Assembly: GCA_019057385.1 (NCBI GenBank)
Contig: JAHQJS010000006.1
Span: 64,001-128,000, forward strand
Direction of reading: 5' to 3'
Length of the DNA stretch: 64,000 nt
DNA from: Candidatus Borrarchaeum weybense
Lineage (GTDB): Archaea; Asgardarchaeota; Sifarchaeia; Borrarchaeales; Borrarchaeaceae
Both the position numbers and the translations under genes were made by a program. Positions within the stretch are counted from its first letter, which is position 1. Each line of letters begins with the position of its first letter. A model generated the notes under the pieces. It was given only the letters and a program-made list of their open reading frames with translations, had not been told where the DNA came from and ran no database searches. Below, piece by piece: positions 1 through 64,000 of the stretch.

Positions 1-178
1 ACATTCTGGAATAAAGCGACGCACATCTACTGCATGGTTATAAGAACGTGAAATAATATGATTGCTAATAAGATTAAACGTTATAAAAAAAAGCTTCTCT
101 ATTTTTCCATGGATATAACAACCGTCTTTGTAAAAACAACGTGTATTCAATCCATCACGTCCATGACTTGATCTAATC

Positions 179-406
179 CTATCTTTCAAAAGATGAAAGT
201 TTATACCTATAATAGACACTGAAATCTGGATTTACCATTCTCCAAATTTCAATAATCCAACTGTCAGCCCTATCAATCATTACCAGAAGTTCCTCAAAAT
301 GAGGTCTATTTTCTTCTGTTGCAGTCCCGTCGAGATCAGGAGTTACAATCATAATTCTACCACCGAGCTTTAGAATGTGCAGCAATTCTTTTAAGGCCGT
401 CTTCAT
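179..406 (-). pseudogene. Fragment of a class I SAM methyltransferase
   Basis: ALKELLHILKLGGRIMIVTPDLD resembles the 'L.E..R.LKPGG...I..P' motif of Methyltransf_11. The N-terminal GxG motif is absent and the flanks contain stops. Confidence 0.5.
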
Positions 407-849
407 TCAAGGCCGCATTCTTGTTCTTAAAGGCAAGATTTTTAGTTTTTTATATTCGTTTGGATATCTTACAACTTATTCGTGCCTATGTTATCTCATC
501 CATTGAAGTATAGTTTTAATTTCGTGAATTCCATCGTACGCAAACTATCACATATTCAGATTGTATAGTAAACTATGTCACTTTAAACTCCTTTACTTAA
601 TAAACAAACTCCCTAAAGAATGGATTGTAAAATTGGTTTGCAAATGTGTTCAATGCGATCAACTTCCTAACAGATTTACGCACAAACTCGCTAAAGATCA
701 ATTCCTAATCATTATATATTCAAAGGTAAGTTTGAAATTTTTAATATGCATATCATAACTCATTTCACTAGGGATGGTGATAAACAAAAGCTCAATAGTA
801 ATTCATACTAAGAAGTATCTAAAACATGGTTATTTCCCATTTCAGCAAA

Positions 850-861
850 CCCCCCCCCCCC
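850..861. repeat. C12 homopolymer in divergent intergenic region
   Basis: Twelve consecutive C directly followed by AATTTATAT, in very AT-rich DNA. Confidence 0.9.
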
Positions 862-1001
862 AATTTATATCTGACAAGTCTGAATCGGAGAACTGGCAAT
901 TTTCTAATTTGTTATATCTGAGAACATTTCTTTTACCTGATTCTGCCGAAAACTAAGGTTTAAATACAAATGTTACTATTTAAGAGCGATTTACAGATAT
1001 T

Positions 1002-1062
1002 AAAACATTTTATAAAGGATTTTCCGAAAAATTTGGTGGAAAATAACGAGCTTAGTTGGTGA
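1002..1062 (+). promoter_or_regulatory. Putative archaeal TATA box (TTTATAAA, 1009-1016) and GGTGA RBS (1058-1062) for the radical SAM gene
   Basis: An A-rich BRE-like run precedes TTTATAAA, and GGTGA lies 4 nt before ATG 1067. Confidence 0.5.
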
Positions 1063-1066
1063 ACTT

Positions 1067-1984
1067 ATGCAGAGGGAGCTGAAAGAATTGCAGAATATAT
1101 ATTTGAAGTATTTAGAAGAAGGAAAAATACCTCTACCAAGGATAATCCATGTGGAAACTAGGTCTAAATGTAATGGGTTCTGCAGTTTCTGTCCCGCTTC
1201 AATTAACTCTGATAAGCGTAAGGATCTTTATATGCCAGATGAACTTATTGAAAAGGTTATCGAAGAATTGAGTGAGTTAGATTACCCTAATCGGTTATCA
1301 TTTTATAATAACAATGAGCCTTTTTTAGATAAGCGGATATTCGAAATTGTTAAATTAACTAGGGCGAAACTGCCTAAAGCATATTTAGAATTAAAGTCAA
1401 ATGGTACAGTATTAACGACCCAAAAAATCATTAGAATATTCAATGCCGGACTCGATATGCTTTACATTAATGATTATTCAAATAATAACCAGTTTAGGAA
1501 AAACGTCAAACAAATAATTGAAGATCTAAAACAGATAAGACGTTTTAAGGGTCATTTAGAGGAAAATCAGTATTTCAGCAGAATTAAAATTAAACTTAGA
1601 GATTTAAATGCTGTTTTAGGAACCAGAGCAGGAACAAGTCCCAACAAGCCATACAAGAAACCTCCCATGCAAAAAGTATGTTTTCGTTCTTTTGAGATGA
1701 TGGTCATAAATCCCGAGGGTGATGTTACTGTTTGTAGTGAAGATTTTTATCACAGTATAAACATGGGGAATATCAAAAAACAAACTTTATTTGAAATTTG
1801 GACATCTAAGGAATGGAATAATCTCAGGGGCAAATTAATTATTGGTGACCGTTTATGTACAGATGCTTGCTCAAAATGTGACTTTATGGGTTTTTCTCGT
1901 GAAATATTAAAGGAACACGAACTTTACAAAAAATATTCTAAGTTAGGAAAATTAAAAGCGTTTTATGATTCCTTATTCAATTAA
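1067..1984 (+). CDS. Radical SAM protein with SPASM/twitch domain
   Basis: CNGFCSFC (CxxxCxxC), NEPFLD, and C-terminal C...G.VTVC..D....GNI...L.EIW...CSKC. Confidence 0.9.
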   Translation: MQRELKELQNIYLKYLEEGKIPLPRIIHVETRSKCNGFCSFCPASINSDKRKDLYMPDELIEKVIEELSELDYPNRLSFYNNNEPFLDKRIFEIVKLTRAKLPKAYLELKSNGTVLTTQKIIRIFNAGLDMLYINDYSNNNQFRKNVKQIIEDLKQIRRFKGHLEENQYFSRIKIKLRDLNAVLGTRAGTSPNKPYKKPPMQKVCFRSFEMMVINPEGDVTVCSEDFYHSINMGNIKKQTLFEIWTSKEWNNLRGKLIIGDRLCTDACSKCDFMGFSREILKEHELYKKYSKLGKLKAFYDSLFN

Positions 1985-1997
1985 ATATTGAAACTGA

Positions 1998-2978
1998 GTG
2001 AGTATGTCGCAAAAAATATTATTTGCAGTAATAGGTACATCCGGCATAGCCTCAGACCATATAAGAGCTCTACAAAATTCTCCTAAGGCTGATGTAGTTT
2101 TCATTTACAGTCGAGATATTGACAGATCCATGCAATTTGCAGAGGGTTTTGGGTTGACCCCTGTCAAGTTATATGAGGAGATTTTAAATGATAAAACAAT
2201 CGACGCCGTAGATATTGTGACAGAACCTAGCAGACATGCTAAACTTGCATTAGAAGCTATAAAATATGGGAAACATGTTTTAATTGAGAAACCGTTAGAC
2301 ACCGATATCACATTAGCTGAAAAATTGATGGTAGAGGCTGAAAAATCCCCCAAAATAACAAGCGTAATATCACAAAAGCGTTTTGAACCAACTATAAAGT
2401 CCATGAAAGAAGAACTTGAAAGAGGGTCAATAGGACGACCATATTTAGCAGAAGTTAAATTATTGTGGGAAAGAACCAACGAATATTATCGTCACGGTAA
2501 CGGATGGAGGAGTACTTTAGGCAACGTCTTAATCAATCAGGCTATACATTGGATCGATATTGGGCTCTGGTTTTTTGGTCTCCCAAATAAAGTGCAATCA
2601 TTAACTACAAAAGTTAAAGAAAGCATATCTTGTTATGATACTGCAATATGCTGCCTGAAATTTACCAGAAATGTTTTGTTTAATCTAGTTTGCTCTACTG
2701 CTGTTCAGAAGAGTCAACCAGAAGAATTCAGAATATATGGAACAAAAGGTATCCTCGATTATAATGTGCGAAAGAACTCAAAGTTAAGGAACAAATTCTC
2801 CATACTAAATAAGGCAATCAGTTTTCTAAATCCGATTAAAAGTCCTCTCCAATGCCAGATAGATGAGTTTGTCGATTCAATAATCAGTAAAAAATCTCCA
2901 TTGGTTTCTGTTAAAGATGCTTATGCTGCCTTGAAAATAGCAAAAATTTGCGAAGAAGAGAACGTAGCAAAGAAATAA
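1998..2978 (+). CDS. Gfo/Idh/MocA family oxidoreductase (probable NDP-sugar dehydrogenase)
   Basis: AVIGTSGIA Rossmann motif, GKHVLIEKP, NQAIHWID. Confidence 0.9.
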   Translation: MSMSQKILFAVIGTSGIASDHIRALQNSPKADVVFIYSRDIDRSMQFAEGFGLTPVKLYEEILNDKTIDAVDIVTEPSRHAKLALEAIKYGKHVLIEKPLDTDITLAEKLMVEAEKSPKITSVISQKRFEPTIKSMKEELERGSIGRPYLAEVKLLWERTNEYYRHGNGWRSTLGNVLINQAIHWIDIGLWFFGLPNKVQSLTTKVKESISCYDTAICCLKFTRNVLFNLVCSTAVQKSQPEEFRIYGTKGILDYNVRKNSKLRNKFSILNKAISFLNPIKSPLQCQIDEFVDSIISKKSPLVSVKDAYAALKIAKICEEENVAKK

Positions 2979-3155
2979 AAGGACTGAAATATAAAAAAAT
3001 AACAATTTTTAAAGCCCTTAAAGAAGTTTTTGAAATCAATATTATCATTTACTAATGAAAACCAACTGAATCGATTTATCGAGTGAAATAAACTACGGAA
3101 ATCAATTTAAAATGTAAATCATCATTTTCTTAGATTTCTAAGTTCACTTAAAGCG

Positions 3156-4421
3156 CTATTGGGATTTTTCATCGTATTCAGTACGCCTTGCTTCCATCAT
3201 TTTTATCATATCTGATAAAAATCCAAAGAGGACTAACTGAAGACTTGAAATGATAAGTGTGGCTACCAAGACTACAGAACCTATCCCGAAAAGCCTTCCT
3301 GTTCTTAATGTTTCAAATAATACATAAAGACCATAAATCAATCCAGTTAAGAAAAATACGAGTCCGGTAAAACTGAATAAGTAAATACCTCTATGAAAAT
3401 AGAGTTTCCTTTGTGTTCCACGAAAGAGTATAGTAAGTACTCTTAAGATGTATTTAGGCAGATTAATATAGGACTTCCTTGTCCCATAAATAGTTTTAAC
3501 TGGAACGAATTTAACTTGCACTCCCTTTACACTGCATTCGATCAGGATGTCATTTGGAATTCCCCAGCGATCTGAAAGAAATTCCAGATTAATCCTTTTT
3601 AGCGCATCTCTCGAAATTGCTGTATATCCACATTGAGAGTCCTTAACGTCATAATCTGTAATTGCACTTGTTAAAAAACTGAGAAATCTATTTCCAATAT
3701 ATCTAAAATGTGGCATTCCCTTTTCTACTGGACGTCCACTCAGTCTCTCTCCAACCACATAATCAGCATCTCCTCTTACAATAGGTTCAATAACTGTGGA
3801 AATTTCCGTTGGATCATGTTGACCATCACCTGCAACTACTATGGCAATATCGTCATTATTTCGTAGTGCTTCTTTGTAACCTGTTTTAATACTTGCGCCA
3901 ACACCTCTATTCTTTACATGACGAATAACGGAAGTAGCACCTGCTGCCAAGGCTTCTCCTGCAGTATTATCTGTGCTATGGTCATCTATGACAATGATGT
4001 CTTGAACGATATCTTTAGGTATCTTCTTTACCACTTTGCCAATTCTGCCTTCTTCATTGTATGCAGGAATGGCTACTGCAATTTTTAGACGTCTTTGTGA
4101 TGTCATAACCTTTTGAAATTCCTTTGCCACAAGTTCTTTCTCTGGCGCTCTCTTTTTTCTATAAATTAATCTTTTAACCCCGCCTGCTAGGAACAGTACG
4201 ACGCCTACAATAAATGAAATCCAAGCTACTGCAGCAAAATATGCTAAAAAGCCAAATGAACTAAGATAAAGGAGTGGCCAAGTAAGTAAAAAGTTCAGAT
4301 AACCAAAATAAAATTGAATGTGACTAAGAATGAAGAAGAGTATAGCGGCAAGTCCAAAAATAATGATACATATAATTGAAAGCATAAATGCAATGATACT
4401 TAAAAACCATAATTTTGACAT
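3156..4421 (-). CDS. GT2 polyprenol-phosphate glycosyltransferase (DPM1/GtrB-like) with N- and C-terminal TM segments
   Basis: IPAYNEE, VIDDHSTDNT, NRGVGAS, GDGQHDP, DSQCGY. The first ~85 aa and the C-terminus are hydrophobic. Confidence 0.85.
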   Translation of the reverse strand: MSKLWFLSIIAFMLSIICIIIFGLAAILFFILSHIQFYFGYLNFLLTWPLLYLSSFGFLAYFAAVAWISFIVGVVLFLAGGVKRLIYRKKRAPEKELVAKEFQKVMTSQRRLKIAVAIPAYNEEGRIGKVVKKIPKDIVQDIIVIDDHSTDNTAGEALAAGATSVIRHVKNRGVGASIKTGYKEALRNNDDIAIVVAGDGQHDPTEISTVIEPIVRGDADYVVGERLSGRPVEKGMPHFRYIGNRFLSFLTSAITDYDVKDSQCGYTAISRDALKRINLEFLSDRWGIPNDILIECSVKGVQVKFVPVKTIYGTRKSYINLPKYILRVLTILFRGTQRKLYFHRGIYLFSFTGLVFFLTGLIYGLYVLFETLRTGRLFGIGSVVLVATLIISSLQLVLFGFLSDMIKMMEARRTEYDEKSQ

Positions 4422-4571
4422 TTAGCTAACCCTTTCTATTCAACTCTCCTGTCATACTCACATATTCGTGACCCACTTAACTCCTTAGCACTAATTTAAG
4501 TGTTTTGTAAAGAATTCTGAAAATAACGGTTTATACCTCTAAAACTTCATGTGAGTTACATAAGACTTCTT

Positions 4572-6314
4572 CTACGTGCTGAATTCGAATATTATCATAC
4601 CTGCAGTTCTATAAATTTCTTTAAAATAGTTATTTGCCTTAATTAGTTGCGCAACGGCGTCGATTTCCAAGACGATATAGTTAATGTTATTTTGAGAGCA
4701 AAATATTGCCAGTTCTGATGGAGCAAGATCATAAAGGCTTTGGTTTAAGATAATGCTTCTAGGATATAAAATAGAATAATATGGATGAGAATCTTCGCTT
4801 AATACCAAGATTACTGCATTTTCAGGGGAATTATCACATAGCCAAAGAGCAGCCGCTACATCTTCAGATCTGTGATACCTAGAAATGGTTGTATGGTATC
4901 CTACTACCATTCCAAAATAAATCTGATACACTAAACACATTACAATAAAAAAGTGAAGCATGTAAGATTTTATATTGCCTTTTTGATTTAGAGGCGTTAA
5001 AACCTTACCGAATGCTTTTATCGTACTCCATAAACCTTGTGCGGCTAAAGTAGACGCAAAAACAGAGAAAACGGGATAAATCCTTATGTTCATCCACCAA
5101 TATGGTAAATTGATAAAGTTAATTAGAATGAATGAATATAAAAAACACATTGGATAAAACATTCGTTCAGATGAGCGATTTAAAAGAAAATAGATTACTC
5201 CAATAAATGAGAACGCTAAACTATAGCCAAATGTCCAGTATGAATTTGTGTAAGAATTATGAAAAAACGAAATATTTGCACTAAAGGTACTAGATAAAAT
5301 ATAACTCAAAATTGTTTGAGTAAAATTCGGCAGAAGTAAACCTGCACTAATTATTGATAAAACTGTCATAACTGAAATTCTATAAGGTTTAGTTAATACA
5401 ATATAAAGAAGCGCTGGTACTACAACTGGTCCAAAACAACTAAAGCTGATTAACCCTAACCCTAGTATGGTCAGCAGTCCAAGAATTTCTGCTTTCAGAT
5501 CTTTTTCGATAATAAATAGGGCTAAAACTGCAATTAGAAACAATCCAACTGATTCTGTAATATAGATTTTCCCCCTCCAAATTACTAATTGTGAGGTCCC
5601 ATAAACAAGGACTGAGTAGATAGCGAACTTATCTGAATTAAGAAGTTTTTTGGAAGCAGTATATACCCCTAGACATTGTAAAAAATATAGAAATGTCCCT
5701 ATATAAAATACTATATAATAAGAATTTATCAAATTAGGCAGAATCATCAATGCTAAAAAATATGCCGCTCCACGTGGGAACCATCCCAAATAGTCATACT
5801 CCCAAGATCCAGTTTCGGCTTGAATATGCCCAGTTACCGCTATCTTCTTACTTTCAATGAGCCAGAACCATGGATCCCTCGCAGGCAAAACGATGCTCTT
5901 TAATAAATCATTTAATATGAAAAATACAATGAAGCATAAAACTAATAGTAGAAGTACATTCGATGTATTTATTTTACTAACTTTTAATTTGATAAGTAGA
6001 TCTTTCCCTACATCCCTTTTGAGTTTATGTCTTACATTTTTTAATAAATGAAAAATATCTTTGTGATAAAGTAGAATTACAAGACATGGAAATGGTAGAA
6101 TGGATGTTGTCAACGTTACTAAGTTAATGATTAAAAATTCATCTAGAAGATAACTAACTATTACTAAATAACTGATTCCTATCCCTATTGCTAGAATAAA
6201 TAGTTCTAGGGTTTCGTATCTTTTGAGATCTCGATATAAAATGCTCAATATAGAAAGTCCTGGAATAGTTGTGATGCCTATAAACCAAACAAGAAGTAAT
6301 ATGATATTAATCAA
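4572..6314 (-). CDS. Polytopic GT-C-like membrane protein (STT3/AglB-like), paralog 1
   Basis: More than 10 TM segments, ARDPWFW in the first loop, C-terminal soluble domain DVAAALWL..NSPENAVI ending IIFEF. Confidence 0.65.
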   Translation of the reverse strand: MINIILLLVWFIGITTIPGLSILSILYRDLKRYETLELFILAIGIGISYLVIVSYLLDEFLIINLVTLTTSILPFPCLVILLYHKDIFHLLKNVRHKLKRDVGKDLLIKLKVSKINTSNVLLLLVLCFIVFFILNDLLKSIVLPARDPWFWLIESKKIAVTGHIQAETGSWEYDYLGWFPRGAAYFLALMILPNLINSYYIVFYIGTFLYFLQCLGVYTASKKLLNSDKFAIYSVLVYGTSQLVIWRGKIYITESVGLFLIAVLALFIIEKDLKAEILGLLTILGLGLISFSCFGPVVVPALLYIVLTKPYRISVMTVLSIISAGLLLPNFTQTILSYILSSTFSANISFFHNSYTNSYWTFGYSLAFSFIGVIYFLLNRSSERMFYPMCFLYSFILINFINLPYWWMNIRIYPVFSVFASTLAAQGLWSTIKAFGKVLTPLNQKGNIKSYMLHFFIVMCLVYQIYFGMVVGYHTTISRYHRSEDVAAALWLCDNSPENAVILVLSEDSHPYYSILYPRSIILNQSLYDLAPSELAIFCSQNNINYIVLEIDAVAQLIKANNYFKEIYRTAGMIIFEFST

Positions 6315-6736
6315 ACTTGAACCTCTTTAATGCCGTATCAAATCCAGTTTACAGACTTTTTCCATGCAGACGAGAAGAATCCGCAAGTTTGCACATCTTC
6401 CTTCATAAATTGGTTTTAAATATTTCCTCTTTCAACCTAAAGAGGATTTTTCTAACTTTTGATACGATTTAAAATATCGAGAATTAACAGTATCAAACAA
6501 AATAACAAATCTTCACGTTTTTGTAAAGATAAATAGTTGTCCAATAGCATTCTGGTTTCTTCTTTTTAATGTTTCATCCATTAGACATTCATTAAGGTAT
6601 ATTAAATGTGTACTATGGTATTTTTTTCTTGTATAAAGAAATAATGCAAAAGTTGTTTTTTTTCCTTCTAAGAAAATAGAGAGTTCCAATTCGACATATA
6701 ATTCAGCAAACTGCTTGAATATTGTCTCCTATTAAG

Positions 6737-7723
6737 TCAAATATCGTGTATTATGCCTCTAATGAATCCAAGAGACCAGCCAAAAAATTCTACAACAAAG
6801 ATGAGCACTAAAAATAAAAAAAACTTACGATTTAGATTATTTTGAATAACTAAATGTGTTGAAAACGCCAAAATTACAAGGAAATAAGTCATAATCGCGC
6901 CTAAAACTACGATGAAAAGAATGTGCCAATTAAATGCCAATACTATTAGTATTATTATTGAAATCAATTCTAAAGAGGGGAGTATGTGTATCCATTCTAT
7001 TAATTTTGTATTCTTTTTGGCTAATTGAGCTCTTCCTATTGCATATCTGAATATTTGTCTGAAAAATGCTCGTGGTGTAGCTCTATGATAATGAAAAACC
7101 TTTGCAGAAGGAATATACAATATTTTGTAGCCTTGTCCCCTAAGTCTTTGATTCAATTCTGCATCTTCTGCCGTTATCAAACTCTCATTAAATAGTCCAA
7201 TTTCATTGAAGATATCTTTATAATAGGCCGCGTTGCAACCAGGAGCACTCTTAACGTATTTATTTCCTCTTAAGACCTTAGTATGGGTAGACGTACCTCC
7301 TCCCAAAGGGGTCGATAATGCAAGTCCAACCGCTTTAGAAAAATTATCTAAGTCTGGCGGGATGGTATTTGGACCCGTTGCGCAAACAATGCCTTTATTT
7401 CTATCTAATGCTAAAACCAAATCATCTAACCAATTTTTTTCAACTATGCAATCACCATCTGTAAAGGCAATTATGTCACCTTCTGCAATCTTAATTCCTT
7501 CATTACATGCCCCCGCTCGCGTTCCCTTATTCTCATAAATTATCCTTATGTCATATTTGGATGCAATGCGTATAGTATCATCTGTTGAATGTCCATCTAC
7601 GATTATTACTTCTTTTTTTGAATAATTCAAATTGAATATGGACTTTAAACAATTTTCTATTGTTCTCTCATTATTTTTTGTTGGTAAGATAATGCTCACA
7701 AGGGGATTTTTGAAAACATCCAC
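6737..7723 (-). CDS. GT2 glycosyltransferase with C-terminal TM helices
   Basis: VSIILPTKN, IVDGHSTDDT, AFTDGDC, TAEDAEL. Confidence 0.9.
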   Translation of the reverse strand: MDVFKNPLVSIILPTKNNERTIENCLKSIFNLNYSKKEVIIVDGHSTDDTIRIASKYDIRIIYENKGTRAGACNEGIKIAEGDIIAFTDGDCIVEKNWLDDLVLALDRNKGIVCATGPNTIPPDLDNFSKAVGLALSTPLGGGTSTHTKVLRGNKYVKSAPGCNAAYYKDIFNEIGLFNESLITAEDAELNQRLRGQGYKILYIPSAKVFHYHRATPRAFFRQIFRYAIGRAQLAKKNTKLIEWIHILPSLELISIIILIVLAFNWHILFIVVLGAIMTYFLVILAFSTHLVIQNNLNRKFFLFLVLIFVVEFFGWSLGFIRGIIHDI

Positions 7724-7920
7724 TTTTTTCCAATCCTAAATATTCCAATTAAAGAATCGTTAATACACATTTCCAAAATATTGTTTTCGTTCCGCTACTT
7801 ATATTTGTAGAAGAATGATCATTTTTCCATAGAATTAAATTCATATATCATCCGTCAGCCCCTTCGGCTCTATTAGGACTCGATTATAACATTACCACAT
7901 GAATTAGTTTGATATTTGTA

Positions 7921-7987
7921 CCGTTCCTTTCATTATAGACATCTCTTACAGAGTGACTATTTGAATATTAACAGTTACACACCCTAG
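7921..7987 (+). mobile_element. Short, internally deleted copy of the 19551-19927 element
   Basis: 7921-7960 matches the reverse complement of 19888-19927 at 36/40. 7965-7987 resembles the reverse complement of 19551-19575. The segment is absent from the paralogous spacer at 51380-51441. Confidence 0.65.
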
Positions 7988-7997
7988 ATGCTCATCT

Positions 7998-8741
7998 CTA
8001 TTTACAAAAAGCAATTCCAATATTTCTAAAAATCCAATAGTTCAAGTGATGTCTTTCACAAAAAATTAGAAAAGCATTCTTCAGAAAAGGTAAACTTACA
8101 ACATCATGCGATGATAGTACTCCATTTTGATTTACATGTTTAAAAGCTATATTATATTCCCAATACATGTGCTCTAATGTATGAAGACTATCATGAAAAA
8201 AGAGGTCTATGTGACTTAGCTGATTTAGCAATTTAGGGAGTAACACGGTGCTATCCCCGATAATTAATTCCCACCTATCTAAGGCTGCTTCTCGAACAAG
8301 AAAACCTTTAGGCGGCATATTTGGATCATGAGGGAGATCGATACTATATAATTTACCGGATCCGTTTTTCTTTATTGCCTCAAGGATATGAGAACTGGAT
8401 GCACCGTATAAAGTACCTGTTTCAACGACAATACTTGGCTTTAGTGCCCGGACTAATAAATATAGAGTTTCGCAATCAAAATTGAAAGTTGTGTCACTAC
8501 TGTGTCCAATCATTTTAATCAATTCAGATTTCTTAGAATCATACCAGGATTTAAATTCCGAATTAAGATATGCGGAATAAAAGGTCTTTGCGTCAACATC
8601 AAAATTTGTAGATAAAAACTCTAAGAAATTAGCACGTTCTTTGGTGTCTGGAGTTCTTTGTTCGATTAAAAGTTTATATAATTTTGTAAGCACCTGAGTT
8701 GGATACCTGATCGATTTCAATAGTAGTTTATGGTTTTTCAT
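7998..8741 (-). CDS. Class I SAM methyltransferase (Methyltransf_24-like)
   Basis: VVETGTLYGASS, LYSIDLP, DLFFHDSLHT, SHDV. Confidence 0.85.
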   Translation of the reverse strand: MKNHKLLLKSIRYPTQVLTKLYKLLIEQRTPDTKERANFLEFLSTNFDVDAKTFYSAYLNSEFKSWYDSKKSELIKMIGHSSDTTFNFDCETLYLLVRALKPSIVVETGTLYGASSSHILEAIKKNGSGKLYSIDLPHDPNMPPKGFLVREAALDRWELIIGDSTVLLPKLLNQLSHIDLFFHDSLHTLEHMYWEYNIAFKHVNQNGVLSSHDVVSLPFLKNAFLIFCERHHLNYWIFRNIGIAFCK

Positions 8742-8770
8742 TTTTTTTAACTACTTCCATATTCTAACGT

Positions 8771-8793
8771 CCCCATATTTACAAGATCTGGGG
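8771..8793. promoter_or_regulatory. Inverted repeat upstream of the methyltransferase, conserved at 52218-52240
   Basis: CCCCATAT-ttacaag-ATCTGGGG here; perfect CCCCATAT-ttacaag-ATATGGGG in the paralog. Confidence 0.5.
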
Positions 8794-8979
8794 CGCAAAA
8801 TATCTTACAGAGATCTATATCAATTTTTTTCAAAATTGTCCATTGTTTTTTAATTCACAAATCACTTTTTATTTTTCGTTTTAAGAGATTATTTCTGACA
8901 TTAAATCAACATATAATTAGTTTAAAGACTTTTGATAAGAAATCGAAACTAACCACAGAGTACCATGCTTTTTTTCTTC

Positions 8980-9960
8980 TTACTTTCCTACAAAAAAGAG
9001 AAATCGAAGTCGTATAAGTATCTTTAGGAGAACCGATATCTGAAAAATCTTTATAATTCTAAAGAGTAATTTGTAGAGGTTTGATGGATGGTATTTAACT
9101 CCTTCAGCCATCAGTGTAAAAGCGTCGTTTTTTTTATGTTGTCTTAACAATAGAAAACTCCAATAGTTATAACGGCGAAATATTGCTTTTTTTTCAAAAG
9201 AGGATAATGGTGTTTCCAAGAACTGTTGTAGATCTTTAGTAAGTGCCTTTTCACTAATTCCCTTCTCTCTTGCAAAAGCTAATCGCCTTGCAAATATTCC
9301 CATTCTCCTTTGAACAGCAATTTTTTTGTAAGTAAAAGAATGGACGCTTAAACGACGTATATATAAAGGAGTTGATAGATTCGCGGCTTCAAAGTTTTCA
9401 ACAAATCTCAACCATAGATCGTAATCCTGTGTTGTAAAAAAAATCTCTCTGTAACCTCCCACTTCAAAAAAAGACTGCCGCTTAAATATTACTGAACCAT
9501 GACAGAAAAGATTATCTTGTTTTATAATTTTCTGGATGGAAGAATAATCACATGGATATTTTCTCGTGTGGATATATGCACCTCTTCCGTCTATAATTTT
9601 AACTGCAGTACCAATCAGGGCCAGATTATTATGACTTTCTAAGAATTCGATCTGTTTTTCAAGTCTTTCGGGCATTGAAATATCATCGGCATCCTGGCGT
9701 GCAATATATTCTCCTTTTGCCAGTGCGATCCCTTTATTTAAGGATTTTGTTAACCCTATGTTTTCTTGGTGAATTAAAACAATACGTGAATCATTATATG
9801 ACTCAAGAATCTCTCGTGTGCCATCAGTAGAGCCATCATTTATGACAATGAATTCAAAATCTTTAAAGGTTTGATTTAGGATGCTGGCAATAGCTATACG
9901 GAGATATTTTTCGTTGTTGTAGACAGGCATCACTACGCTAACTTTGGGTACATGTTCCAT
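8980..9960 (-). CDS. GT2 glycosyltransferase
   Basis: VSVVMPVYN, INDGSTDGT, ARQDADD, QDYDLWLR. Confidence 0.92.
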   Translation of the reverse strand: MEHVPKVSVVMPVYNNEKYLRIAIASILNQTFKDFEFIVINDGSTDGTREILESYNDSRIVLIHQENIGLTKSLNKGIALAKGEYIARQDADDISMPERLEKQIEFLESHNNLALIGTAVKIIDGRGAYIHTRKYPCDYSSIQKIIKQDNLFCHGSVIFKRQSFFEVGGYREIFFTTQDYDLWLRFVENFEAANLSTPLYIRRLSVHSFTYKKIAVQRRMGIFARRLAFAREKGISEKALTKDLQQFLETPLSSFEKKAIFRRYNYWSFLLLRQHKKNDAFTLMAEGVKYHPSNLYKLLFRIIKIFQISVLLKILIRLRFLFFVGK

Positions 9961-9972
9961 TACTTCTAACCC

Positions 9973-10737
9973 TTATATTGGTTTTACTACAGCCCAAATT
10001 TCTCCCCAGCGAATTTCATACGTTTCTGCCTTTAATTCTGCCCGTTCTAGTTCTTCAAAAAATGTTTCCTGTGTATACTCAATATAATGTGTACGATCCA
10101 ATCGATAGTCCAGCCCTAGTTCCTTCATCAGGGGCACCCGCCAGTCACGCTCAAAAAGTGGAACTCTTAGAAGATATTTGTCTGAACCAATTCTATTCTT
10201 AAGCTGCTTTAGGAATTTAACGCGATGTTCAATGTGTTCTAGAACATTTGACAATATTATTATATCGAATTTTTTGTCTGGTAGATCCGTCAAGGCGTTT
10301 CCCACTATGAATGTCAAATTTGGGTGTTTATAGTATTTCTTTGCGAATTCAATATAGTTCTTATTTAAATCAATACCTAACAATTTAACATTCTTCACAT
10401 TAGTGACAATGTCATACGATAAAAAACCATTTCCACAGCCTAAATCTAAAATGTGGTCGCTATCATTTATATTTTTGATAAAAAAATTATGATATCTAGT
10501 AAGCCTATGTTTTACATGTAAGCCGTCTCCATAGCGTTTTGATTCCCGTCCTGTTAACGAATATATTACTCGGTCTAATTGCAACAACAATCTTAGTGAA
10601 TCAGAGGGCTTTTTTTCTGATGATAGCAATATTTTGATAATAAGTGTGATTACTGATACTTTCTTGTTACTTGATATTTCACCTAATTTGGGTAAACTAG
10701 ATGCTATTATTCTTAACAAAACTTTAAATGAATTCAT
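9973..10737 (-). CDS. Class I SAM methyltransferase
   Basis: ILDLGCGNG, LGIDLN, FDIIILSNVLEHI. Confidence 0.9.
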   Translation of the reverse strand: MNSFKVLLRIIASSLPKLGEISSNKKVSVITLIIKILLSSEKKPSDSLRLLLQLDRVIYSLTGRESKRYGDGLHVKHRLTRYHNFFIKNINDSDHILDLGCGNGFLSYDIVTNVKNVKLLGIDLNKNYIEFAKKYYKHPNLTFIVGNALTDLPDKKFDIIILSNVLEHIEHRVKFLKQLKNRIGSDKYLLRVPLFERDWRVPLMKELGLDYRLDRTHYIEYTQETFFEELERAELKAETYEIRWGEIWAVVKPI

Positions 10738-11045
10738 GAAGCAAGAACCTCTTTAATGGCTTCAATCTCCATATATAATACATTATCCAAAGAATATTTT
10801 GTTAAAATATAATTTCTAGCATTTCTGCCAAGCTTATTCTGAAGCGACTCATCGAACATAAGTGTCTCTATCGTTTCTGCAATACTCTTGAAGTCAGTTT
10901 TGCAGAAATAACCTGTTACTAAATGTTCAATATCTTTTCTTATACCTGCAACATTCGTTCCAATACAGGATAAGCCACAACTCATGGCTTCAAGCAATAC
11001 TTTTTTAGTGAAAAATAATGTCAGTATTGTGTCAATAAGTTTCAT
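10734..11045 (-). pseudogene. GT4 glycosyltransferase with a large in-frame internal deletion
   Basis: The N-terminus DTILTLFFTK is fused directly to KVLLEAMSCG. Paralogs 21569-22699 and 44872-46005 have about 270 aa between these motifs. Confidence 0.9.
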
Positions 11046-11197
11046 AACTAATTACCAACATATTTTTTAAAATTCTCTCTCAGTCTTCAATATCTCGAAA
11101 CTCATAACTCTATAAAATATGCTACACATTACTCAAACGATTAGAAAAATCAAAAGAACGCTCTTCCTAGTATAATCAATAGCATTCTCGATATTAT

Positions 11198-13234
11198 TCA
11201 TGAATCTACATTCTTTAAGGTCTTCCACACGGTATATATTGACAAATACTTATCTGCGATTTCATCCAGTTTAGGGATGGAGATCAGTTTTTGAAATAAC
11301 TTATAATTCCTAGCTAAGCGAAACAACTGTGTCAGAATCTCTTCTTTATTGTTGAATCCAAGTCCTCCGTAGCCCACTAGTTCGGGATGTCCTCCTTCAT
11401 TTAGGTATAAGGCCGGTAGGCCACATGCTAAAGCTTCGATGAGCGCATTGGAACAAGGATCATTCTTACTGGCAGTTATATATATGTCATGATTGCGCAA
11501 TATATCTCCTAGCGCTTCTGAAGGCTGAGGAGAAATATTGTGAATATTATCAAATTCAAATGGAGTGTTTCCAACGAAAGTATATTCGAATCTGTCCCAA
11601 TCTAAATGATCTTCAATCCATTTATATGTTTCGAATCCTTTGCGTAGATTATCTGACCAACTTGTAGAAATTAGGCGAATCTTTCTACGTGAAGAATATG
11701 GGATCTTTCCATTACTATGAAAAATTCTGGCATCCACCGCATTTGGAATGATGATAGGTCTTCTTGGAGTATATCCCATTTCAACAGTCTTTTGATAACT
11801 CCAATAGGATTGGAACACGGTAAAATCTGCTACCGTATTATTAATCTTAAATACTTTATCATCAAGCCCTTTATCCTTGCCCCTTACCACGACAGTAGGA
11901 CCATCTACCCTGTGCACCATGCAGATATTACTATAATCCTTTCTTTGTCGATTAAATTTGTCCATGTCAAATGTGAATGAGTTGAGTACACAAATTTTAG
12001 AAGTGCTTCCTAGTCTTGTAGAAACTTTCCATCGTTTATTCTCCATTGCTTTTTTCAAAGCCATAAGGAATTGGTTTCCACCTCCCCAAGGCGGCTTATG
12101 AAAGGCATGTAAAATTGTTATGACTCCTCGTTTCGTTAATCTATCACGTAAACGACTGAAAAAGGATGCATTTAATCTTATTCTATTCTCTAGTTTATCT
12201 AAAGTCTTTGATCGTACTTTTCGACTTGTCAATTCACGATAAATTCGTGTCCAATATCTTCCTACGGCTTCTAGAGTGTGTTCTTCTTTAATTCTTTGAT
12301 AATTGAGTTCAATAAATTCCGATAAATTGTTTGTTTCAATATCGTTGATTATTAAGGTAATTCCTTCTACCGGGTCTGGGTATATTGTTTTTAAGGCCAG
12401 AATATCGGTAGCTTGCCCGACGTTTGTGCTAATTATTTTGCATTTAGCAGTAGCACATTCTATTATAGCTTTTGGACCACCTTCTAGGCGACCGGTTACT
12501 AAATATAAATCGACTATGTTATAAAGAAAATTGATGGTTTCTTGAGGAAGCGTATTGATATAAAGGTCATCTTCTTCGACTTCTAGCCTCTTTCCGACAT
12601 AGACAAAAGGTATTGAATATCGTGAAAGTTGTTTAAATAACCAAAATCTTCTAGGTCCCGCTAATACTACACAAATATTTTTCTTTTGTTGATAGAGTCT
12701 TTTTATCACTTCGAAAAAAACATCAGGCCCTTTAATATATTTAGGTGTCTTAAGGTCGCCCCCCTCAGTATCCCTTTGAAAACTGCCAATAAGATATTTA
12801 TCCCTTGGTATATTGTATTTTTTGCAAAATTCATCTAATATAGGATCTCTCTTATCTATTTTGTAAAATATCTTCAAGTTAACAGGGTAAGGTACGTAAT
12901 CTCCATCAAAATGACAATCATCAAGCATTTTTTTGGCCCTTTTGGACATCACAATCCATTTATCCACGAACGGCAATACTCTGAGATAATTGGGATGCAT
13001 CAGCATATTCTTGACATCGTGTGGGATATGTGCTATAACATATTTCTCTGCAAGATATCCGGAATCAATCATTTGGAGGGCAGTCCAGTTCACCGAATGG
13101 ATGATGTTACAATTTTTAAGATCGGTGAATTCGCAAAAGGGTGATAAGCACCTTCTTAAGAGATTAAGATCATCCGCAGTTGCCCATTTAACTGGATCCC
13201 CTCCCATCAAGAATACTTTATACATCTTTTGCAC
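11198..13234 (-). CDS. Tandem two-domain GT4 glycosyltransferase
   Basis: Domain 1: GSFQRDTEG, EGGPKAIIECA. Domain 2: WGGGNQF, DPCSNALIEALACGLP. Confidence 0.8.
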   Translation of the reverse strand: MQKMYKVFLMGGDPVKWATADDLNLLRRCLSPFCEFTDLKNCNIIHSVNWTALQMIDSGYLAEKYVIAHIPHDVKNMLMHPNYLRVLPFVDKWIVMSKRAKKMLDDCHFDGDYVPYPVNLKIFYKIDKRDPILDEFCKKYNIPRDKYLIGSFQRDTEGGDLKTPKYIKGPDVFFEVIKRLYQQKKNICVVLAGPRRFWLFKQLSRYSIPFVYVGKRLEVEEDDLYINTLPQETINFLYNIVDLYLVTGRLEGGPKAIIECATAKCKIISTNVGQATDILALKTIYPDPVEGITLIINDIETNNLSEFIELNYQRIKEEHTLEAVGRYWTRIYRELTSRKVRSKTLDKLENRIRLNASFFSRLRDRLTKRGVITILHAFHKPPWGGGNQFLMALKKAMENKRWKVSTRLGSTSKICVLNSFTFDMDKFNRQRKDYSNICMVHRVDGPTVVVRGKDKGLDDKVFKINNTVADFTVFQSYWSYQKTVEMGYTPRRPIIIPNAVDARIFHSNGKIPYSSRRKIRLISTSWSDNLRKGFETYKWIEDHLDWDRFEYTFVGNTPFEFDNIHNISPQPSEALGDILRNHDIYITASKNDPCSNALIEALACGLPALYLNEGGHPELVGYGGLGFNNKEEILTQLFRLARNYKLFQKLISIPKLDEIADKYLSIYTVWKTLKNVDS

Positions 13235-13248
13235 GCTACATCATATAC

Positions 13249-14013
13249 TTAAAGCGGTTTAGTGGCAATTATGCCATATCCTGTTGTGTAACTGTTAAAA
13301 AACTGATTTTTTTTAAAAAATGGTCTCCTATCAAACTTCAGAGCAATTCTTTTTCCAAATACTGCTAATTTGTAAATCGTCAACCTCATAAGCCTCTTAA
13401 TTCTTGACTTCATTCTCTCTTTTATAATTTCATAGGCAAAACCAGTTAGCATTTCAGAGGCAACGCTAAAAAAAAGTCCCTGTCTTTCAGTTTTAATATT
13501 CTGAAATCCAATAGCATTAAGGATCGTTTGCCAGTAATACTCTGTATATCGTCCATAATCTTGCGGATCAGGATGTATCCTGTGAAGGAAAGGTACACTA
13601 ACCAGCAATAGACCTCCGGGTTTTAAGACGCGAAAGGCCTCTTTTATTACCTTTATTGGATCCAATACATGCTCTAAAAGCTCAGAGCATACAACTCCAT
13701 CGAAAGAACTGTCTGGAACAGGGATATCCGCAACATCACAAAAGAAATCAGGTTCCGTGGAAGCATCGATATTAGCGTATTTTACGGATAGAGGATAACT
13801 TTCGATATTGAAATATCCCCTTTTGTTTTTCTTTTTGCCACCCATATCTAATATGTTTGCTCCTTGCTTAAACAAACAAATATTTCGAATGTAGAATTCA
13901 TCTATATAATATCGTCTAAGAGTTAAAAATGTGTATATCTTCTCATTTTTCCTTTTTATCAGACACTTGCCCTCCGGTAGGTCCATAGAGATCATAGTTA
14001 TTGAGTGAAGCAC
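13249..14013 (-). CDS. Class I SAM methyltransferase (Methyltransf_11)
   Basis: ILDMGG, FDGVVCSELLEHV, RVLKPGG, HPDPQDYGRYT. Confidence 0.88.
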   Translation of the reverse strand: MLHSITMISMDLPEGKCLIKRKNEKIYTFLTLRRYYIDEFYIRNICLFKQGANILDMGGKKKNKRGYFNIESYPLSVKYANIDASTEPDFFCDVADIPVPDSSFDGVVCSELLEHVLDPIKVIKEAFRVLKPGGLLLVSVPFLHRIHPDPQDYGRYTEYYWQTILNAIGFQNIKTERQGLFFSVASEMLTGFAYEIIKERMKSRIKRLMRLTIYKLAVFGKRIALKFDRRPFFKKNQFFNSYTTGYGIIATKPL

Positions 14014-14212
14014 ATTTTTTAAATTTCAAGAAAGCCATTGAAATGATAATAAGGGGTTTTAAATACTCATATCATACTTTCCCATTCAGCACAAATAAAA
14101 AGCTTTTCTTCATGTAGATCAGATTAAAGCATCATCTTAATGTGTTATAGGTAAACTTATTTACTCTCTTAAAACTGATAAGATCTAAACGTTGTTAAAA
14201 ATGAAATAAGGA

Positions 14213-15124
14213 ATGAAAATGCCCATAAATACTAAGAAAATGGAAATAGATAACACTATTTATAAACTTGAAGTTCGAGAAAACGCTTTTCAGGATGATG
14301 AGGCAACTCGAATATTGATTCCTGCATTTTTAAAAAATAAAACCGCAGCAGAATTGACTCGAATCTGTATTGACAGTATTATTAAATATACTGAGGAACC
14401 TTATGAACTCTGGTATATTGATAACAATTCGCCCCAGAAATTTACAGAATGGTTGGATCAATATCCTCAAATTAACATAATTTTTAACAAGACCGAACCA
14501 GTTAATCCATTTCGATATAGAAAAGGATATATGAAGAAAAGAGACCAAACAAAAGATGCTTCTTATGCTAATGCGATTGGATTAGAACTCGGTTGTAACG
14601 TTATCAAAGATACTGCAAAATTCGTTTTTGTAATGCATAGTGATATTTTAATTACAAAAAACGGTTGGTTAAAATTTCTAAAATCAAAATTAAATGAAAA
14701 AATAAAAGCAATTGGCATAAGAAAAGACAGGATAAGAGTTCATGCGCTCCACGTTGGAGGACTTTTTTTTGATTTCTCACTATTTAAAAAGTTAGAGATG
14801 AGTTTTCTACCTAACATAAAATGTGAAAGATATCCCAACCGTCCAGAATATGATGTAGGTGATGATATTACAATTAAATTAAAAGAAAATAACTTTGGAG
14901 TTTTTACTTGCAAAAATACCTTTAATGACATTCAATTAAATGAACTTATTCCTCCAAATAATCCGATAAAAGAATTAAAATGTGATAAGGCATTTGATGA
15001 TACAAATGAAATATTTTACCTCCATTTAGGAAGAGGTGCGCCAAAATCATTCGGGAAATACAAAAGAAAAAATAAGTTGACTGCTGAACAATGGATAGAT
15101 TTTGCAAAAAACTATATCTTATAA
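14213..15124 (+). CDS. GT2-like (GT-A fold) glycosyltransferase
   Basis: ILIPAF, CIDSIIKYT, YIDNNS, MHSDI, YDVGD. Confidence 0.7.
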   Translation: MKMPINTKKMEIDNTIYKLEVRENAFQDDEATRILIPAFLKNKTAAELTRICIDSIIKYTEEPYELWYIDNNSPQKFTEWLDQYPQINIIFNKTEPVNPFRYRKGYMKKRDQTKDASYANAIGLELGCNVIKDTAKFVFVMHSDILITKNGWLKFLKSKLNEKIKAIGIRKDRIRVHALHVGGLFFDFSLFKKLEMSFLPNIKCERYPNRPEYDVGDDITIKLKENNFGVFTCKNTFNDIQLNELIPPNNPIKELKCDKAFDDTNEIFYLHLGRGAPKSFGKYKRKNKLTAEQWIDFAKNYIL

Positions 15125-15212
15125 ACAAAACGATCCTTAGTTATTGAAGTTTTTACGAGTAATATATTCTACTACTGTAACTGTAGAAGTGGCGAAAATG
15201 AAACAATAACTA

Positions 15213-15918
15213 GTGAAGTTCATAAACTCATTTTTAAATCCAATATTTAAGCGATTTATATTATTTAAGAGAACGAAAAAGAGAACTAAATTCAGATTCA
15301 TGCATGACAAGGTTCTTAATACCACAATCAAGTATGATGACGCTCATAGGAAACATCTTCATCTACAATTACATCGATCTCTATCTGAGGAGAATATTAA
15401 GACATCTAAACGGTATATGTATTTAATAAATCGCTTAAGAGAAATTATTACCCCCTCAAACATGAGATTTTTGTGTGTTAGATGCAGGTCTGTTGGAGAA
15501 ACCAATTATTTTAAATCTATTGGAGCAAAAAGAGTTATCAGGATCGATCTTTTTTCTGAGAGTGAAGATATAATGATAATGGATGCATGATATGACTTTC
15601 GAAGATAATAATGTTGATGTCATATTCCGTTGTCATTCTCTTGAACATGCGCGCGATTACAAAAAAACTGTTAAAGAATTTACAAGAGTTGCAAAGAATG
15701 ATTCGATCTTTTTAATTGAAGTTCCAGTGAACTATGAAACTAAAGGCGCTGATTTGTGGGATTTCAAATCATTACAAGATCTCAAGAAGGTATTCCAACC
15801 ATACATTGGAAAAATATTGTTTGAAGAATCTCTAGGAAAGGATGCAAAAAACAATTTTGGTACGACGGATATAATAAGGTTAATTTTTAGGATTAAGAAG
15901 AGGATTAATGGATTTTAA
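15213..15918 (+). pseudogene. Frameshifted class I SAM methyltransferase (ORFs 15213-15590 and 15583-15918)
   Basis: The two overlapping ORFs join into one MTase (LCVRCR...RIDLFS...MD|MHDMTFEDN.VDVIF..HSLEH...EFTRV). Expected motif glycines appear as Arg. Confidence 0.75.
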
Positions 15919-16025
15919 GCAACTCTAACTAATTAAATTCAGAGACACACCGCATCACACGAGAACTTTTTTTTATCAAACAGAATTACCTGCAATACGA
16001 TTAAATCCTTTCTTAATTAATTTGA

Positions 16026-16652
16026 TTATTTTTTCCCGATTATTAAAATGCTATCACACCAATCAATGCGATAAATTTGATTTATATATCTTGCCAGTAT
16101 TCTCTCAATAATTCCTTTAGGATGTCTTTTGCTATAACGTGATATTTCAATTACTTCAAGGCCTGCATATTTATATAACATATACAAAGCTTTGTATTCC
16201 CAATAAGTGATATGAGTGATATTTGTTCTTTGACGTACGGGATGATGGATATTAGGAACAGTTGAAATTAAATAACCATTTTTTTCAAGATGTTTTGAAA
16301 GTATACAAAATAGATCTATACTATCTTGCAGACTAATATGCTCAAAAACTTGATTCGCAACAATTAAAGAAAACCGTTCATCATTAGGAATTTCTTCGAC
16401 CGAAGAATAAGTAAAGTCACCACACGGGTCATTATCTAATGAAAAATATAAATCGTCTTTTAACTTTAAAAATTTCTGTAAAGGTTTTTCTTTTCCTGCA
16501 CCAACATCTAGGACTTTTCCACTATGATAAAGATTTACAATTCTTTTTTGATGATTTTTTAATATTGGTAAATCTTTAATAGAGCCAAACCTCAAAAAGC
16601 ACTCTCTCAGACAATCAGAGAAAAATCCGTATTCGAATTTTTTTGTATTCAT
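16026..16652 (-). CDS. Class I SAM methyltransferase
   Basis: VLDVGAG, NQVFEHI, GYLISTVPN. Confidence 0.85.
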   Translation of the reverse strand: MNTKKFEYGFFSDCLRECFLRFGSIKDLPILKNHQKRIVNLYHSGKVLDVGAGKEKPLQKFLKLKDDLYFSLDNDPCGDFTYSSVEEIPNDERFSLIVANQVFEHISLQDSIDLFCILSKHLEKNGYLISTVPNIHHPVRQRTNITHITYWEYKALYMLYKYAGLEVIEISRYSKRHPKGIIERILARYINQIYRIDWCDSILIIGKK

Positions 16653-16699
16653 GCCTAGCCTCCTTTCATAAACTCAAGAATTATTTATATGATTTCTCA

Positions 16700-16943
16700 A
16701 TACAACCCCTCAACTTGTTGGAGGGGAGGGATGAAGTGCGTTACGTTGTTCACTTTCACGATACTCTGTAACCCTTAAATACTGTTTCGCATAGCTCATA
16801 TGTAGAATTGAGCTGAGGTAACACTCACCAGGCTCACATTCACATCACGTTCAGGGCAGGAATTGTCCGTTGAGCATGTGTGACATGTCCCGTTGGGAAT
16901 GAATGATTCAGGAAGCTAGCCTACTTGTAGGGTGGTAGTTAAC
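16700..16943 (+). mobile_element. Non-autonomous IS200/IS605-family element (no tnpA or tnpB)
   Basis: Left hairpin CCCCTCAAC-TT-GTTGGAGGGG followed by GGGATGAA. Right end GGAAGCTAGCCTAC-TT-GTAGGGTGGTAGTTAAC, similar to the typical GAAGCC...GGTAGTTCAC end. Both hairpins share ACTTGT. Confidence 0.75.
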
Positions 16944-16960
16944 TATGTCTATGCAATAAC
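16854..16960 (+). ncRNA. Putative TnpB omegaRNA (reRNA) scaffold plus flank-derived guide
   Basis: GGGCAGGAATTGTCC hairpin, GTTGAG able to pair with the terminal TTAAC, TGATTCAGGAAG, and the RE hairpin. The guide would be 16944-16960, TATGTCTATGCAATAAC. Confidence 0.5.
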
Positions 16961-17119
16961 ATGGATCTTTCTTCTTCTTTTCTCATTCCGATTATAGATA
17001 GTTGAAAAGCTATTTGTGAATATGTTCTTTATATTTTGAAAAAAATTTAAAATACCACAAATCTGCACCTATCAACTTTAAATCCTTTTTTAAACAATAA
17101 TTTCTCATTAAGCATCTTT

Positions 17120-18430
17120 TTAATCAATGAATTCCATTTTCCATTCACTTTTGGTATGTACTAGTCCTCTTGGAATGGCATCTCCTTCAATGATAAACGG
17201 TTTTAAATCAGATATTCTTTCATAAATCTCATTGGTAATCCCATTTCTTATGCTGAAAATCATAGAATATACTCCAGGAACTAAACTGGGTGTTAAGAAC
17301 TTCACAATTAACCTGTATTTACCTTTCAAAATATTACTAAATCTGATTTTATCGTACTCATTACTTATATGCCATATACAGTTGTTAACATTCATTGATT
17401 CAGCCCTAATTGCAACTGAAAAGTAAAGTTCCTCGAAATGCTTAGTTGTTTCAAACTCAAAGAATGTTATAAGTGGTTTTTCAACTTTAATTTTTTCAGT
17501 TAAGTTCCCAAATTCATCCAAAATTCCCGCGTCACCAAAAATGAAGTCTCCAGATGATATACGTACACCAGGAAGGACCATCTGTTTTTTGTTTTTGATA
17601 TCTGTAAGGCTTCTCTCCCTTGCCATTTCATGATATTTTGATAAAGCTTCGTGAGTCTTTCCCAGGAAAACTTGTTTGCCATTGTTGAGTATCAACACTC
17701 TGTCGCACAATTGTCTTATATGCCCTAAATTATGGCTGACGAAAACTATTGCGTAGGCATTTTCTAAAACTTGACTTACTCGACGCAAACTTTTATTTTG
17801 AAAAGCCAAATCACCAACAGATAAAACTTCATCGATTAATAATACTTCAGGTTCGCAATGCACAGCAACAGAGAAGCCTAATCTTACAAACATCCCAGAA
17901 CTATAGTTTTTCACTGGTGAATCAAGAAAATCACCGATATCTGCAAACTTAACGATATCATCAAATTTCTCCTCAATTTCTTCCTTACTCATGCCCAGTA
18001 TAGCACCGTTTATATAGATGTTTTCTCTTCCTGTTAGCATGGGATGAAACCCTGCCCCAACGGCTATCAGTGCACCAGTTTTGCCTTTTATAGTGATTTT
18101 TCCTTTATCCGGCATATAAATCCCGTTCATTATTGATAAAAGCGATGTTTTACCAGCACCGTTAGGACCGATAATTCCGAGACATTCACCTTTTTTCACC
18201 TCAAAAGATACATCATTTAGAGCCCAGAATTCATCTTTTCTAAGTATGTCAGGCTTTGCGGACATCCGCAAAATATTTCTGATAGTGTCTTTTATGCCAT
18301 AGGCCATGGACCGCCTGAGTGACCTAGAAAACTTCTTTGAAACATTTTCAGCTTTGATGACAACCTCATCATTTTCTGAGAAAATTTCATCATCATCTTT
18401 TAAGACTAAAATTCTATATCCGCTCCGCAA
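17120..18430 (-). CDS. wzt: Polysaccharide ABC exporter ATPase with C-terminal carbohydrate-binding domain
   Basis: FWALNDVSF, GPNGAGKT, YSSGMFVRLGF, LLIDEVLSVGD, plus a ~160 aa C-terminal extension. Confidence 0.92.
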   Translation of the reverse strand: MRSGYRILVLKDDDEIFSENDEVVIKAENVSKKFSRSLRRSMAYGIKDTIRNILRMSAKPDILRKDEFWALNDVSFEVKKGECLGIIGPNGAGKTSLLSIMNGIYMPDKGKITIKGKTGALIAVGAGFHPMLTGRENIYINGAILGMSKEEIEEKFDDIVKFADIGDFLDSPVKNYSSGMFVRLGFSVAVHCEPEVLLIDEVLSVGDLAFQNKSLRRVSQVLENAYAIVFVSHNLGHIRQLCDRVLILNNGKQVFLGKTHEALSKYHEMARERSLTDIKNKKQMVLPGVRISSGDFIFGDAGILDEFGNLTEKIKVEKPLITFFEFETTKHFEELYFSVAIRAESMNVNNCIWHISNEYDKIRFSNILKGKYRLIVKFLTPSLVPGVYSMIFSIRNGITNEIYERISDLKPFIIEGDAIPRGLVHTKSEWKMEFID

Positions 18431-19280
18431 TTCTTGTTTCTGCTAGATGAAAGGACATCCAACAGAAGAAAAAGACGAATACCGAAAGGCCACAGGAGAT
18501 AAAATAGCTTAAGGGATGACTTAAAGTTCCAGTCAGGGCAATCTCCCTCGGTCCTATAGAAAGATAATACAAGGGGTTGATGCGAGCCAATGTAACTACA
18601 AAGCCACTTTCGGGAAGTTCATAAGCTATGGGAGTAATGAACAATAAAAAGGTTAAGCCAAGGGTAAGTATGCGTCCCAAATCTCTTATGATGCCATTTA
18701 TAATTGAGCAGATGAAGCCTAGGCCACAGCTCAATAATAATATGGGAACAGCCATCAGTGGAAACATCACAAATTGCCAGTGAGGAATGAAATTATAAAC
18801 TCCAAACAAAATAAACACTGCTCCCAGTTGAAACAAAAACGAGATGATGGTATTCCCAAATGTAGCAAAGACTAAGGCTTCCCGTGGAAAATTAATCTTT
18901 TTAAGCATCCCACCAGCACTTACAAGCGAATTGGTACTCTGAACTAGCCCGGTGACAAATAATTGCCAGAAGGACAACCCAAGGAGTGCGTAGATCACAT
19001 AAGGTACCTCTATAGCTCCCACACTAAAAAATCCGGAGCTTCTCAACACTATAAAGGTAGCAAGCGTTACCAGCGGTATGATAAGCGCCCAGGCGACACC
19101 TAAGATTGATTGTCCATATTGTCCTTTAAAGTCCCTGACAAACAGTTGCTGGATTAACCAGTTGCTTTCTTTCGTATTGTGGAATATTTCTTTCCAGAGA
19201 ATTCTATAACCTCTTTTTATTGATTGTTCTGGCTCATATACTGTTATATTTTCTTCTTTGACCATAACAACTAACCACAT
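18414..19280 (-). CDS. wzm: Polysaccharide ABC exporter permease
   Basis: RDFKGQYGQSILGVAWA, KKINFPRE, RDLG, TPIAY, NPL; overlaps wzt. Confidence 0.92.
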   Translation of the reverse strand: MWLVVMVKEENITVYEPEQSIKRGYRILWKEIFHNTKESNWLIQQLFVRDFKGQYGQSILGVAWALIIPLVTLATFIVLRSSGFFSVGAIEVPYVIYALLGLSFWQLFVTGLVQSTNSLVSAGGMLKKINFPREALVFATFGNTIISFLFQLGAVFILFGVYNFIPHWQFVMFPLMAVPILLLSCGLGFICSIINGIIRDLGRILTLGLTFLLFITPIAYELPESGFVVTLARINPLYYLSIGPREIALTGTLSHPLSYFISCGLSVFVFFFCWMSFHLAETRIAERI

Positions 19281-19550
19281 GTACTCTATTATAAAACTGA
19301 AGGCATTTAAATTCTGTTTGTATCTGTTTTTGCCCTTCTTAAAATTTTTTGTTAACAGATCTAGTAATTATTTTATAATTATAACTGCAAATTATTTACT
19401 CTTCATAAATCTGTGGAGCTGAATATATTTTATAAATTAAAATGGCGATTTAGATAACTCTTTAGAATTCCTCAACAAGTTTGGATGGCATTCTATCATG
19501 GAAGAGGACTTTCGGTAGTTAAAACTTTTATTTGATGAGAATGCTGAATA

Positions 19551-19927
19551 CTAGGGTATATAACAGTTAACATATTTATAGGCATATATCGTTTTATAGA
19601 CACTTCTTTCAGAGCGGGAGGTTGATGAGAGCGCACCTGTTACGCGCTAACAGCAACGTTGTCCTTTTATACTGCCTCCCCTATAGTAGTGTGCCATTAA
19701 CTCACTGCCCTCACACTCCATCTTACCATCGGGATGTCTGCCGCCTTTGACCTCACTAACGCTAGCGTATCCATTAAAACTCCCACAGGATATATCCTTA
19801 CGCCGTCAACTGGATATGCTCCGCGATCTTGTGATGCAGGCCGCTCAACCGTTCTAGCGGGGACTCCACTCCACTGCTGACGAGTGGATAGCCAATCGGT
19901 AAGAGATGTCTATTATGAAAGGAACGG
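19551..19927. mobile_element. Unclassified GC-rich non-coding element with sub-terminal inverted repeats
   Basis: ATAGACACTTCTT (19596-19608) and AAGAGATGTCTAT (19901-19913) form an 11/13 inverted repeat. The interior is hairpin-rich and both ends recur at 7921-7987. Confidence 0.6.
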
Positions 19928-19952
19928 TTTCTTTGTTACGAAGTTAATTTCA

Positions 19953-21155
19953 TTATTTAAGCTTTCTAATCAGTTTAAACATTCGATAAATAAGCTTACG
20001 AAAATGCTCATAATAATAACAAAGGTAATATACATGAGAAATTGGTCCAAAGTTCCAATCATAATAATAGCCTAATCGTTTTGCTGCAGGATATAATATC
20101 CCCGATATCAATCTTTGTTCAAAAGAGTCTAATTCAGTGCGCCATCTATTGCTTAAAGCCATTAAAATTTTCCCTTGAATTTGTCTCTCCTCAAACATTG
20201 TGTTTGACTTAGCAGGCAGGCTATTGACAGTTGGATGTAATAAAATTTCATCCATTGAGATCTCTAGAAAACGGGCGATGTTCTTCATTTGAGTCACTGG
20301 ATTTGTTACTAAATCTTCATAACGTAATATATGATATTTCTCTTTTCCAAAGCGTTCTTGATTCTGGAAACCTGCTTCAATAGAGTTTTGAATCATTTTT
20401 ACATAGTTTAAGGCGTTCCAGTTCCACTTACGTAGTTTACAAAGTCGTTTTAATGATGCTATATTAGGGCGAGGATCTCGTATTATATGAATGAAGTGTG
20501 CAGCTGGAAACAAATTCTTGATTTGGTCAGTCTTCATCTCATTCCCAGGGGTTTTTTCAACCCATAACTTAGGATTGGCTGGACGCTTAGGATTAGCGCA
20601 GTAAAACGCTAAAACAACGGCAAGGAAAGAGGCACGGTCGGAAAGCGGCAAATATTCAAGCCAATAATCTAGATAATAAAGAAAGTTCAAATATGGTATA
20701 TTGTGCTCTCCCAAAATCCAGAAAGGTTTCTGTCCTGTTGGATTAATAAGACGAGAGGTCCAATATGTATCCCAACCTTCCAAACGTTTAGACAATGGCA
20801 AATTATAGTGTTTATTTATCAAGTTTATCATATGAGAATCGCCAGGCATGACAATAAGTTCGGGATGACCGTCTAAAAGCTCTAAAAGTAATGATGTTCC
20901 GCTTTTCATACAGCCACAGATGAACACGCATTTATCGGTTATCTCTTTCACAGATTCTGTAAGTTTGTTATTAATATCCAAATTTCTTTCTTTGATACTC
21001 TTGAGAGTGTTTGTATAGGCTGTGAGGATCTCGCGTGTTGCTATTGTATTTTTGAGATCACGCTTTGGAAATAATCTATCTCTCTGTTCAAATATTTGAT
21101 TTAAAGCAAGTCGGAAATCACCAAGTTTGTGATAGACACTATTATTGTCTGACAT
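19953..21155 (-). CDS. Sulfotransferase
   Basis: 5'-PSB GCMKSGTSLL, WVEKTP, 3'-PB IIRDPRPNIAS, LRYEDLV. Confidence 0.9.
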   Translation of the reverse strand: MSDNNSVYHKLGDFRLALNQIFEQRDRLFPKRDLKNTIATREILTAYTNTLKSIKERNLDINNKLTESVKEITDKCVFICGCMKSGTSLLLELLDGHPELIVMPGDSHMINLINKHYNLPLSKRLEGWDTYWTSRLINPTGQKPFWILGEHNIPYLNFLYYLDYWLEYLPLSDRASFLAVVLAFYCANPKRPANPKLWVEKTPGNEMKTDQIKNLFPAAHFIHIIRDPRPNIASLKRLCKLRKWNWNALNYVKMIQNSIEAGFQNQERFGKEKYHILRYEDLVTNPVTQMKNIARFLEISMDEILLHPTVNSLPAKSNTMFEERQIQGKILMALSNRWRTELDSFEQRLISGILYPAAKRLGYYYDWNFGPISHVYYLCYYYEHFRKLIYRMFKLIRKLK

Positions 21156-21568
21156 TATGCAATTGACATCCCAGATTTCTTAATCTTCTAAAGCAATAAT
21201 TTTCCATTTTTGAACTCATTAAGTTTTGTGTTAATGAAAAGTATCCTTGAAAGTCTTTTCCCTTACGAGTAGCTCACTTTGAACAGGTAGAATAACCTTC
21301 AAGCCACCCTTTTTTCGCGTTGTTTCAAGTTTCTTTTTAAGTTGTTTGTATTTCAAAAGCATTCTAGAGTAATTGATTAACGCTTTCTTGCTTTCCCAGT
21401 TTAAAGAAATATATTTCGATCCAATTTTAGCAACATTCTCAATAAATCTGAAGGATTTTTCTCTAGCAAGATCCATCCCTTAATATCAAATGAAATAATG
21501 AGGAATTCTTATCACCGACAATTCGCTTGGAAGAAAATAAAGGTTTTATTAAAAAAGATTTAGGAGTT

Positions 21569-22699
21569 TCATAGGACAAGGACCTCTTTTATAACTTCTA
21601 GTTCCAGTTGTACTATTTTGTCTAACGCAAATTTTTTCAAAATATAATTTCGAGCATTTTTGCCAAGTTTAGACTGAAGGGACTCATCAGACAGAAGTGA
21701 TTCTATCGCCTCTGCAATACTCTTAAAATCAGTGTTGCACAAATATCCTGTGCCTAAATGTTCAATATCTTCTCTTATTCCTGTAACATCAGTTCCGATA
21801 CATGGTATACCACAACTCATGGCTTCAAGCAATGTCTTAGGATGACCCTCATAGTAAGAAGGAAGAATGAAAATTCGAGCTTGATTAATAATTAGGGGTA
21901 ACTTGAAATTTGGTACAGTGCCCTTTAATGTGACATTTAATGCGTATTTATCTATCAATTGCTTGACCTTACTGTTATAGCAGCATCTTCCCACCATTAG
22001 TAATGAAATTTTGCGCTTTTCTGTTTTAAGAAAGTGAATCGCCTTTAACAAATTAGCAATATTCTTTTCTTGACTGCCTCTGCCAATAAAAACGAGATCA
22101 TATTTCTTTTTGCCTCTAAATGGCTTGAAAACATTAGTTTCAACATAGTTAGGGATGACTTTTATTTTCGTTGAATCAAGCTTATAATGCTTGATAACTA
22201 TATCACGTTGCCAAGCAGAAGTAACGATTCCCATATCTGCTAAAGTGAATGCGCTTTTTTCTAATTGAATGGCAGCCCTGATGATTTTTTCAGCCTTGTA
22301 TTTTTTTGTTATATTTCTGCTTAGTAAGTATCCACATCGCACAATTAGTTTTTTCCCAAATTTCTTCTTAAACCATAACGGGATCTCAGACCCTCGAATC
22401 TGATTCGTCTTTAAGATGTCTGAATGCTTGATCTGGGAAAAATGTCTCAGCAATAATTGTAGAATGGGTGTTGCTTTGGTATACCACATAATTGGTAAAA
22501 GATTAATATGTTCTCTGAGTTTCCTCGAATAAACTATATCTTTGTAGCCTCCATATGTTACCATATTGACTTTTCTTAAGTACATTGACAGTTTCTTATA
22601 AAGAGCAAGTTCCCGGTCAATAATACCAACATCAGCCCACATTTTCAGGCTCATTCGTTTAGTGAAAAATAACGTTAATATGGTGTCTGCGAGTTCCAT
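21569..22699 (-). CDS. GT4 glycosyltransferase (third paralog of 44872-46005 and 10734-11045)
   Basis: VIPNYV, FIGR, EGHPKTLLEAMSCG. Confidence 0.92.
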   Translation of the reverse strand: MELADTILTLFFTKRMSLKMWADVGIIDRELALYKKLSMYLRKVNMVTYGGYKDIVYSRKLREHINLLPIMWYTKATPILQLLLRHFSQIKHSDILKTNQIRGSEIPLWFKKKFGKKLIVRCGYLLSRNITKKYKAEKIIRAAIQLEKSAFTLADMGIVTSAWQRDIVIKHYKLDSTKIKVIPNYVETNVFKPFRGKKKYDLVFIGRGSQEKNIANLLKAIHFLKTEKRKISLLMVGRCCYNSKVKQLIDKYALNVTLKGTVPNFKLPLIINQARIFILPSYYEGHPKTLLEAMSCGIPCIGTDVTGIREDIEHLGTGYLCNTDFKSIAEAIESLLSDESLQSKLGKNARNYILKKFALDKIVQLELEVIKEVLVL

Positions 22700-22716
22700 A
22701 AATAATTAGCACCTAC

Positions 22717-23859
22717 TTAATCATCAAGTAAAGAATAAAGAATCGCCGAAAGTCTTTTCCCTATTTTAGACCAATTAAAATAATCCTCAATTCGTTTTCT
22801 TGCATTTGTTCCAAGTCTTTTTTTGAGTGATTCATCTTCTAAAAGAATTTCAAAATAATTAATTAGTTTTTTTTTCTCATAAGGGTCAAAAAGAAGACCC
22901 GTTTCATTGTTTAAAATAATTTCAGGGATACCTCCAATTTTACTTGCGATAATAGGCTTACCACAAGCTGATGCTTCTAAAAGGACGGTTGGTAAAGAAT
23001 CGTGAAAAGTAGGATAAAATATAATGTCTGCAGCAGCGTATGCATATTCAACGCCCTTTAAAAATCCGGTCATAATAATACGTGAAGATAATTTGTATCT
23101 TTTTATTATTTCTTTAAAATAATTACGGTATCGTCCTTTTCCTACAATCACGAAAGAAACATCTCGATGTTTCTCCAGCATTTTTTTAATAGTTGGAAGG
23201 TGATAGGCTATCCCGCGTACTTTTTCTGGAAAATCAAAACCTAAGACACAAACAATTAACTTTTGGCTTTCTAAATTATATTTTTGTCTAAAAACTGCAC
23301 CATCTACAGTTAAATTAAATCGGGAGTTGTTCACGCCATTAAAAACGGTAAAATTTTTTTTTGGGGCAGGGATATAGCCTAAAGTAACTTTTCTCAGGTA
23401 ATTACAAACGGGAAGGATTATATTAGACATCTTAAGGCAGAAATTACCCAACGAATTAATCATCAGGCTTCGCGTAAAATTCATAAAGGTTTTTTGCTCT
23501 GACCTACGTTGTTTTACCTCATCCCAAAAATTTCCTCTTAAGCGAATGCAAAATGGAATAGATCTAGTAATTTTAGAAATTAAGGGATAGATATTAACAA
23601 GAGAAACTGTATCACTCATAATAAGATCTGGAGAATACTCCTGGATTTTGTTGTATATTTTTACAAGACCATATTTTTTCCCGATCACAGGTGCATTCCA
23701 TCTTCCAGAGAATCCAATAATGCGTTTTACATCTATTATTTCACAAGAAATATCATGCTCTTGAATTGCAAGAGCAGTTTCTTGTGCACGTACCACTCTT
23801 TCAGCAAGATACGCTATTTTCAATTTCTTACATCTCAGAAAAATACCGTTTTTAATCAA
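22717..23859 (-). CDS. GT4 glycosyltransferase
   Basis: VFNGV, DSLPTVLLEASACGKPIIASKIGGIPE. Confidence 0.9.
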   Translation of the reverse strand: MIKNGIFLRCKKLKIAYLAERVVRAQETALAIQEHDISCEIIDVKRIIGFSGRWNAPVIGKKYGLVKIYNKIQEYSPDLIMSDTVSLVNIYPLISKITRSIPFCIRLRGNFWDEVKQRRSEQKTFMNFTRSLMINSLGNFCLKMSNIILPVCNYLRKVTLGYIPAPKKNFTVFNGVNNSRFNLTVDGAVFRQKYNLESQKLIVCVLGFDFPEKVRGIAYHLPTIKKMLEKHRDVSFVIVGKGRYRNYFKEIIKRYKLSSRIIMTGFLKGVEYAYAAADIIFYPTFHDSLPTVLLEASACGKPIIASKIGGIPEIILNNETGLLFDPYEKKKLINYFEILLEDESLKKRLGTNARKRIEDYFNWSKIGKRLSAILYSLLDD

Positions 23860-24389
23860 ATCTAGGCTTAAGATTATTCCTGAATATTTTTTTCAATAAT
23901 TCTTTCGCCCAATTTCGCTTTTTACATCCGTTCTAATTTCACGCATTGCATATTGAATTTACATTTTAAATTATTTGTTTTCCTTAGAAAGCTTAGAAAT
24001 TACGTAAATATTATGATCTCTTTTAAGAAATCCCAAAATAGCAGAAACCATGTTTACTTATGAAAAGACCAAATGTTCATTCCAGTTTCTGTCACTTTAA
24101 TAATTTTACTTAACGCTTGTAAGAATAATTCTTTTAAAATTTAGAAAATTACATAATTGACTAAGTAAAATCTTATAAAGACCTCAATATAATACGAAAG
24201 TTGTATAAGACGCAATCTCAGCGAATCTGAAGTTCAGGAAGGAGAAAATTGTATTGCGCGTAAGAACTAAGAACTTAGATTGGATTATGGGATTTGCATT
24301 ATTGTCTGATAGCAGCGTAGTAGTAATTTATGTAAATTATTAACGTTTCAAAAAAAAAAGCTTGGTTGAACTTTAGGGAGAAGGTCATT

Positions 24390-25256
24390 ATGAAAAGTGG
24401 AATGCCTATATTCATTGTAGGTGTTGGGCGAAGTGGTTCAACAGTTTTCCATAGGATGTTTTCCGAACATCCCAACGTTGCTTGGCTATCCTTATTATGC
24501 GACATATGTCCAGGTAAACCATCAATAAATAGACTTCTTATGAAATCAATTGCTTATCCGATAATTGGAAGATGCCTAAGACAACTTAATCGAGGGGAGC
24601 ATTATAAATTCTGGAATTATTATTTTAAAGGCTTTGGTACTCCTTGCAGAGATCTTTCACCTGAAGATGTGACAAAAAAGACAAAAGAGCAAATTAAAGA
24701 AGTAGTATCAAAAATGTTGACTAAGAAAAGAAATAAGTTTTTAGCCAAGATTACTGGTTGGCCTAGAATTGGTTTTTTACATGAAATATTCAAGGATGCA
24801 AAGTTTATTCATATATTGAGAGATGGACGGGCGGTAGCAAACTCATTGATCAATGAAGATTGGTGGTTGGGCTGGAAAGGTCCCCAGAATTGGAGATGGG
24901 GCGAACTCACGCCATCTCATAAGGAAGAGTGGGAAAAGTATAACAAATCTTTCATTGCGCTTGCGTGCATCGAGTGGAAAATTTTAGTGGGTGCCATTGA
25001 AGAGGCAAAAAGATACATAGAACACACTGATTTCTTTGAGATCAAATATGAGAATCTTTGTGCTGCCCCTCTAAGTGTATTTAAAGATGTTGTAGAATTT
25101 TGTGAACTTAAATGGACAAAGAAATTTGAGAATTCAATAAAGAAGCATAAATTGAAAAATACAAACTATAAATGGCAAAAAGAATTTAGCGACATCCAGA
25201 AAAATATTGCTGAAAATATTCTTCGCGATTATTTAAATAGATATGAGTATTTATGA
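24390..25256 (+). CDS. Sulfotransferase
   Basis: PIFIVGVGRSGSTVF, HILRDGRAVANS, IKYENL. The ATG at 24390, after GGAGAAGGT, is preferred over the TTG at 24366. Confidence 0.9.
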   Translation: MKSGMPIFIVGVGRSGSTVFHRMFSEHPNVAWLSLLCDICPGKPSINRLLMKSIAYPIIGRCLRQLNRGEHYKFWNYYFKGFGTPCRDLSPEDVTKKTKEQIKEVVSKMLTKKRNKFLAKITGWPRIGFLHEIFKDAKFIHILRDGRAVANSLINEDWWLGWKGPQNWRWGELTPSHKEEWEKYNKSFIALACIEWKILVGAIEEAKRYIEHTDFFEIKYENLCAAPLSVFKDVVEFCELKWTKKFENSIKKHKLKNTNYKWQKEFSDIQKNIAENILRDYLNRYEYL

Positions 25257-25346
25257 TTTTATTATAGACGCCATCATGGAATAGACGTATTTTTATGGAT
25301 TGTTAAATCATTTAATGTCTTAAAAGCCCTGAGTTGAGCTAAAGAC

Positions 25347-26684
25347 ATGTATAGATTTATGGTTATTGCGGGCACAAGGCCGGAATTCATTAAGTTAGCG
25401 CCAGTAATTAAAGCTATTTTAGAATTCAAAGATATTGAACTTATTTTCGTGCACAGTGAACAGCATTATGATATTGAATTATCCGATGTTTTTCTTAAAG
25501 AATTAAACTTGCCCTCCCCGCATGAATTTCTCAATGTCGGATCAGGCACTCATGGAGAGCAAACCTCTAGACTATTGATAGAATGTGAACGGGTAATGAG
25601 GTCTTATGCGCCTGATTTAATTTTTGTTGAAGGTGATACTAACACGGTTCTTGGTGCAGGATTGGCTGCCATCAAGTTGAATCTTCCGTTAGCTCATGTG
25701 GAGGCTGGCTTACGAAGTTACGATAGAATGATGCCAGAGGAAATCAATCGAAAGGTAGTAGGTTTATGTGCAGCGATTCACTTTGCGCCTACGAAACGTG
25801 CTGCCTTGAATTTAATATATGAGGGGATCCCACCTAAAAAAATACATGTCACTGGGAATACTGTAGTTGATGCGTGTCTTTTCTTTTCAAAAACTGCAAA
25901 ACAAAAATCAACTATATTAAGTGATCTTGGCATTCAAAAAGACAAGAAACTGGTTGTTGTAACTGCTCATAGACCTGAGAATGTAGATAATGAACGCAAT
26001 TTAAGGGAAATTACTGAAGGAATCGTGGAACTTGGAAATGATGGCCACCAAATTGTTTTTTCAGTTCATCCAAGAACCAAAAAAATGTTGGAAAAAATGC
26101 GATTTAAATACGCTTCCGTTGACTCCTTTTTCCTTAGTGAGCCTTTAGGATATTTAGATTTCCTAAGACTATTGCTTGAGGCGGATTTAGTTATTACAGA
26201 CTCAGGTGGTATACAAGAAGAGGCCTTAACTCTTAAATGTCCGTGTTTAACCATCAGAAGAAATACTGAGCGTCCAGAAACAGTTGAAGTTGGTGCAAAC
26301 ATTTTAATTGGTGCAAATAAAAATCTTTTAGTCAAATATGCCAGAAAAATTCTCTTAGATCAGAATTTTTCGTCAAAAATGCGACCTTCCTTTAATCCCT
26401 TCGGCGATGGGCGTGCTGGAGAGAGGATTGTTAAAATATCAAGGGATCATTGTAGTGAAGGTATTCAAATTGATTCCCCAACATTTTTGGAGCGTCCTCC
26501 AATGATATTTAAACTCCTCAAAGTATCAGAATCATTGGAAGGTCTAACAATAGCGGCATTAAAGAAGAAATTTCCAGAGATTGAAGTCACTCTCGTATAT
26601 GATCTGGAAGGCAAGCCACTATTTCCTCAAAATGATCTGACCCTTCGTAAAGATTGGAGCATTAGAATTATCGAGTCATATTAG
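25347..26684 (+). CDS. wecB: UDP-N-acetylglucosamine 2-epimerase (non-hydrolysing) with C-terminal extension
   Basis: GTRPEFIK, EGDTNT, HVEAGLRS, PEEINR, TDSGGIQEEA, TERPE, NPFGDG. Confidence 0.93.
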   Translation: MYRFMVIAGTRPEFIKLAPVIKAILEFKDIELIFVHSEQHYDIELSDVFLKELNLPSPHEFLNVGSGTHGEQTSRLLIECERVMRSYAPDLIFVEGDTNTVLGAGLAAIKLNLPLAHVEAGLRSYDRMMPEEINRKVVGLCAAIHFAPTKRAALNLIYEGIPPKKIHVTGNTVVDACLFFSKTAKQKSTILSDLGIQKDKKLVVVTAHRPENVDNERNLREITEGIVELGNDGHQIVFSVHPRTKKMLEKMRFKYASVDSFFLSEPLGYLDFLRLLLEADLVITDSGGIQEEALTLKCPCLTIRRNTERPETVEVGANILIGANKNLLVKYARKILLDQNFSSKMRPSFNPFGDGRAGERIVKISRDHCSEGIQIDSPTFLERPPMIFKLLKVSESLEGLTIAALKKKFPEIEVTLVYDLEGKPLFPQNDLTLRKDWSIRIIESY

Positions 26685-26730
26685 TGCCCATTTATTTCTT
26701 TTTAATACAAACCAAGTGTAAGTTGTCAAA

Positions 26731-26781
26731 GTGACATCCTCCCCATCCTTTCGGAAGGGGACTTCCAGCCGATAAAGTTAA
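26731..26781 (-). mobile_element. Minimal IS200/IS605 scar (left-end/right-end hybrid, single hairpin)
   Basis: Minus strand reads TTAACTTTATCGGCTGGAAGTCCCCTTCC-GAAA-GGATGGGGAGGATGTCAC: an LE-like start, one hairpin and an RE-like GGAGGATGTCAC end. Confidence 0.65.
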
Positions 26782-26809
26782 AACGTTGAAAATTAGAGAG
26801 TTTTTCACA

Positions 26810-27502
26810 TTATCTAAATAGATTCTTTAACAACGTATAAAGTATATTAAACCCATCAATTAACCGATTAACCTTCGATTTGCCATATTTCCTCTTATAT
26901 TCAGTCTTTGGAATTTCAATTACTCTATATTTCTTCTTTAGCGCTTTAGCCAAAAGTTCAATTGTAAGCGCCATTTTTTCTTCTCTTAGCGTTTTTATTT
27001 CATGCAATATTTCTCTTTTGAATGCCCTAAATCCGCTTTGTGAGTTTAATATTCTTTTTCTGTAGCGAATTCGTAAAAGAAGAAAAGTTAACATCTCTCC
27101 AATTTTCGTTAGGAAAGGAATTCTATAATTATATTCTCCGAGATACCGAGAACCAATAACAAAATCTGCTTCATTTTCTAGTATTGGATTTATTAGATTT
27201 GGAATTTCAGCTGCCCTATTTTGATTATCGGCATCAATTGTTACGATAATATTACCTAATGCTGCTTCAAAACCTGTTAATAGTGCTGCACCATAACCTC
27301 GATTTAATATGTGTTTTATGACTACGGCATTCAATTTTTTGGCAATTTCATAAGTATCGTCTTCAGAACCATCATCAACAACAATTATCTCAGACTTATC
27401 TAAAAGATCTTTAGGAATATTTAAAATAACATTAGGTATTGAGATCGCTTCATTATAGGCAGGGATAACAATTGAAAGGAAAGGATTATTAGAGTTCATC
27501 AA
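26810..27502 (-). CDS. GT2 dolichol-phosphate glycosyltransferase (DPM1-like)
   Basis: IPAYNE, VVDDGSEDDT, NRGYGAA, DADNQ, VIGSRY, SQSGFRAF. Confidence 0.9.
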   Translation of the reverse strand: MMNSNNPFLSIVIPAYNEAISIPNVILNIPKDLLDKSEIIVVDDGSEDDTYEIAKKLNAVVIKHILNRGYGAALLTGFEAALGNIIVTIDADNQNRAAEIPNLINPILENEADFVIGSRYLGEYNYRIPFLTKIGEMLTFLLLRIRYRKRILNSQSGFRAFKREILHEIKTLREEKMALTIELLAKALKKKYRVIEIPKTEYKRKYGKSKVNRLIDGFNILYTLLKNLFR

Positions 27503-27621
27503 CTATTGATTTGTCTTGCAAAATAAAAGTCTTCTTAATGTGAAATATATAACTTTAAACTAATTCTTGGCTATCAAGAGATTGTTCATAAATAAATAAT
27601 TGAAATTGGAAGTCTAAGAAA

Positions 27622-27999
27622 ATGATATTTCCTTATCAAATTGTGATTCTAGTTTTAGTTTCAATATTCATAGGATACACACTCTTAAACTATAAAAGAG
27701 GAGAGATTTCATTTCTCGCAATGATACTATGGCTCTTGATTTGGACCTTTATGATTTATACGACCTTTTCCTTTAGATTAATAGGTTATATCGGACAAAT
27801 TTTTTCAGCTCAAGCAGGACTGAATATAATTGTCGCGTTTTCGACAATATCCCTGTTTTTTGTTTGTTATGTACTTTTCATTCAAATATCAAAAATTAGA
27901 AAAGAAATTACACAAATAGTGAGATATATTGGATTAAAGGAAGCAAAAAGACTCAAGCCCGAATCACAGATTAAGAAAAAGAGTCCCCAAAAGATGTAA
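27622..27999 (+). CDS. DUF2304-like small membrane protein
   Basis: Three TM helices, WLLIW, and a C-terminal KEITQIVRYIGL coiled segment; adjacent to a DPM1-like GT2. Confidence 0.7.
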   Translation: MIFPYQIVILVLVSIFIGYTLLNYKRGEISFLAMILWLLIWTFMIYTTFSFRLIGYIGQIFSAQAGLNIIVAFSTISLFFVCYVLFIQISKIRKEITQIVRYIGLKEAKRLKPESQIKKKSPQKM

Positions 28000-28083
28000 T
28001 AAATAAAAAGAAATAATTTCAATACTTTAAGTCTTCTATTAAAAATGATCAATTAATAAAACACTTTGAATGGCAGTTTGAAA

Positions 28084-29268
28084 ATGTCACTGCAAAACAT
28101 AAATCTTCTGTATTTTACTCCATGTGAACTACATGAAGGAGTCGGAGGGAGCGCAAGGTTAGAAAATATGGTATCTATTTTTCAGCAATTAGGAGTGAAC
28201 ATACAACTAGTGTCCTATATACCAAGAGATGAATTTAGGATTAAATATGAGAACATTAATCGTTTTCTAAACGTAACAAAGATTTATGTTTCAAAATTAG
28301 CCCCCAAATTTATCAAAGCGTTGGCAATTCCGCTGATTCTGCTGTTTGGTTTAAAGTATGCTAAAAAAAGCGATATTTTATTTGCCCATGCACCCGGTAT
28401 AATGACCGGTTTTCCCGCAATGATCCTTGCTAAAATATTTAATAAACCATTGATTGTTGATCATATGGATGTTAATGATCCTGATACGCCTGAATTTATT
28501 TTTAATAAAGTTTTACAAAACTCAACAGTTGTTTTTGTAATAAGCCATTATTTAGAAGGGGAAGTCAAAAGCAAGTTTGGAAAAACTGTGATATATATCC
28601 CAATATTCATAGATCCTGAAGTTTTTCAAATAAATCCTCTTGAGGGGAAAAAGGTAAGAGAAGGTTTGGGGATAAGGGATAATGACGTTCTAATTGGATA
28701 TGCGGGATCCTTCTGGTATGTTGAAGGTGTGCCATTTCTCTTGAAAGCGTGTAAGAATTTGATTGATAAACATAAGAATATTAGACTAATTATGATTGGT
28801 AGAATGAATGTGGGTTCAGACAACATACCAATGCTTCTAGATAAACTATCACTAAGAGAAAAGGCGAATCACATTTCCCATCAACCTCGCAAACTTATTC
28901 CAAACTATCTTTCAGCATGTGATATTCTCTGCTCACCAAAGATCGATTGTGAAATTAATAGAGCCGCAAATCCTGTGAAGGTCATTGAATATTTATCTAT
29001 GGGTCTGCCTGTAGTTTGTTCCGCCGTAGGTGGAATAATTGGCGCTGTAAAAAATGGAATTAATGGCCTTCTTGTAAAACCGGGCAATGTAAAGGATCTG
29101 GAGGAAAAATTGGAATGGATTATACTAAATCCCGAACAGGCGAAAGAAATGGGAAAGAATGGAAGAAAAACTGTAATAGAGAACTATAGTTATAATGCGA
29201 TCAAAAATAAGATTAAGCGTGTGATTATCAAAATAAGAGAAATGAAGAAAGGAAATCAAATAATATGA
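28084..29268 (+). CDS. GT4 glycosyltransferase
   Basis: GYAGSF, NPVKVIEYLSMGLPVV, NGLLVKPGN. ATG 28084 is preferred as the start. Confidence 0.9.
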   Translation: MSLQNINLLYFTPCELHEGVGGSARLENMVSIFQQLGVNIQLVSYIPRDEFRIKYENINRFLNVTKIYVSKLAPKFIKALAIPLILLFGLKYAKKSDILFAHAPGIMTGFPAMILAKIFNKPLIVDHMDVNDPDTPEFIFNKVLQNSTVVFVISHYLEGEVKSKFGKTVIYIPIFIDPEVFQINPLEGKKVREGLGIRDNDVLIGYAGSFWYVEGVPFLLKACKNLIDKHKNIRLIMIGRMNVGSDNIPMLLDKLSLREKANHISHQPRKLIPNYLSACDILCSPKIDCEINRAANPVKVIEYLSMGLPVVCSAVGGIIGAVKNGINGLLVKPGNVKDLEEKLEWIILNPEQAKEMGKNGRKTVIENYSYNAIKNKIKRVIIKIREMKKGNQII

Positions 29269-30476
29269 GAATACTTCAAGTCACAAACTTCTTTAAACCA
29301 TCATGGGAGGCAGGAGGCCCTGCAAAGATAACATACGAACTATCTAAAAAGTTGCTGGAAAGAGGTCACGAAGTTACAGTTTATACGACTGATGGTTTTA
29401 AGCGGAGGTTAAATGTAGAAAAAAATAGACCTGTAGACGTTGATGGAATAAGGACGTACTATTTTAGGAATTTGTCCAAAAGTCTCGTAACAAAGATATC
29501 TACACTTCCCTATTACGCACCATTGATAGCAAGAAAAGAGATAACAGATTTTGATATTATACATATAAATGAACTCAATATGTTAGGCTTTTTGGTTCAT
29601 CGCTATGCAAAAAAATATAAGATTCCTTATGTATTGCAGGGTCATGGTTCCCTTTTTTTTAAGATAAGTGGAAGAGTTACTTTTTCTTCTGAGGGAAATA
29701 TAGTTATTACAAAAAAAAGATTACTTGGAAGAATGTGGAACGTCCTCTTTGAGCGCCCAACATTATATAATGCATCAAAAATAATTGCCTTGACAGAGAA
29801 AGAAGCAGAGGAATGTAAGAAGATAAATGTAGATGAAAATAGGATTGTGATTATTCCAAATGGAATTAACTTGAATTTATATGAAAACCTGCCAAAAAGA
29901 GGAGAGTTTAGAAGTAAATATTCAATAAAAGATAACGAAAGGCTGATTTTGTACTTAGGTAGAATACATAAAATTAAAGGCATTAATTTACTCATAAAGG
30001 CATTTGCAAGTCTGCTTAAAGAATTGAAAGATGTTAGACTTGTAATTGTGGGACCAGATGATGGATTTATGCCGACTTTAATGAAACATGTAAGAGAGTC
30101 TAACATAGATAATAGAATTTTATTTACAGGGCCATTGTATGAAAAGGAAAAGTTAACAGCTTATGTTGATGCTGATGTTTATGTTCTGCCTTCGATATAT
30201 GAAACCTTCCCAAATACAATACTTGAAGCTTGGGCTTGTGGTACACCTGTAATTGTGACTAATCGATGTGGCATTGCCGATTTTGTTGATAAAGTCGGAT
30301 ACGTGGTCAAATATAATGAAGACCAATTGCGAGGTGCAATTTCTAAGATTATAAGTGACGAAGAGTTAAGAAAAAGAATTGGAGCAGAAAGTAAGAAGTT
30401 GGTGCGAAAAGAGTTTAGTTTGGATAAAGTAATTGGAAAAATAGAAGCATTGTATGAAACAATACTAGCAAAATAA
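29265..30476 (+). CDS. GT4 glycosyltransferase
   Basis: MRILQV, GHEVTVYTT, LYLGRIHKIKG, GPDDG, ETFPNTILEAWACG. Confidence 0.92.
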   Translation: MRILQVTNFFKPSWEAGGPAKITYELSKKLLERGHEVTVYTTDGFKRRLNVEKNRPVDVDGIRTYYFRNLSKSLVTKISTLPYYAPLIARKEITDFDIIHINELNMLGFLVHRYAKKYKIPYVLQGHGSLFFKISGRVTFSSEGNIVITKKRLLGRMWNVLFERPTLYNASKIIALTEKEAEECKKINVDENRIVIIPNGINLNLYENLPKRGEFRSKYSIKDNERLILYLGRIHKIKGINLLIKAFASLLKELKDVRLVIVGPDDGFMPTLMKHVRESNIDNRILFTGPLYEKEKLTAYVDADVYVLPSIYETFPNTILEAWACGTPVIVTNRCGIADFVDKVGYVVKYNEDQLRGAISKIISDEELRKRIGAESKKLVRKEFSLDKVIGKIEALYETILAK

Positions 30477-30508
30477 AAGCATTGTATGAAACAATACTAG
30501 CAAAATAA
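30445..30508 (+). repeat. Perfect 32-bp tandem duplication spanning the GT4 stop codon
   Basis: AAGCATTGTATGAAACAATACTAGCAAAATAA x2. Confidence 0.95.
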
Positions 30509-30536
30509 AATGAAAAACTAAAAACATTAATAATTA

Positions 30537-30690
30537 CAACAATTCTCCCCGAATGATTGTGATAGATGATTTTTCCTAACAAATTTTGCAGTAGATCCTT
30601 TTTGTTTCAAGATCGTGAATCTACTACACAATAGACCTTTGCATCACCTTCTCTGAATACTAAAAGTGAATGATTTTTCTGTTAAAGATT
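30537..30690 (-). pseudogene. Relic 3' end and downstream DNA of a paralog of the 31948-33909 membrane protein
   Basis: Minus strand reads FNRKNHSLLVFREGDAKVYCVVDSRS* versus FDRTSYLVLTFKEGNAKVYRVIDSRS*. Downstream DNA also resembles 31894-31947. Confidence 0.85.
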
Positions 30691-30735
30691 CAAGTCCGCG
30701 ATAGGGTTACATAAAACTTTTTTTTTCTAAAAAAA

Positions 30736-31587
30736 TCAATTTTTTCGATATATTAGCGTGAAAAAATCTCCGGGCGCTGATCCTTCAACATTTTTGTAAA
30801 ATAGAGTCATGTTTAGCTTTTTGGTAATATTGAGATTATTAATGGATTTTTCTCGATTCGTCAAAAACAGATGATTTCCTTCTACATGTAGGTCGTGTTG
30901 ATGTAATCCCGTCCATTTTTCTCTCGTTCCTACCTTGACGAATCCAAAGAGATTCATAAAACCTCCAGGTTTCAAAATATAATATAGTTTGTTGATAAAT
31001 TCTTGCGGTGAGATTGCATGATCCATAGCATTTTGACTTAAGACTAGATGAAAATTATTTTGCTCGAACAGTTCATCTAGACGCTCTCCTGTTCCTTCAA
31101 TACATTTTAATGGATAATTAACCTTGTATTTTTTATTTAAATGATTATAAAGTTTTGCTAGCGGGTCTACAGTAATAATTTTCCACGCGGTTATATTTAA
31201 ATATTCAAAAAATGAAGTCACGGGGCCTGAACCCACATCAATTAACTTCAACTTTTCATTGAAATCTTTTGATAAGATTTCTAACACTTGTCTCATTTCT
31301 TTCGAGTATCTATTTTTTGTTAGATTTGCATCCCACCATTCAGGATATTCGCCAGAAACATGATAACGATAATAAGCGCGTTTCCAATGAAGAATTTCTG
31401 ATGAGTAATCTATGCTATTTGTTAATCTTGCATAGAACTTGTCAGAAAGAAATCTAATATAATATCTAATATTTGTTAAGGATGGATGGGTTATATCAAA
31501 CCAAACACTTCTTAACATTATTTTAGTCACCCAATACCCATTAGAGGGTTTACTCGTATGGATTTCCGATCCCTGCAGTGATTTCAA
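30736..31587 (-). CDS. Class I SAM methyltransferase
   Basis: LIDVGSGP, TVDPLA, SQNAMDH, ILKPGG. Confidence 0.85.
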   Translation of the reverse strand: MKSLQGSEIHTSKPSNGYWVTKIMLRSVWFDITHPSLTNIRYYIRFLSDKFYARLTNSIDYSSEILHWKRAYYRYHVSGEYPEWWDANLTKNRYSKEMRQVLEILSKDFNEKLKLIDVGSGPVTSFFEYLNITAWKIITVDPLAKLYNHLNKKYKVNYPLKCIEGTGERLDELFEQNNFHLVLSQNAMDHAISPQEFINKLYYILKPGGFMNLFGFVKVGTREKWTGLHQHDLHVEGNHLFLTNREKSINNLNITKKLNMTLFYKNVEGSAPGDFFTLIYRKN

Positions 31588-31947
31588 TTTCCGTCTATGG
31601 TCTTATGGAGTTTCAAAGAGCATCTAACCAAAAAATACGAATAAACTGGTTACGGGCGTCACTATTTTTATTTTAGGGTGGTGTTATTTTAAATAATATT
31701 TTCTAGTATTTTCGGCCAGAATTAGTAATAGCGTACAAGGATATTTTATAGATCGCCTATAGTTTAAAAAGCACAGCGCATTACTTTACAATCTATGTTT
31801 TCATATTTATTGATAAGGTAAAAATGGACCTTGAATTGAAAAACAAAGGAATTAGGAACGATATGAAAGAAATAAGCACTTGTAAAGTGCAATAACAATT
31901 CCCCGAAATCATTATTTTGAAAATAAGATTTTGCAATACATTCTTTT

Positions 31948-33909
31948 TTAAGATCGTGAATCTATGACACGATAGACCTTTGCGTTACCTTCTTTGAATG
32001 TTAGGACTAAGTAACTAGTTCTGTCAAAAGCATTATGATCTACAATATAATAATGTTCGTCAATCCGTCCCCGTTTCCTATCAGGGACAATAACATATGT
32101 TATACTGTATTTATAAATGATCTCTCTCGATTCTTCGCAGTCTGGATTAAAAAATGCTCGTTCACATTCATCCCACATAACTTTTAGTCCTTGATCATCG
32201 CTTCTATCAAAAAATGGTTGATTTCGAAAGAAAACGGTTTTTCGTTCTGTGATAACAGGAACCCAGTGCCCATTGTACCAAGGTGAGTTAAGAATAAATG
32301 CATCTTCAGGCGTATTATTCTTTATCCATCTCATAGCGGCAAGATCAGAACTTGTCGAGAACCTATATCTGGGCCAAATTAGATAAGAGTGCAAATAGTG
32401 CCAAGAAGAACGTGTTACATCATCAGCGAGCGTAGGGGCAGTGTAAATAGGAAATATCATACCACTTGTAATTGAAAGCACCAGTAGTACTCCGCCCTTT
32501 GGGCCGGTACAGAAAATTTTTTTTCTTAGTTGAACTAGATTCTGAATAATGATGGTTTTTGGATTCGTACAAGTGATTTGTCTTACTGCGTAATGAGTAA
32601 ATTGAGCGGCGAGAATGCTGAACGGAACAATAGGACCGCGCCAACCAAGACCAAAAGCGTATATGTATAATGACACCCTCAATGGTAGAAATAGTGATAT
32701 AAAATCGTTAATAATACTGAATGTAGAAAAATCGATAATCATTAAAACCCACGTTATTAAGAAAACGTCTCGCTTCTCACGTCTGAGTGATCCGAGGCAC
32801 ATACCCAAAACCGCAACTAAAGGTACAATAGCACCATTGTGAGAGACCATCTCTCTCAATATGTGAATTCCTGGAGAATATCTTAACTGTCCACCGATAC
32901 TTTCGCTAAGAAATAGAGGTAACTGCAAGATTAACCAGAGCAGGGTCAATAGGAACGCGATACTCGGTATCAAAAGCATTACTGTGTAGTCTTGAAGATT
33001 GGGCGATTTTTTTGATAGCCATACGGTAGCAAAGAAAGGCACTTCAGCCAGAACGAAGAAAATGAAAGAATCTGGGTGCGAGAGAAATAGGGATGAAAGC
33101 GCTAGTGCTGCGATTATAACATTACCGATTCTGTTAGATTTGTTATCCAACGCTTTGAAGAAGGTTGAAAAACAAACAAAAATGATCAAGCAGCCAAGTA
33201 CACTTGTGAAACCTGAATCTGCTAAGGCGCTGAATAGACCTCTCCCAATAACAAGAAACGCACAAATGAGCAAGCCAAGCCTATTATCTCCAAATTGTCG
33301 CCCAACGCTCAAAGCCGCCGGAAAAGTCATTAACCAGAGAAAATACGCTATCCCCAACATGGCATAGTTGATAGGCGTTGAAAGTAGATCAGAAAGAAAT
33401 GCCACCAAAATAAAAAAGCCTGGAGAATAGAGCCACTTGATTTTAGGATAGAATGGGGCCAGCGTATTAACAGTCCCTCCCATTCGCACAGTAAGCGCCA
33501 AGTAGCCGAATCCTTGCGCGTCAACATCACCTGGAATTTCAATAGTCATCAAAGTCCAAACTGCGAAAATCACAAGTAAAAGAAAAAACACAACGAAAAC
33601 GAACGCTTCCTTTGAAAGATTGATCCTTAAAATATTTTTAAAATCATCCCGAAATCCACGTGCCATACAATAAGCACTTACTAGCAATATTCCCAGGATT
33701 ACATTTGCGAATAAGACAGACCAGTATGAATACCCCCAGATTGAGACAACACCAGAAGAAACTACAACAAAAAGAGCTATACCGATCCCTGGGGATAACA
33801 GTAACTTATCCACAGCATAGAGTTCAGAAATTAATGAAAGAAGCAAATAACCGGGGAAAATAACAACCATGAGAACTAACCATATTGTTAGAACAACCCC
33901 AATCATCAT
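31948..33909 (-). CDS. Polytopic GT-C-like membrane protein (DUF6541/AglB-like C-terminal domain)
   Basis: GDVDAQG, YSPGF, SHPDS, and DLAAMRWIKNNTPEDAFILNSPWYNGHWVPVITER. The likely start is ATG 33909; the ORF is open to 34038. Confidence 0.65.
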   Translation of the reverse strand: MMIGVVLTIWLVLMVVIFPGYLLLSLISELYAVDKLLLSPGIGIALFVVVSSGVVSIWGYSYWSVLFANVILGILLVSAYCMARGFRDDFKNILRINLSKEAFVFVVFFLLLVIFAVWTLMTIEIPGDVDAQGFGYLALTVRMGGTVNTLAPFYPKIKWLYSPGFFILVAFLSDLLSTPINYAMLGIAYFLWLMTFPAALSVGRQFGDNRLGLLICAFLVIGRGLFSALADSGFTSVLGCLIIFVCFSTFFKALDNKSNRIGNVIIAALALSSLFLSHPDSFIFFVLAEVPFFATVWLSKKSPNLQDYTVMLLIPSIAFLLTLLWLILQLPLFLSESIGGQLRYSPGIHILREMVSHNGAIVPLVAVLGMCLGSLRREKRDVFLITWVLMIIDFSTFSIINDFISLFLPLRVSLYIYAFGLGWRGPIVPFSILAAQFTHYAVRQITCTNPKTIIIQNLVQLRKKIFCTGPKGGVLLVLSITSGMIFPIYTAPTLADDVTRSSWHYLHSYLIWPRYRFSTSSDLAAMRWIKNNTPEDAFILNSPWYNGHWVPVITERKTVFFRNQPFFDRSDDQGLKVMWDECERAFFNPDCEESREIIYKYSITYVIVPDRKRGRIDEHYYIVDHNAFDRTSYLVLTFKEGNAKVYRVIDSRS

Positions 33910-34476
33910 TAAAACAAAGCCACCTTCCACTAGTATGAAGAGTCTCCCTATTATCATTCTCTGAGGAGTAAAAAATCTACCCGCTAATGTAGATTCTTGT
34001 TTCCATTTACAAATTGGAGTAATACGGTCGCAATTCATTTAAAAATTTAAGCAAAAATATTGCTAAAAGAAGTTCAATGATTCTCTTTTTGCAATAGTTA
34101 TGAAAAGAGGAATAGATTGTTCTCAATAAAGAATTACTTCTTTTAAATTAGAAAGGAGCAAGTATCTGAACGGAGAAACTTCCTACATCCCAATGGTGAT
34201 AAACAACTTCCAATTGTTATATAGTGGCGTATTGAAAAAAAGCATCATTCACTGAATTACTCTGAAGGAAACCCCCTTAATAGATTAAGTAATCGTTAAT
34301 GAGATTTAATCCAGAAAGGACATATAAGTTATTGATGAAATATCGATTTTAACTTTCAAAAGGATGTCAACACTGAATAAATCCTTGCTTTGCCATTTAA
34401 ACTCGCGATCTATAAAATAAAATGCCTATTAAAGACATATGAAGAAGAATCCTTTACTTTATTGGATGCATCAAAA

Positions 34477-35631
34477 ATGGACATATTACAAATTCTTCCA
34501 TACTTCTCTCCTAAACATGGAGGATCTGCGACCTCACCATATCAAATCAGTAGAGCCCTTAGTAAACGTGGGCATAATGTAACGATTTATACTACAGATT
34601 TGGACACAAAAAAATCCTCCTTTGAGATTAATTCAGGCCTACGCGTTATACAATTTCATTGTGTAGCAAATATTGGAGGATTATTAATAACTCCAGCTAT
34701 GGGAAACCAGTTGAAGAATGAAATAAAAGACTTTGAAGTAATTCATGCACACAACTTTAGAACATACCAAAATATAATAGTCCAACGCTATGCGAGAAAA
34801 TGCAAAGTCCCCTATATTTTACAAGCTCAAGGATCTATGCCAAAGATAGGAAAGAAAAAAGGTAAATGGTTTTACGACCAACTCTTAGGCTTCAAAATAC
34901 TAAAAAATGCTTCTAAAGTATTAGCTTTAACCGAAACAGAAGCTAAGCAATACAAACAGGCAGGTATTCCTAGCAGTAAGATAGTTATAATACCAAATGG
35001 CATAGATCTCTCAGAATACAATGATCTCCCGCTTAGGGGGATGTTTAGAGCAAAATTTGGGATAAACGAAGATAATAAGATAATATTGTTTCTTGGGAGA
35101 TTACATTGGATTAAAGGTATAGATAACCTCCTAAGGGCTTTTGCCAGATTAAAAAAAGGATCGAAATTTGACAATATCCTTCTAGTTCTAGCTGGCCCGG
35201 ATGATGGATTTTTGTCAACACTAAACTCATTAATAAACAAACTAAGAATAAAAGACAGCGTTTTAATAACAGGCCCTCTTTATGACAGGGAAAAACTTGA
35301 AGCTTACATAGATGCAGATATCTATATTCTACCATCTAGATATGAAACTTTTCCTATGACTGTTCTGGAAGCAATAGCATGCGAAACACCAATCATTTTA
35401 AGTGATAAATGCGGAATCACGGCAACAATAAAGGATAAGGTTGGAATAGTCGTTAAACCTTCACCTAAGGAAATCCAAATCGCTTTGTTACAATTATTGT
35501 CGGATGAGGATCTCCAAAAAAGGTTCAGAGATAACTGTAGGATAATACTGAAACAATTCGACATTGCAAATATTGCTGTAAAGCTTGAGAAACTCTATAA
35601 TGAAGTCATTGAAGTTAGCGATCCAAAATGA
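34477..35631 (+). CDS. GT4 glycosyltransferase (paralog of 29265-30476)
   Basis: MDILQI, GHNVTIYTT, LFLGRLHWIKG, GPDDG, ETFPMTVLEA. ATG 34477 is preferred as the start. Confidence 0.92.
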   Translation: MDILQILPYFSPKHGGSATSPYQISRALSKRGHNVTIYTTDLDTKKSSFEINSGLRVIQFHCVANIGGLLITPAMGNQLKNEIKDFEVIHAHNFRTYQNIIVQRYARKCKVPYILQAQGSMPKIGKKKGKWFYDQLLGFKILKNASKVLALTETEAKQYKQAGIPSSKIVIIPNGIDLSEYNDLPLRGMFRAKFGINEDNKIILFLGRLHWIKGIDNLLRAFARLKKGSKFDNILLVLAGPDDGFLSTLNSLINKLRIKDSVLITGPLYDREKLEAYIDADIYILPSRYETFPMTVLEAIACETPIILSDKCGITATIKDKVGIVVKPSPKEIQIALLQLLSDEDLQKRFRDNCRIILKQFDIANIAVKLEKLYNEVIEVSDPK

Positions 35632-35689
35632 GCTGCAATCTCATTCCTAATGCACAAATTCTTCTGTGAATGTATCAACAATAAGATCA

Positions 35690-36700
35690 TTACAAAAAGT
35701 AACCTCTCATCTCATTTGCTAGTTCTTGCTCTTTTGAAGTCCTCAAAAACCTGGCTAATTTGTATATTAAAAACTTAAACGGGGAATCCATGACAATTTT
35801 TGCCAAATTTTCGCTGTAAAAGAGAGGTATTGATGCCATGTCAATCATGGTTTTTCTAATATGAAATTGTAACCTATAATGTTCCAAACTATCATTAATT
35901 TTTATTTGTTGTAGTTTTGTTGTACCCAATCCTTCTTTTTCCGCAATGAAAATATGATGAACACTCTTAGGAGGAATGCCCATTATGTTCGCTCCTAAAG
36001 AATCTGCCACAACAAGATTATTAGAGAGTAATAACAAATCTAATGGTTTTGCAATTCCGAACATTGGTCCATGTCCATCTAAAGCAAAAGTTCCATCAAT
36101 TACAATTAGTTTAGGAGGTAATGATTTCGCTATTAGTGCCAGTTTATAACTCAGCTTTTTGTGAAAGAGCCCTCTCATCGTATCGGGATAACAACCCCAC
36201 AGGTTTTTTATGCCAAGAGAAACTTTTGTTATCACATGCACTTTTAAAACAGGAACTGAAATGAAACAATTGACTTCATTATCTAAAAGAAGTTTTGGTA
36301 ACTGAACCTTCACCTTTTTTCCTTGAATCTTCTCTTCAACAAATGCCGAGGGAAGTCTTGATAGATTAACTAAATCTACACCAACCTTTCTACAAATCTG
36401 GTACATGTTATGCCCCTTAAATGCTTCATTGGCTTTGAATGAATGATTTCCGCCATCAGATTCTCCCACAATTACATGTTCAGCCCTATCTTTAATTATT
36501 TCCAGCAAATTTTGGAGCACTTCAGGGTTGGTAGTAACCCCTTCTTTATAATAAGGAAATGTAAAATTTGGCTTTATAAAAACGATAGAGTCTTTTTTAA
36601 CTTGGCTTCTCCAGTTAATGAACTCTAGGCCCCTTAATAAATTTTCTTTCAGATTAGTAATTTTTGACACATAAGCTAGATGCCTATTCACTTTTAACAT
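35690..36700 (-). CDS. DUF362 domain protein
   Basis: VFIKPN, TTNPEV, VGESDG, SVPVLKVH, SLGIKNLWG, VIDG...GHGP. Confidence 0.85.
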   Translation of the reverse strand: MLKVNRHLAYVSKITNLKENLLRGLEFINWRSQVKKDSIVFIKPNFTFPYYKEGVTTNPEVLQNLLEIIKDRAEHVIVGESDGGNHSFKANEAFKGHNMYQICRKVGVDLVNLSRLPSAFVEEKIQGKKVKVQLPKLLLDNEVNCFISVPVLKVHVITKVSLGIKNLWGCYPDTMRGLFHKKLSYKLALIAKSLPPKLIVIDGTFALDGHGPMFGIAKPLDLLLLSNNLVVADSLGANIMGIPPKSVHHIFIAEKEGLGTTKLQQIKINDSLEHYRLQFHIRKTMIDMASIPLFYSENLAKIVMDSPFKFLIYKLARFLRTSKEQELANEMRGYFL

Positions 36701-36703
36701 ACC

Positions 36704-38062
36704 TCATCCAATACATCGTGAAAAATCCGTCTGATCCACTTTACGAATCACATTCGTGTATTTGCCTGACTTTAAATGGAATCGACCCTTCAATGCTTCT
36801 AAAATCAAAACAAGCCCATAAGCTGATAAGATGAATAATAGCGGTTGAATTGGAACTCTGTATCTTGGCAGAACAAATGTGATAGAATAAAGTAAAGTGA
36901 AACCTAGGAATGGAACTAATAACGGCATGAGTTCTTTAATCCTTCTTCGCTCGTAAAACAGGGCGCCAATAGCTAATAAAAGCAGTGGCGCATATAATGC
37001 CCGTCTCAACGGTGGAGATTGCTCGGGTAGTATCTTTGGGAACCACCAGAAATCTACCATCTTCCGTAAACTATTGAAAAGAGTTTCCAATATATGACTG
37101 GAAATGTAAGACCTGGCTGAATCATAAAACATACGCTCAATTTCCCCCTCCTTTGTAAGCCCAGTATTTACGACCATTTCACTTGGATACCACGGTGGGA
37201 TACCTGTTTCCGTGTACTTTGCGTTATTTCCCCGCCAAAGGTTGAACCCGCTTCCCTTTATGAAAACAAAATTGCCCTCATATACCATGAGGCATCTTAC
37301 TTCCCAAGGCAATATTACTAGTCCGCAAAAAACTACTAGGATCGATATTGCCATTACTTTTCTTTTTAAAGAAGATTTAGGTAGAGATTTAGAAGAGAAA
37401 GCATTAAATGATTTTCTTCTTATCCAAGAGATGACAATCCATAAACTCATTAGACTAAAAACTGAGATGATTACAGGCTCAACCAGTAAAGAGAAACCGT
37501 ATAGTGCACCACAGGCTCCTGCTTTCCTGTGTGTTGGTTTTTTCTGAAGGTCATATGTAAAAAAGATCAATATAGGTATCAGAAAAGTTGTAAACACTAT
37601 TTGATGAAATGAAGCCACAGAGTAAAGGAAGTCAGGATAAACCGCAAAAAGCATACAGGAAATTACAGCTGTTCTCTGAGAGAAAAACATCCTTGACAAG
37701 TAATAAATTGGAAAAATAGTGAGACTCCCAATAATCACTTGAATTAGTTGAACTGCTAGTAGGGCTGTTTGGTTAACTCCAAACAGCAAAAAAAAGGTTG
37801 CAAGAAAGAACGGATAGAAAGGGGCCATAATACATGTTGGTTGTAACTGGGTCACTGGTGGGAAATAACTATACACGAACCCCCTTCCTTGAATAAGATG
37901 GAGGGCGATCTCTCCATTTTCATATAGGTTTTGTTGTTGCCCCATAACAAGAATCGTAATGATTCTTAATACTAGCGCGAATGTGAAAAGGAATGCTAGA
38001 ATCTGCTTCTTATTGACACTTTGTACAAACTTAATAACTTTCATAGACCCCACTACTGACAT
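36704..38062 (-). CDS. GT-C glycosyltransferase (ArnT/PMT_2, GT39/83-like)
   Basis: EIALHLIQGRGF, APFYPFFLA, PWEVR, NLWRGNN, RYRVPIQP; polytopic. Confidence 0.75.
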   Translation of the reverse strand: MSVVGSMKVIKFVQSVNKKQILAFLFTFALVLRIITILVMGQQQNLYENGEIALHLIQGRGFVYSYFPPVTQLQPTCIMAPFYPFFLATFFLLFGVNQTALLAVQLIQVIIGSLTIFPIYYLSRMFFSQRTAVISCMLFAVYPDFLYSVASFHQIVFTTFLIPILIFFTYDLQKKPTHRKAGACGALYGFSLLVEPVIISVFSLMSLWIVISWIRRKSFNAFSSKSLPKSSLKRKVMAISILVVFCGLVILPWEVRCLMVYEGNFVFIKGSGFNLWRGNNAKYTETGIPPWYPSEMVVNTGLTKEGEIERMFYDSARSYISSHILETLFNSLRKMVDFWWFPKILPEQSPPLRRALYAPLLLLAIGALFYERRRIKELMPLLVPFLGFTLLYSITFVLPRYRVPIQPLLFILSAYGLVLILEALKGRFHLKSGKYTNVIRKVDQTDFSRCIG

Positions 38063-38128
38063 TGAGTTTTATACCTTTACTAATATGAAATTACGACATC
38101 CTAATGTTCTGAATGCTCATCCAAAGAA

Positions 38129-39379
38129 CTAAGGGGAAGTCTTATTATTCAAATGCGTAAAAAGTTTTTCGTATTTCAAACAGCACACTTCTATGGTAAA
38201 GTTATTTCTTGCAAATTCGGCTGCATTTTTACTTAACTTATTCACTAAATCTGGTCTATGATATAACTCTAAAATAGTCTGTGCAAACTTTTCTGGATTT
38301 TTAGGTACTACACAAAACCCACACTGAGCTTTTTGGATTATTTTTGGTACATCCCCATTTAGAGGGACATTAGCAACAACAACTCTTCCCGCAGCCATTA
38401 TATCGTTTAATTTCCTTGGAACCGCTGGATAAGTTACCTTATTTTTATCTAACGTAACTAAGCAAATATCTGCTGCTGCTAACAACCTTGAATATGCTCG
38501 CCTAGGCTGAAATGGCAACATGATCACATTATACAATTTCAAAGAGTTTACTTTTCTCTCAATTGTTTTTTTCTGTGGACCATCTCCAACTAACACAAAG
38601 ACTATATTTTTCTCGTCATTAAGTATTGCTGCAACTTTTACGATAGTTTCAAGATCCTGTGAGTAAGACATTATCCCAGCGTAAGCTATAACAAATTTAT
38701 CCTCGATATTTAATTCCTTTCGAAATTCATTATGTTTTTCTGAGACTCGAATAGTTCTATCATGCCAATTTGGAATTATTGCAATTTTGCTTTCATGAGT
38801 TTTTGTTGCAATATACCTTTTGTTACTTTCTGAATATACTATCACCTTATCTGACAGAACGTAAATCAGCTTCTCAAGTATTTTGAATATTTTGATTAAT
38901 ATTGGATTTTTTAAAAATCCTAAGTCAATTACAGCCTGCGGGTAGAGATCCTGGATAGTGATAATTAAAGGTATTCGTCTTATTTTACTTAAAAGCCAGC
39001 CCGCAAATACGATTGGCAAAGGAGGAGTATACACTATAATTATATCAGGTTTAGAAAATAACCCGCCGAAAAAAATTAGAAATGGAACTAAGAAATGTTC
39101 TATTCCTCGCAAAGTCGGGGAATATTTGGGGGCTGGACTTCGCAATCTTATTACATTAATACCATCTAGCTTTTCTTTTAGAAAAACTCCTCGTCTGTAT
39201 TTTAAAGGCAGATGTGGATCTTCCTTAGCAAGGTTATATTCTCTAGGAAAGGTTGTCACTACTGTTACTTCATGCCCTCTGTCCGTCAATCCTCTGGCAA
39301 ATTCGTAAAATAAATGAGAAGCGCTTCCTATCTCTGGAGGAAAATACATCACTAGTAACATTATCTTCAAAGAATCCAC
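38129..39379 (-). CDS. GT4 glycosyltransferase (WbuB-like)
   Basis: YFPPEIG, QDLYPQ, IPNW, YAGIMSYSQDL, VPRKLNDIMAAG. Confidence 0.9.
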   Translation of the reverse strand: MDSLKIMLLVMYFPPEIGSASHLFYEFARGLTDRGHEVTVVTTFPREYNLAKEDPHLPLKYRRGVFLKEKLDGINVIRLRSPAPKYSPTLRGIEHFLVPFLIFFGGLFSKPDIIIVYTPPLPIVFAGWLLSKIRRIPLIITIQDLYPQAVIDLGFLKNPILIKIFKILEKLIYVLSDKVIVYSESNKRYIATKTHESKIAIIPNWHDRTIRVSEKHNEFRKELNIEDKFVIAYAGIMSYSQDLETIVKVAAILNDEKNIVFVLVGDGPQKKTIERKVNSLKLYNVIMLPFQPRRAYSRLLAAADICLVTLDKNKVTYPAVPRKLNDIMAAGRVVVANVPLNGDVPKIIQKAQCGFCVVPKNPEKFAQTILELYHRPDLVNKLSKNAAEFARNNFTIEVCCLKYEKLFTHLNNKTSP

Positions 39380-39616
39380 CTATAAATTACCAAGAGTGCA
39401 TATATTTAACTTAATTTAGAATTGCTTTGTCGAATTCCAAGACCTGTCATGTAAAAAATGTTAGATGCCAACTAAACAACTCTTTAATACTTAAGTTTTT
39501 TAACTTGCATGTAAGGAGTGACTTATTTTAATGATTGTAGGCGTGTGCAAAACGACTGCACTTAGTAATGTAGAATCTGGAATGTTATCTGGAATCTGCC
39601 ACAAAGGTGATGATAA

Positions 39617-40570
39617 ATGCAGGTCAAGAAAAAACTAAGAGCATTGCGATCAGTGGGATTTAGAGAAGCAGCTAAGCTAATCCTCAGCGAGTTCCTTTTC
39701 GGGAAAGGATTTACATTTTTTGAAAGATTTGGTATCCATGTATTGCCAGTTCATTACTCAAGTCCTGTTCCTGACACACGCGAACTTCGCAAAAATCTAA
39801 ATGAATGGTATAGGGAATGGAGTTTTACTGGTGTTGATTTTAATATAGACGAACAGATAAAACTTCTTGATAGTCTACGTGGATACGGGCTTGAATGTAA
39901 TGATTTACCTCATTATGAGAAAGTGGCCGCGCAAGGTTTTGGAGCAGGCTATGGCGAAGTAGAGTCACATATTTTACATGCTATGATTCGTTACTTCAAT
40001 TCCCGTATTATTATAGAGGTGGGCTCTGGAATTTCAACATTCTTCGCAGTAAATGCGTTATCTCTAAATAAACGAGAGAAAGAGTTAGATTCAAGGATGA
40101 TTTGTATAGAGCCATATCCGCAGCTGTCACTTAAAAAAATTGAGGGCGATTGTAAAATTGAAATAGTACCCAAGTTAGTGCAGCACTTTGATGTGGATTT
40201 CTTTAAAATTTTAGGAAAGGGAGACATCTTGTTCATCGATTCTAGTCATATTGTCAAAATAAACAGTGATGTAAACTATTTGTTTTTAGAAGTGCTTCCT
40301 AACCTGAATAAAGGTGTGGTCATTCATATACACGATATTCCCTTTCCGTATCCAACACCCAATCCAGATTACTTCATATTTAGGAGGCACCAGTTTTGGA
40401 CAGAAGCAGCATTGGCTCAAGCATTTCTTGTACATAATTTTGCATTCAGGATATTATTATGTTCCAGTTATTTACACTATAAAGCACCAGAGGCATTAAG
40501 TTCAGTATTCAGCATTTATGACTCAAAGAAACATTTTCCGGCATCTCTCTGGTTACAGAAGGTTCTCTAA
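39617..40570 (+). CDS. Class I SAM methyltransferase (Methyltransf_24-like, polysaccharide-associated)
   Basis: PVHYSSPVPD, IIEVGSGIST, CIEPYP, LFIDSSH, HIHDI; GGTGA RBS upstream. Confidence 0.88.
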   Translation: MQVKKKLRALRSVGFREAAKLILSEFLFGKGFTFFERFGIHVLPVHYSSPVPDTRELRKNLNEWYREWSFTGVDFNIDEQIKLLDSLRGYGLECNDLPHYEKVAAQGFGAGYGEVESHILHAMIRYFNSRIIIEVGSGISTFFAVNALSLNKREKELDSRMICIEPYPQLSLKKIEGDCKIEIVPKLVQHFDVDFFKILGKGDILFIDSSHIVKINSDVNYLFLEVLPNLNKGVVIHIHDIPFPYPTPNPDYFIFRRHQFWTEAALAQAFLVHNFAFRILLCSSYLHYKAPEALSSVFSIYDSKKHFPASLWLQKVL

Positions 40571-40712
40571 AGTAGCATTATTAAGCGAAGTTGACAAGTA
40601 AGTTAAGATTAAAAACTCTCTGGAATGATAGGAAACACGATTAGAAATTCCCTGCCACGTCTATACCCAATCCTTTTCCTTTTGAAGAATATATCCAAGA
40701 ATTCTCTTTTAT

Positions 40713-41717
40713 TCAAAACTCTGCAGTCTTCTTTATATTCTCCCAATTTTCAATAAACCACTCGTGGACTTTTTTCAAACCATCTTTGAATTCTATCTCC
40801 GGTTTGTAATTTAAAAGCCTCTTTGCTTTTTCAATAGAGGATAGGAGTCTGTGCTTGACATCCCAATTTCTTCTTTCTATGTATTTAATCCCTGCATCAT
40901 TACTCGTAAGTCTATTCACTAGGTTGGCAAGATCTATAACTCGGTGTTCTTTTCCAGAACCAAGGTTAAGAGCTTCTCCGATCGCCTCATCTTTTATACC
41001 CATCTCTAATAGACCATTTACTATGTCTTCTACGTAGGTCCAATCTCTTGTTTCAGCTCCATCGCCTGTTATCGGTAATTCAAGTCCGTTCATAGCCCAA
41101 TAAAAGAAGTTTGGAATGACATTTCTGTACTTTCCCGGCACTTCTCCTGGGCCATAGACATTGAAGAACCTCGCATTAACGATGGGTAGATCGTATAGAT
41201 TGTAGAAATAGTTTGTATACAATTCCCCGAGCAATTTGGTTACCTGATAGGGTGTGTGCAGACTGATTGAAATATCATGTTCCTCAAAGGGTATCCTTGA
41301 CTCCAATCCGTAAACACCACATCCTGAAGAGGCATAAACAAGTCTTTTCACGTTCACAAGCTGTGTATATTGCAGTAACTTTAAAGTCCCCATCCCATTG
41401 ACCATTAAGTCTATTTCGGGATTGTCCACTGAATTCTGATTTGCAAAATGTGCCGCTAAATGGAAGACATAATCAGGTATTTCCTTAAAGACACGCCTCA
41501 ACATTTCATCATCGAGAATGCTTCCTTTCACAAATATAATGTTTCTAGCCTTTGGAATATTCCACTTATACGCTGCTGATAGGTCGTCTAAAATGATTAC
41601 TTTTTTTGCATTCAATTCTGCTATTTTACTGCACAAATTACTCCCGATGCAACCTGCACCACCAGTTACTAACACAACCGTGTTTTCGTATTCTGAATGC
41701 ACTGTTTCCATTTTCAA
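40713..41717 (-). CDS. NAD-dependent NDP-sugar epimerase/dehydratase
   Basis: VTGGAGCIG, YQVTK (YxxxK), RFFNVYGPGE. Confidence 0.92.
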   Translation of the reverse strand: MKMETVHSEYENTVVLVTGGAGCIGSNLCSKIAELNAKKVIILDDLSAAYKWNIPKARNIIFVKGSILDDEMLRRVFKEIPDYVFHLAAHFANQNSVDNPEIDLMVNGMGTLKLLQYTQLVNVKRLVYASSGCGVYGLESRIPFEEHDISISLHTPYQVTKLLGELYTNYFYNLYDLPIVNARFFNVYGPGEVPGKYRNVIPNFFYWAMNGLELPITGDGAETRDWTYVEDIVNGLLEMGIKDEAIGEALNLGSGKEHRVIDLANLVNRLTSNDAGIKYIERRNWDVKHRLLSSIEKAKRLLNYKPEIEFKDGLKKVHEWFIENWENIKKTAEF

Positions 41718-42655
41718 TCACTTATCCTATAATACCACTTCATCCATTCGACTGTTCTTCTAATTCCTTCCTTTGGAGGGATCTTTGGGTCATGTTTTAA
41801 ATCCTTAATAGCCTTTGAGCAATCTATTGTTTTTATTTTTGTTGTAAATGGTTCTGTCAATTTATAATTGACAGTTAGGTCGTCTTTTCCTAATGTTTTC
41901 AAAATTAAATCTGAATATTCTTTGATATCTTTCTCCCATTCCGATCTTCCACCAACATTATACGCTTCTCCTGGAAAAAAATTCTCTAATATATTGGCGA
42001 AAGTTCTCACAGAGTCATCTACATAGTCAATTATTCTCTTATGACCCTGATAAACAATATAGGGCTTATTGAAGAGTGCATGAAATATAAACTTCGGAAT
42101 AAATCCCTTGTAAGGTGTGTAGTGCTCACCAGGACCATAACAATTGACTGGTCTTACTCTAACGGTCTCCGTTCCAAACATCTGTGCTGAATTCATGCAC
42201 ATTAACTCCCCCGCCCATTTTGTTATTGCATAGTCATTCATCTGATAAGTATCCTTTATGGGATTGTTAACCATAACCTCTTCTTTCATTATTCCACTGT
42301 AATCTCCATATACTTCCGCACTTGAAAAGAAAATCAACCGAAACTTCAGTTTCTCTTGCAGACGAATTATATGCTTTGTCCCGACAACATTTGTAGCCCA
42401 TAGATTTTCATAATAAGCTTCACCGTTCCAGCGACCATATTCTGCGGCTAAATGATAAACATAATCAAAATCCCATTGATCAAATATCTTTTCTAACTGC
42501 CTATATTTCCTAACATCTGCTCTTATGTAATCTTCCCTATCTGTATTAAATAAATCCAAAGCGATTACTTCATACTCCCTTTTTTTCAATTCATTCACTA
42601 GATTTGTTCCTATGAATCCTGCTCCACCAGTCACTAAAATACTTATAGATTCCAT
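41714..42655 (-). CDS. NAD-dependent NDP-sugar epimerase/dehydratase
   Basis: VTGGAGFIG, HLAAEYGRWNGE, YAITK, NCYGPGE. Confidence 0.92.
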   Translation of the reverse strand: MESISILVTGGAGFIGTNLVNELKKREYEVIALDLFNTDREDYIRADVRKYRQLEKIFDQWDFDYVYHLAAEYGRWNGEAYYENLWATNVVGTKHIIRLQEKLKFRLIFFSSAEVYGDYSGIMKEEVMVNNPIKDTYQMNDYAITKWAGELMCMNSAQMFGTETVRVRPVNCYGPGEHYTPYKGFIPKFIFHALFNKPYIVYQGHKRIIDYVDDSVRTFANILENFFPGEAYNVGGRSEWEKDIKEYSDLILKTLGKDDLTVNYKLTEPFTTKIKTIDCSKAIKDLKHDPKIPPKEGIRRTVEWMKWYYRISD

Positions 42656-42659
42656 ATCA

Positions 42660-42971
42660 TCAATCCTTCAATTTGTTCGAATTAATTCTCCTACATTTAA
42701 ATATCACAGTTCCACCCTCAGTATATGGTTCACCTGGATCAACGCATTGCATATAGGCGTGTTCAGGTTCTTCTGATGTAGTCAATCCCAGTTTCACTGG
42801 GCACCAGTTATGCTCCAATATTAATACATAATGGAGCAATGTTGATAGGGCATGTGTACACAATGCATTTGTTTGCTTTAAAACGATTTCCGGATCCTTG
42901 ATTACTATTCTGTCCCCAACCTTATATACGGGGCATTTTCCCTTTATTTCATGAACTAGAATTTCGAGCAC
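42660..42971 (-). CDS. TIGR04076-family Cys-rich small protein
   Basis: EIKGKCPVYKVGD, LCTHAL, QCVDPG...GTVIF. The GTG start at 42971 follows a GGAGG RBS. Confidence 0.75.
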   Translation of the reverse strand: MLEILVHEIKGKCPVYKVGDRIVIKDPEIVLKQTNALCTHALSTLLHYVLILEHNWCPVKLGLTTSEEPEHAYMQCVDPGEPYTEGGTVIFKCRRINSNKLKD

Positions 42972-43075
42972 AATACTTCCTCCTATGAAAAGGAGTACAC
43001 ATAAGATCAAAGACTCCTGTTTTTCTGATTTGTAATAATATCCTGTTAAGCAGAAGAGGCTAAGTTCTAAAGAAA

Positions 43076-44107
43076 TCAATTTAAGTTGGTATCAATATAC
43101 ACACTAATCGTACGACTTTGAGTTGTTTTCTTTTTTAGCCAATGGAAGAGGGTCCATATTCGTATAAGCATATCAAGGAGAAAAGATGACTGGAAAAATT
43201 TTGTGATTTTAAAGAGTAATTTGTAAAGCTTAGAGGGATGATATTTAATCCCTTTTTCTAATAATAAGAAAGCCTCATTTTTATTATTTCGTAGTAGTAA
43301 TTTGCTCAAGCGATAATAATTTCGAAATATTAATTCTTTTTCAGTTACTGATAAGCGTGATTCTAGAAAAGTCTTTAGATCTTTGATAAGCGAATTTTCG
43401 CTAATTCCCCTTTCTCTTGCTTTAGCCAACAGTTTTGCGAATTTTCCCATTCTTCTTTGCAGAACAATATTTTTTAAGGTTATTGAATTGGCGGTTATAC
43501 GGCGTTTGTATAGAGGATTAGATAGATTAGCGACTTTATAGTTTTCTATAAACCTTAACCAGAGATCGAAATCCTGACTAGTTAAAAAAAAATCCCTATA
43601 ACCACCCAGTTCAAAGAAGTACTGTTTCTTAAACATTACCGAGCCGTGGATAAAGTGATTATGTCTATTCATCCCTCTTTTGATAGTAAAATGGTCACAT
43701 GAAAATTCAATAGTATAGAGGTACCTTCCTTTCTCATCAACAAATTTTGCAGCAGAACCGAGAAGCGCGATATTTTTATGTCGTTCCAAAAATTCAATTT
43801 GTTTTTCCAGTCTATCGGGCATTGAAATGTCATCGGCATCCTGTCTTGCAATGTATTCTCCTTTTGCTAATGCGATCCCATTGTTCAGGGATTTAGTGAA
43901 TCCAAGGTGTTCTTGATGAACAGGAATTATTCGGGGATCTTTGTATGATTCAAGGATTTTTTTTGTTCCATCAGTAGAGCCATCATTTATAATAATAAAC
44001 TCGAAATTCGTGAAAGTTTGGTTAAGTATGCTATCAATAGCTTCCCGGAGATATATCTCGCCATTAAAAACAGCCATTACAACACTTAATTTGAGTTTAT
44101 TTTTCAT
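43076..44107 (-). CDS. GT2 glycosyltransferase (paralog of 8980-9960)
   Basis: INDGSTDGT, ARQDADD, QDFDLWLR. Confidence 0.92.
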   Translation of the reverse strand: MKNKLKLSVVMAVFNGEIYLREAIDSILNQTFTNFEFIIINDGSTDGTKKILESYKDPRIIPVHQEHLGFTKSLNNGIALAKGEYIARQDADDISMPDRLEKQIEFLERHKNIALLGSAAKFVDEKGRYLYTIEFSCDHFTIKRGMNRHNHFIHGSVMFKKQYFFELGGYRDFFLTSQDFDLWLRFIENYKVANLSNPLYKRRITANSITLKNIVLQRRMGKFAKLLAKARERGISENSLIKDLKTFLESRLSVTEKELIFRNYYRLSKLLLRNNKNEAFLLLEKGIKYHPSKLYKLLFKITKFFQSSFLLDMLIRIWTLFHWLKKKTTQSRTISVYIDTNLN

Positions 44108-44119
44108 AATTTTAATCCC

Positions 44120-44875
44120 TTAAATAGGTTTTACTACTGCCCAAATTTCGCCCCAGCGAATTTCATAGGCTTCTGTCTTTAATCCTGCCTCTTTCATTTC
44201 TTCAAAAAACTCTTCTTGTGTATACTCAATATAATGAGTACGATCAAGTCGGTATTCCAGCTTCAATTCCTTCATCAAGGGCACCCGCCAGTCACGCTCA
44301 AAAAGAGGTGCCCTTATGAGGTATTTTGATGGTTGAATTTTAGTTTTGATTTGTGTTAGGAATTCAACACGATGTTCGATGTGTTCTAAAACATTCGATA
44401 ATATTACTGCGTCAAATTTTTCGTTTGGTAAGTCAGTTAAGGCGTTTCCTACAACAAATTTCAAATTTGGGTGTTTAAAATTCTTCTTTGCGAATTCAAT
44501 ATATTTTTTATTAAGATCAATGCCTACTAATTCAACATTTTCTACATTAGTGACTACCCTATATGATAACAAACCATTTCCACAGCCAATATCCAAAACA
44601 AAATCGCCATCATTAACATTTTCAATGAAAAATTTGTGATACTTAGTATGCTTATGTTTTGTATGTATTCCTCCTCCATAGCGACGTGATTCCCGCCCTG
44701 TTAAAAAGTATATGTTTCGATTCAGTTTTAATAACATGTTCAGTGAATCTGAAGGATTTTTTTCAAGTGAAGCCCACTCATTAAGAACAAATGAAATTAT
44801 TGAGACTTTTTTATTCCCTGATAATTTACTTAAAAGAAACATTACTGGCCTCAGTAAAATCTTAATATGCTTCAT
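44120..44875 (-). CDS. Class I SAM methyltransferase (paralog of 9973-10737)
   Basis: VLDIGCGNG, SNVLEHI. Confidence 0.9.
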   Translation of the reverse strand: MKHIKILLRPVMFLLSKLSGNKKVSIISFVLNEWASLEKNPSDSLNMLLKLNRNIYFLTGRESRRYGGGIHTKHKHTKYHKFFIENVNDGDFVLDIGCGNGLLSYRVVTNVENVELVGIDLNKKYIEFAKKNFKHPNLKFVVGNALTDLPNEKFDAVILSNVLEHIEHRVEFLTQIKTKIQPSKYLIRAPLFERDWRVPLMKELKLEYRLDRTHYIEYTQEEFFEEMKEAGLKTEAYEIRWGEIWAVVKPI

Positions 44876-46005
44876 AAATTAAGAACCTCATTTATAGCGC
44901 CAAGTTCTAATTGCAATATCTTATCAAGGGGATATTTCTTTAATATATAACTTCGAGCATTTTTGCTCAGTTTGGTTTGAAGCATCTCATCTGACATCAC
45001 GGTTTCTATCGCTAATGCAATACTCTTAAAGTCGGTTTTACATAAATATCCTGTTATTAAATGCTCTATATCTTCCCGTATTCCTATTACATTCGTCCCA
45101 ATAGAGGCCATACCACAGCTCATAGCTTCAAGCAATACTTTAGGATGTCCCTCAAAGTAAGATGGAAGAATAAAAACTCTTGCTTGATTAATGATTTTAG
45201 GTAATTCAAAATTTGGTATATAACCTAATAAAGTGACATCTAGTGCATATTTAGTTATTAATTCCTTGACCTTACTGTCAAAACAGCATCCACCAACCAT
45301 CACTAAGGACAAACTATGATTATCTTTCTTAAGATAATTGATAGCTTTTAATAGATTAAACAGATTTTTTTGTTTGCCAGTTCTTCCAATATAAATAAGA
45401 TCAAATTTCTTATCGATCTGAAAATCTGGCTTAAATACATCAGTTACTACATAATTAGGGATGACTTTGATTTTTTGGGGTTTAATCTTATAGGACTTTA
45501 TAACTAAATCACGCTGCCATTCTGAAGTTACAATCCCTATATCTGCTAAAGTAAAAGCTTTTTTTTCTAATTGAATGGCCGCTTTAATGATTTTTTCATC
45601 TTTATGATTTTTAATTGTGTGTCTGCTGTGTAAATATCCACATCGAACAATTAACTTTTTCCCAAATTTCTTCTTAAACCATATAGGAACTTCAGAGCCT
45701 TTAATCTGATTCGTTTTTAAAATGTCTGAATTTTTGATTTCTGAATAATACTTCAGCAATAGATGAATAATCGTAATTACTCTGGTGCGCCATCGAACTG
45801 GTAAAATCTTAATATTGCCGAGTATATCAGAATAAACTTTGTCTTTGTGACCTCCATACGTCACCATATTGATTCTTTTTAGATACTTAGATAGTTCTTT
45901 ATATATCTCAAGTTCTCGGTCAATCATACCGATATCTGCCCACATCTTCAAACTTACTTGTTTAGTAAAAAATAGTGTTAGTGTTGTGTCTGCGATTTCC
46001 ATCAT
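44872..46005 (-). CDS. GT4 glycosyltransferase
   Basis: VIPNYV, EGHPKVLLEAMSCG. Confidence 0.92.
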   Translation of the reverse strand: MMEIADTTLTLFFTKQVSLKMWADIGMIDRELEIYKELSKYLKRINMVTYGGHKDKVYSDILGNIKILPVRWRTRVITIIHLLLKYYSEIKNSDILKTNQIKGSEVPIWFKKKFGKKLIVRCGYLHSRHTIKNHKDEKIIKAAIQLEKKAFTLADIGIVTSEWQRDLVIKSYKIKPQKIKVIPNYVVTDVFKPDFQIDKKFDLIYIGRTGKQKNLFNLLKAINYLKKDNHSLSLVMVGGCCFDSKVKELITKYALDVTLLGYIPNFELPKIINQARVFILPSYFEGHPKVLLEAMSCGMASIGTNVIGIREDIEHLITGYLCKTDFKSIALAIETVMSDEMLQTKLSKNARSYILKKYPLDKILQLELGAINEVLNL

Positions 46006-46169
46006 TAATTACCAATTTGCATTTTCAATAAGAATCGATTTTTAATAGTTTCCAATTTTTAAGCAAAATGGCAGAGGAATTTTATTGTCAACTGGCGAGA
46101 TGATCTTCATATCCCGATAGGTAAGAATGATGATTTTTCGGAATTAAGGCCTTAAAAATTTGAAGACAA

Positions 46170-47957
46170 CTAAGGATAGAATTTAAATATCAGTATAGGT
46201 GCATTTACATAAACTTCTTCAAAATAATCATTTGCCCTGATAGATTGCGCAAAGTTATCCATTTCCAATATAACATGTGTTACATTGTTTTGTGAACAAT
46301 AGGAAACCACATTTGTTGGTGAAGAACTGTAAATGGTACGATCGCTGATAAGCGTTCTAGGGTATAAGATAGAAGAATAAGGAGCATGATCGTTTGTTAA
46401 AACTAAGATTACCGCATTTTCAGGAGAATTATCGTAAAGCCAGAGGGCTGCTGCTACATCTTCATGTTTATAGCGTCTATTGATAGTTGCATGATATCCT
46501 CTTACCATTCCGAAAAAAATCTGATAAACTATGCACATTACTATAATAAAGTGAATTACATACGACTTTATATTGCCCTTTTCGCTTAAAGGTTTCACAG
46601 CATTCCTGAAGACCTTTATCGTACTCCCTAAACCTTGTGCGGTTAAAGTGGATGCAAAAATCGAGAAAGATGGGAAAATCCTAATATTCATCCATGAACC
46701 TTGTAAATTAATAAAATTAATCAGAATGAATGTTTCTAAAAAACAAATCACATAAAACATTCGTTTTGGTGAGCGATTTAAAAAATAATAAATTAATCCA
46801 ATAAATGAGAAGACTAGACTATAGCCAAACGTCCATTGTGCATTATCGCGAAACATAGCCAAAGGCAAGATATTAGCATTAAATGTAACATAATAAATAA
46901 ATCTTAATAATCTCTGAGCAAAAATCGGTAGCAATAAACTTCCACCAATTAGCCCTGCTATTGTTATAATTGAAATCTTAGGAGACTTATACAATACGAT
47001 GTAAAGAAGTGTTGGTATTATAATTGGTCCAAAACTACTAAAACTAGTTAATCCTAAGCCTGATAGAACAAGAAGTCCGAGGATATCTGCTTTCAGATTC
47101 TGTTCAAAAAGAAATAGGGCTAGAACCACAATTAAGAATAATCCAAGTGATTCTGTACTAAAGATTTTTCCTCTCCAGATTACCAATCGCGAGGTTCCAT
47201 AAACAAGCACCGCGTAGATTGCTAGTTTTTCCGAACTAAGAAGTTTTTTGGAACCAATATATACTCCTAAACATTGCAAAAGGCTTAGAAACGGTCCTAT
47301 ATATAAGATTATATAGTAAGGGTTTGCTAAATTTGGAAGAAACATAACTGCTAAAAAATAAGCTGCTCCCCGTGGGAAATTTAGAAAATATCCGTATGCA
47401 ATATAGCCGCTCTCGGCTAAATCAATTATAAGGTGTCCTTTTACGGCAATTTTCTTACTCTCAATGAGCCAGAACCATGTGTCACTAACAGGCATAACGA
47501 TGCTCTTTAATAAATCGTTTAATTCTATAAATATTATTAAAAGCAAAACGAAAAGTAACAGCACAGTCGACGTTTTAATTTTAATAAACTTTAATTTTAT
47601 AATATTTGTTCTCAATGAATCTACTTGGATCTTATTTTTTACACTTTTGAATAAATGATATAGATCTTTATGATAAAGTAAAATTACTAGACCTGGAAGT
47701 GGCAGAAGGGATATTGTCAACGTAATTAAGTTAATAATCAAAAATTGATCAAGAAGATAACAGATTATTACTAAATAACTAATTCCTATTCCAGTAGCTA
47801 AGATAAATAGTTCAATAATCCCATATCTTTTGAGATCCTTATACAAAAGAGTCAAAACAGAAAGTCCTGGTATTGCAGTAATAACTACAAACCAAAACCA
47901 AACAAAAAGCAGACCAAATAAAATATCAGGATACTGGAAAAGTGTTAGGTCTACCAA
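46170..47957 (-). CDS. Polytopic GT-C-like membrane protein, paralog 2
   Basis: VSDTWFW, FPRGAAY, TESLG, NIRIFP, DVAAALWLYDNSPENAVI. Confidence 0.65.
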   Translation of the reverse strand: MVDLTLFQYPDILFGLLFVWFWFVVITAIPGLSVLTLLYKDLKRYGIIELFILATGIGISYLVIICYLLDQFLIINLITLTISLLPLPGLVILLYHKDLYHLFKSVKNKIQVDSLRTNIIKLKFIKIKTSTVLLLFVLLLIIFIELNDLLKSIVMPVSDTWFWLIESKKIAVKGHLIIDLAESGYIAYGYFLNFPRGAAYFLAVMFLPNLANPYYIILYIGPFLSLLQCLGVYIGSKKLLSSEKLAIYAVLVYGTSRLVIWRGKIFSTESLGLFLIVVLALFLFEQNLKADILGLLVLSGLGLTSFSSFGPIIIPTLLYIVLYKSPKISIITIAGLIGGSLLLPIFAQRLLRFIYYVTFNANILPLAMFRDNAQWTFGYSLVFSFIGLIYYFLNRSPKRMFYVICFLETFILINFINLQGSWMNIRIFPSFSIFASTLTAQGLGSTIKVFRNAVKPLSEKGNIKSYVIHFIIVMCIVYQIFFGMVRGYHATINRRYKHEDVAAALWLYDNSPENAVILVLTNDHAPYSSILYPRTLISDRTIYSSSPTNVVSYCSQNNVTHVILEMDNFAQSIRANDYFEEVYVNAPILIFKFYP

Positions 47958-48018
47958 TATAAAATCCTCTTAAGCGTATTAAACGTAGATCATAAATAGA
48001 TTTACTTTATAAATTCTT

Positions 48019-49764
48019 CTACTTGCTAAATTCGAATATTATCATGCATGCGTTTCTATAAATTTCCTTAAAATTGTTATTTGCTTCAATAAGTTGCTCA
48101 GAGGCATCGATTTCCATAACGATGTAGTTGATATTATTTTGAGAACAATATACTACGATTTCTGATAGGGAAAGGTTTGAAGCGTTTTGGTCTACGATAA
48201 GCCCTTTAGGGTATAAAATAGTTGAATAAAGTATATGATCTTCGCTTGAAACCAAGATTACTGCATTTTCAGGGGAATTTTCGCAAAGCCAAAGTGCTGC
48301 TGTTACATCTTCAGATCTATGATACCTATTAATAGTTTCGTGGTATCCTACTACCATTCCAAAATAGATCTGATAAACTAAACACATAATAACGATAAAG
48401 TGGAGCATGTAAGAATTTATACTAACCTTTTGATTTAGAGGCGGTAAAACCTTCCCAAATATTTTTATCGTACTCCATAAACCTTGTGCGGCTAAAGTGG
48501 ATGCAAAAATAGAAAAAACTGGGTAAATCCTTATATTCATCCACCAAAATGGCAGATTGATAAAGTTAATCAGAATGAATGAATATAAGAAACACATCGT
48601 ACAAAACACCCGTTCAGATGAGCGATTCAGGAAACAATAAATCACACCAATAAATGAGAACGCTAAACTATAGCCAAATGTCCATTGCGCATTATTAATG
48701 AACATGGCTAAAAACGAAATATTTGTGCTGAATTTAGTATCTAAAATATAGTTAAAAATAGTTTGAGTAAAATTCGATAGAAGTAAGCCTGCCCCTATTA
48801 TTATTGCAACTATTATAACTGAAATTTTATAAGGTTTAGCTAATACGATATAAAAAAGTGTTGGTAATATAACTGGTCCAAAACAACTCAAGCTAGTTAG
48901 TCCTAGCCCTATTAGAGCTAGAAGTCCAAGGATATCTGCTTTCAGATTGTTCTCCGTAATAAATAGGAATAAAATTATAATAAGAAACAATCCGACTGAT
49001 TCAGTAATATAGATCTTCGCTCTCCAAATCACTAATCTTGAAGTTCCATAAATAAGGACGGAGTAGATAGCGCACTTATCTGATTTCAGAAGCTTTTTGG
49101 AAGCAGCGTATACTCCTAGGCACTGTAAAAGATATAGAATTATCCCCATATAAAAGATTATATAATAAGGATTTGTTAAATTAGGTAGAATCATTAGTGC
49201 TAAAAAGTATGCCGTTCCACGCGGGAACCATTGGAAATAATCGCCAGCAAAAGATTCTGGCTCTGCTTGAATATGCCCAGTTATTGCTACCTGCTTACTT
49301 TCAAGGAGCCAGAACCATGGATCCCTAGCAGGCAAAATGATGTTCTTTGCCAAATCATTTAAGACAATAAATACAATGAAACATAAAACTAATAGTAGAA
49401 GTACAGTCGATGTATTTATGTTAAAAAACTTTGATTTGGTAAGTATATCCTTTATTAATACATCCTTTTTGAGTTTATTTCTTACGTTTGTTAATAAATG
49501 AAATATATCTTTGTGATAAAGTAAAATAGCGATGCAGGGAAATGGCAAAAGGAATATTATCAACGTTACTAAGTTAATAATCAAAAAAGCATCCAGAAGA
49601 TAGCTCACTATTACCAAATAACTGATTCCTATTCCTATCGCTAAGATAAATAATTCAATAATCCCATTTCTTTTGAGATCTCGATTCAAGATACTCAATA
49701 CAGAAAATCCAGGAATAATTGTGATGCCCACAAACCAAACAAGGAGTAATATGATATTAATCAA
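48019..49764 (-). CDS. Polytopic GT-C-like membrane protein, paralog 3
   Basis: ARDPWFW, FPRGTAY, TESVG, DVTAALWLCENSPENAVI; closest to 4572-6314. Confidence 0.65.
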   Translation of the reverse strand: MINIILLLVWFVGITIIPGFSVLSILNRDLKRNGIIELFILAIGIGISYLVIVSYLLDAFLIINLVTLIIFLLPFPCIAILLYHKDIFHLLTNVRNKLKKDVLIKDILTKSKFFNINTSTVLLLLVLCFIVFIVLNDLAKNIILPARDPWFWLLESKQVAITGHIQAEPESFAGDYFQWFPRGTAYFLALMILPNLTNPYYIIFYMGIILYLLQCLGVYAASKKLLKSDKCAIYSVLIYGTSRLVIWRAKIYITESVGLFLIIILFLFITENNLKADILGLLALIGLGLTSLSCFGPVILPTLFYIVLAKPYKISVIIVAIIIGAGLLLSNFTQTIFNYILDTKFSTNISFLAMFINNAQWTFGYSLAFSFIGVIYCFLNRSSERVFCTMCFLYSFILINFINLPFWWMNIRIYPVFSIFASTLAAQGLWSTIKIFGKVLPPLNQKVSINSYMLHFIVIMCLVYQIYFGMVVGYHETINRYHRSEDVTAALWLCENSPENAVILVSSEDHILYSTILYPKGLIVDQNASNLSLSEIVVYCSQNNINYIVMEIDASEQLIEANNNFKEIYRNACMIIFEFSK

Positions 49765-49908
49765 ACTTGGGCCTCTTTAGTGCAGTATCAAATCCATTTT
49801 ACGGCTTTTTCATACGGGCTAGTTTATCTTTTGAAGGAAATAAGATATAACTGCTAGAATTATAAAAGTGTAATTTTTTTTTGGATTAAAAACTTTTTGA
49901 ACAGCAGT

Positions 49909-50175
49909 TATGTCGTTATCTCTTACTGACGGATTAAAAGAAAAATAACTTGATGAACTTTGGACTCAAATGTCAACTAAATTACTGCAGAGATACGTTT
50001 TTAGACATTGAAAGAAAACAAAATTTCAAACTCTGGAATAATCTTAAACGCATTTACAGAAAAACGGTTTGGATATTCTTATAAAATCGTTTGTGTCTTC
50101 GAAAATGATGAGAACTACTCCTGAGAACGAGCTTGTCATTTGCGAAATACCTGTGATATATCATAAACAGATAAA
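49909..50175 (+). pseudogene. Degraded DPM1/ArnC-like GT2 relic
   Basis: Fragments YVVISY*RIKRK, DSNVN-KLLQR, KRFGYSYKIV and ELVICEIPVIY occur in the order expected for a GT2 C-terminal half. Confidence 0.4.
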
Positions 50176-50251
50176 AAAAATGTTCTAATCCTGGTGATAT
50201 CTTTACAAATCACTTTTAATATAACTTTTATCTCGTAAAACATCCATTTCT

Positions 50252-51253
50252 CTAAACCAATCCTCTAATAAATCCGAGAGACCAACCAAAAAACTCTGTT
50301 ATGAAAATAAGTACTAGAGATAAATACATTTTGAAACTTAACTTATTTTTAATAACTAAATGTGTTGAGAACGCCAATATAACAATGAAATAACTCATAA
50401 TTAAGCCTATACTTATTATAAAAAGAATGGGCCACTTCAGCGCTAGCAATAATAGGATGATTATGCCGATTAGTTCAAGAGATGGAAGGATATGTATCCA
50501 TCCTAACGCTTTTTTATCCTTTTTGACTAATTGCGCCCTTCCTATCGCGTATCTGTATATTTGTTTGAAAAATTTTAGTAAAGATGTCCTATGATAGTGG
50601 AAAACTTTTGCGGACGGAGCATATAATATCTTATAGCCACTTTTTTTAAGCCTCTGGTTTAAGTCTGCATCTTCTGCAGTTATCAAGCTTTCATCAAATA
50701 AACCAATCTTATCAAAAATATCTTTATAATACACTGCATTGCAACCAGGAGCACTATTTACATATTTTTTCTCTGTTAAGACTTTAGTATGGGTAGACGG
50801 TCCTCCGCCTAAAGGTGTCGATAATGCCAGGCCAACTGCCTTAGAAAAACCATCTAAGTCTGATGGGATGGCATTTGGTCCCGTTGCGCAAACAACGCCT
50901 TCATCTCTATCTAATGCTAAGACCAAGTCATCTAACCAAGTTTTTCCAACTGTGCAATCAGCATCTGTAAAGGCAATAATGCTACCTTTTGCGATCTTAA
51001 TTCCTTCATTACAAGCACCTGCTCGCGTTCCCTTGTTTTCATACATTATTTTTGCTTCATACATGGATGCAATAAGAATAGTATCATCAGTTGAATGTCC
51101 ATCTACGATTATAACTTCCTTTTTTGGATAATTCAAGCTAAATACAGATTTTAAGCATTCATTTATTGTTCTGTCATTGTTTTTTGTTGGTAGGATAATA
51201 CTTACAAGGGGATTTTTGGTAACCTTCACTTTTTTCAGGTCCTGATATTCCAA
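50252..51253 (-). CDS. GT2 glycosyltransferase with C-terminal TM helices (paralog of 6737-7723)
   Basis: IVDGHSTDDT, AFTDADC, TAEDADL. Confidence 0.9.
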   Translation of the reverse strand: MEYQDLKKVKVTKNPLVSIILPTKNNDRTINECLKSVFSLNYPKKEVIIVDGHSTDDTILIASMYEAKIMYENKGTRAGACNEGIKIAKGSIIAFTDADCTVGKTWLDDLVLALDRDEGVVCATGPNAIPSDLDGFSKAVGLALSTPLGGGPSTHTKVLTEKKYVNSAPGCNAVYYKDIFDKIGLFDESLITAEDADLNQRLKKSGYKILYAPSAKVFHYHRTSLLKFFKQIYRYAIGRAQLVKKDKKALGWIHILPSLELIGIIILLLLALKWPILFIISIGLIMSYFIVILAFSTHLVIKNKLSFKMYLSLVLIFITEFFGWSLGFIRGLV

Positions 51254-51441
51254 TTAGATAAGTTTTACAGCATATTTCAAAAATATCTTTAGTTCATCCT
51301 TTTATGTTTAGAAAAGTAAGTCATTTTCACAAAAAAGAATTCTACATATTATATTTGAAAGATCCGCTTGACTTCACTGGGACTCAATTATAACATAACC
51401 AAAAGAATCACTTCTTTACACTGTATCACGAGAATTCATCT

Positions 51442-52185
51442 CTATTTGTAAAAAGCAATTCCGATGTTTCTAAAAATCCAATAGTTCAAGTTATATCTTT
51501 CACAAAAAATTAGAAAAGCATTTTTCAGAAAAGGTAAATTCACCACATCATGAGTTGATAGTATTCCATCTTGATTTAAATATTTAAAGGCCATATGATA
51601 TTCCCAAAACATGTGATCAAACGTATGAAGACTATCGTGAAAAAAGAGATCTATGTGACTTAACTGATTTAGCAATTTAGGGAGTAACACTGCGCTATCC
51701 CCGATAATTAATTCCCACCTATCTAAGGCTGCCTCTCGAACAAGAAAACCTTTAGGCGGCATATTTGGATCATGAGGGAGATCGATACTATATAATTTAC
51801 CGGATCCGTTTTTCTTTATTGCCTCAAGGATATGAGAACTGGATGCACCGTATAAAGTACCTGTTTCAACGACAATACTTGGCTTTAGTGCCCGGACTAA
51901 TAAATATAGAGTTTCGCAATCAAAATTGAAAGTTGTGTCACTACTATGCCCTATCATTTTAATCAATTTAGATCTTTTAGAATCATACCAAGATTTGAAT
52001 TTTGAATTAAGGTATTCAGAGTAAATCGCCTTTGTGTTGACATCAAAATTAGTGGATAAAAACTCTAAGAAATTAGCCCGTTCTTTGGTATCTGGATTTT
52101 TTTGTTCGATTAAACGTTTATATAATTTTGTAAGCACCTGAGTTGGATGCCTAATTGATTTCAATAATAATTTATGTCGTTTCAT
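51442..52185 (-). CDS. Class I SAM methyltransferase (paralog of 7998-8741)
   Basis: VVETGTLYGASS, DLFFHDSLHT. Confidence 0.85.
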   Translation of the reverse strand: MKRHKLLLKSIRHPTQVLTKLYKRLIEQKNPDTKERANFLEFLSTNFDVNTKAIYSEYLNSKFKSWYDSKRSKLIKMIGHSSDTTFNFDCETLYLLVRALKPSIVVETGTLYGASSSHILEAIKKNGSGKLYSIDLPHDPNMPPKGFLVREAALDRWELIIGDSAVLLPKLLNQLSHIDLFFHDSLHTFDHMFWEYHMAFKYLNQDGILSTHDVVNLPFLKNAFLIFCERYNLNYWIFRNIGIAFYK

Positions 52186-52457
52186 TTTTTCTCACTACTT
52201 CCACATTCTAACGTCCCCCCCATATTTACAAGATATGGGGCGCAAACTGTCTAAAAGAGATTCTATATCAAATTTTTTGAAATTGTCCATTGTTTTTTTA
52301 ATTCACAAATCACTTTTTAATTTTCGTTTTGGAGGCGTTTCAATGTTAGAAACTACATATAAGAACGTTATTTTTAATAGGGTGGCGTTATGTGTGTTCT
52401 AAAATGTATATTTTTAGAGCCACTATGAATGTAAAAAGCTGTAGAGAGAGTTATGTG

Positions 52458-53609
52458 ATGAAGATATGTGTAATTGCTCCATATGATGCTTTATCTCCAG
52501 CTTTTGGTGCTTCGGTAAGGGTTTTTAAGATAGCTATGGGGCTTAGTATTTGTGGGGCAAACGTTTTCGTGTTGCATCATGGACTTACCAAAGTGGTTAG
52601 TTCCAACCTAAGATTTGTTAATTTTAAATCGTTTGACCTAGTTTTGGGCAGTACTAACTATCTTCATCCGTTAAATCCATTTTATCCTTCTAAGTTGTCT
52701 TCTTTTTTAGAAAAAATAAATCCTGATATTGTGCAGGGAGAACAGCCTTGGAGCGCATTTCCAACGATATTTTTTACCAGACGCTATGGGGTTCCTTACA
52801 TTCTTGATGCCCATAATGTTGAGTTTTTATGGTCTATATACGCAAGTAAAATGCCTCTTTTAGCACCTTTTACTTTTCTTGTTGAAAAGCTTGCCACAAA
52901 AACCTCCTCTTCGATTTTAACTATATCAGAGATAGACAGAGATCATTTATCTCGCATATACAAAATCCCTACGGAAAAGTTTTTTATGGTTCCAAACGGG
53001 ATTGATGTATCACGTTTTGATGAAAAGCCTTCTTCGTTGAACCTTAAAAAACGGCTGGGTTTTAGTTCTGAAAGTAAGATAGTTGTGTTTCATGGTTCAA
53101 TGGGCACTAGACAAAACTATGAGGCTTCTAATCTAATTGTAGATTATATTGCTCCTAAAATTAGGTCTGCTACATTTTTAATAATAGGAAAAAACCCTCC
53201 TTTGTGGCTTAGAAAGAAGGCTAAGGCACAAAAGAACGTCTTGTTACTGGGTTTTGTCCCTAAGGTTGAAGAATATATAATGGCTGCTGACGTATGTATA
53301 GCTCCTATTCGGAGAGGATCTGGAACTAGATTAAAGTTGTTGGAATATCTTGCCGCTGGGAAACCGATAGTTTCAACCATTATAGGAGCCGAGGGATTGC
53401 CGTTAAAATCAAATGTTCATGGTATATTTTGTAAAGATATTGATGAATGTTTTATAGGTTCAATAAAAAATCTCTTATTGAATAAGGGGATTGCGAAAGA
53501 AATGTGTAAGGCCGCTAGAATGATGGCAGAGAAGTTTGACTGGAAAATCATAACAGAACAACTCTTTGAATTTTATAAGGAAGAATTGTTGGGGAAGGCA
53601 TCAGTTTGA
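52458..53609 (+). CDS. GT4 glycosyltransferase
   Basis: DAHNVE, VPNGID, GSGTRLKLLEYLAAGKPIVST. ATG 52458 is preferred as the start. Confidence 0.9.
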   Translation: MKICVIAPYDALSPAFGASVRVFKIAMGLSICGANVFVLHHGLTKVVSSNLRFVNFKSFDLVLGSTNYLHPLNPFYPSKLSSFLEKINPDIVQGEQPWSAFPTIFFTRRYGVPYILDAHNVEFLWSIYASKMPLLAPFTFLVEKLATKTSSSILTISEIDRDHLSRIYKIPTEKFFMVPNGIDVSRFDEKPSSLNLKKRLGFSSESKIVVFHGSMGTRQNYEASNLIVDYIAPKIRSATFLIIGKNPPLWLRKKAKAQKNVLLLGFVPKVEEYIMAADVCIAPIRRGSGTRLKLLEYLAAGKPIVSTIIGAEGLPLKSNVHGIFCKDIDECFIGSIKNLLLNKGIAKEMCKAARMMAEKFDWKIITEQLFEFYKEELLGKASV

Positions 53610-53678
53610 AAGTGGTCATTCAATTACGGACAAAATTCCAATAAAAATAACTGACCTAGTTCGAATCAAGAGGCGTAT

Positions 53679-54800
53679 TCAAAACGCTTTTGTCATATAC
53701 CACATCCATTGTATCGGCCCTGATCCCAAAATCCAGTTTGGTTGAGCCTCACAGAGTGTCCAACAATTCGGGCAATCTTGCTGTTTTATTAAGCTTCTTG
53801 CGTTTCTTGCTGTGTCTCCCCACCATATATCTCTAAAGTTTTTTTCTTTTAGATTACCTAGCTTTATGCTCCACTGAGTACAAGGATAAACATTTCCATA
53901 CGGGTCAATAAATGCAGAATAAGTGGCAGCAACGCAGGGAACTATCATTTTTTGAGGGTCGTTTAAAAAAGCAGGAATCTTCTTTGAATAGAATCTATAA
54001 AAGAGTGATTTAACTTTGTGGATTATATTTTTAGATCTAGTTTCATTTATCAACATTTTGAGGTAATAGTTAAAGTCATCTATTAAATCTTTCTTGAAAC
54101 TTTCATATGAGTTTTCATTAAAATTCTTACCGTAATACTCTGTAAAATGCTCTAAAGTCGGTATTATCTCTCTTATAGAAATATGATTTTTCTTAAGAAA
54201 ATGATAAAATGCCCAAAATTTTCCAGCATTATATTCTGAAATAGTATGTCCGCAACTAACAGTTAAATTGCAATATTGCTTTTTCAGTTTTTTAAGTTCG
54301 TTAAAAAGCCATATAGCGTTCTCAAAATTTCCTTTCACTCCTCTTATATCGTCATGGGTACTAGATACACCATCTAAACTTACTATAATATTAAATGCTT
54401 TATTTATGGGGATTTCATGCACTATTTTTTTAATTTTATGTAATGATCTTTTCGCCAAAATAGCATTTGTTGTCAATGATGCTACCGATATTGCTGTATT
54501 GTTGTATGCATAGGTTATTATATCCTCTACATCCTTTTTTAAAGTGGGCTCCCCACCAGTAAAGTCAATCCATCCTAAGTTTGTCCCAATTTCGTCAAAT
54601 ATCTTTTTCCAATCCTCAGTAGTAAGTTCTTCTTTAACTCTGTCGGGAGATTCTTTATAGATTTTCCAAATGTGACAGGTTTTACATCTAGAATTACACA
54701 TGAATGTAAGTGCTGCTGCAAGTTTTACTGGTAAAGGTCTTCCTATAGTCTTCCTTATTTTTGATTTTAGGATTTGAAATGCCAAAGACGTTTTTATCAC
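53679..54800 (-). CDS. Radical SAM protein with SPASM/twitch domain
   Basis: CNSRCKTC, TGGEP, VSLDG..HD.IRG, C.....FIDPYGNVYPC...CPNCWTLC. Confidence 0.9.
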   Translation of the reverse strand: MIKTSLAFQILKSKIRKTIGRPLPVKLAAALTFMCNSRCKTCHIWKIYKESPDRVKEELTTEDWKKIFDEIGTNLGWIDFTGGEPTLKKDVEDIITYAYNNTAISVASLTTNAILAKRSLHKIKKIVHEIPINKAFNIIVSLDGVSSTHDDIRGVKGNFENAIWLFNELKKLKKQYCNLTVSCGHTISEYNAGKFWAFYHFLKKNHISIREIIPTLEHFTEYYGKNFNENSYESFKKDLIDDFNYYLKMLINETRSKNIIHKVKSLFYRFYSKKIPAFLNDPQKMIVPCVAATYSAFIDPYGNVYPCTQWSIKLGNLKEKNFRDIWWGDTARNARSLIKQQDCPNCWTLCEAQPNWILGSGPIQWMWYMTKAF

Positions 54801-54841
54801 TCAGCTCATATTTCATTAATGTAAATAGCAAATATTTGGTA

Positions 54842-55846
54842 TCAGTAACTGAAATCTTTCTTTATTTGTATATGCCATCGATTTGTGCCATAAATCATTC
54901 CAAAAGTCCAAGCTATTCCTCTAATCAAATTTAAAACAATTAGGCATAACGCCTTTTTATCTTTCACTCTTAACGCTGTTGATATTCCAGAAAAAACATT
55001 TGAAATTATTAGAACTACGAAATAAGACATTGCCACAGGAAATAGATGATTTATAAAAAGACTCAGAATGGTAAAGATAACCAAACCGACATAAAAAAAT
55101 GGTTGAAGAATTAAATGTAAGTTAACATAACTTTCGCCTTTAATTCCCTCAGGATGAATATAATAGAGGAAAGTTCTGCTCACACCATACCAAAACTGTT
55201 GCTTAAAGAAAGCCCAAAGTGATGTTCTATGCTTATGCCAAACTTTTGCTTTTGGCACGAATATAATTTCATAACCAAGTTTTCTTATTCTATAACTCAA
55301 GTCAATGTCATCTGCTACAACGAGGTATTCTCTAAATTTCCCTACTTTCTCTATTAGATTTTTCCTATATGCACAATTCCACGTGGCTAAAGATTCAACG
55401 GATTTGTTATATTGACTCATTCTTTTTTGAACATCATAGCCTATACATCTAGGAATTGATTTATCGCTATTCCAAGTTTCAACTATTCCTCCAACTCCTC
55501 CCACTGTCGGAGAAGAGAAATGCTTTATTAATTGTTTTAGCCAATCTTTTGCAACTTTAACATCGCCATCTGTAAAAGCAATAATGCTTCCCTTAGCAAG
55601 TTTTACTCCAATATTTCTTGCCTTTGGTGCACCTCCTCGACTAATGCAATTATATATTGTTATAGGATATTCAGATAGTATTTTCCGGGTATCATCGATT
55701 GATCCATCATTTATAACTACGATTTCCTTATTTTCATAATCTAGATTAAGTAAGGACTCGATACAATCTCTAATTGTTTCTTCAACATTATAAACTGGGA
55801 CAACTATTGAGACTAATTCGTTTTGAGTGGTTATTTCCGACATCAA
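54842..55846 (-). CDS. GT2 glycosyltransferase with C-terminal TM helices
   Basis: VSIVVPVYN, INDGSIDDT, AFTDGD, ADDIDLSYR, FFKQQFWYG. Confidence 0.9.
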   Translation of the reverse strand: MMSEITTQNELVSIVVPVYNVEETIRDCIESLLNLDYENKEIVVINDGSIDDTRKILSEYPITIYNCISRGGAPKARNIGVKLAKGSIIAFTDGDVKVAKDWLKQLIKHFSSPTVGGVGGIVETWNSDKSIPRCIGYDVQKRMSQYNKSVESLATWNCAYRKNLIEKVGKFREYLVVADDIDLSYRIRKLGYEIIFVPKAKVWHKHRTSLWAFFKQQFWYGVSRTFLYYIHPEGIKGESYVNLHLILQPFFYVGLVIFTILSLFINHLFPVAMSYFVVLIISNVFSGISTALRVKDKKALCLIVLNLIRGIAWTFGMIYGTNRWHIQIKKDFSY

Positions 55847-56032
55847 ATCAACCGTATAATTGGTTTAAAGACCTTTGATAAGTCCTCGTAACTAATCACA
55901 GATTACCATGCTTTGACTACTAAAGTTATATTATAATTCGACATTCTGAAGATTATTGACTAACTAGCAGAGTATCCTACTTTTATTGATACATTGAAAC
56001 CTGATTTTATTGTTTAAGAGGTATAAAAGTTG

Positions 56033-56605
56033 TTAATCAAGAATACGAGAAACGAGCCATGTGGGTATTTCTTTAAAATAGAGAATGGAGAGAACTGAAT
56101 AAACGAGTAAACCATTGAAGGCAAATAAACACATACAACTCACTATAATAATAACTCGTGTGACTGGATTGTTTTGATTTGAAATGTATTTCCATCCAAT
56201 ACTATTAATTATATTGAAAGAAATTGTTATCAAAAGATAACCAATGATTAAGTAGGGCAATAAGGCCAATAATTCCCCCTGTAGAAAAAAATAATTCCAA
56301 AGTCCGAGTTTTATTGCACATGGCTCAATAAATAAGCTTAAGACGAGAGGAGAAGAGGAATACAGAAATTTGTTTGCTGATTTCTTTAATAAGGATGTGG
56401 AGAAAAGAGAATATATTCCCCAACATATGCAGATCACAAGAGGTATTCCCACAATCGTTGGACCGAGATGGGCGTAGGACCACGCGTGATAAGTTCCTAA
56501 CCTTTCCCACATTAAACCAAATGAAATACCATTAATAAAAAAGAAGATGGTTGCTCCATAAGCTTCTTTTTCCGTTTCAACCTTTAATTGCATATTTACA
56601 CACAC
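56033..56605 (-). CDS. CruF-like (carotenoid 1,2-hydratase family) membrane protein
   Basis: WERLG...WSY..LGPTIVGIPLVICICW and LFIEPCAIKLGLWNY match the two conserved blocks of the CruF/Caroten_synth family. Confidence 0.65.
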   Translation of the reverse strand: MCVNMQLKVETEKEAYGATIFFFINGISFGLMWERLGTYHAWSYAHLGPTIVGIPLVICICWGIYSLFSTSLLKKSANKFLYSSSPLVLSLFIEPCAIKLGLWNYFFLQGELLALLPYLIIGYLLITISFNIINSIGWKYISNQNNPVTRVIIIVSCMCLFAFNGLLVYSVLSILYFKEIPTWLVSRILD

Positions 56606-56633
56606 TTTAAATCTTTCATGTTTATAACAAGAG

Positions 56634-57746
56634 TTAAAAGGTCTGGAAAATTGAAATTATTTTTGGAATAGTCGCATCCCACGTATAATATTTTTCAATT
56701 AATTTTCTACCTGCCTTAGCCATCTTACGTCTCAATTCAGTATCGTTTAACAAAATTAGAGTTTTTCTAATAAACTCCTTTGTATCCCCAGGTTGAATCA
56801 AAAACCCTGTTTTATCATGTTTAACTATTTCTTTTACACCTCCAACGTTAAAAGCGACAACTGGGACGCCTGACGAAAAAGCTTCTAAGCAAACATTGGG
56901 AACTCCTTCAAGAAGGGATGGAAGGATTAGTACATCAATTTTTCTAAATATGTTAGTAATGTCCTTGTGAGGTATCATCCCTAAAAACTCCACTGGTAAC
57001 CCTTTTGATTGCGCCGCGAGAGATTCTTTCTGAGAACCATCACCAATGATAATCAATTTAGTGTTCGGTAAACGCATTGAAATTTCACGAATGATTTGAG
57101 GTAGATAAGAAACACCTTTCCAGAGTTCTAATCTTCCAATAAATCCAATATTCTTAGTTGATTTCTTTTCAAGATATGGAAAACGTGATATATCGATGGC
57201 ATTGGGGATCCACACAAGTTTGTCTCTTTTTATTTTAAATTTATTAGCAACTTTAACTTTGTCTGTTTTTGAAATTGAGATAACGCGGTCAGCTGACTTA
57301 ATAGTTGCTTTTCCAATTGATTTATCATAAAATCTTTTAAAAGCAGATTTGAATGTCCCAACAAACTTAGGGTCAGGGATTCCAACGCCTCCATGAAGGT
57401 GTAGAACTAATGGGAACTGGGCTAATTTTTTTGATAACGCCGCTTGGTTTGATATTAGGAAAAGGTAGGAATGTAAATGAACGACATCAAAGCTTTTGGC
57501 TTCTTTTAACAATTTTGGGACTATAAAACTAAGTGCGCTAATTCCCCATCCTGTCCCATATGCAGGGATTCTTTCGATCTCGATCCCATTCTTAAGCTCT
57601 ATAGGAAATGTATTGCGTGGGATTTGTGATGTAATGACTTTTACGTGAAGGCCTTGTTCAACTAATTTCCTTGAGAGGTTATAGCAATATATTCCATGTC
57701 CACTAGTTTTTGGTGGAAAGAAATTTGAAATTTGTAATATCTTCAT
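56634..57746 (-). CDS. GT4 glycosyltransferase
   Basis: MKILQI..FFPP, IPNAID, FIGRLELWKG, EGVPNVCLEAFSSGVPVV. Confidence 0.92.
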   Translation of the reverse strand: MKILQISNFFPPKTSGHGIYCYNLSRKLVEQGLHVKVITSQIPRNTFPIELKNGIEIERIPAYGTGWGISALSFIVPKLLKEAKSFDVVHLHSYLFLISNQAALSKKLAQFPLVLHLHGGVGIPDPKFVGTFKSAFKRFYDKSIGKATIKSADRVISISKTDKVKVANKFKIKRDKLVWIPNAIDISRFPYLEKKSTKNIGFIGRLELWKGVSYLPQIIREISMRLPNTKLIIIGDGSQKESLAAQSKGLPVEFLGMIPHKDITNIFRKIDVLILPSLLEGVPNVCLEAFSSGVPVVAFNVGGVKEIVKHDKTGFLIQPGDTKEFIRKTLILLNDTELRRKMAKAGRKLIEKYYTWDATIPKIISIFQTF

Positions 57747-57793
57747 TTATTTGCCCCGTTGTCTGTTAGACTTTTGTGGTTCATATTTCGAAT

Positions 57794-59131
57794 TTAGTAT
57801 GCTACCAGAAGATGAGCAGCAAAAGCAACATAGAAGCTTATTAAAAAGACTAGGAAAAGAGTTTTATCTTCAAATTCCAATGAAGGAGCTATTAAAAACA
57901 TTAATGCGAACCCTAAGTAATATGCCCAACGTTCTGGATGTAAAAGTGGAAAAATGTAGCCTAGAATAACTAGAACCGATGTAACAACGATCCAAATACT
58001 CCAATGTCTTTTAGGTATGTTCTGGTAGTTTAATACATAATAAACCAGAAATAGACCAATAGAAGTAAAGATTCTAATAGTTGGAAAAATTAAGGCATCT
58101 GGCCAGTAAGGAAAAAATCCTCGACGATTAGGATCATAATCTAGGAAGGTACCTTGTGAAACTAAAATCTGAAATCTCCCAATAGAAATGTAATAAATTG
58201 TGTAAGGATCAATAATTATCCAAAAGGGCAGCACTATAAGAATTCCTAAAGCAATAACTAAAGCAAATTTCTGCAAACACCTTTCTTTTCGTGCAAGATT
58301 AAGTATTATTAAGATAAAGAGACTTGCTGTAACAATATGAGTTGCTACACATAGAACTAGAAAAATAGTTGTTAAGATTATTTTTCTTTCCCAATAATAG
58401 AGTGCTAACAAACCAAATGTAATGGCAAATAGATTTTTTATAAGATCCGCTTCAAATCTGAGGATTACGGGTGAAAAGATGTATATCAAAGCTCCTATCG
58501 TTGCCGTTGATTCTTCGAAGCGTTCATGTAGTATTTTGTAAATTATACTCAGATTGGCGATACTAAACATAATTGAAATAACAGATATTAAATGTACAGG
58601 AAAACCAAGAGCGACAATGCCGGCTAAAAGAAAAAATGCTACTGGCTCACCAATCAAATAGAGGTTAAGTCCGCCCGGTTTATTGAAGATACTCCAAATG
58701 ATCAAATCGAAATCTTGTGCAATTGAATTCACTATTGAAAAATAAACAGGAAGATCTGCACCAACCCATTTATCGCCTCCTCTCCATAAGGCAAAAAAGG
58801 AAACGACCGCATGTAATGGAAGGAGATATCTCAATTTTATTTTTTCTAAAATCTGAATAGAGGTAATTTCAAACCCTTTTATGTACAACAAGGCGTATAT
58901 AATTGGCAAAATAATCAAAATTGGGATACTTATTAGATAAATAATTCCTCCCGGTCTTCTATAGTAATTGGCAGCTATACTTATCGATCTTTCTAAAAAG
59001 AAAAGAATAGGTTGTAAAAATATGATACATAAAATTATGAAACAAGCTACAACAGCAATAATAATGCCTTTTTTGTATTTCTGGAATATCTCATATATTG
59101 TTTGAGATATTTTGTTCACAAGATACACCAC
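57794..59131 (-). CDS. Polytopic GT-C-like membrane protein
   Basis: GADLPVY, LRFEADLIKNLFA, ATH, PERW; motifs shared with 61496-63289. Confidence 0.6.
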   Translation of the reverse strand: MVYLVNKISQTIYEIFQKYKKGIIIAVVACFIILCIIFLQPILFFLERSISIAANYYRRPGGIIYLISIPILIILPIIYALLYIKGFEITSIQILEKIKLRYLLPLHAVVSFFALWRGGDKWVGADLPVYFSIVNSIAQDFDLIIWSIFNKPGGLNLYLIGEPVAFFLLAGIVALGFPVHLISVISIMFSIANLSIIYKILHERFEESTATIGALIYIFSPVILRFEADLIKNLFAITFGLLALYYWERKIILTTIFLVLCVATHIVTASLFILIILNLARKERCLQKFALVIALGILIVLPFWIIIDPYTIYYISIGRFQILVSQGTFLDYDPNRRGFFPYWPDALIFPTIRIFTSIGLFLVYYVLNYQNIPKRHWSIWIVVTSVLVILGYIFPLLHPERWAYYLGFALMFLIAPSLEFEDKTLFLVFLISFYVAFAAHLLVAY

Positions 59132-59225
59132 TGAAACTGGATCATCTAAAGATTTTTAAAAGTTTTTTCTGGTTCCACATCAAGAAAAAAATAATTATTG
59201 TGGAGATACGAGAAAGGCGAAATAG

Positions 59226-59885
59226 ATGCCCCGAACTCTTGAAGAAGAAATAGAATATTTTGATCGCTTAGCACATAGGAAGGATGCTTTTGCTTCTATA
59301 AAGCAGAGAGTTATAGAGAAATCAAAAATTATCCGGAATTTGGTCGTTAAGCCATATAAATTTATTTTAGATTTGGGATGTGGTTCAGGGTTATTTGTTC
59401 CAATATTCCAGAACTGGACCTATCTCGGAGTAGACATAAGTTCAAAAAGCATAAAGGTCGCAAAAAAACAATTTCCACAACAGGATTTTTTTGTAGCGAA
59501 TGCATATTATCTCCCTTTTAAAGCTTCTTCAATAGGAATAGTTTTTGGAAATGGTATTCTTCATCATGTCGGTCTAAATATTTTTCGAGAATTAGTTCGA
59601 GTTATAAAACGAGGCGGAATCTTTATTGCTTTTGAACCGAACCAAAGGAATCCTATTGGTGCCAGAAAAGTAGCTACTGTCTGTGAGACTGGTTTAAAAA
59701 AGGAAGAAATAGAAACTGTTTTACAAAGGTTAAATCTTAAATATTCCATAAAAACTAAACATTGGATCCCAGATTGGTGGACTGGAATAAAACGTAAATT
59801 GGCTAGACCTATTGAAATTATTCTCGAAAAAATACCCTTTGTTAAGGAATTCGGTGGAGGTCTATTAATTTATTTCAATAAATAA
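59226..59885 (+). CDS. Class I SAM methyltransferase (Methyltransf_11)
   Basis: ILDLGCGSG, GVDIS, GILHH, RVIKRGG..EPN. Confidence 0.88.
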   Translation: MPRTLEEEIEYFDRLAHRKDAFASIKQRVIEKSKIIRNLVVKPYKFILDLGCGSGLFVPIFQNWTYLGVDISSKSIKVAKKQFPQQDFFVANAYYLPFKASSIGIVFGNGILHHVGLNIFRELVRVIKRGGIFIAFEPNQRNPIGARKVATVCETGLKKEEIETVLQRLNLKYSIKTKHWIPDWWTGIKRKLARPIEIILEKIPFVKEFGGGLLIYFNK

Positions 59886-59984
59886 TAACCTGATATGAGT
59901 ATAAGATTAGTTCAGATGCGAAAAAAAATCCCTGATGAAATACATTAATATCAGAGCCTTGAAAGTAAATCGAGATGATTTGAT

Positions 59985-60503
59985 TTGAATATAAGAATTC
60001 ATATTATGAATAAAGTAGAAAACGTAATCACTAAGTTTAAGAAGGAGCTAAATGCGCGTTCAGCGCTTCCATCCCTTTTTATGGGAGTTTTTATATATCT
60101 GCTTGTAAATTATCTCTTTGCAGGAACAGAGTTTTACCGGATAAGTCACTGGACTTTAGGACGAGGTGTAGCTCTTAACGCCATATTTACATTTAAAGTT
60201 CAGTTGATATTGAGTACTTTTTCTTCAGAGATATTTAACTCATGGTTTAAACAAATTGTTTACCAGGGAATTTCGGGGGGTATTACTGGATCTTTTGTTA
60301 AGGAGGAAGTTAAGAGTAGCATAGCCATTTGTAGCTCTACTCTACCTTTTTATGCAATTTTGGTACTATTATCAAATCTCTCACACATTGGTATGATAGC
60401 TATCTTTTTTGTTTCAGGATTTCTAATAGGCGTAGCCGGAGGGATCATTGGAGTTCTTTTTTACAAAGAAATATCGGAAGGACATGCAATGACTGAAGAA
60501 TAA
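59985..60503 (+). CDS. Hypothetical membrane protein
   Basis: About four Gly-rich TM segments, between co-oriented genes; the start may be ATG 60006. Confidence 0.6.
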   Translation: MNIRIHIMNKVENVITKFKKELNARSALPSLFMGVFIYLLVNYLFAGTEFYRISHWTLGRGVALNAIFTFKVQLILSTFSSEIFNSWFKQIVYQGISGGITGSFVKEEVKSSIAICSSTLPFYAILVLLSNLSHIGMIAIFFVSGFLIGVAGGIIGVLFYKEISEGHAMTEE

Positions 60504-60540
60504 CTCTTAGGAACAAAATGATGAAATAAAGGAGGAAAAA

Positions 60541-61458
60541 ATGCTGATTTTAATAACTGGCGGTGCTGGATTCATTGGAAGCCACCTGGCCTCAGAATTA
60601 CTAAAAAAGGGATACTCAGTCCGTATCATAGATAATCTATATACCGGAAAAAGAGAAAACGTTCCTAAAAACGCAGAATTCATCTTCGGAGATATAAGAA
60701 AAATAAACGATCTAAAAGATCTGCTAAAAGATGTAGAATGCATTTTTCATCATGCGGCACATGTAAGTGTTCCCGAATCAGTAAGAAACCCAATTCTAGA
60801 TTTTGATATAAATGTCAATGGGACTTTTTTTCTGTTAGAGGATGCTAGAAAACATGAAGTCGAAAAGTTCATTTTTGCTTCTAGTGCAGCAATTTATGGG
60901 ACAACGGGAGAGAAGATACCTGAAACGTTTGAAAAAAACCCTAAAAATCCTTACGGACTCAATAAATTGATAGCGGAAAAATATTGTCAGCATTATTACA
61001 GATTATATGGATTAAAGACAAATATTCTCCGATATTTTAATGTTTATGGACCAAAAAAAAGAGGAAATGCTGTGGATGTTTTTATACGCAACGCGTTGGC
61101 ACAAAGCCCCTTAAAAATTAATGGTGACGGTACACAATTTCGAGATTTTGTGCATGTGAGTGACGTAGTTGGAGCTACTATTTCATGTTTTTTGAGTGAT
61201 ATACACGGAGAGATTTACAATGTTGGAACCGGGATCGCAACAAAAGTTATTGATCTAGCTGAAAAAATTATTAAAGCAACAGGGACTAGTTCAAAGATTT
61301 TGTTCGAATCTCCACGACCAGGAGATATTAAAGGTATTACTTCTGATATTAAGAAGATACAAAGGGAATTATCATTTGTTCCACAGTACTCGATCGAAAA
61401 AGGTTTGTTGGAAACATTGCGCTTTTACAATGAAGAGAGTGCCCCTACGCTTTTGTAA
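60541..61458 (+). CDS. galE: UDP-glucose 4-epimerase-like extended SDR
   Basis: ITGGAGFIG, VSVPESV, ASSAAIYG, YGLNK, RYFNVYGP, RPGDI; GGAGG RBS. Confidence 0.8.
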   Translation: MLILITGGAGFIGSHLASELLKKGYSVRIIDNLYTGKRENVPKNAEFIFGDIRKINDLKDLLKDVECIFHHAAHVSVPESVRNPILDFDINVNGTFFLLEDARKHEVEKFIFASSAAIYGTTGEKIPETFEKNPKNPYGLNKLIAEKYCQHYYRLYGLKTNILRYFNVYGPKKRGNAVDVFIRNALAQSPLKINGDGTQFRDFVHVSDVVGATISCFLSDIHGEIYNVGTGIATKVIDLAEKIIKATGTSSKILFESPRPGDIKGITSDIKKIQRELSFVPQYSIEKGLLETLRFYNEESAPTLL

Positions 61459-61495
61459 AACCGCAAGTTCCTCGTCCGTCTTTAGGACGGATATT

Positions 61496-63289
61496 TCACA
61501 ATCGAGCGTATATCGTTACTTGTTCATCATAATAAATCCTATTCAGCCCGATTATATTATTTAAATCGGAATTGCTAACCTTGGGACTTAAAGAACTTAT
61601 GAAAACATAATATGTCTCCAGAATAGAATCATAATACTCAAATTTGCGGTATGGTCTCATCTGATAGACTGTTCTTGAACCCAATAAATAATATGAAAGC
61701 CAAAAGAAATTTGCTCCCATCTCTTGATTTGCGAGTACGGCTACTTGAGGTTCAGCATTACCTTCCAACCAATATGCTGCCTTAAACTCACGTGCTGTTA
61801 TTAAAGGGGGATAAAAATAGTCAAAGTAGACGACTGAAACGATATCATAACCACTCATTGATAAGCACATACTTAATACAATGAGACTGGATTTCCAATG
61901 TTTTCTAAATTTCTTAGTAAATAAGATATGTGTTAGAGCTAATCCTCCTAAAAATGATGCAGGAATAAAGGCAAATAAATAAAATCTTTCAGGAATACGG
62001 ACAAGAAAATACCAGAAGCCAAAAACTGGTCCTGACAGCAACCAAATTGCATAGATAGATATCAAAAAGGATGTGCCAAAAACATATTGTAAATCTCTTT
62101 TCTTTATAGAAAAATAGACGCCAATGAGAGCTAAGGCATCTGTAGTTACTGAAAAAAACCAGTTGTTTCCCAGTCGCGCTAGTGATATAACTGCAGGTAT
62201 TGGTTCAATAGGCTTAGTTATAGAAATTAAGAATCCAGGAAAATAAAATGAATAAATGATGGCCGCTACAAAAAATGGAATCATAGATGCTAGCCATTGG
62301 AATCCAATACTCTTTTTATGTTGCACAAAAAGGGCAGCGAGAGAATATGTTATCATTACAATAAAATACACTAAAAGGCATATTTCATGTGTTAAGGATG
62401 TTAATGCAAGGTAAAAAAATGCAAGAAATCCGAATAGGTATTTTCTGTGGGAATTGATGCATTTAATTGTAAAAAAAAGACTCCAAATTAAGAAATATAT
62501 GCCAAAAACATTTCGATATAGATCGCCAATAAGTCTAATTGATTCTGCACACATAGCAAAAAGAAAGGAACTTAAAATGCCTGTTTTTTCATTATTAGTT
62601 ATCTCAGTTGTCAAGAGGTAGAAAGGAATGATCGAAAGTGAATAAATTAATGGGATCACTAAACGAGGCATTATTATTAAATCCAGCCCATTTGACACAA
62701 GGAAAATGTAAAGAATGTAGAAGGGATTTCTAGGTAAGTTTTGTTCCCAGGCACTCGAAGAGAGTATCATTCTTCTGAAATATCGCGGAGTATCCCAACT
62801 TCCCGTTCGTGGATAATATCGAATGTATGTAAAATAAAATCTAATCAGGAAACTCAATAAGATTATCCACAATAGCATGAGAAATAGTCGTTTTTTCTCT
62901 ATTCGTCTATGAAACAGAGCAGTTGTTTGAGTATCTTTTTCAATTAATTTTGACATACCTTTAATTCCAAAGACAGTGATAAAGGGCACGCCAAGAGAAA
63001 GTACAACCATCGATAAAAACGGAGAAGACTGGAAAGTTCTCATAAGAATATAAATTATTGATATGGGAACAATCAAACTTATAGTAACTACGATAAGTTT
63101 TCTTTTGTTCTCTACTTTTGATAAAGAAATAGGTTTCGAAAAACCAGAAAACGACCCAGATTTAAGAGCAAATATGAATAATAGAACACCAAGTGCGAAT
63201 AGTTCGATAAATCGATATCTGTAAATGATATGAGCACTTATGACAGTTGTAAGAAAATCTTGAAGGTTTTCTATGACCATAAGAATCAT
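61496..63289 (-). CDS. Polytopic GT-C-like membrane protein with AglB-like C-terminal domain
   Basis: SWDTPRY, IRLIGDLYRNVFG, LTHE, PERF, EFKAAYWLEGN. Confidence 0.6.
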   Translation of the reverse strand: MILMVIENLQDFLTTVISAHIIYRYRFIELFALGVLLFIFALKSGSFSGFSKPISLSKVENKRKLIVVTISLIVPISIIYILMRTFQSSPFLSMVVLSLGVPFITVFGIKGMSKLIEKDTQTTALFHRRIEKKRLFLMLLWIILLSFLIRFYFTYIRYYPRTGSWDTPRYFRRMILSSSAWEQNLPRNPFYILYIFLVSNGLDLIIMPRLVIPLIYSLSIIPFYLLTTEITNNEKTGILSSFLFAMCAESIRLIGDLYRNVFGIYFLIWSLFFTIKCINSHRKYLFGFLAFFYLALTSLTHEICLLVYFIVMITYSLAALFVQHKKSIGFQWLASMIPFFVAAIIYSFYFPGFLISITKPIEPIPAVISLARLGNNWFFSVTTDALALIGVYFSIKKRDLQYVFGTSFLISIYAIWLLSGPVFGFWYFLVRIPERFYLFAFIPASFLGGLALTHILFTKKFRKHWKSSLIVLSMCLSMSGYDIVSVVYFDYFYPPLITAREFKAAYWLEGNAEPQVAVLANQEMGANFFWLSYYLLGSRTVYQMRPYRKFEYYDSILETYYVFISSLSPKVSNSDLNNIIGLNRIYYDEQVTIYARL

Positions 63290-63573
63290 CGAATCATTAC
63301 ATGGGACAATTTTTATTTGGAGATCAAAATTACTTAAAATATACCGCGATCTTGTAAAGAACTTATGTTAGATCCGATATTTATGAAATATATAAAAAGA
63401 TTTTGATAATTCTTATAGTTTAGTGGCTGAAATTATGAAATCTCAAACTATATTATTTCTGAGATAATAGAATCAAATATTCTAAACGTTGAGGCAGTTA
63501 GTAACAAAGTGATGAGATAATTATTCAATTTATGAAACGCAGGTTTAACATTCTATTGAGGGAAAAAAGTATA

Positions 63574-64000
63574 ATGAATATTCTTATGGTTACCCATCAC
63601 TTCTATGAACCTCCAGGCGGTAATTATTTCGGTATGAGGCTATCTCTCGAACTTGCCAAACGCGGTCACAATGTGTATGTCATCTGTTCTAAAGTGAGGA
63701 ATACAAAGGCCTATGAAGAATTTGATAGTGTAAAGGTTTTTAGAAAAAAACCCTTAATTTACATGCCCAATCTACCCTATGCTGCAACATTTATGGTATC
63801 TGAAATCTCTAGATACATTAAACACTTTAATATTGATATACTTCATGTTCATACAATTCATTATTTAAGCAGTCTCTCGGCTGCCATTGTTTCAAAGATA
63901 AAGGAGTTTCCATACCTCCTTTCAGTATTAGGCATGACACAGACATTTGATCGAAAGCTTGTGGACATTGTTTTTAAGATGTATGAGTCTACAATTAGTA
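63574..64000 (+). CDS. GT4 glycosyltransferase, N-terminal part (truncated by window end; not in ORF track)
   Basis: MNILMVTHHFYEPPGG...ELAKRGHNVYVI...DILHVH; the frame stays open to the window edge. Confidence 0.85.
   Translation, partial: MNILMVTHHFYEPPGGNYFGMRLSLELAKRGHNVYVICSKVRNTKAYEEFDSVKVFRKKPLIYMPNLPYAATFMVSEISRYIKHFNIDILHVHTIHYLSSLSAAIVSKIKEFPYLLSVLGMTQTFDRKLVDIVFKMYESTIS

Follow-up and report, generated by a model that had tools for sequence, protein, structure and literature searches.

The window analysed here is a stretch of 64,000 nucleotides from the Asgard archaeon Candidatus Borrarchaeum weybense, in which a G+C-rich segment separates a sulfotransferase gene from the genes wzm-wzt, all of them on the minus strand. 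This segment (positions 19555-19927, plus strand) is very probably an internally deleted, non-autonomous transposon of the IS607 family, with a length of 373 bp when both GG cores are counted. The copy is an IS607 derivative carrying remnants of the RNA-guided nuclease gene tnpB, and its parts follow each other in the order left end, promoter region of about 140 bp, 36 tnpB codons, junction, 16 tnpB codons and right end:

7921-7983, minus strand: 63-bp micro-derivative, with the left and right ends joined directly through a common ATAG(T/A)CA motif (sequence comparison)
18414-19280, minus strand: wzm (ABC2 membrane, PF01061), host gene, context only
19552-19556, plus strand: left junction, host TAG and then the GG crossover core at 19555-19556 (left-end comparison)
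19555-19610, plus strand: IS607 left end with short repeated motifs at 19566, 19578 and 19596, consensus ATAGACA (alignments)
19611-19746, plus strand: non-coding putative promoter/leader region in place of tnpA, common to tnpB-only copies (alignments)
19747-19857, plus strand: tnpB 5′ fragment of 36 codons, with a stop just past the junction (tblastn E 1e-8; translation)
19841-19849, plus strand: deletion junction, a single copy of the 9-bp direct repeat CCGCTCAAC (copy comparison)
19841-19891, plus strand: the final 16 tnpB codons with their stop, in another reading frame than the 5′ fragment, overlapping the predicted omegaRNA (translation, alignment)
19841-19928, plus strand: right end and truncated putative omegaRNA scaffold (alignment, pair counts)
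19841-19860, plus strand: predicted omegaRNA stem 2 (alignment)
19865-19888, plus strand: predicted omegaRNA stem 3 (alignment)
19888-19912, plus strand: predicted omegaRNA stem 4, decayed (alignment)
19848-19855 with 19921-19928, plus strand: predicted omegaRNA pseudoknot (alignment)
19929-19945, plus strand: would-be guide in the host flank (position deduced from the IS607 reRNA papers)
19953-21155, minus strand: sulfotransferase (PF13469), host gene, context only

The element lies 25 bp past the stop codon of the sulfotransferase gene and in the opposite orientation to it. The spacer between this gene and wzm measures 672 bp versus about 294-308 bp at homologous loci, an excess as expected for the insertion of an element of this size. 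A base-exact empty allele of the site was not found, the homologous spacers being too diverged for more than a comparison of length. The rise in G+C described in the initial annotation is real (0.48 over the element versus 0.25-0.30 in the flanks), and is largely due to the coding origin of the tnpB sequences, intact tnpB having a G+C content of 0.50.

Ends of the element and members of its family

Both ends were defined by comparison with other copies of the family. Left ends begin at GG, mostly preceded by a purine, so that they read (G/A)GG followed by T or A, and the flanks that precede them are unrelated. In 35 out of 35 distinct right ends, GG is followed by T and then by unrelated DNA, and here the boundary corresponds to the GG core at 19926-19927 and the invariant T at 19928. 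IS607 elements share this GG dinucleotide, which marks each of their ends as well as the target, and a (G)GG target and a GGG or TGGG target-adjacent motif (TAM) are known for them (PMC6188088; 10.1101/2023.08.09.552727; 10.1101/2023.11.20.567912). By analogy, TAGGG at the left junction would be the predicted TAM of the TnpB nuclease. The ATAGACA-type motifs of the left end are probable TnpA binding sites, as judged from the binding of TnpA to end motifs in the description of IS607 (PMC6188088), and the last two of them are spaced by 18 bp in the window copy and by 20 bp in most relatives. As observed separately, the left ends of the copies L001, L004, L012 and L035 are either short or longer by one 20-bp unit with an extra motif; such a unit, of approximately two helical turns, would fit a phased binding of TnpA.

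The left end also contains two features reported previously, which are present as described: a TTTATA at 19575, with further copies at 19593 and 19666, and the left arm of an 11/13 inverted repeat (19596-19608 / 19901-19913). A pair as good as this one is found in 2% of the shuffles of the terminal zones, and the repeat is an ATAGACA-type motif standing opposite its counterpart in the right end. The element shows no terminal inverted repeat, but an imperfect sub-terminal one and short repeated motifs, as in IS607. With regard to the mode of insertion, removal of a sister copy (L002) together with one GG restores the frame of a cupin gene, which then matches an uninterrupted, 95%-identical ortholog in genome G004, indicating insertion of this sister copy without target duplication. 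The L002 copy (G000:C4:1265050-1266940) is a tnpB-only element that cuts the cupin gene short near its 3′ end, whereas the G004 ortholog is intact.

The recurrence of the ends within the window, previously placed at 7921-7987, was found at 7921-7983 in the form of the 63-bp micro-derivative, which is missing from the paralogous locus near 51410-51436 (199 bases in the paralog for 261). A block with glycosyltransferase and methyltransferase genes is duplicated in the window (6737-8900 and approximately 50600-52330, with 79-91% identity), and, out of the two duplicated glycosyltransferase blocks, the first alone carries the micro-element.

A BLASTN search of the region against its own genome yields dispersed partial copies. 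The family has 11 right ends in this genome, two of them on intact tnpB genes:

L001:569-2209, minus strand: long TnpB gene, intact catalytic motifs
L002:606-2243, minus strand: long TnpB gene, intact catalytic motifs

These two copies of about 1.89 kb encode proteins of 545 and 546 aa, which pass the cut-off of the NF040570 (guided_TnpB) model and keep the RuvC D, E and D motifs and a zinc finger. The parent TnpB belongs to a divergent clade, as indicated by its score of 56 with the IS607_TnpB model (cut-off 350). Its closest relatives come from records named Sifarchaeum, Borrarchaeota and Promethearchaeota, and the named homologues at 55-60% identity belong to other Asgard groups. The long TnpB has 126 homologues at E<=1e-20, those named being mostly Asgard; about 290 residues precede RuvC-I, and solved structures match the protein in the RuvC region only. 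A 76%-identical tnpB on a 1.67-kb contig (L027) of a Desulfobacterales MAG, from a sample series shared with Sifarchaeum, is probably mis-binned.

In autonomous copies, tnpB lies downstream of tnpA, as in IS607. The copy L014, found in another genome of this genus, has the left and right ends of the family around a 187-aa tnpA that overlaps the start of tnpB and reaches 199 bits with the IS607 transposase model NF033518 (cut-off 110). L087, from another Asgard lineage, shows a 187-aa resolvase (PF00239) with the same layout and ends, and L090 contains a decayed tnpA. In L014 and L087, tnpA is preceded by the same kind of left end as in the window copy. Searches by protein and by family did not find any IS607 tnpA in the window's own genome, whose sole resolvase match (C6:664611) was rejected as such because it belongs to another kind of serine recombinase and lies in a phage-like region without family ends. 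A 258-aa serine recombinase at L010:1123-1899 (minus strand), located among small phage-like ORFs, probably belongs to an integrated element and is not an IS607 TnpA. Viral contigs gave no exact match to the right end. Membership in IS200/IS605 (PATE) was also rejected, since the autonomous copies carry a serine recombinase and the one Y1 gene (C7:194221) neighbours an unrelated tnpB, with no end of this family nearby.

Altogether, a single genus contains a size series of tnpA-tnpB elements (2.28 kb), tnpB-only elements (1.85-1.89 kb), a partial deletion (586 bp), microhomology minis (373-430 bp) and the ends-only stub of 63 bp. Family members look mosaic, with left- and right-end subtypes that mix. 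Two sister minis, at L005:~600-700 and in L055, have a left end that another TnpB-type element interrupts or replaces by nested insertion into the promoter region. An unrelated multi-copy element of about 265 bp, with more than 10 near-full copies, maps to window positions 16680-16945; the ~95 nt at its 3′ side match what directly follows other, shorter tnpB genes, so that this is probably a mini-element without genes that belongs to a second TnpB family.

The tnpB stubs, the guide-RNA scaffold and the origin of the deletion

The non-coding region at 19611-19746 shows no similarity to tnpA and 70-77% identity to the sequence upstream of intact tnpB. It contains a conserved TATA-like CTTTTATA at 19664-19671 and would act as a promoter. 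The complementary motifs listed in the initial annotation occur at or within one base of their reported sites (CTGTTA 19637/TAACAG 19648, CCGCT 19841/AGCGG 19856, TCCACT 19865/AGTGGA 19883), and the first of these hairpins, in the promoter region, is loosely kept among copies. The same annotation had seen no credible ORF, but the beginning (19747-19857) and the end (19841-19891) of tnpB are both present (59% identity over 51 aligned residues by tblastn, E 1e-8), with the ATG start codon decayed to TTG. A decayed protein-coding fragment, which the annotation had set against its own proposal, is therefore what these two stubs are, although they make up only part of the element. Two palindromes, present as described at 19759 and 19788, sit in the tnpB fragment and can be judged incidental, since they are not kept in other copies.

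Intact tnpB genes contain the repeat CCGCTCAA(C) twice, about 1.46-1.49 kb apart, and approximately 1.47 kb is missing at the junction of the window copy. Among long-range repeats of at least 8 bp this is the most widely common one, being found in 8 of 13 members (8-9 bp).

In intact elements the last ~120-130 nt are more conserved than the codons upstream, and a family fold with four stems and a pseudoknot leaves 94% of the cells paired in 26 sequences, compared to 34-45% in slid controls. Two-sided pair changes amount to 11 versus 4.3 in shuffles (0/500), in a covariation test over 26 related sequences whose relatedness inflates such values. The pseudoknot is pairable in 100% of the 26 sequences, with nearly invariant columns and one-sided changes only. 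The reRNAs or omegaRNAs of IS607 elements are known to have stem-loops, a pseudoknot before the guide, a CGG end and a fixed next base (10.1101/2023.08.09.552727; 10.1101/2023.11.20.567912). Since the fold, the CGG end, the fixed base and the GGG-type TAM match those of IS607 reRNAs, the right end of the family can be read, from its sequence, as a predicted TnpB omegaRNA scaffold with a sharp boundary to a variable guide. The window copy keeps 88 nt of this conserved scaffold, having lost stem 1 by deletion.

The complementarity between an internal and a terminal sequence that had attracted attention before is also there, with AACCGTTC at 19847 (19848 in the previous description) and GAACGGTT at 19922, and would form the pseudoknot on the plus strand. 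The plus strand, and not the minus strand formerly proposed, is accordingly taken here as the working one, between true ends at 19555 and 19927. As to the hairpin density attributed to the whole element, its folding is no better than that of shuffled sequences (z -1.0 for the plus and -0.55 for the minus strand); the conserved structure is limited to the last ~90 nt, where the description holds. Rfam gave no meaningful match for the element or for five sister loci, and a second target with a GG-T core for the would-be guide was found nowhere else in the genome.

The CCGCTCAAC repeat join is present in three minis of the same genome, whereas in a mini of G004 (L055) the join is shifted onward by a few bases within that imperfect repeat. 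A tree of the 5′ parts was built with three minis, one partial deletion and 17 tnpB-bearing copies, leaving out L055, the distant L015 and L019, the tnpA-bearing L014 and duplicates. The window mini, which is 78% identical to L021 and 63-67% to its two sister minis, groups with other intact copies than these sisters do. Monophyly of the minis is rejected (p-AU 0.002), which rules out a single origin, in a tree argument that mosaicism among copies weakens. Together with the shifted join of L055, this indicates that the same deletion arose at least three times independently. A literature search found no paper on IS607 internal deletion by microhomology.

The proposed pathway would start with a tnpB-only copy, descended from a tnpA-tnpB element, which either resided already at a GG-T site between the sulfotransferase gene and wzm or was copied into that site. 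The 1.47 kb would then be lost by recombination between two copies of the 9-bp repeat, the first at tnpB codons 32-34 and the second where omegaRNA stem 2 begins, through either replication slippage or interrupted copy-repair after a TnpB cut. Any mobilization would need an IS607 serine recombinase in trans, which would bind the end motifs and carry out strand exchange at GG, whereas the retained TATA could drive a plus-strand RNA of about 235 nt plus the guide.

Relic or working guide

The window copy is most likely an immobile, ageing and inactive relic, because the assembly contains no IS607 tnpA and the copy shows such low identity to its sister minis. The 2-bp change in motif spacing, the decayed start codon, the truncated scaffold and the absence of nearly identical sister copies also make a lack of current function the most likely situation, and guiding of TnpB by the window RNA is unlikely since stem 1 is missing and stem 4 decayed. 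A doubtful alternative would be an element of the same origin that is still functional, as a promoter-driven stand-alone guide or decoy that the products of the two intact TnpB genes would use in trans. Such an RNA would guard its own site by cutting the empty allele, and the junction would have been favoured because stem 2 onward constitutes a minimal scaffold. The conservation of the TATA box, stems 2-3, the pseudoknot and an exact right end, the same junction in four copies, the two intact-looking TnpB genes of the genome and the existence of stand-alone omegaRNAs (PMC10691335, PMC10055086) are all consistent with this reading. However, the missing stem 1 shows covariation and occurs in every intact copy as well as in a separate stand-alone class, and stem 4 is degenerate in the window copy. 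Moreover, the junction is already explained by the most common repeat, and the minis are diverged singletons with no recent expansion. A related idea, just as improbable, is that the repeated deletion at one 9-bp repeat represents a built-in route from nuclease genes to short promoter-driven RNAs that bind TnpB in trans; if true, this route would define a natural minimal scaffold of ~90 nt for an unusually long TnpB clade.

A second class of gene-less copies belongs to the same IS607 family:

L007:534-920 (C3:90934), minus strand: own genome
L006:2170-2582 (C5:218380), plus strand: own genome
L034:4336-4735, L063, L066, L057 and L058: further copies

These copies contain a left end, their own TATA box (TTTATAAAG), a segment of ~130 nt and a complete putative omegaRNA including stem 1. 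The ~130-nt segment is conserved, does not match tnpB or tnpA and would constitute an extra domain on the 5′ side of the RNA, its first and last bases pairing with each other around two hairpins. Four genomes of the genus contain this class, which a search of 246 further genomes from the phylum did not find and which has no counterpart in Rfam. It would be the best candidate for a working stand-alone guide, better than the window copy.

Considerably less probable is a host-domesticated non-coding RNA or regulatory element acting on wzm or on the sulfotransferase, for instance by antisense read-through into the sulfotransferase 3′ end. The kept putative plus-strand promoter does face the end of this minus-strand gene from 25 bp away, but the element is absent from the paralog and from the G004 homolog, without any Rfam match or conservation at the locus.

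IS110/IS1111 elements have sub-terminal inverted repeats, no target duplication, a structured non-coding RNA and a DEDD recombinase. The first three traits are shared with the present element, and the initial annotation had proposed, among other readings, a non-autonomous element with a bridge-like guide RNA, with which its imperfect sub-terminal repeat and the internal sequence complementary to its end are consistent. A mobile element with a partial guide-type RNA is what remains of this proposal, the IS110 family and mechanism being extremely unlikely. No match to PF01548 (DEDD) or PF02371 (Transposase_20) exists in the 100% complete assembly, and all long copies, in which the annotation had suggested looking for a DEDD (IS110) or DDE transposase, encode TnpB with or without a serine recombinase, that of IS607 in the autonomous ones. 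The sub-terminal imperfect repeat is already known from IS607 (PMC6188088). The internal match would be the pseudoknot of a plus-strand omegaRNA and not a bridge or seek RNA, since the loop stays unchanged among copies at unrelated insertion sites and has its only match in the 3′ end of the element itself. Hardly any weight can be given to an invertible promoter switch for the glycan locus, suggested by the position upstream of wzm-wzt and the 11/13 repeat, since homologous loci lack the element, the interior keeps one orientation relative to the ends in every family copy examined, and the contigs from two sequencing runs cross it without a difference in sequence or orientation, no excision or inversion joints appearing among the contigs listed, which drop rare variants.

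Relation to known systems

The window copy is an added member of the known IS607 family (IS607, IS1535, ISC1926; PMC6188088), with which it shares a parent encoding a serine-recombinase TnpA and TnpB, the GG core, the (G)GG target without target duplication, unrelated termini, an imperfect sub-terminal inverted repeat and short repeated end motifs. It differs in having tnpB stubs only and no tnpA, and its parent TnpB is long (about 525-545 aa) and mainly Asgard among named matches. Its right end resembles the omegaRNAs of ISXfa1 (10.1101/2023.08.09.552727) and CboIStron (10.1101/2023.11.20.567912) in the scaffold that overlaps the tnpB 3′ end, the stem-loops, the pseudoknot to the last bases, the CGG end with a fixed flanking base, the guide from the flank and the GGG-type motif at the left junction. 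On the other hand, the ISXfa1 scaffold has 144 nt versus the 88 nt left here, and the window copy, whose omegaRNA is a predicted one, has no group I intron. Protein-less minis bearing omegaRNAs and solo tnpB elements were already known (PMC10055086, PMC10691335). As with the PATE-like IS200/IS605 elements and stand-alone omegaRNAs described there, this protein-less mini retains its two ends together with sequence of the guide RNA and relies on proteins supplied in trans, but it has IS607 serine-recombinase ends instead of Y1 hairpin ends, and a truncated scaffold. Contrary to IS110/IS1111, no DEDD recombinase is involved and the RNA would be a nuclease guide scaffold, not a recombination guide.

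The element is most likely an ordinary relic and reveals neither a new recombination-guide RNA nor a phase-variation switch. Its weight is modest, as a clean worked example of IS607-TnpB decay with all stages in one genus. The set of copies would nevertheless provide the ends, the predicted TAM and the putative guide scaffold of an uncharacterised Asgard clade of ~540-aa TnpBs, together with a natural truncation series for asking which part of the omegaRNA is needed.
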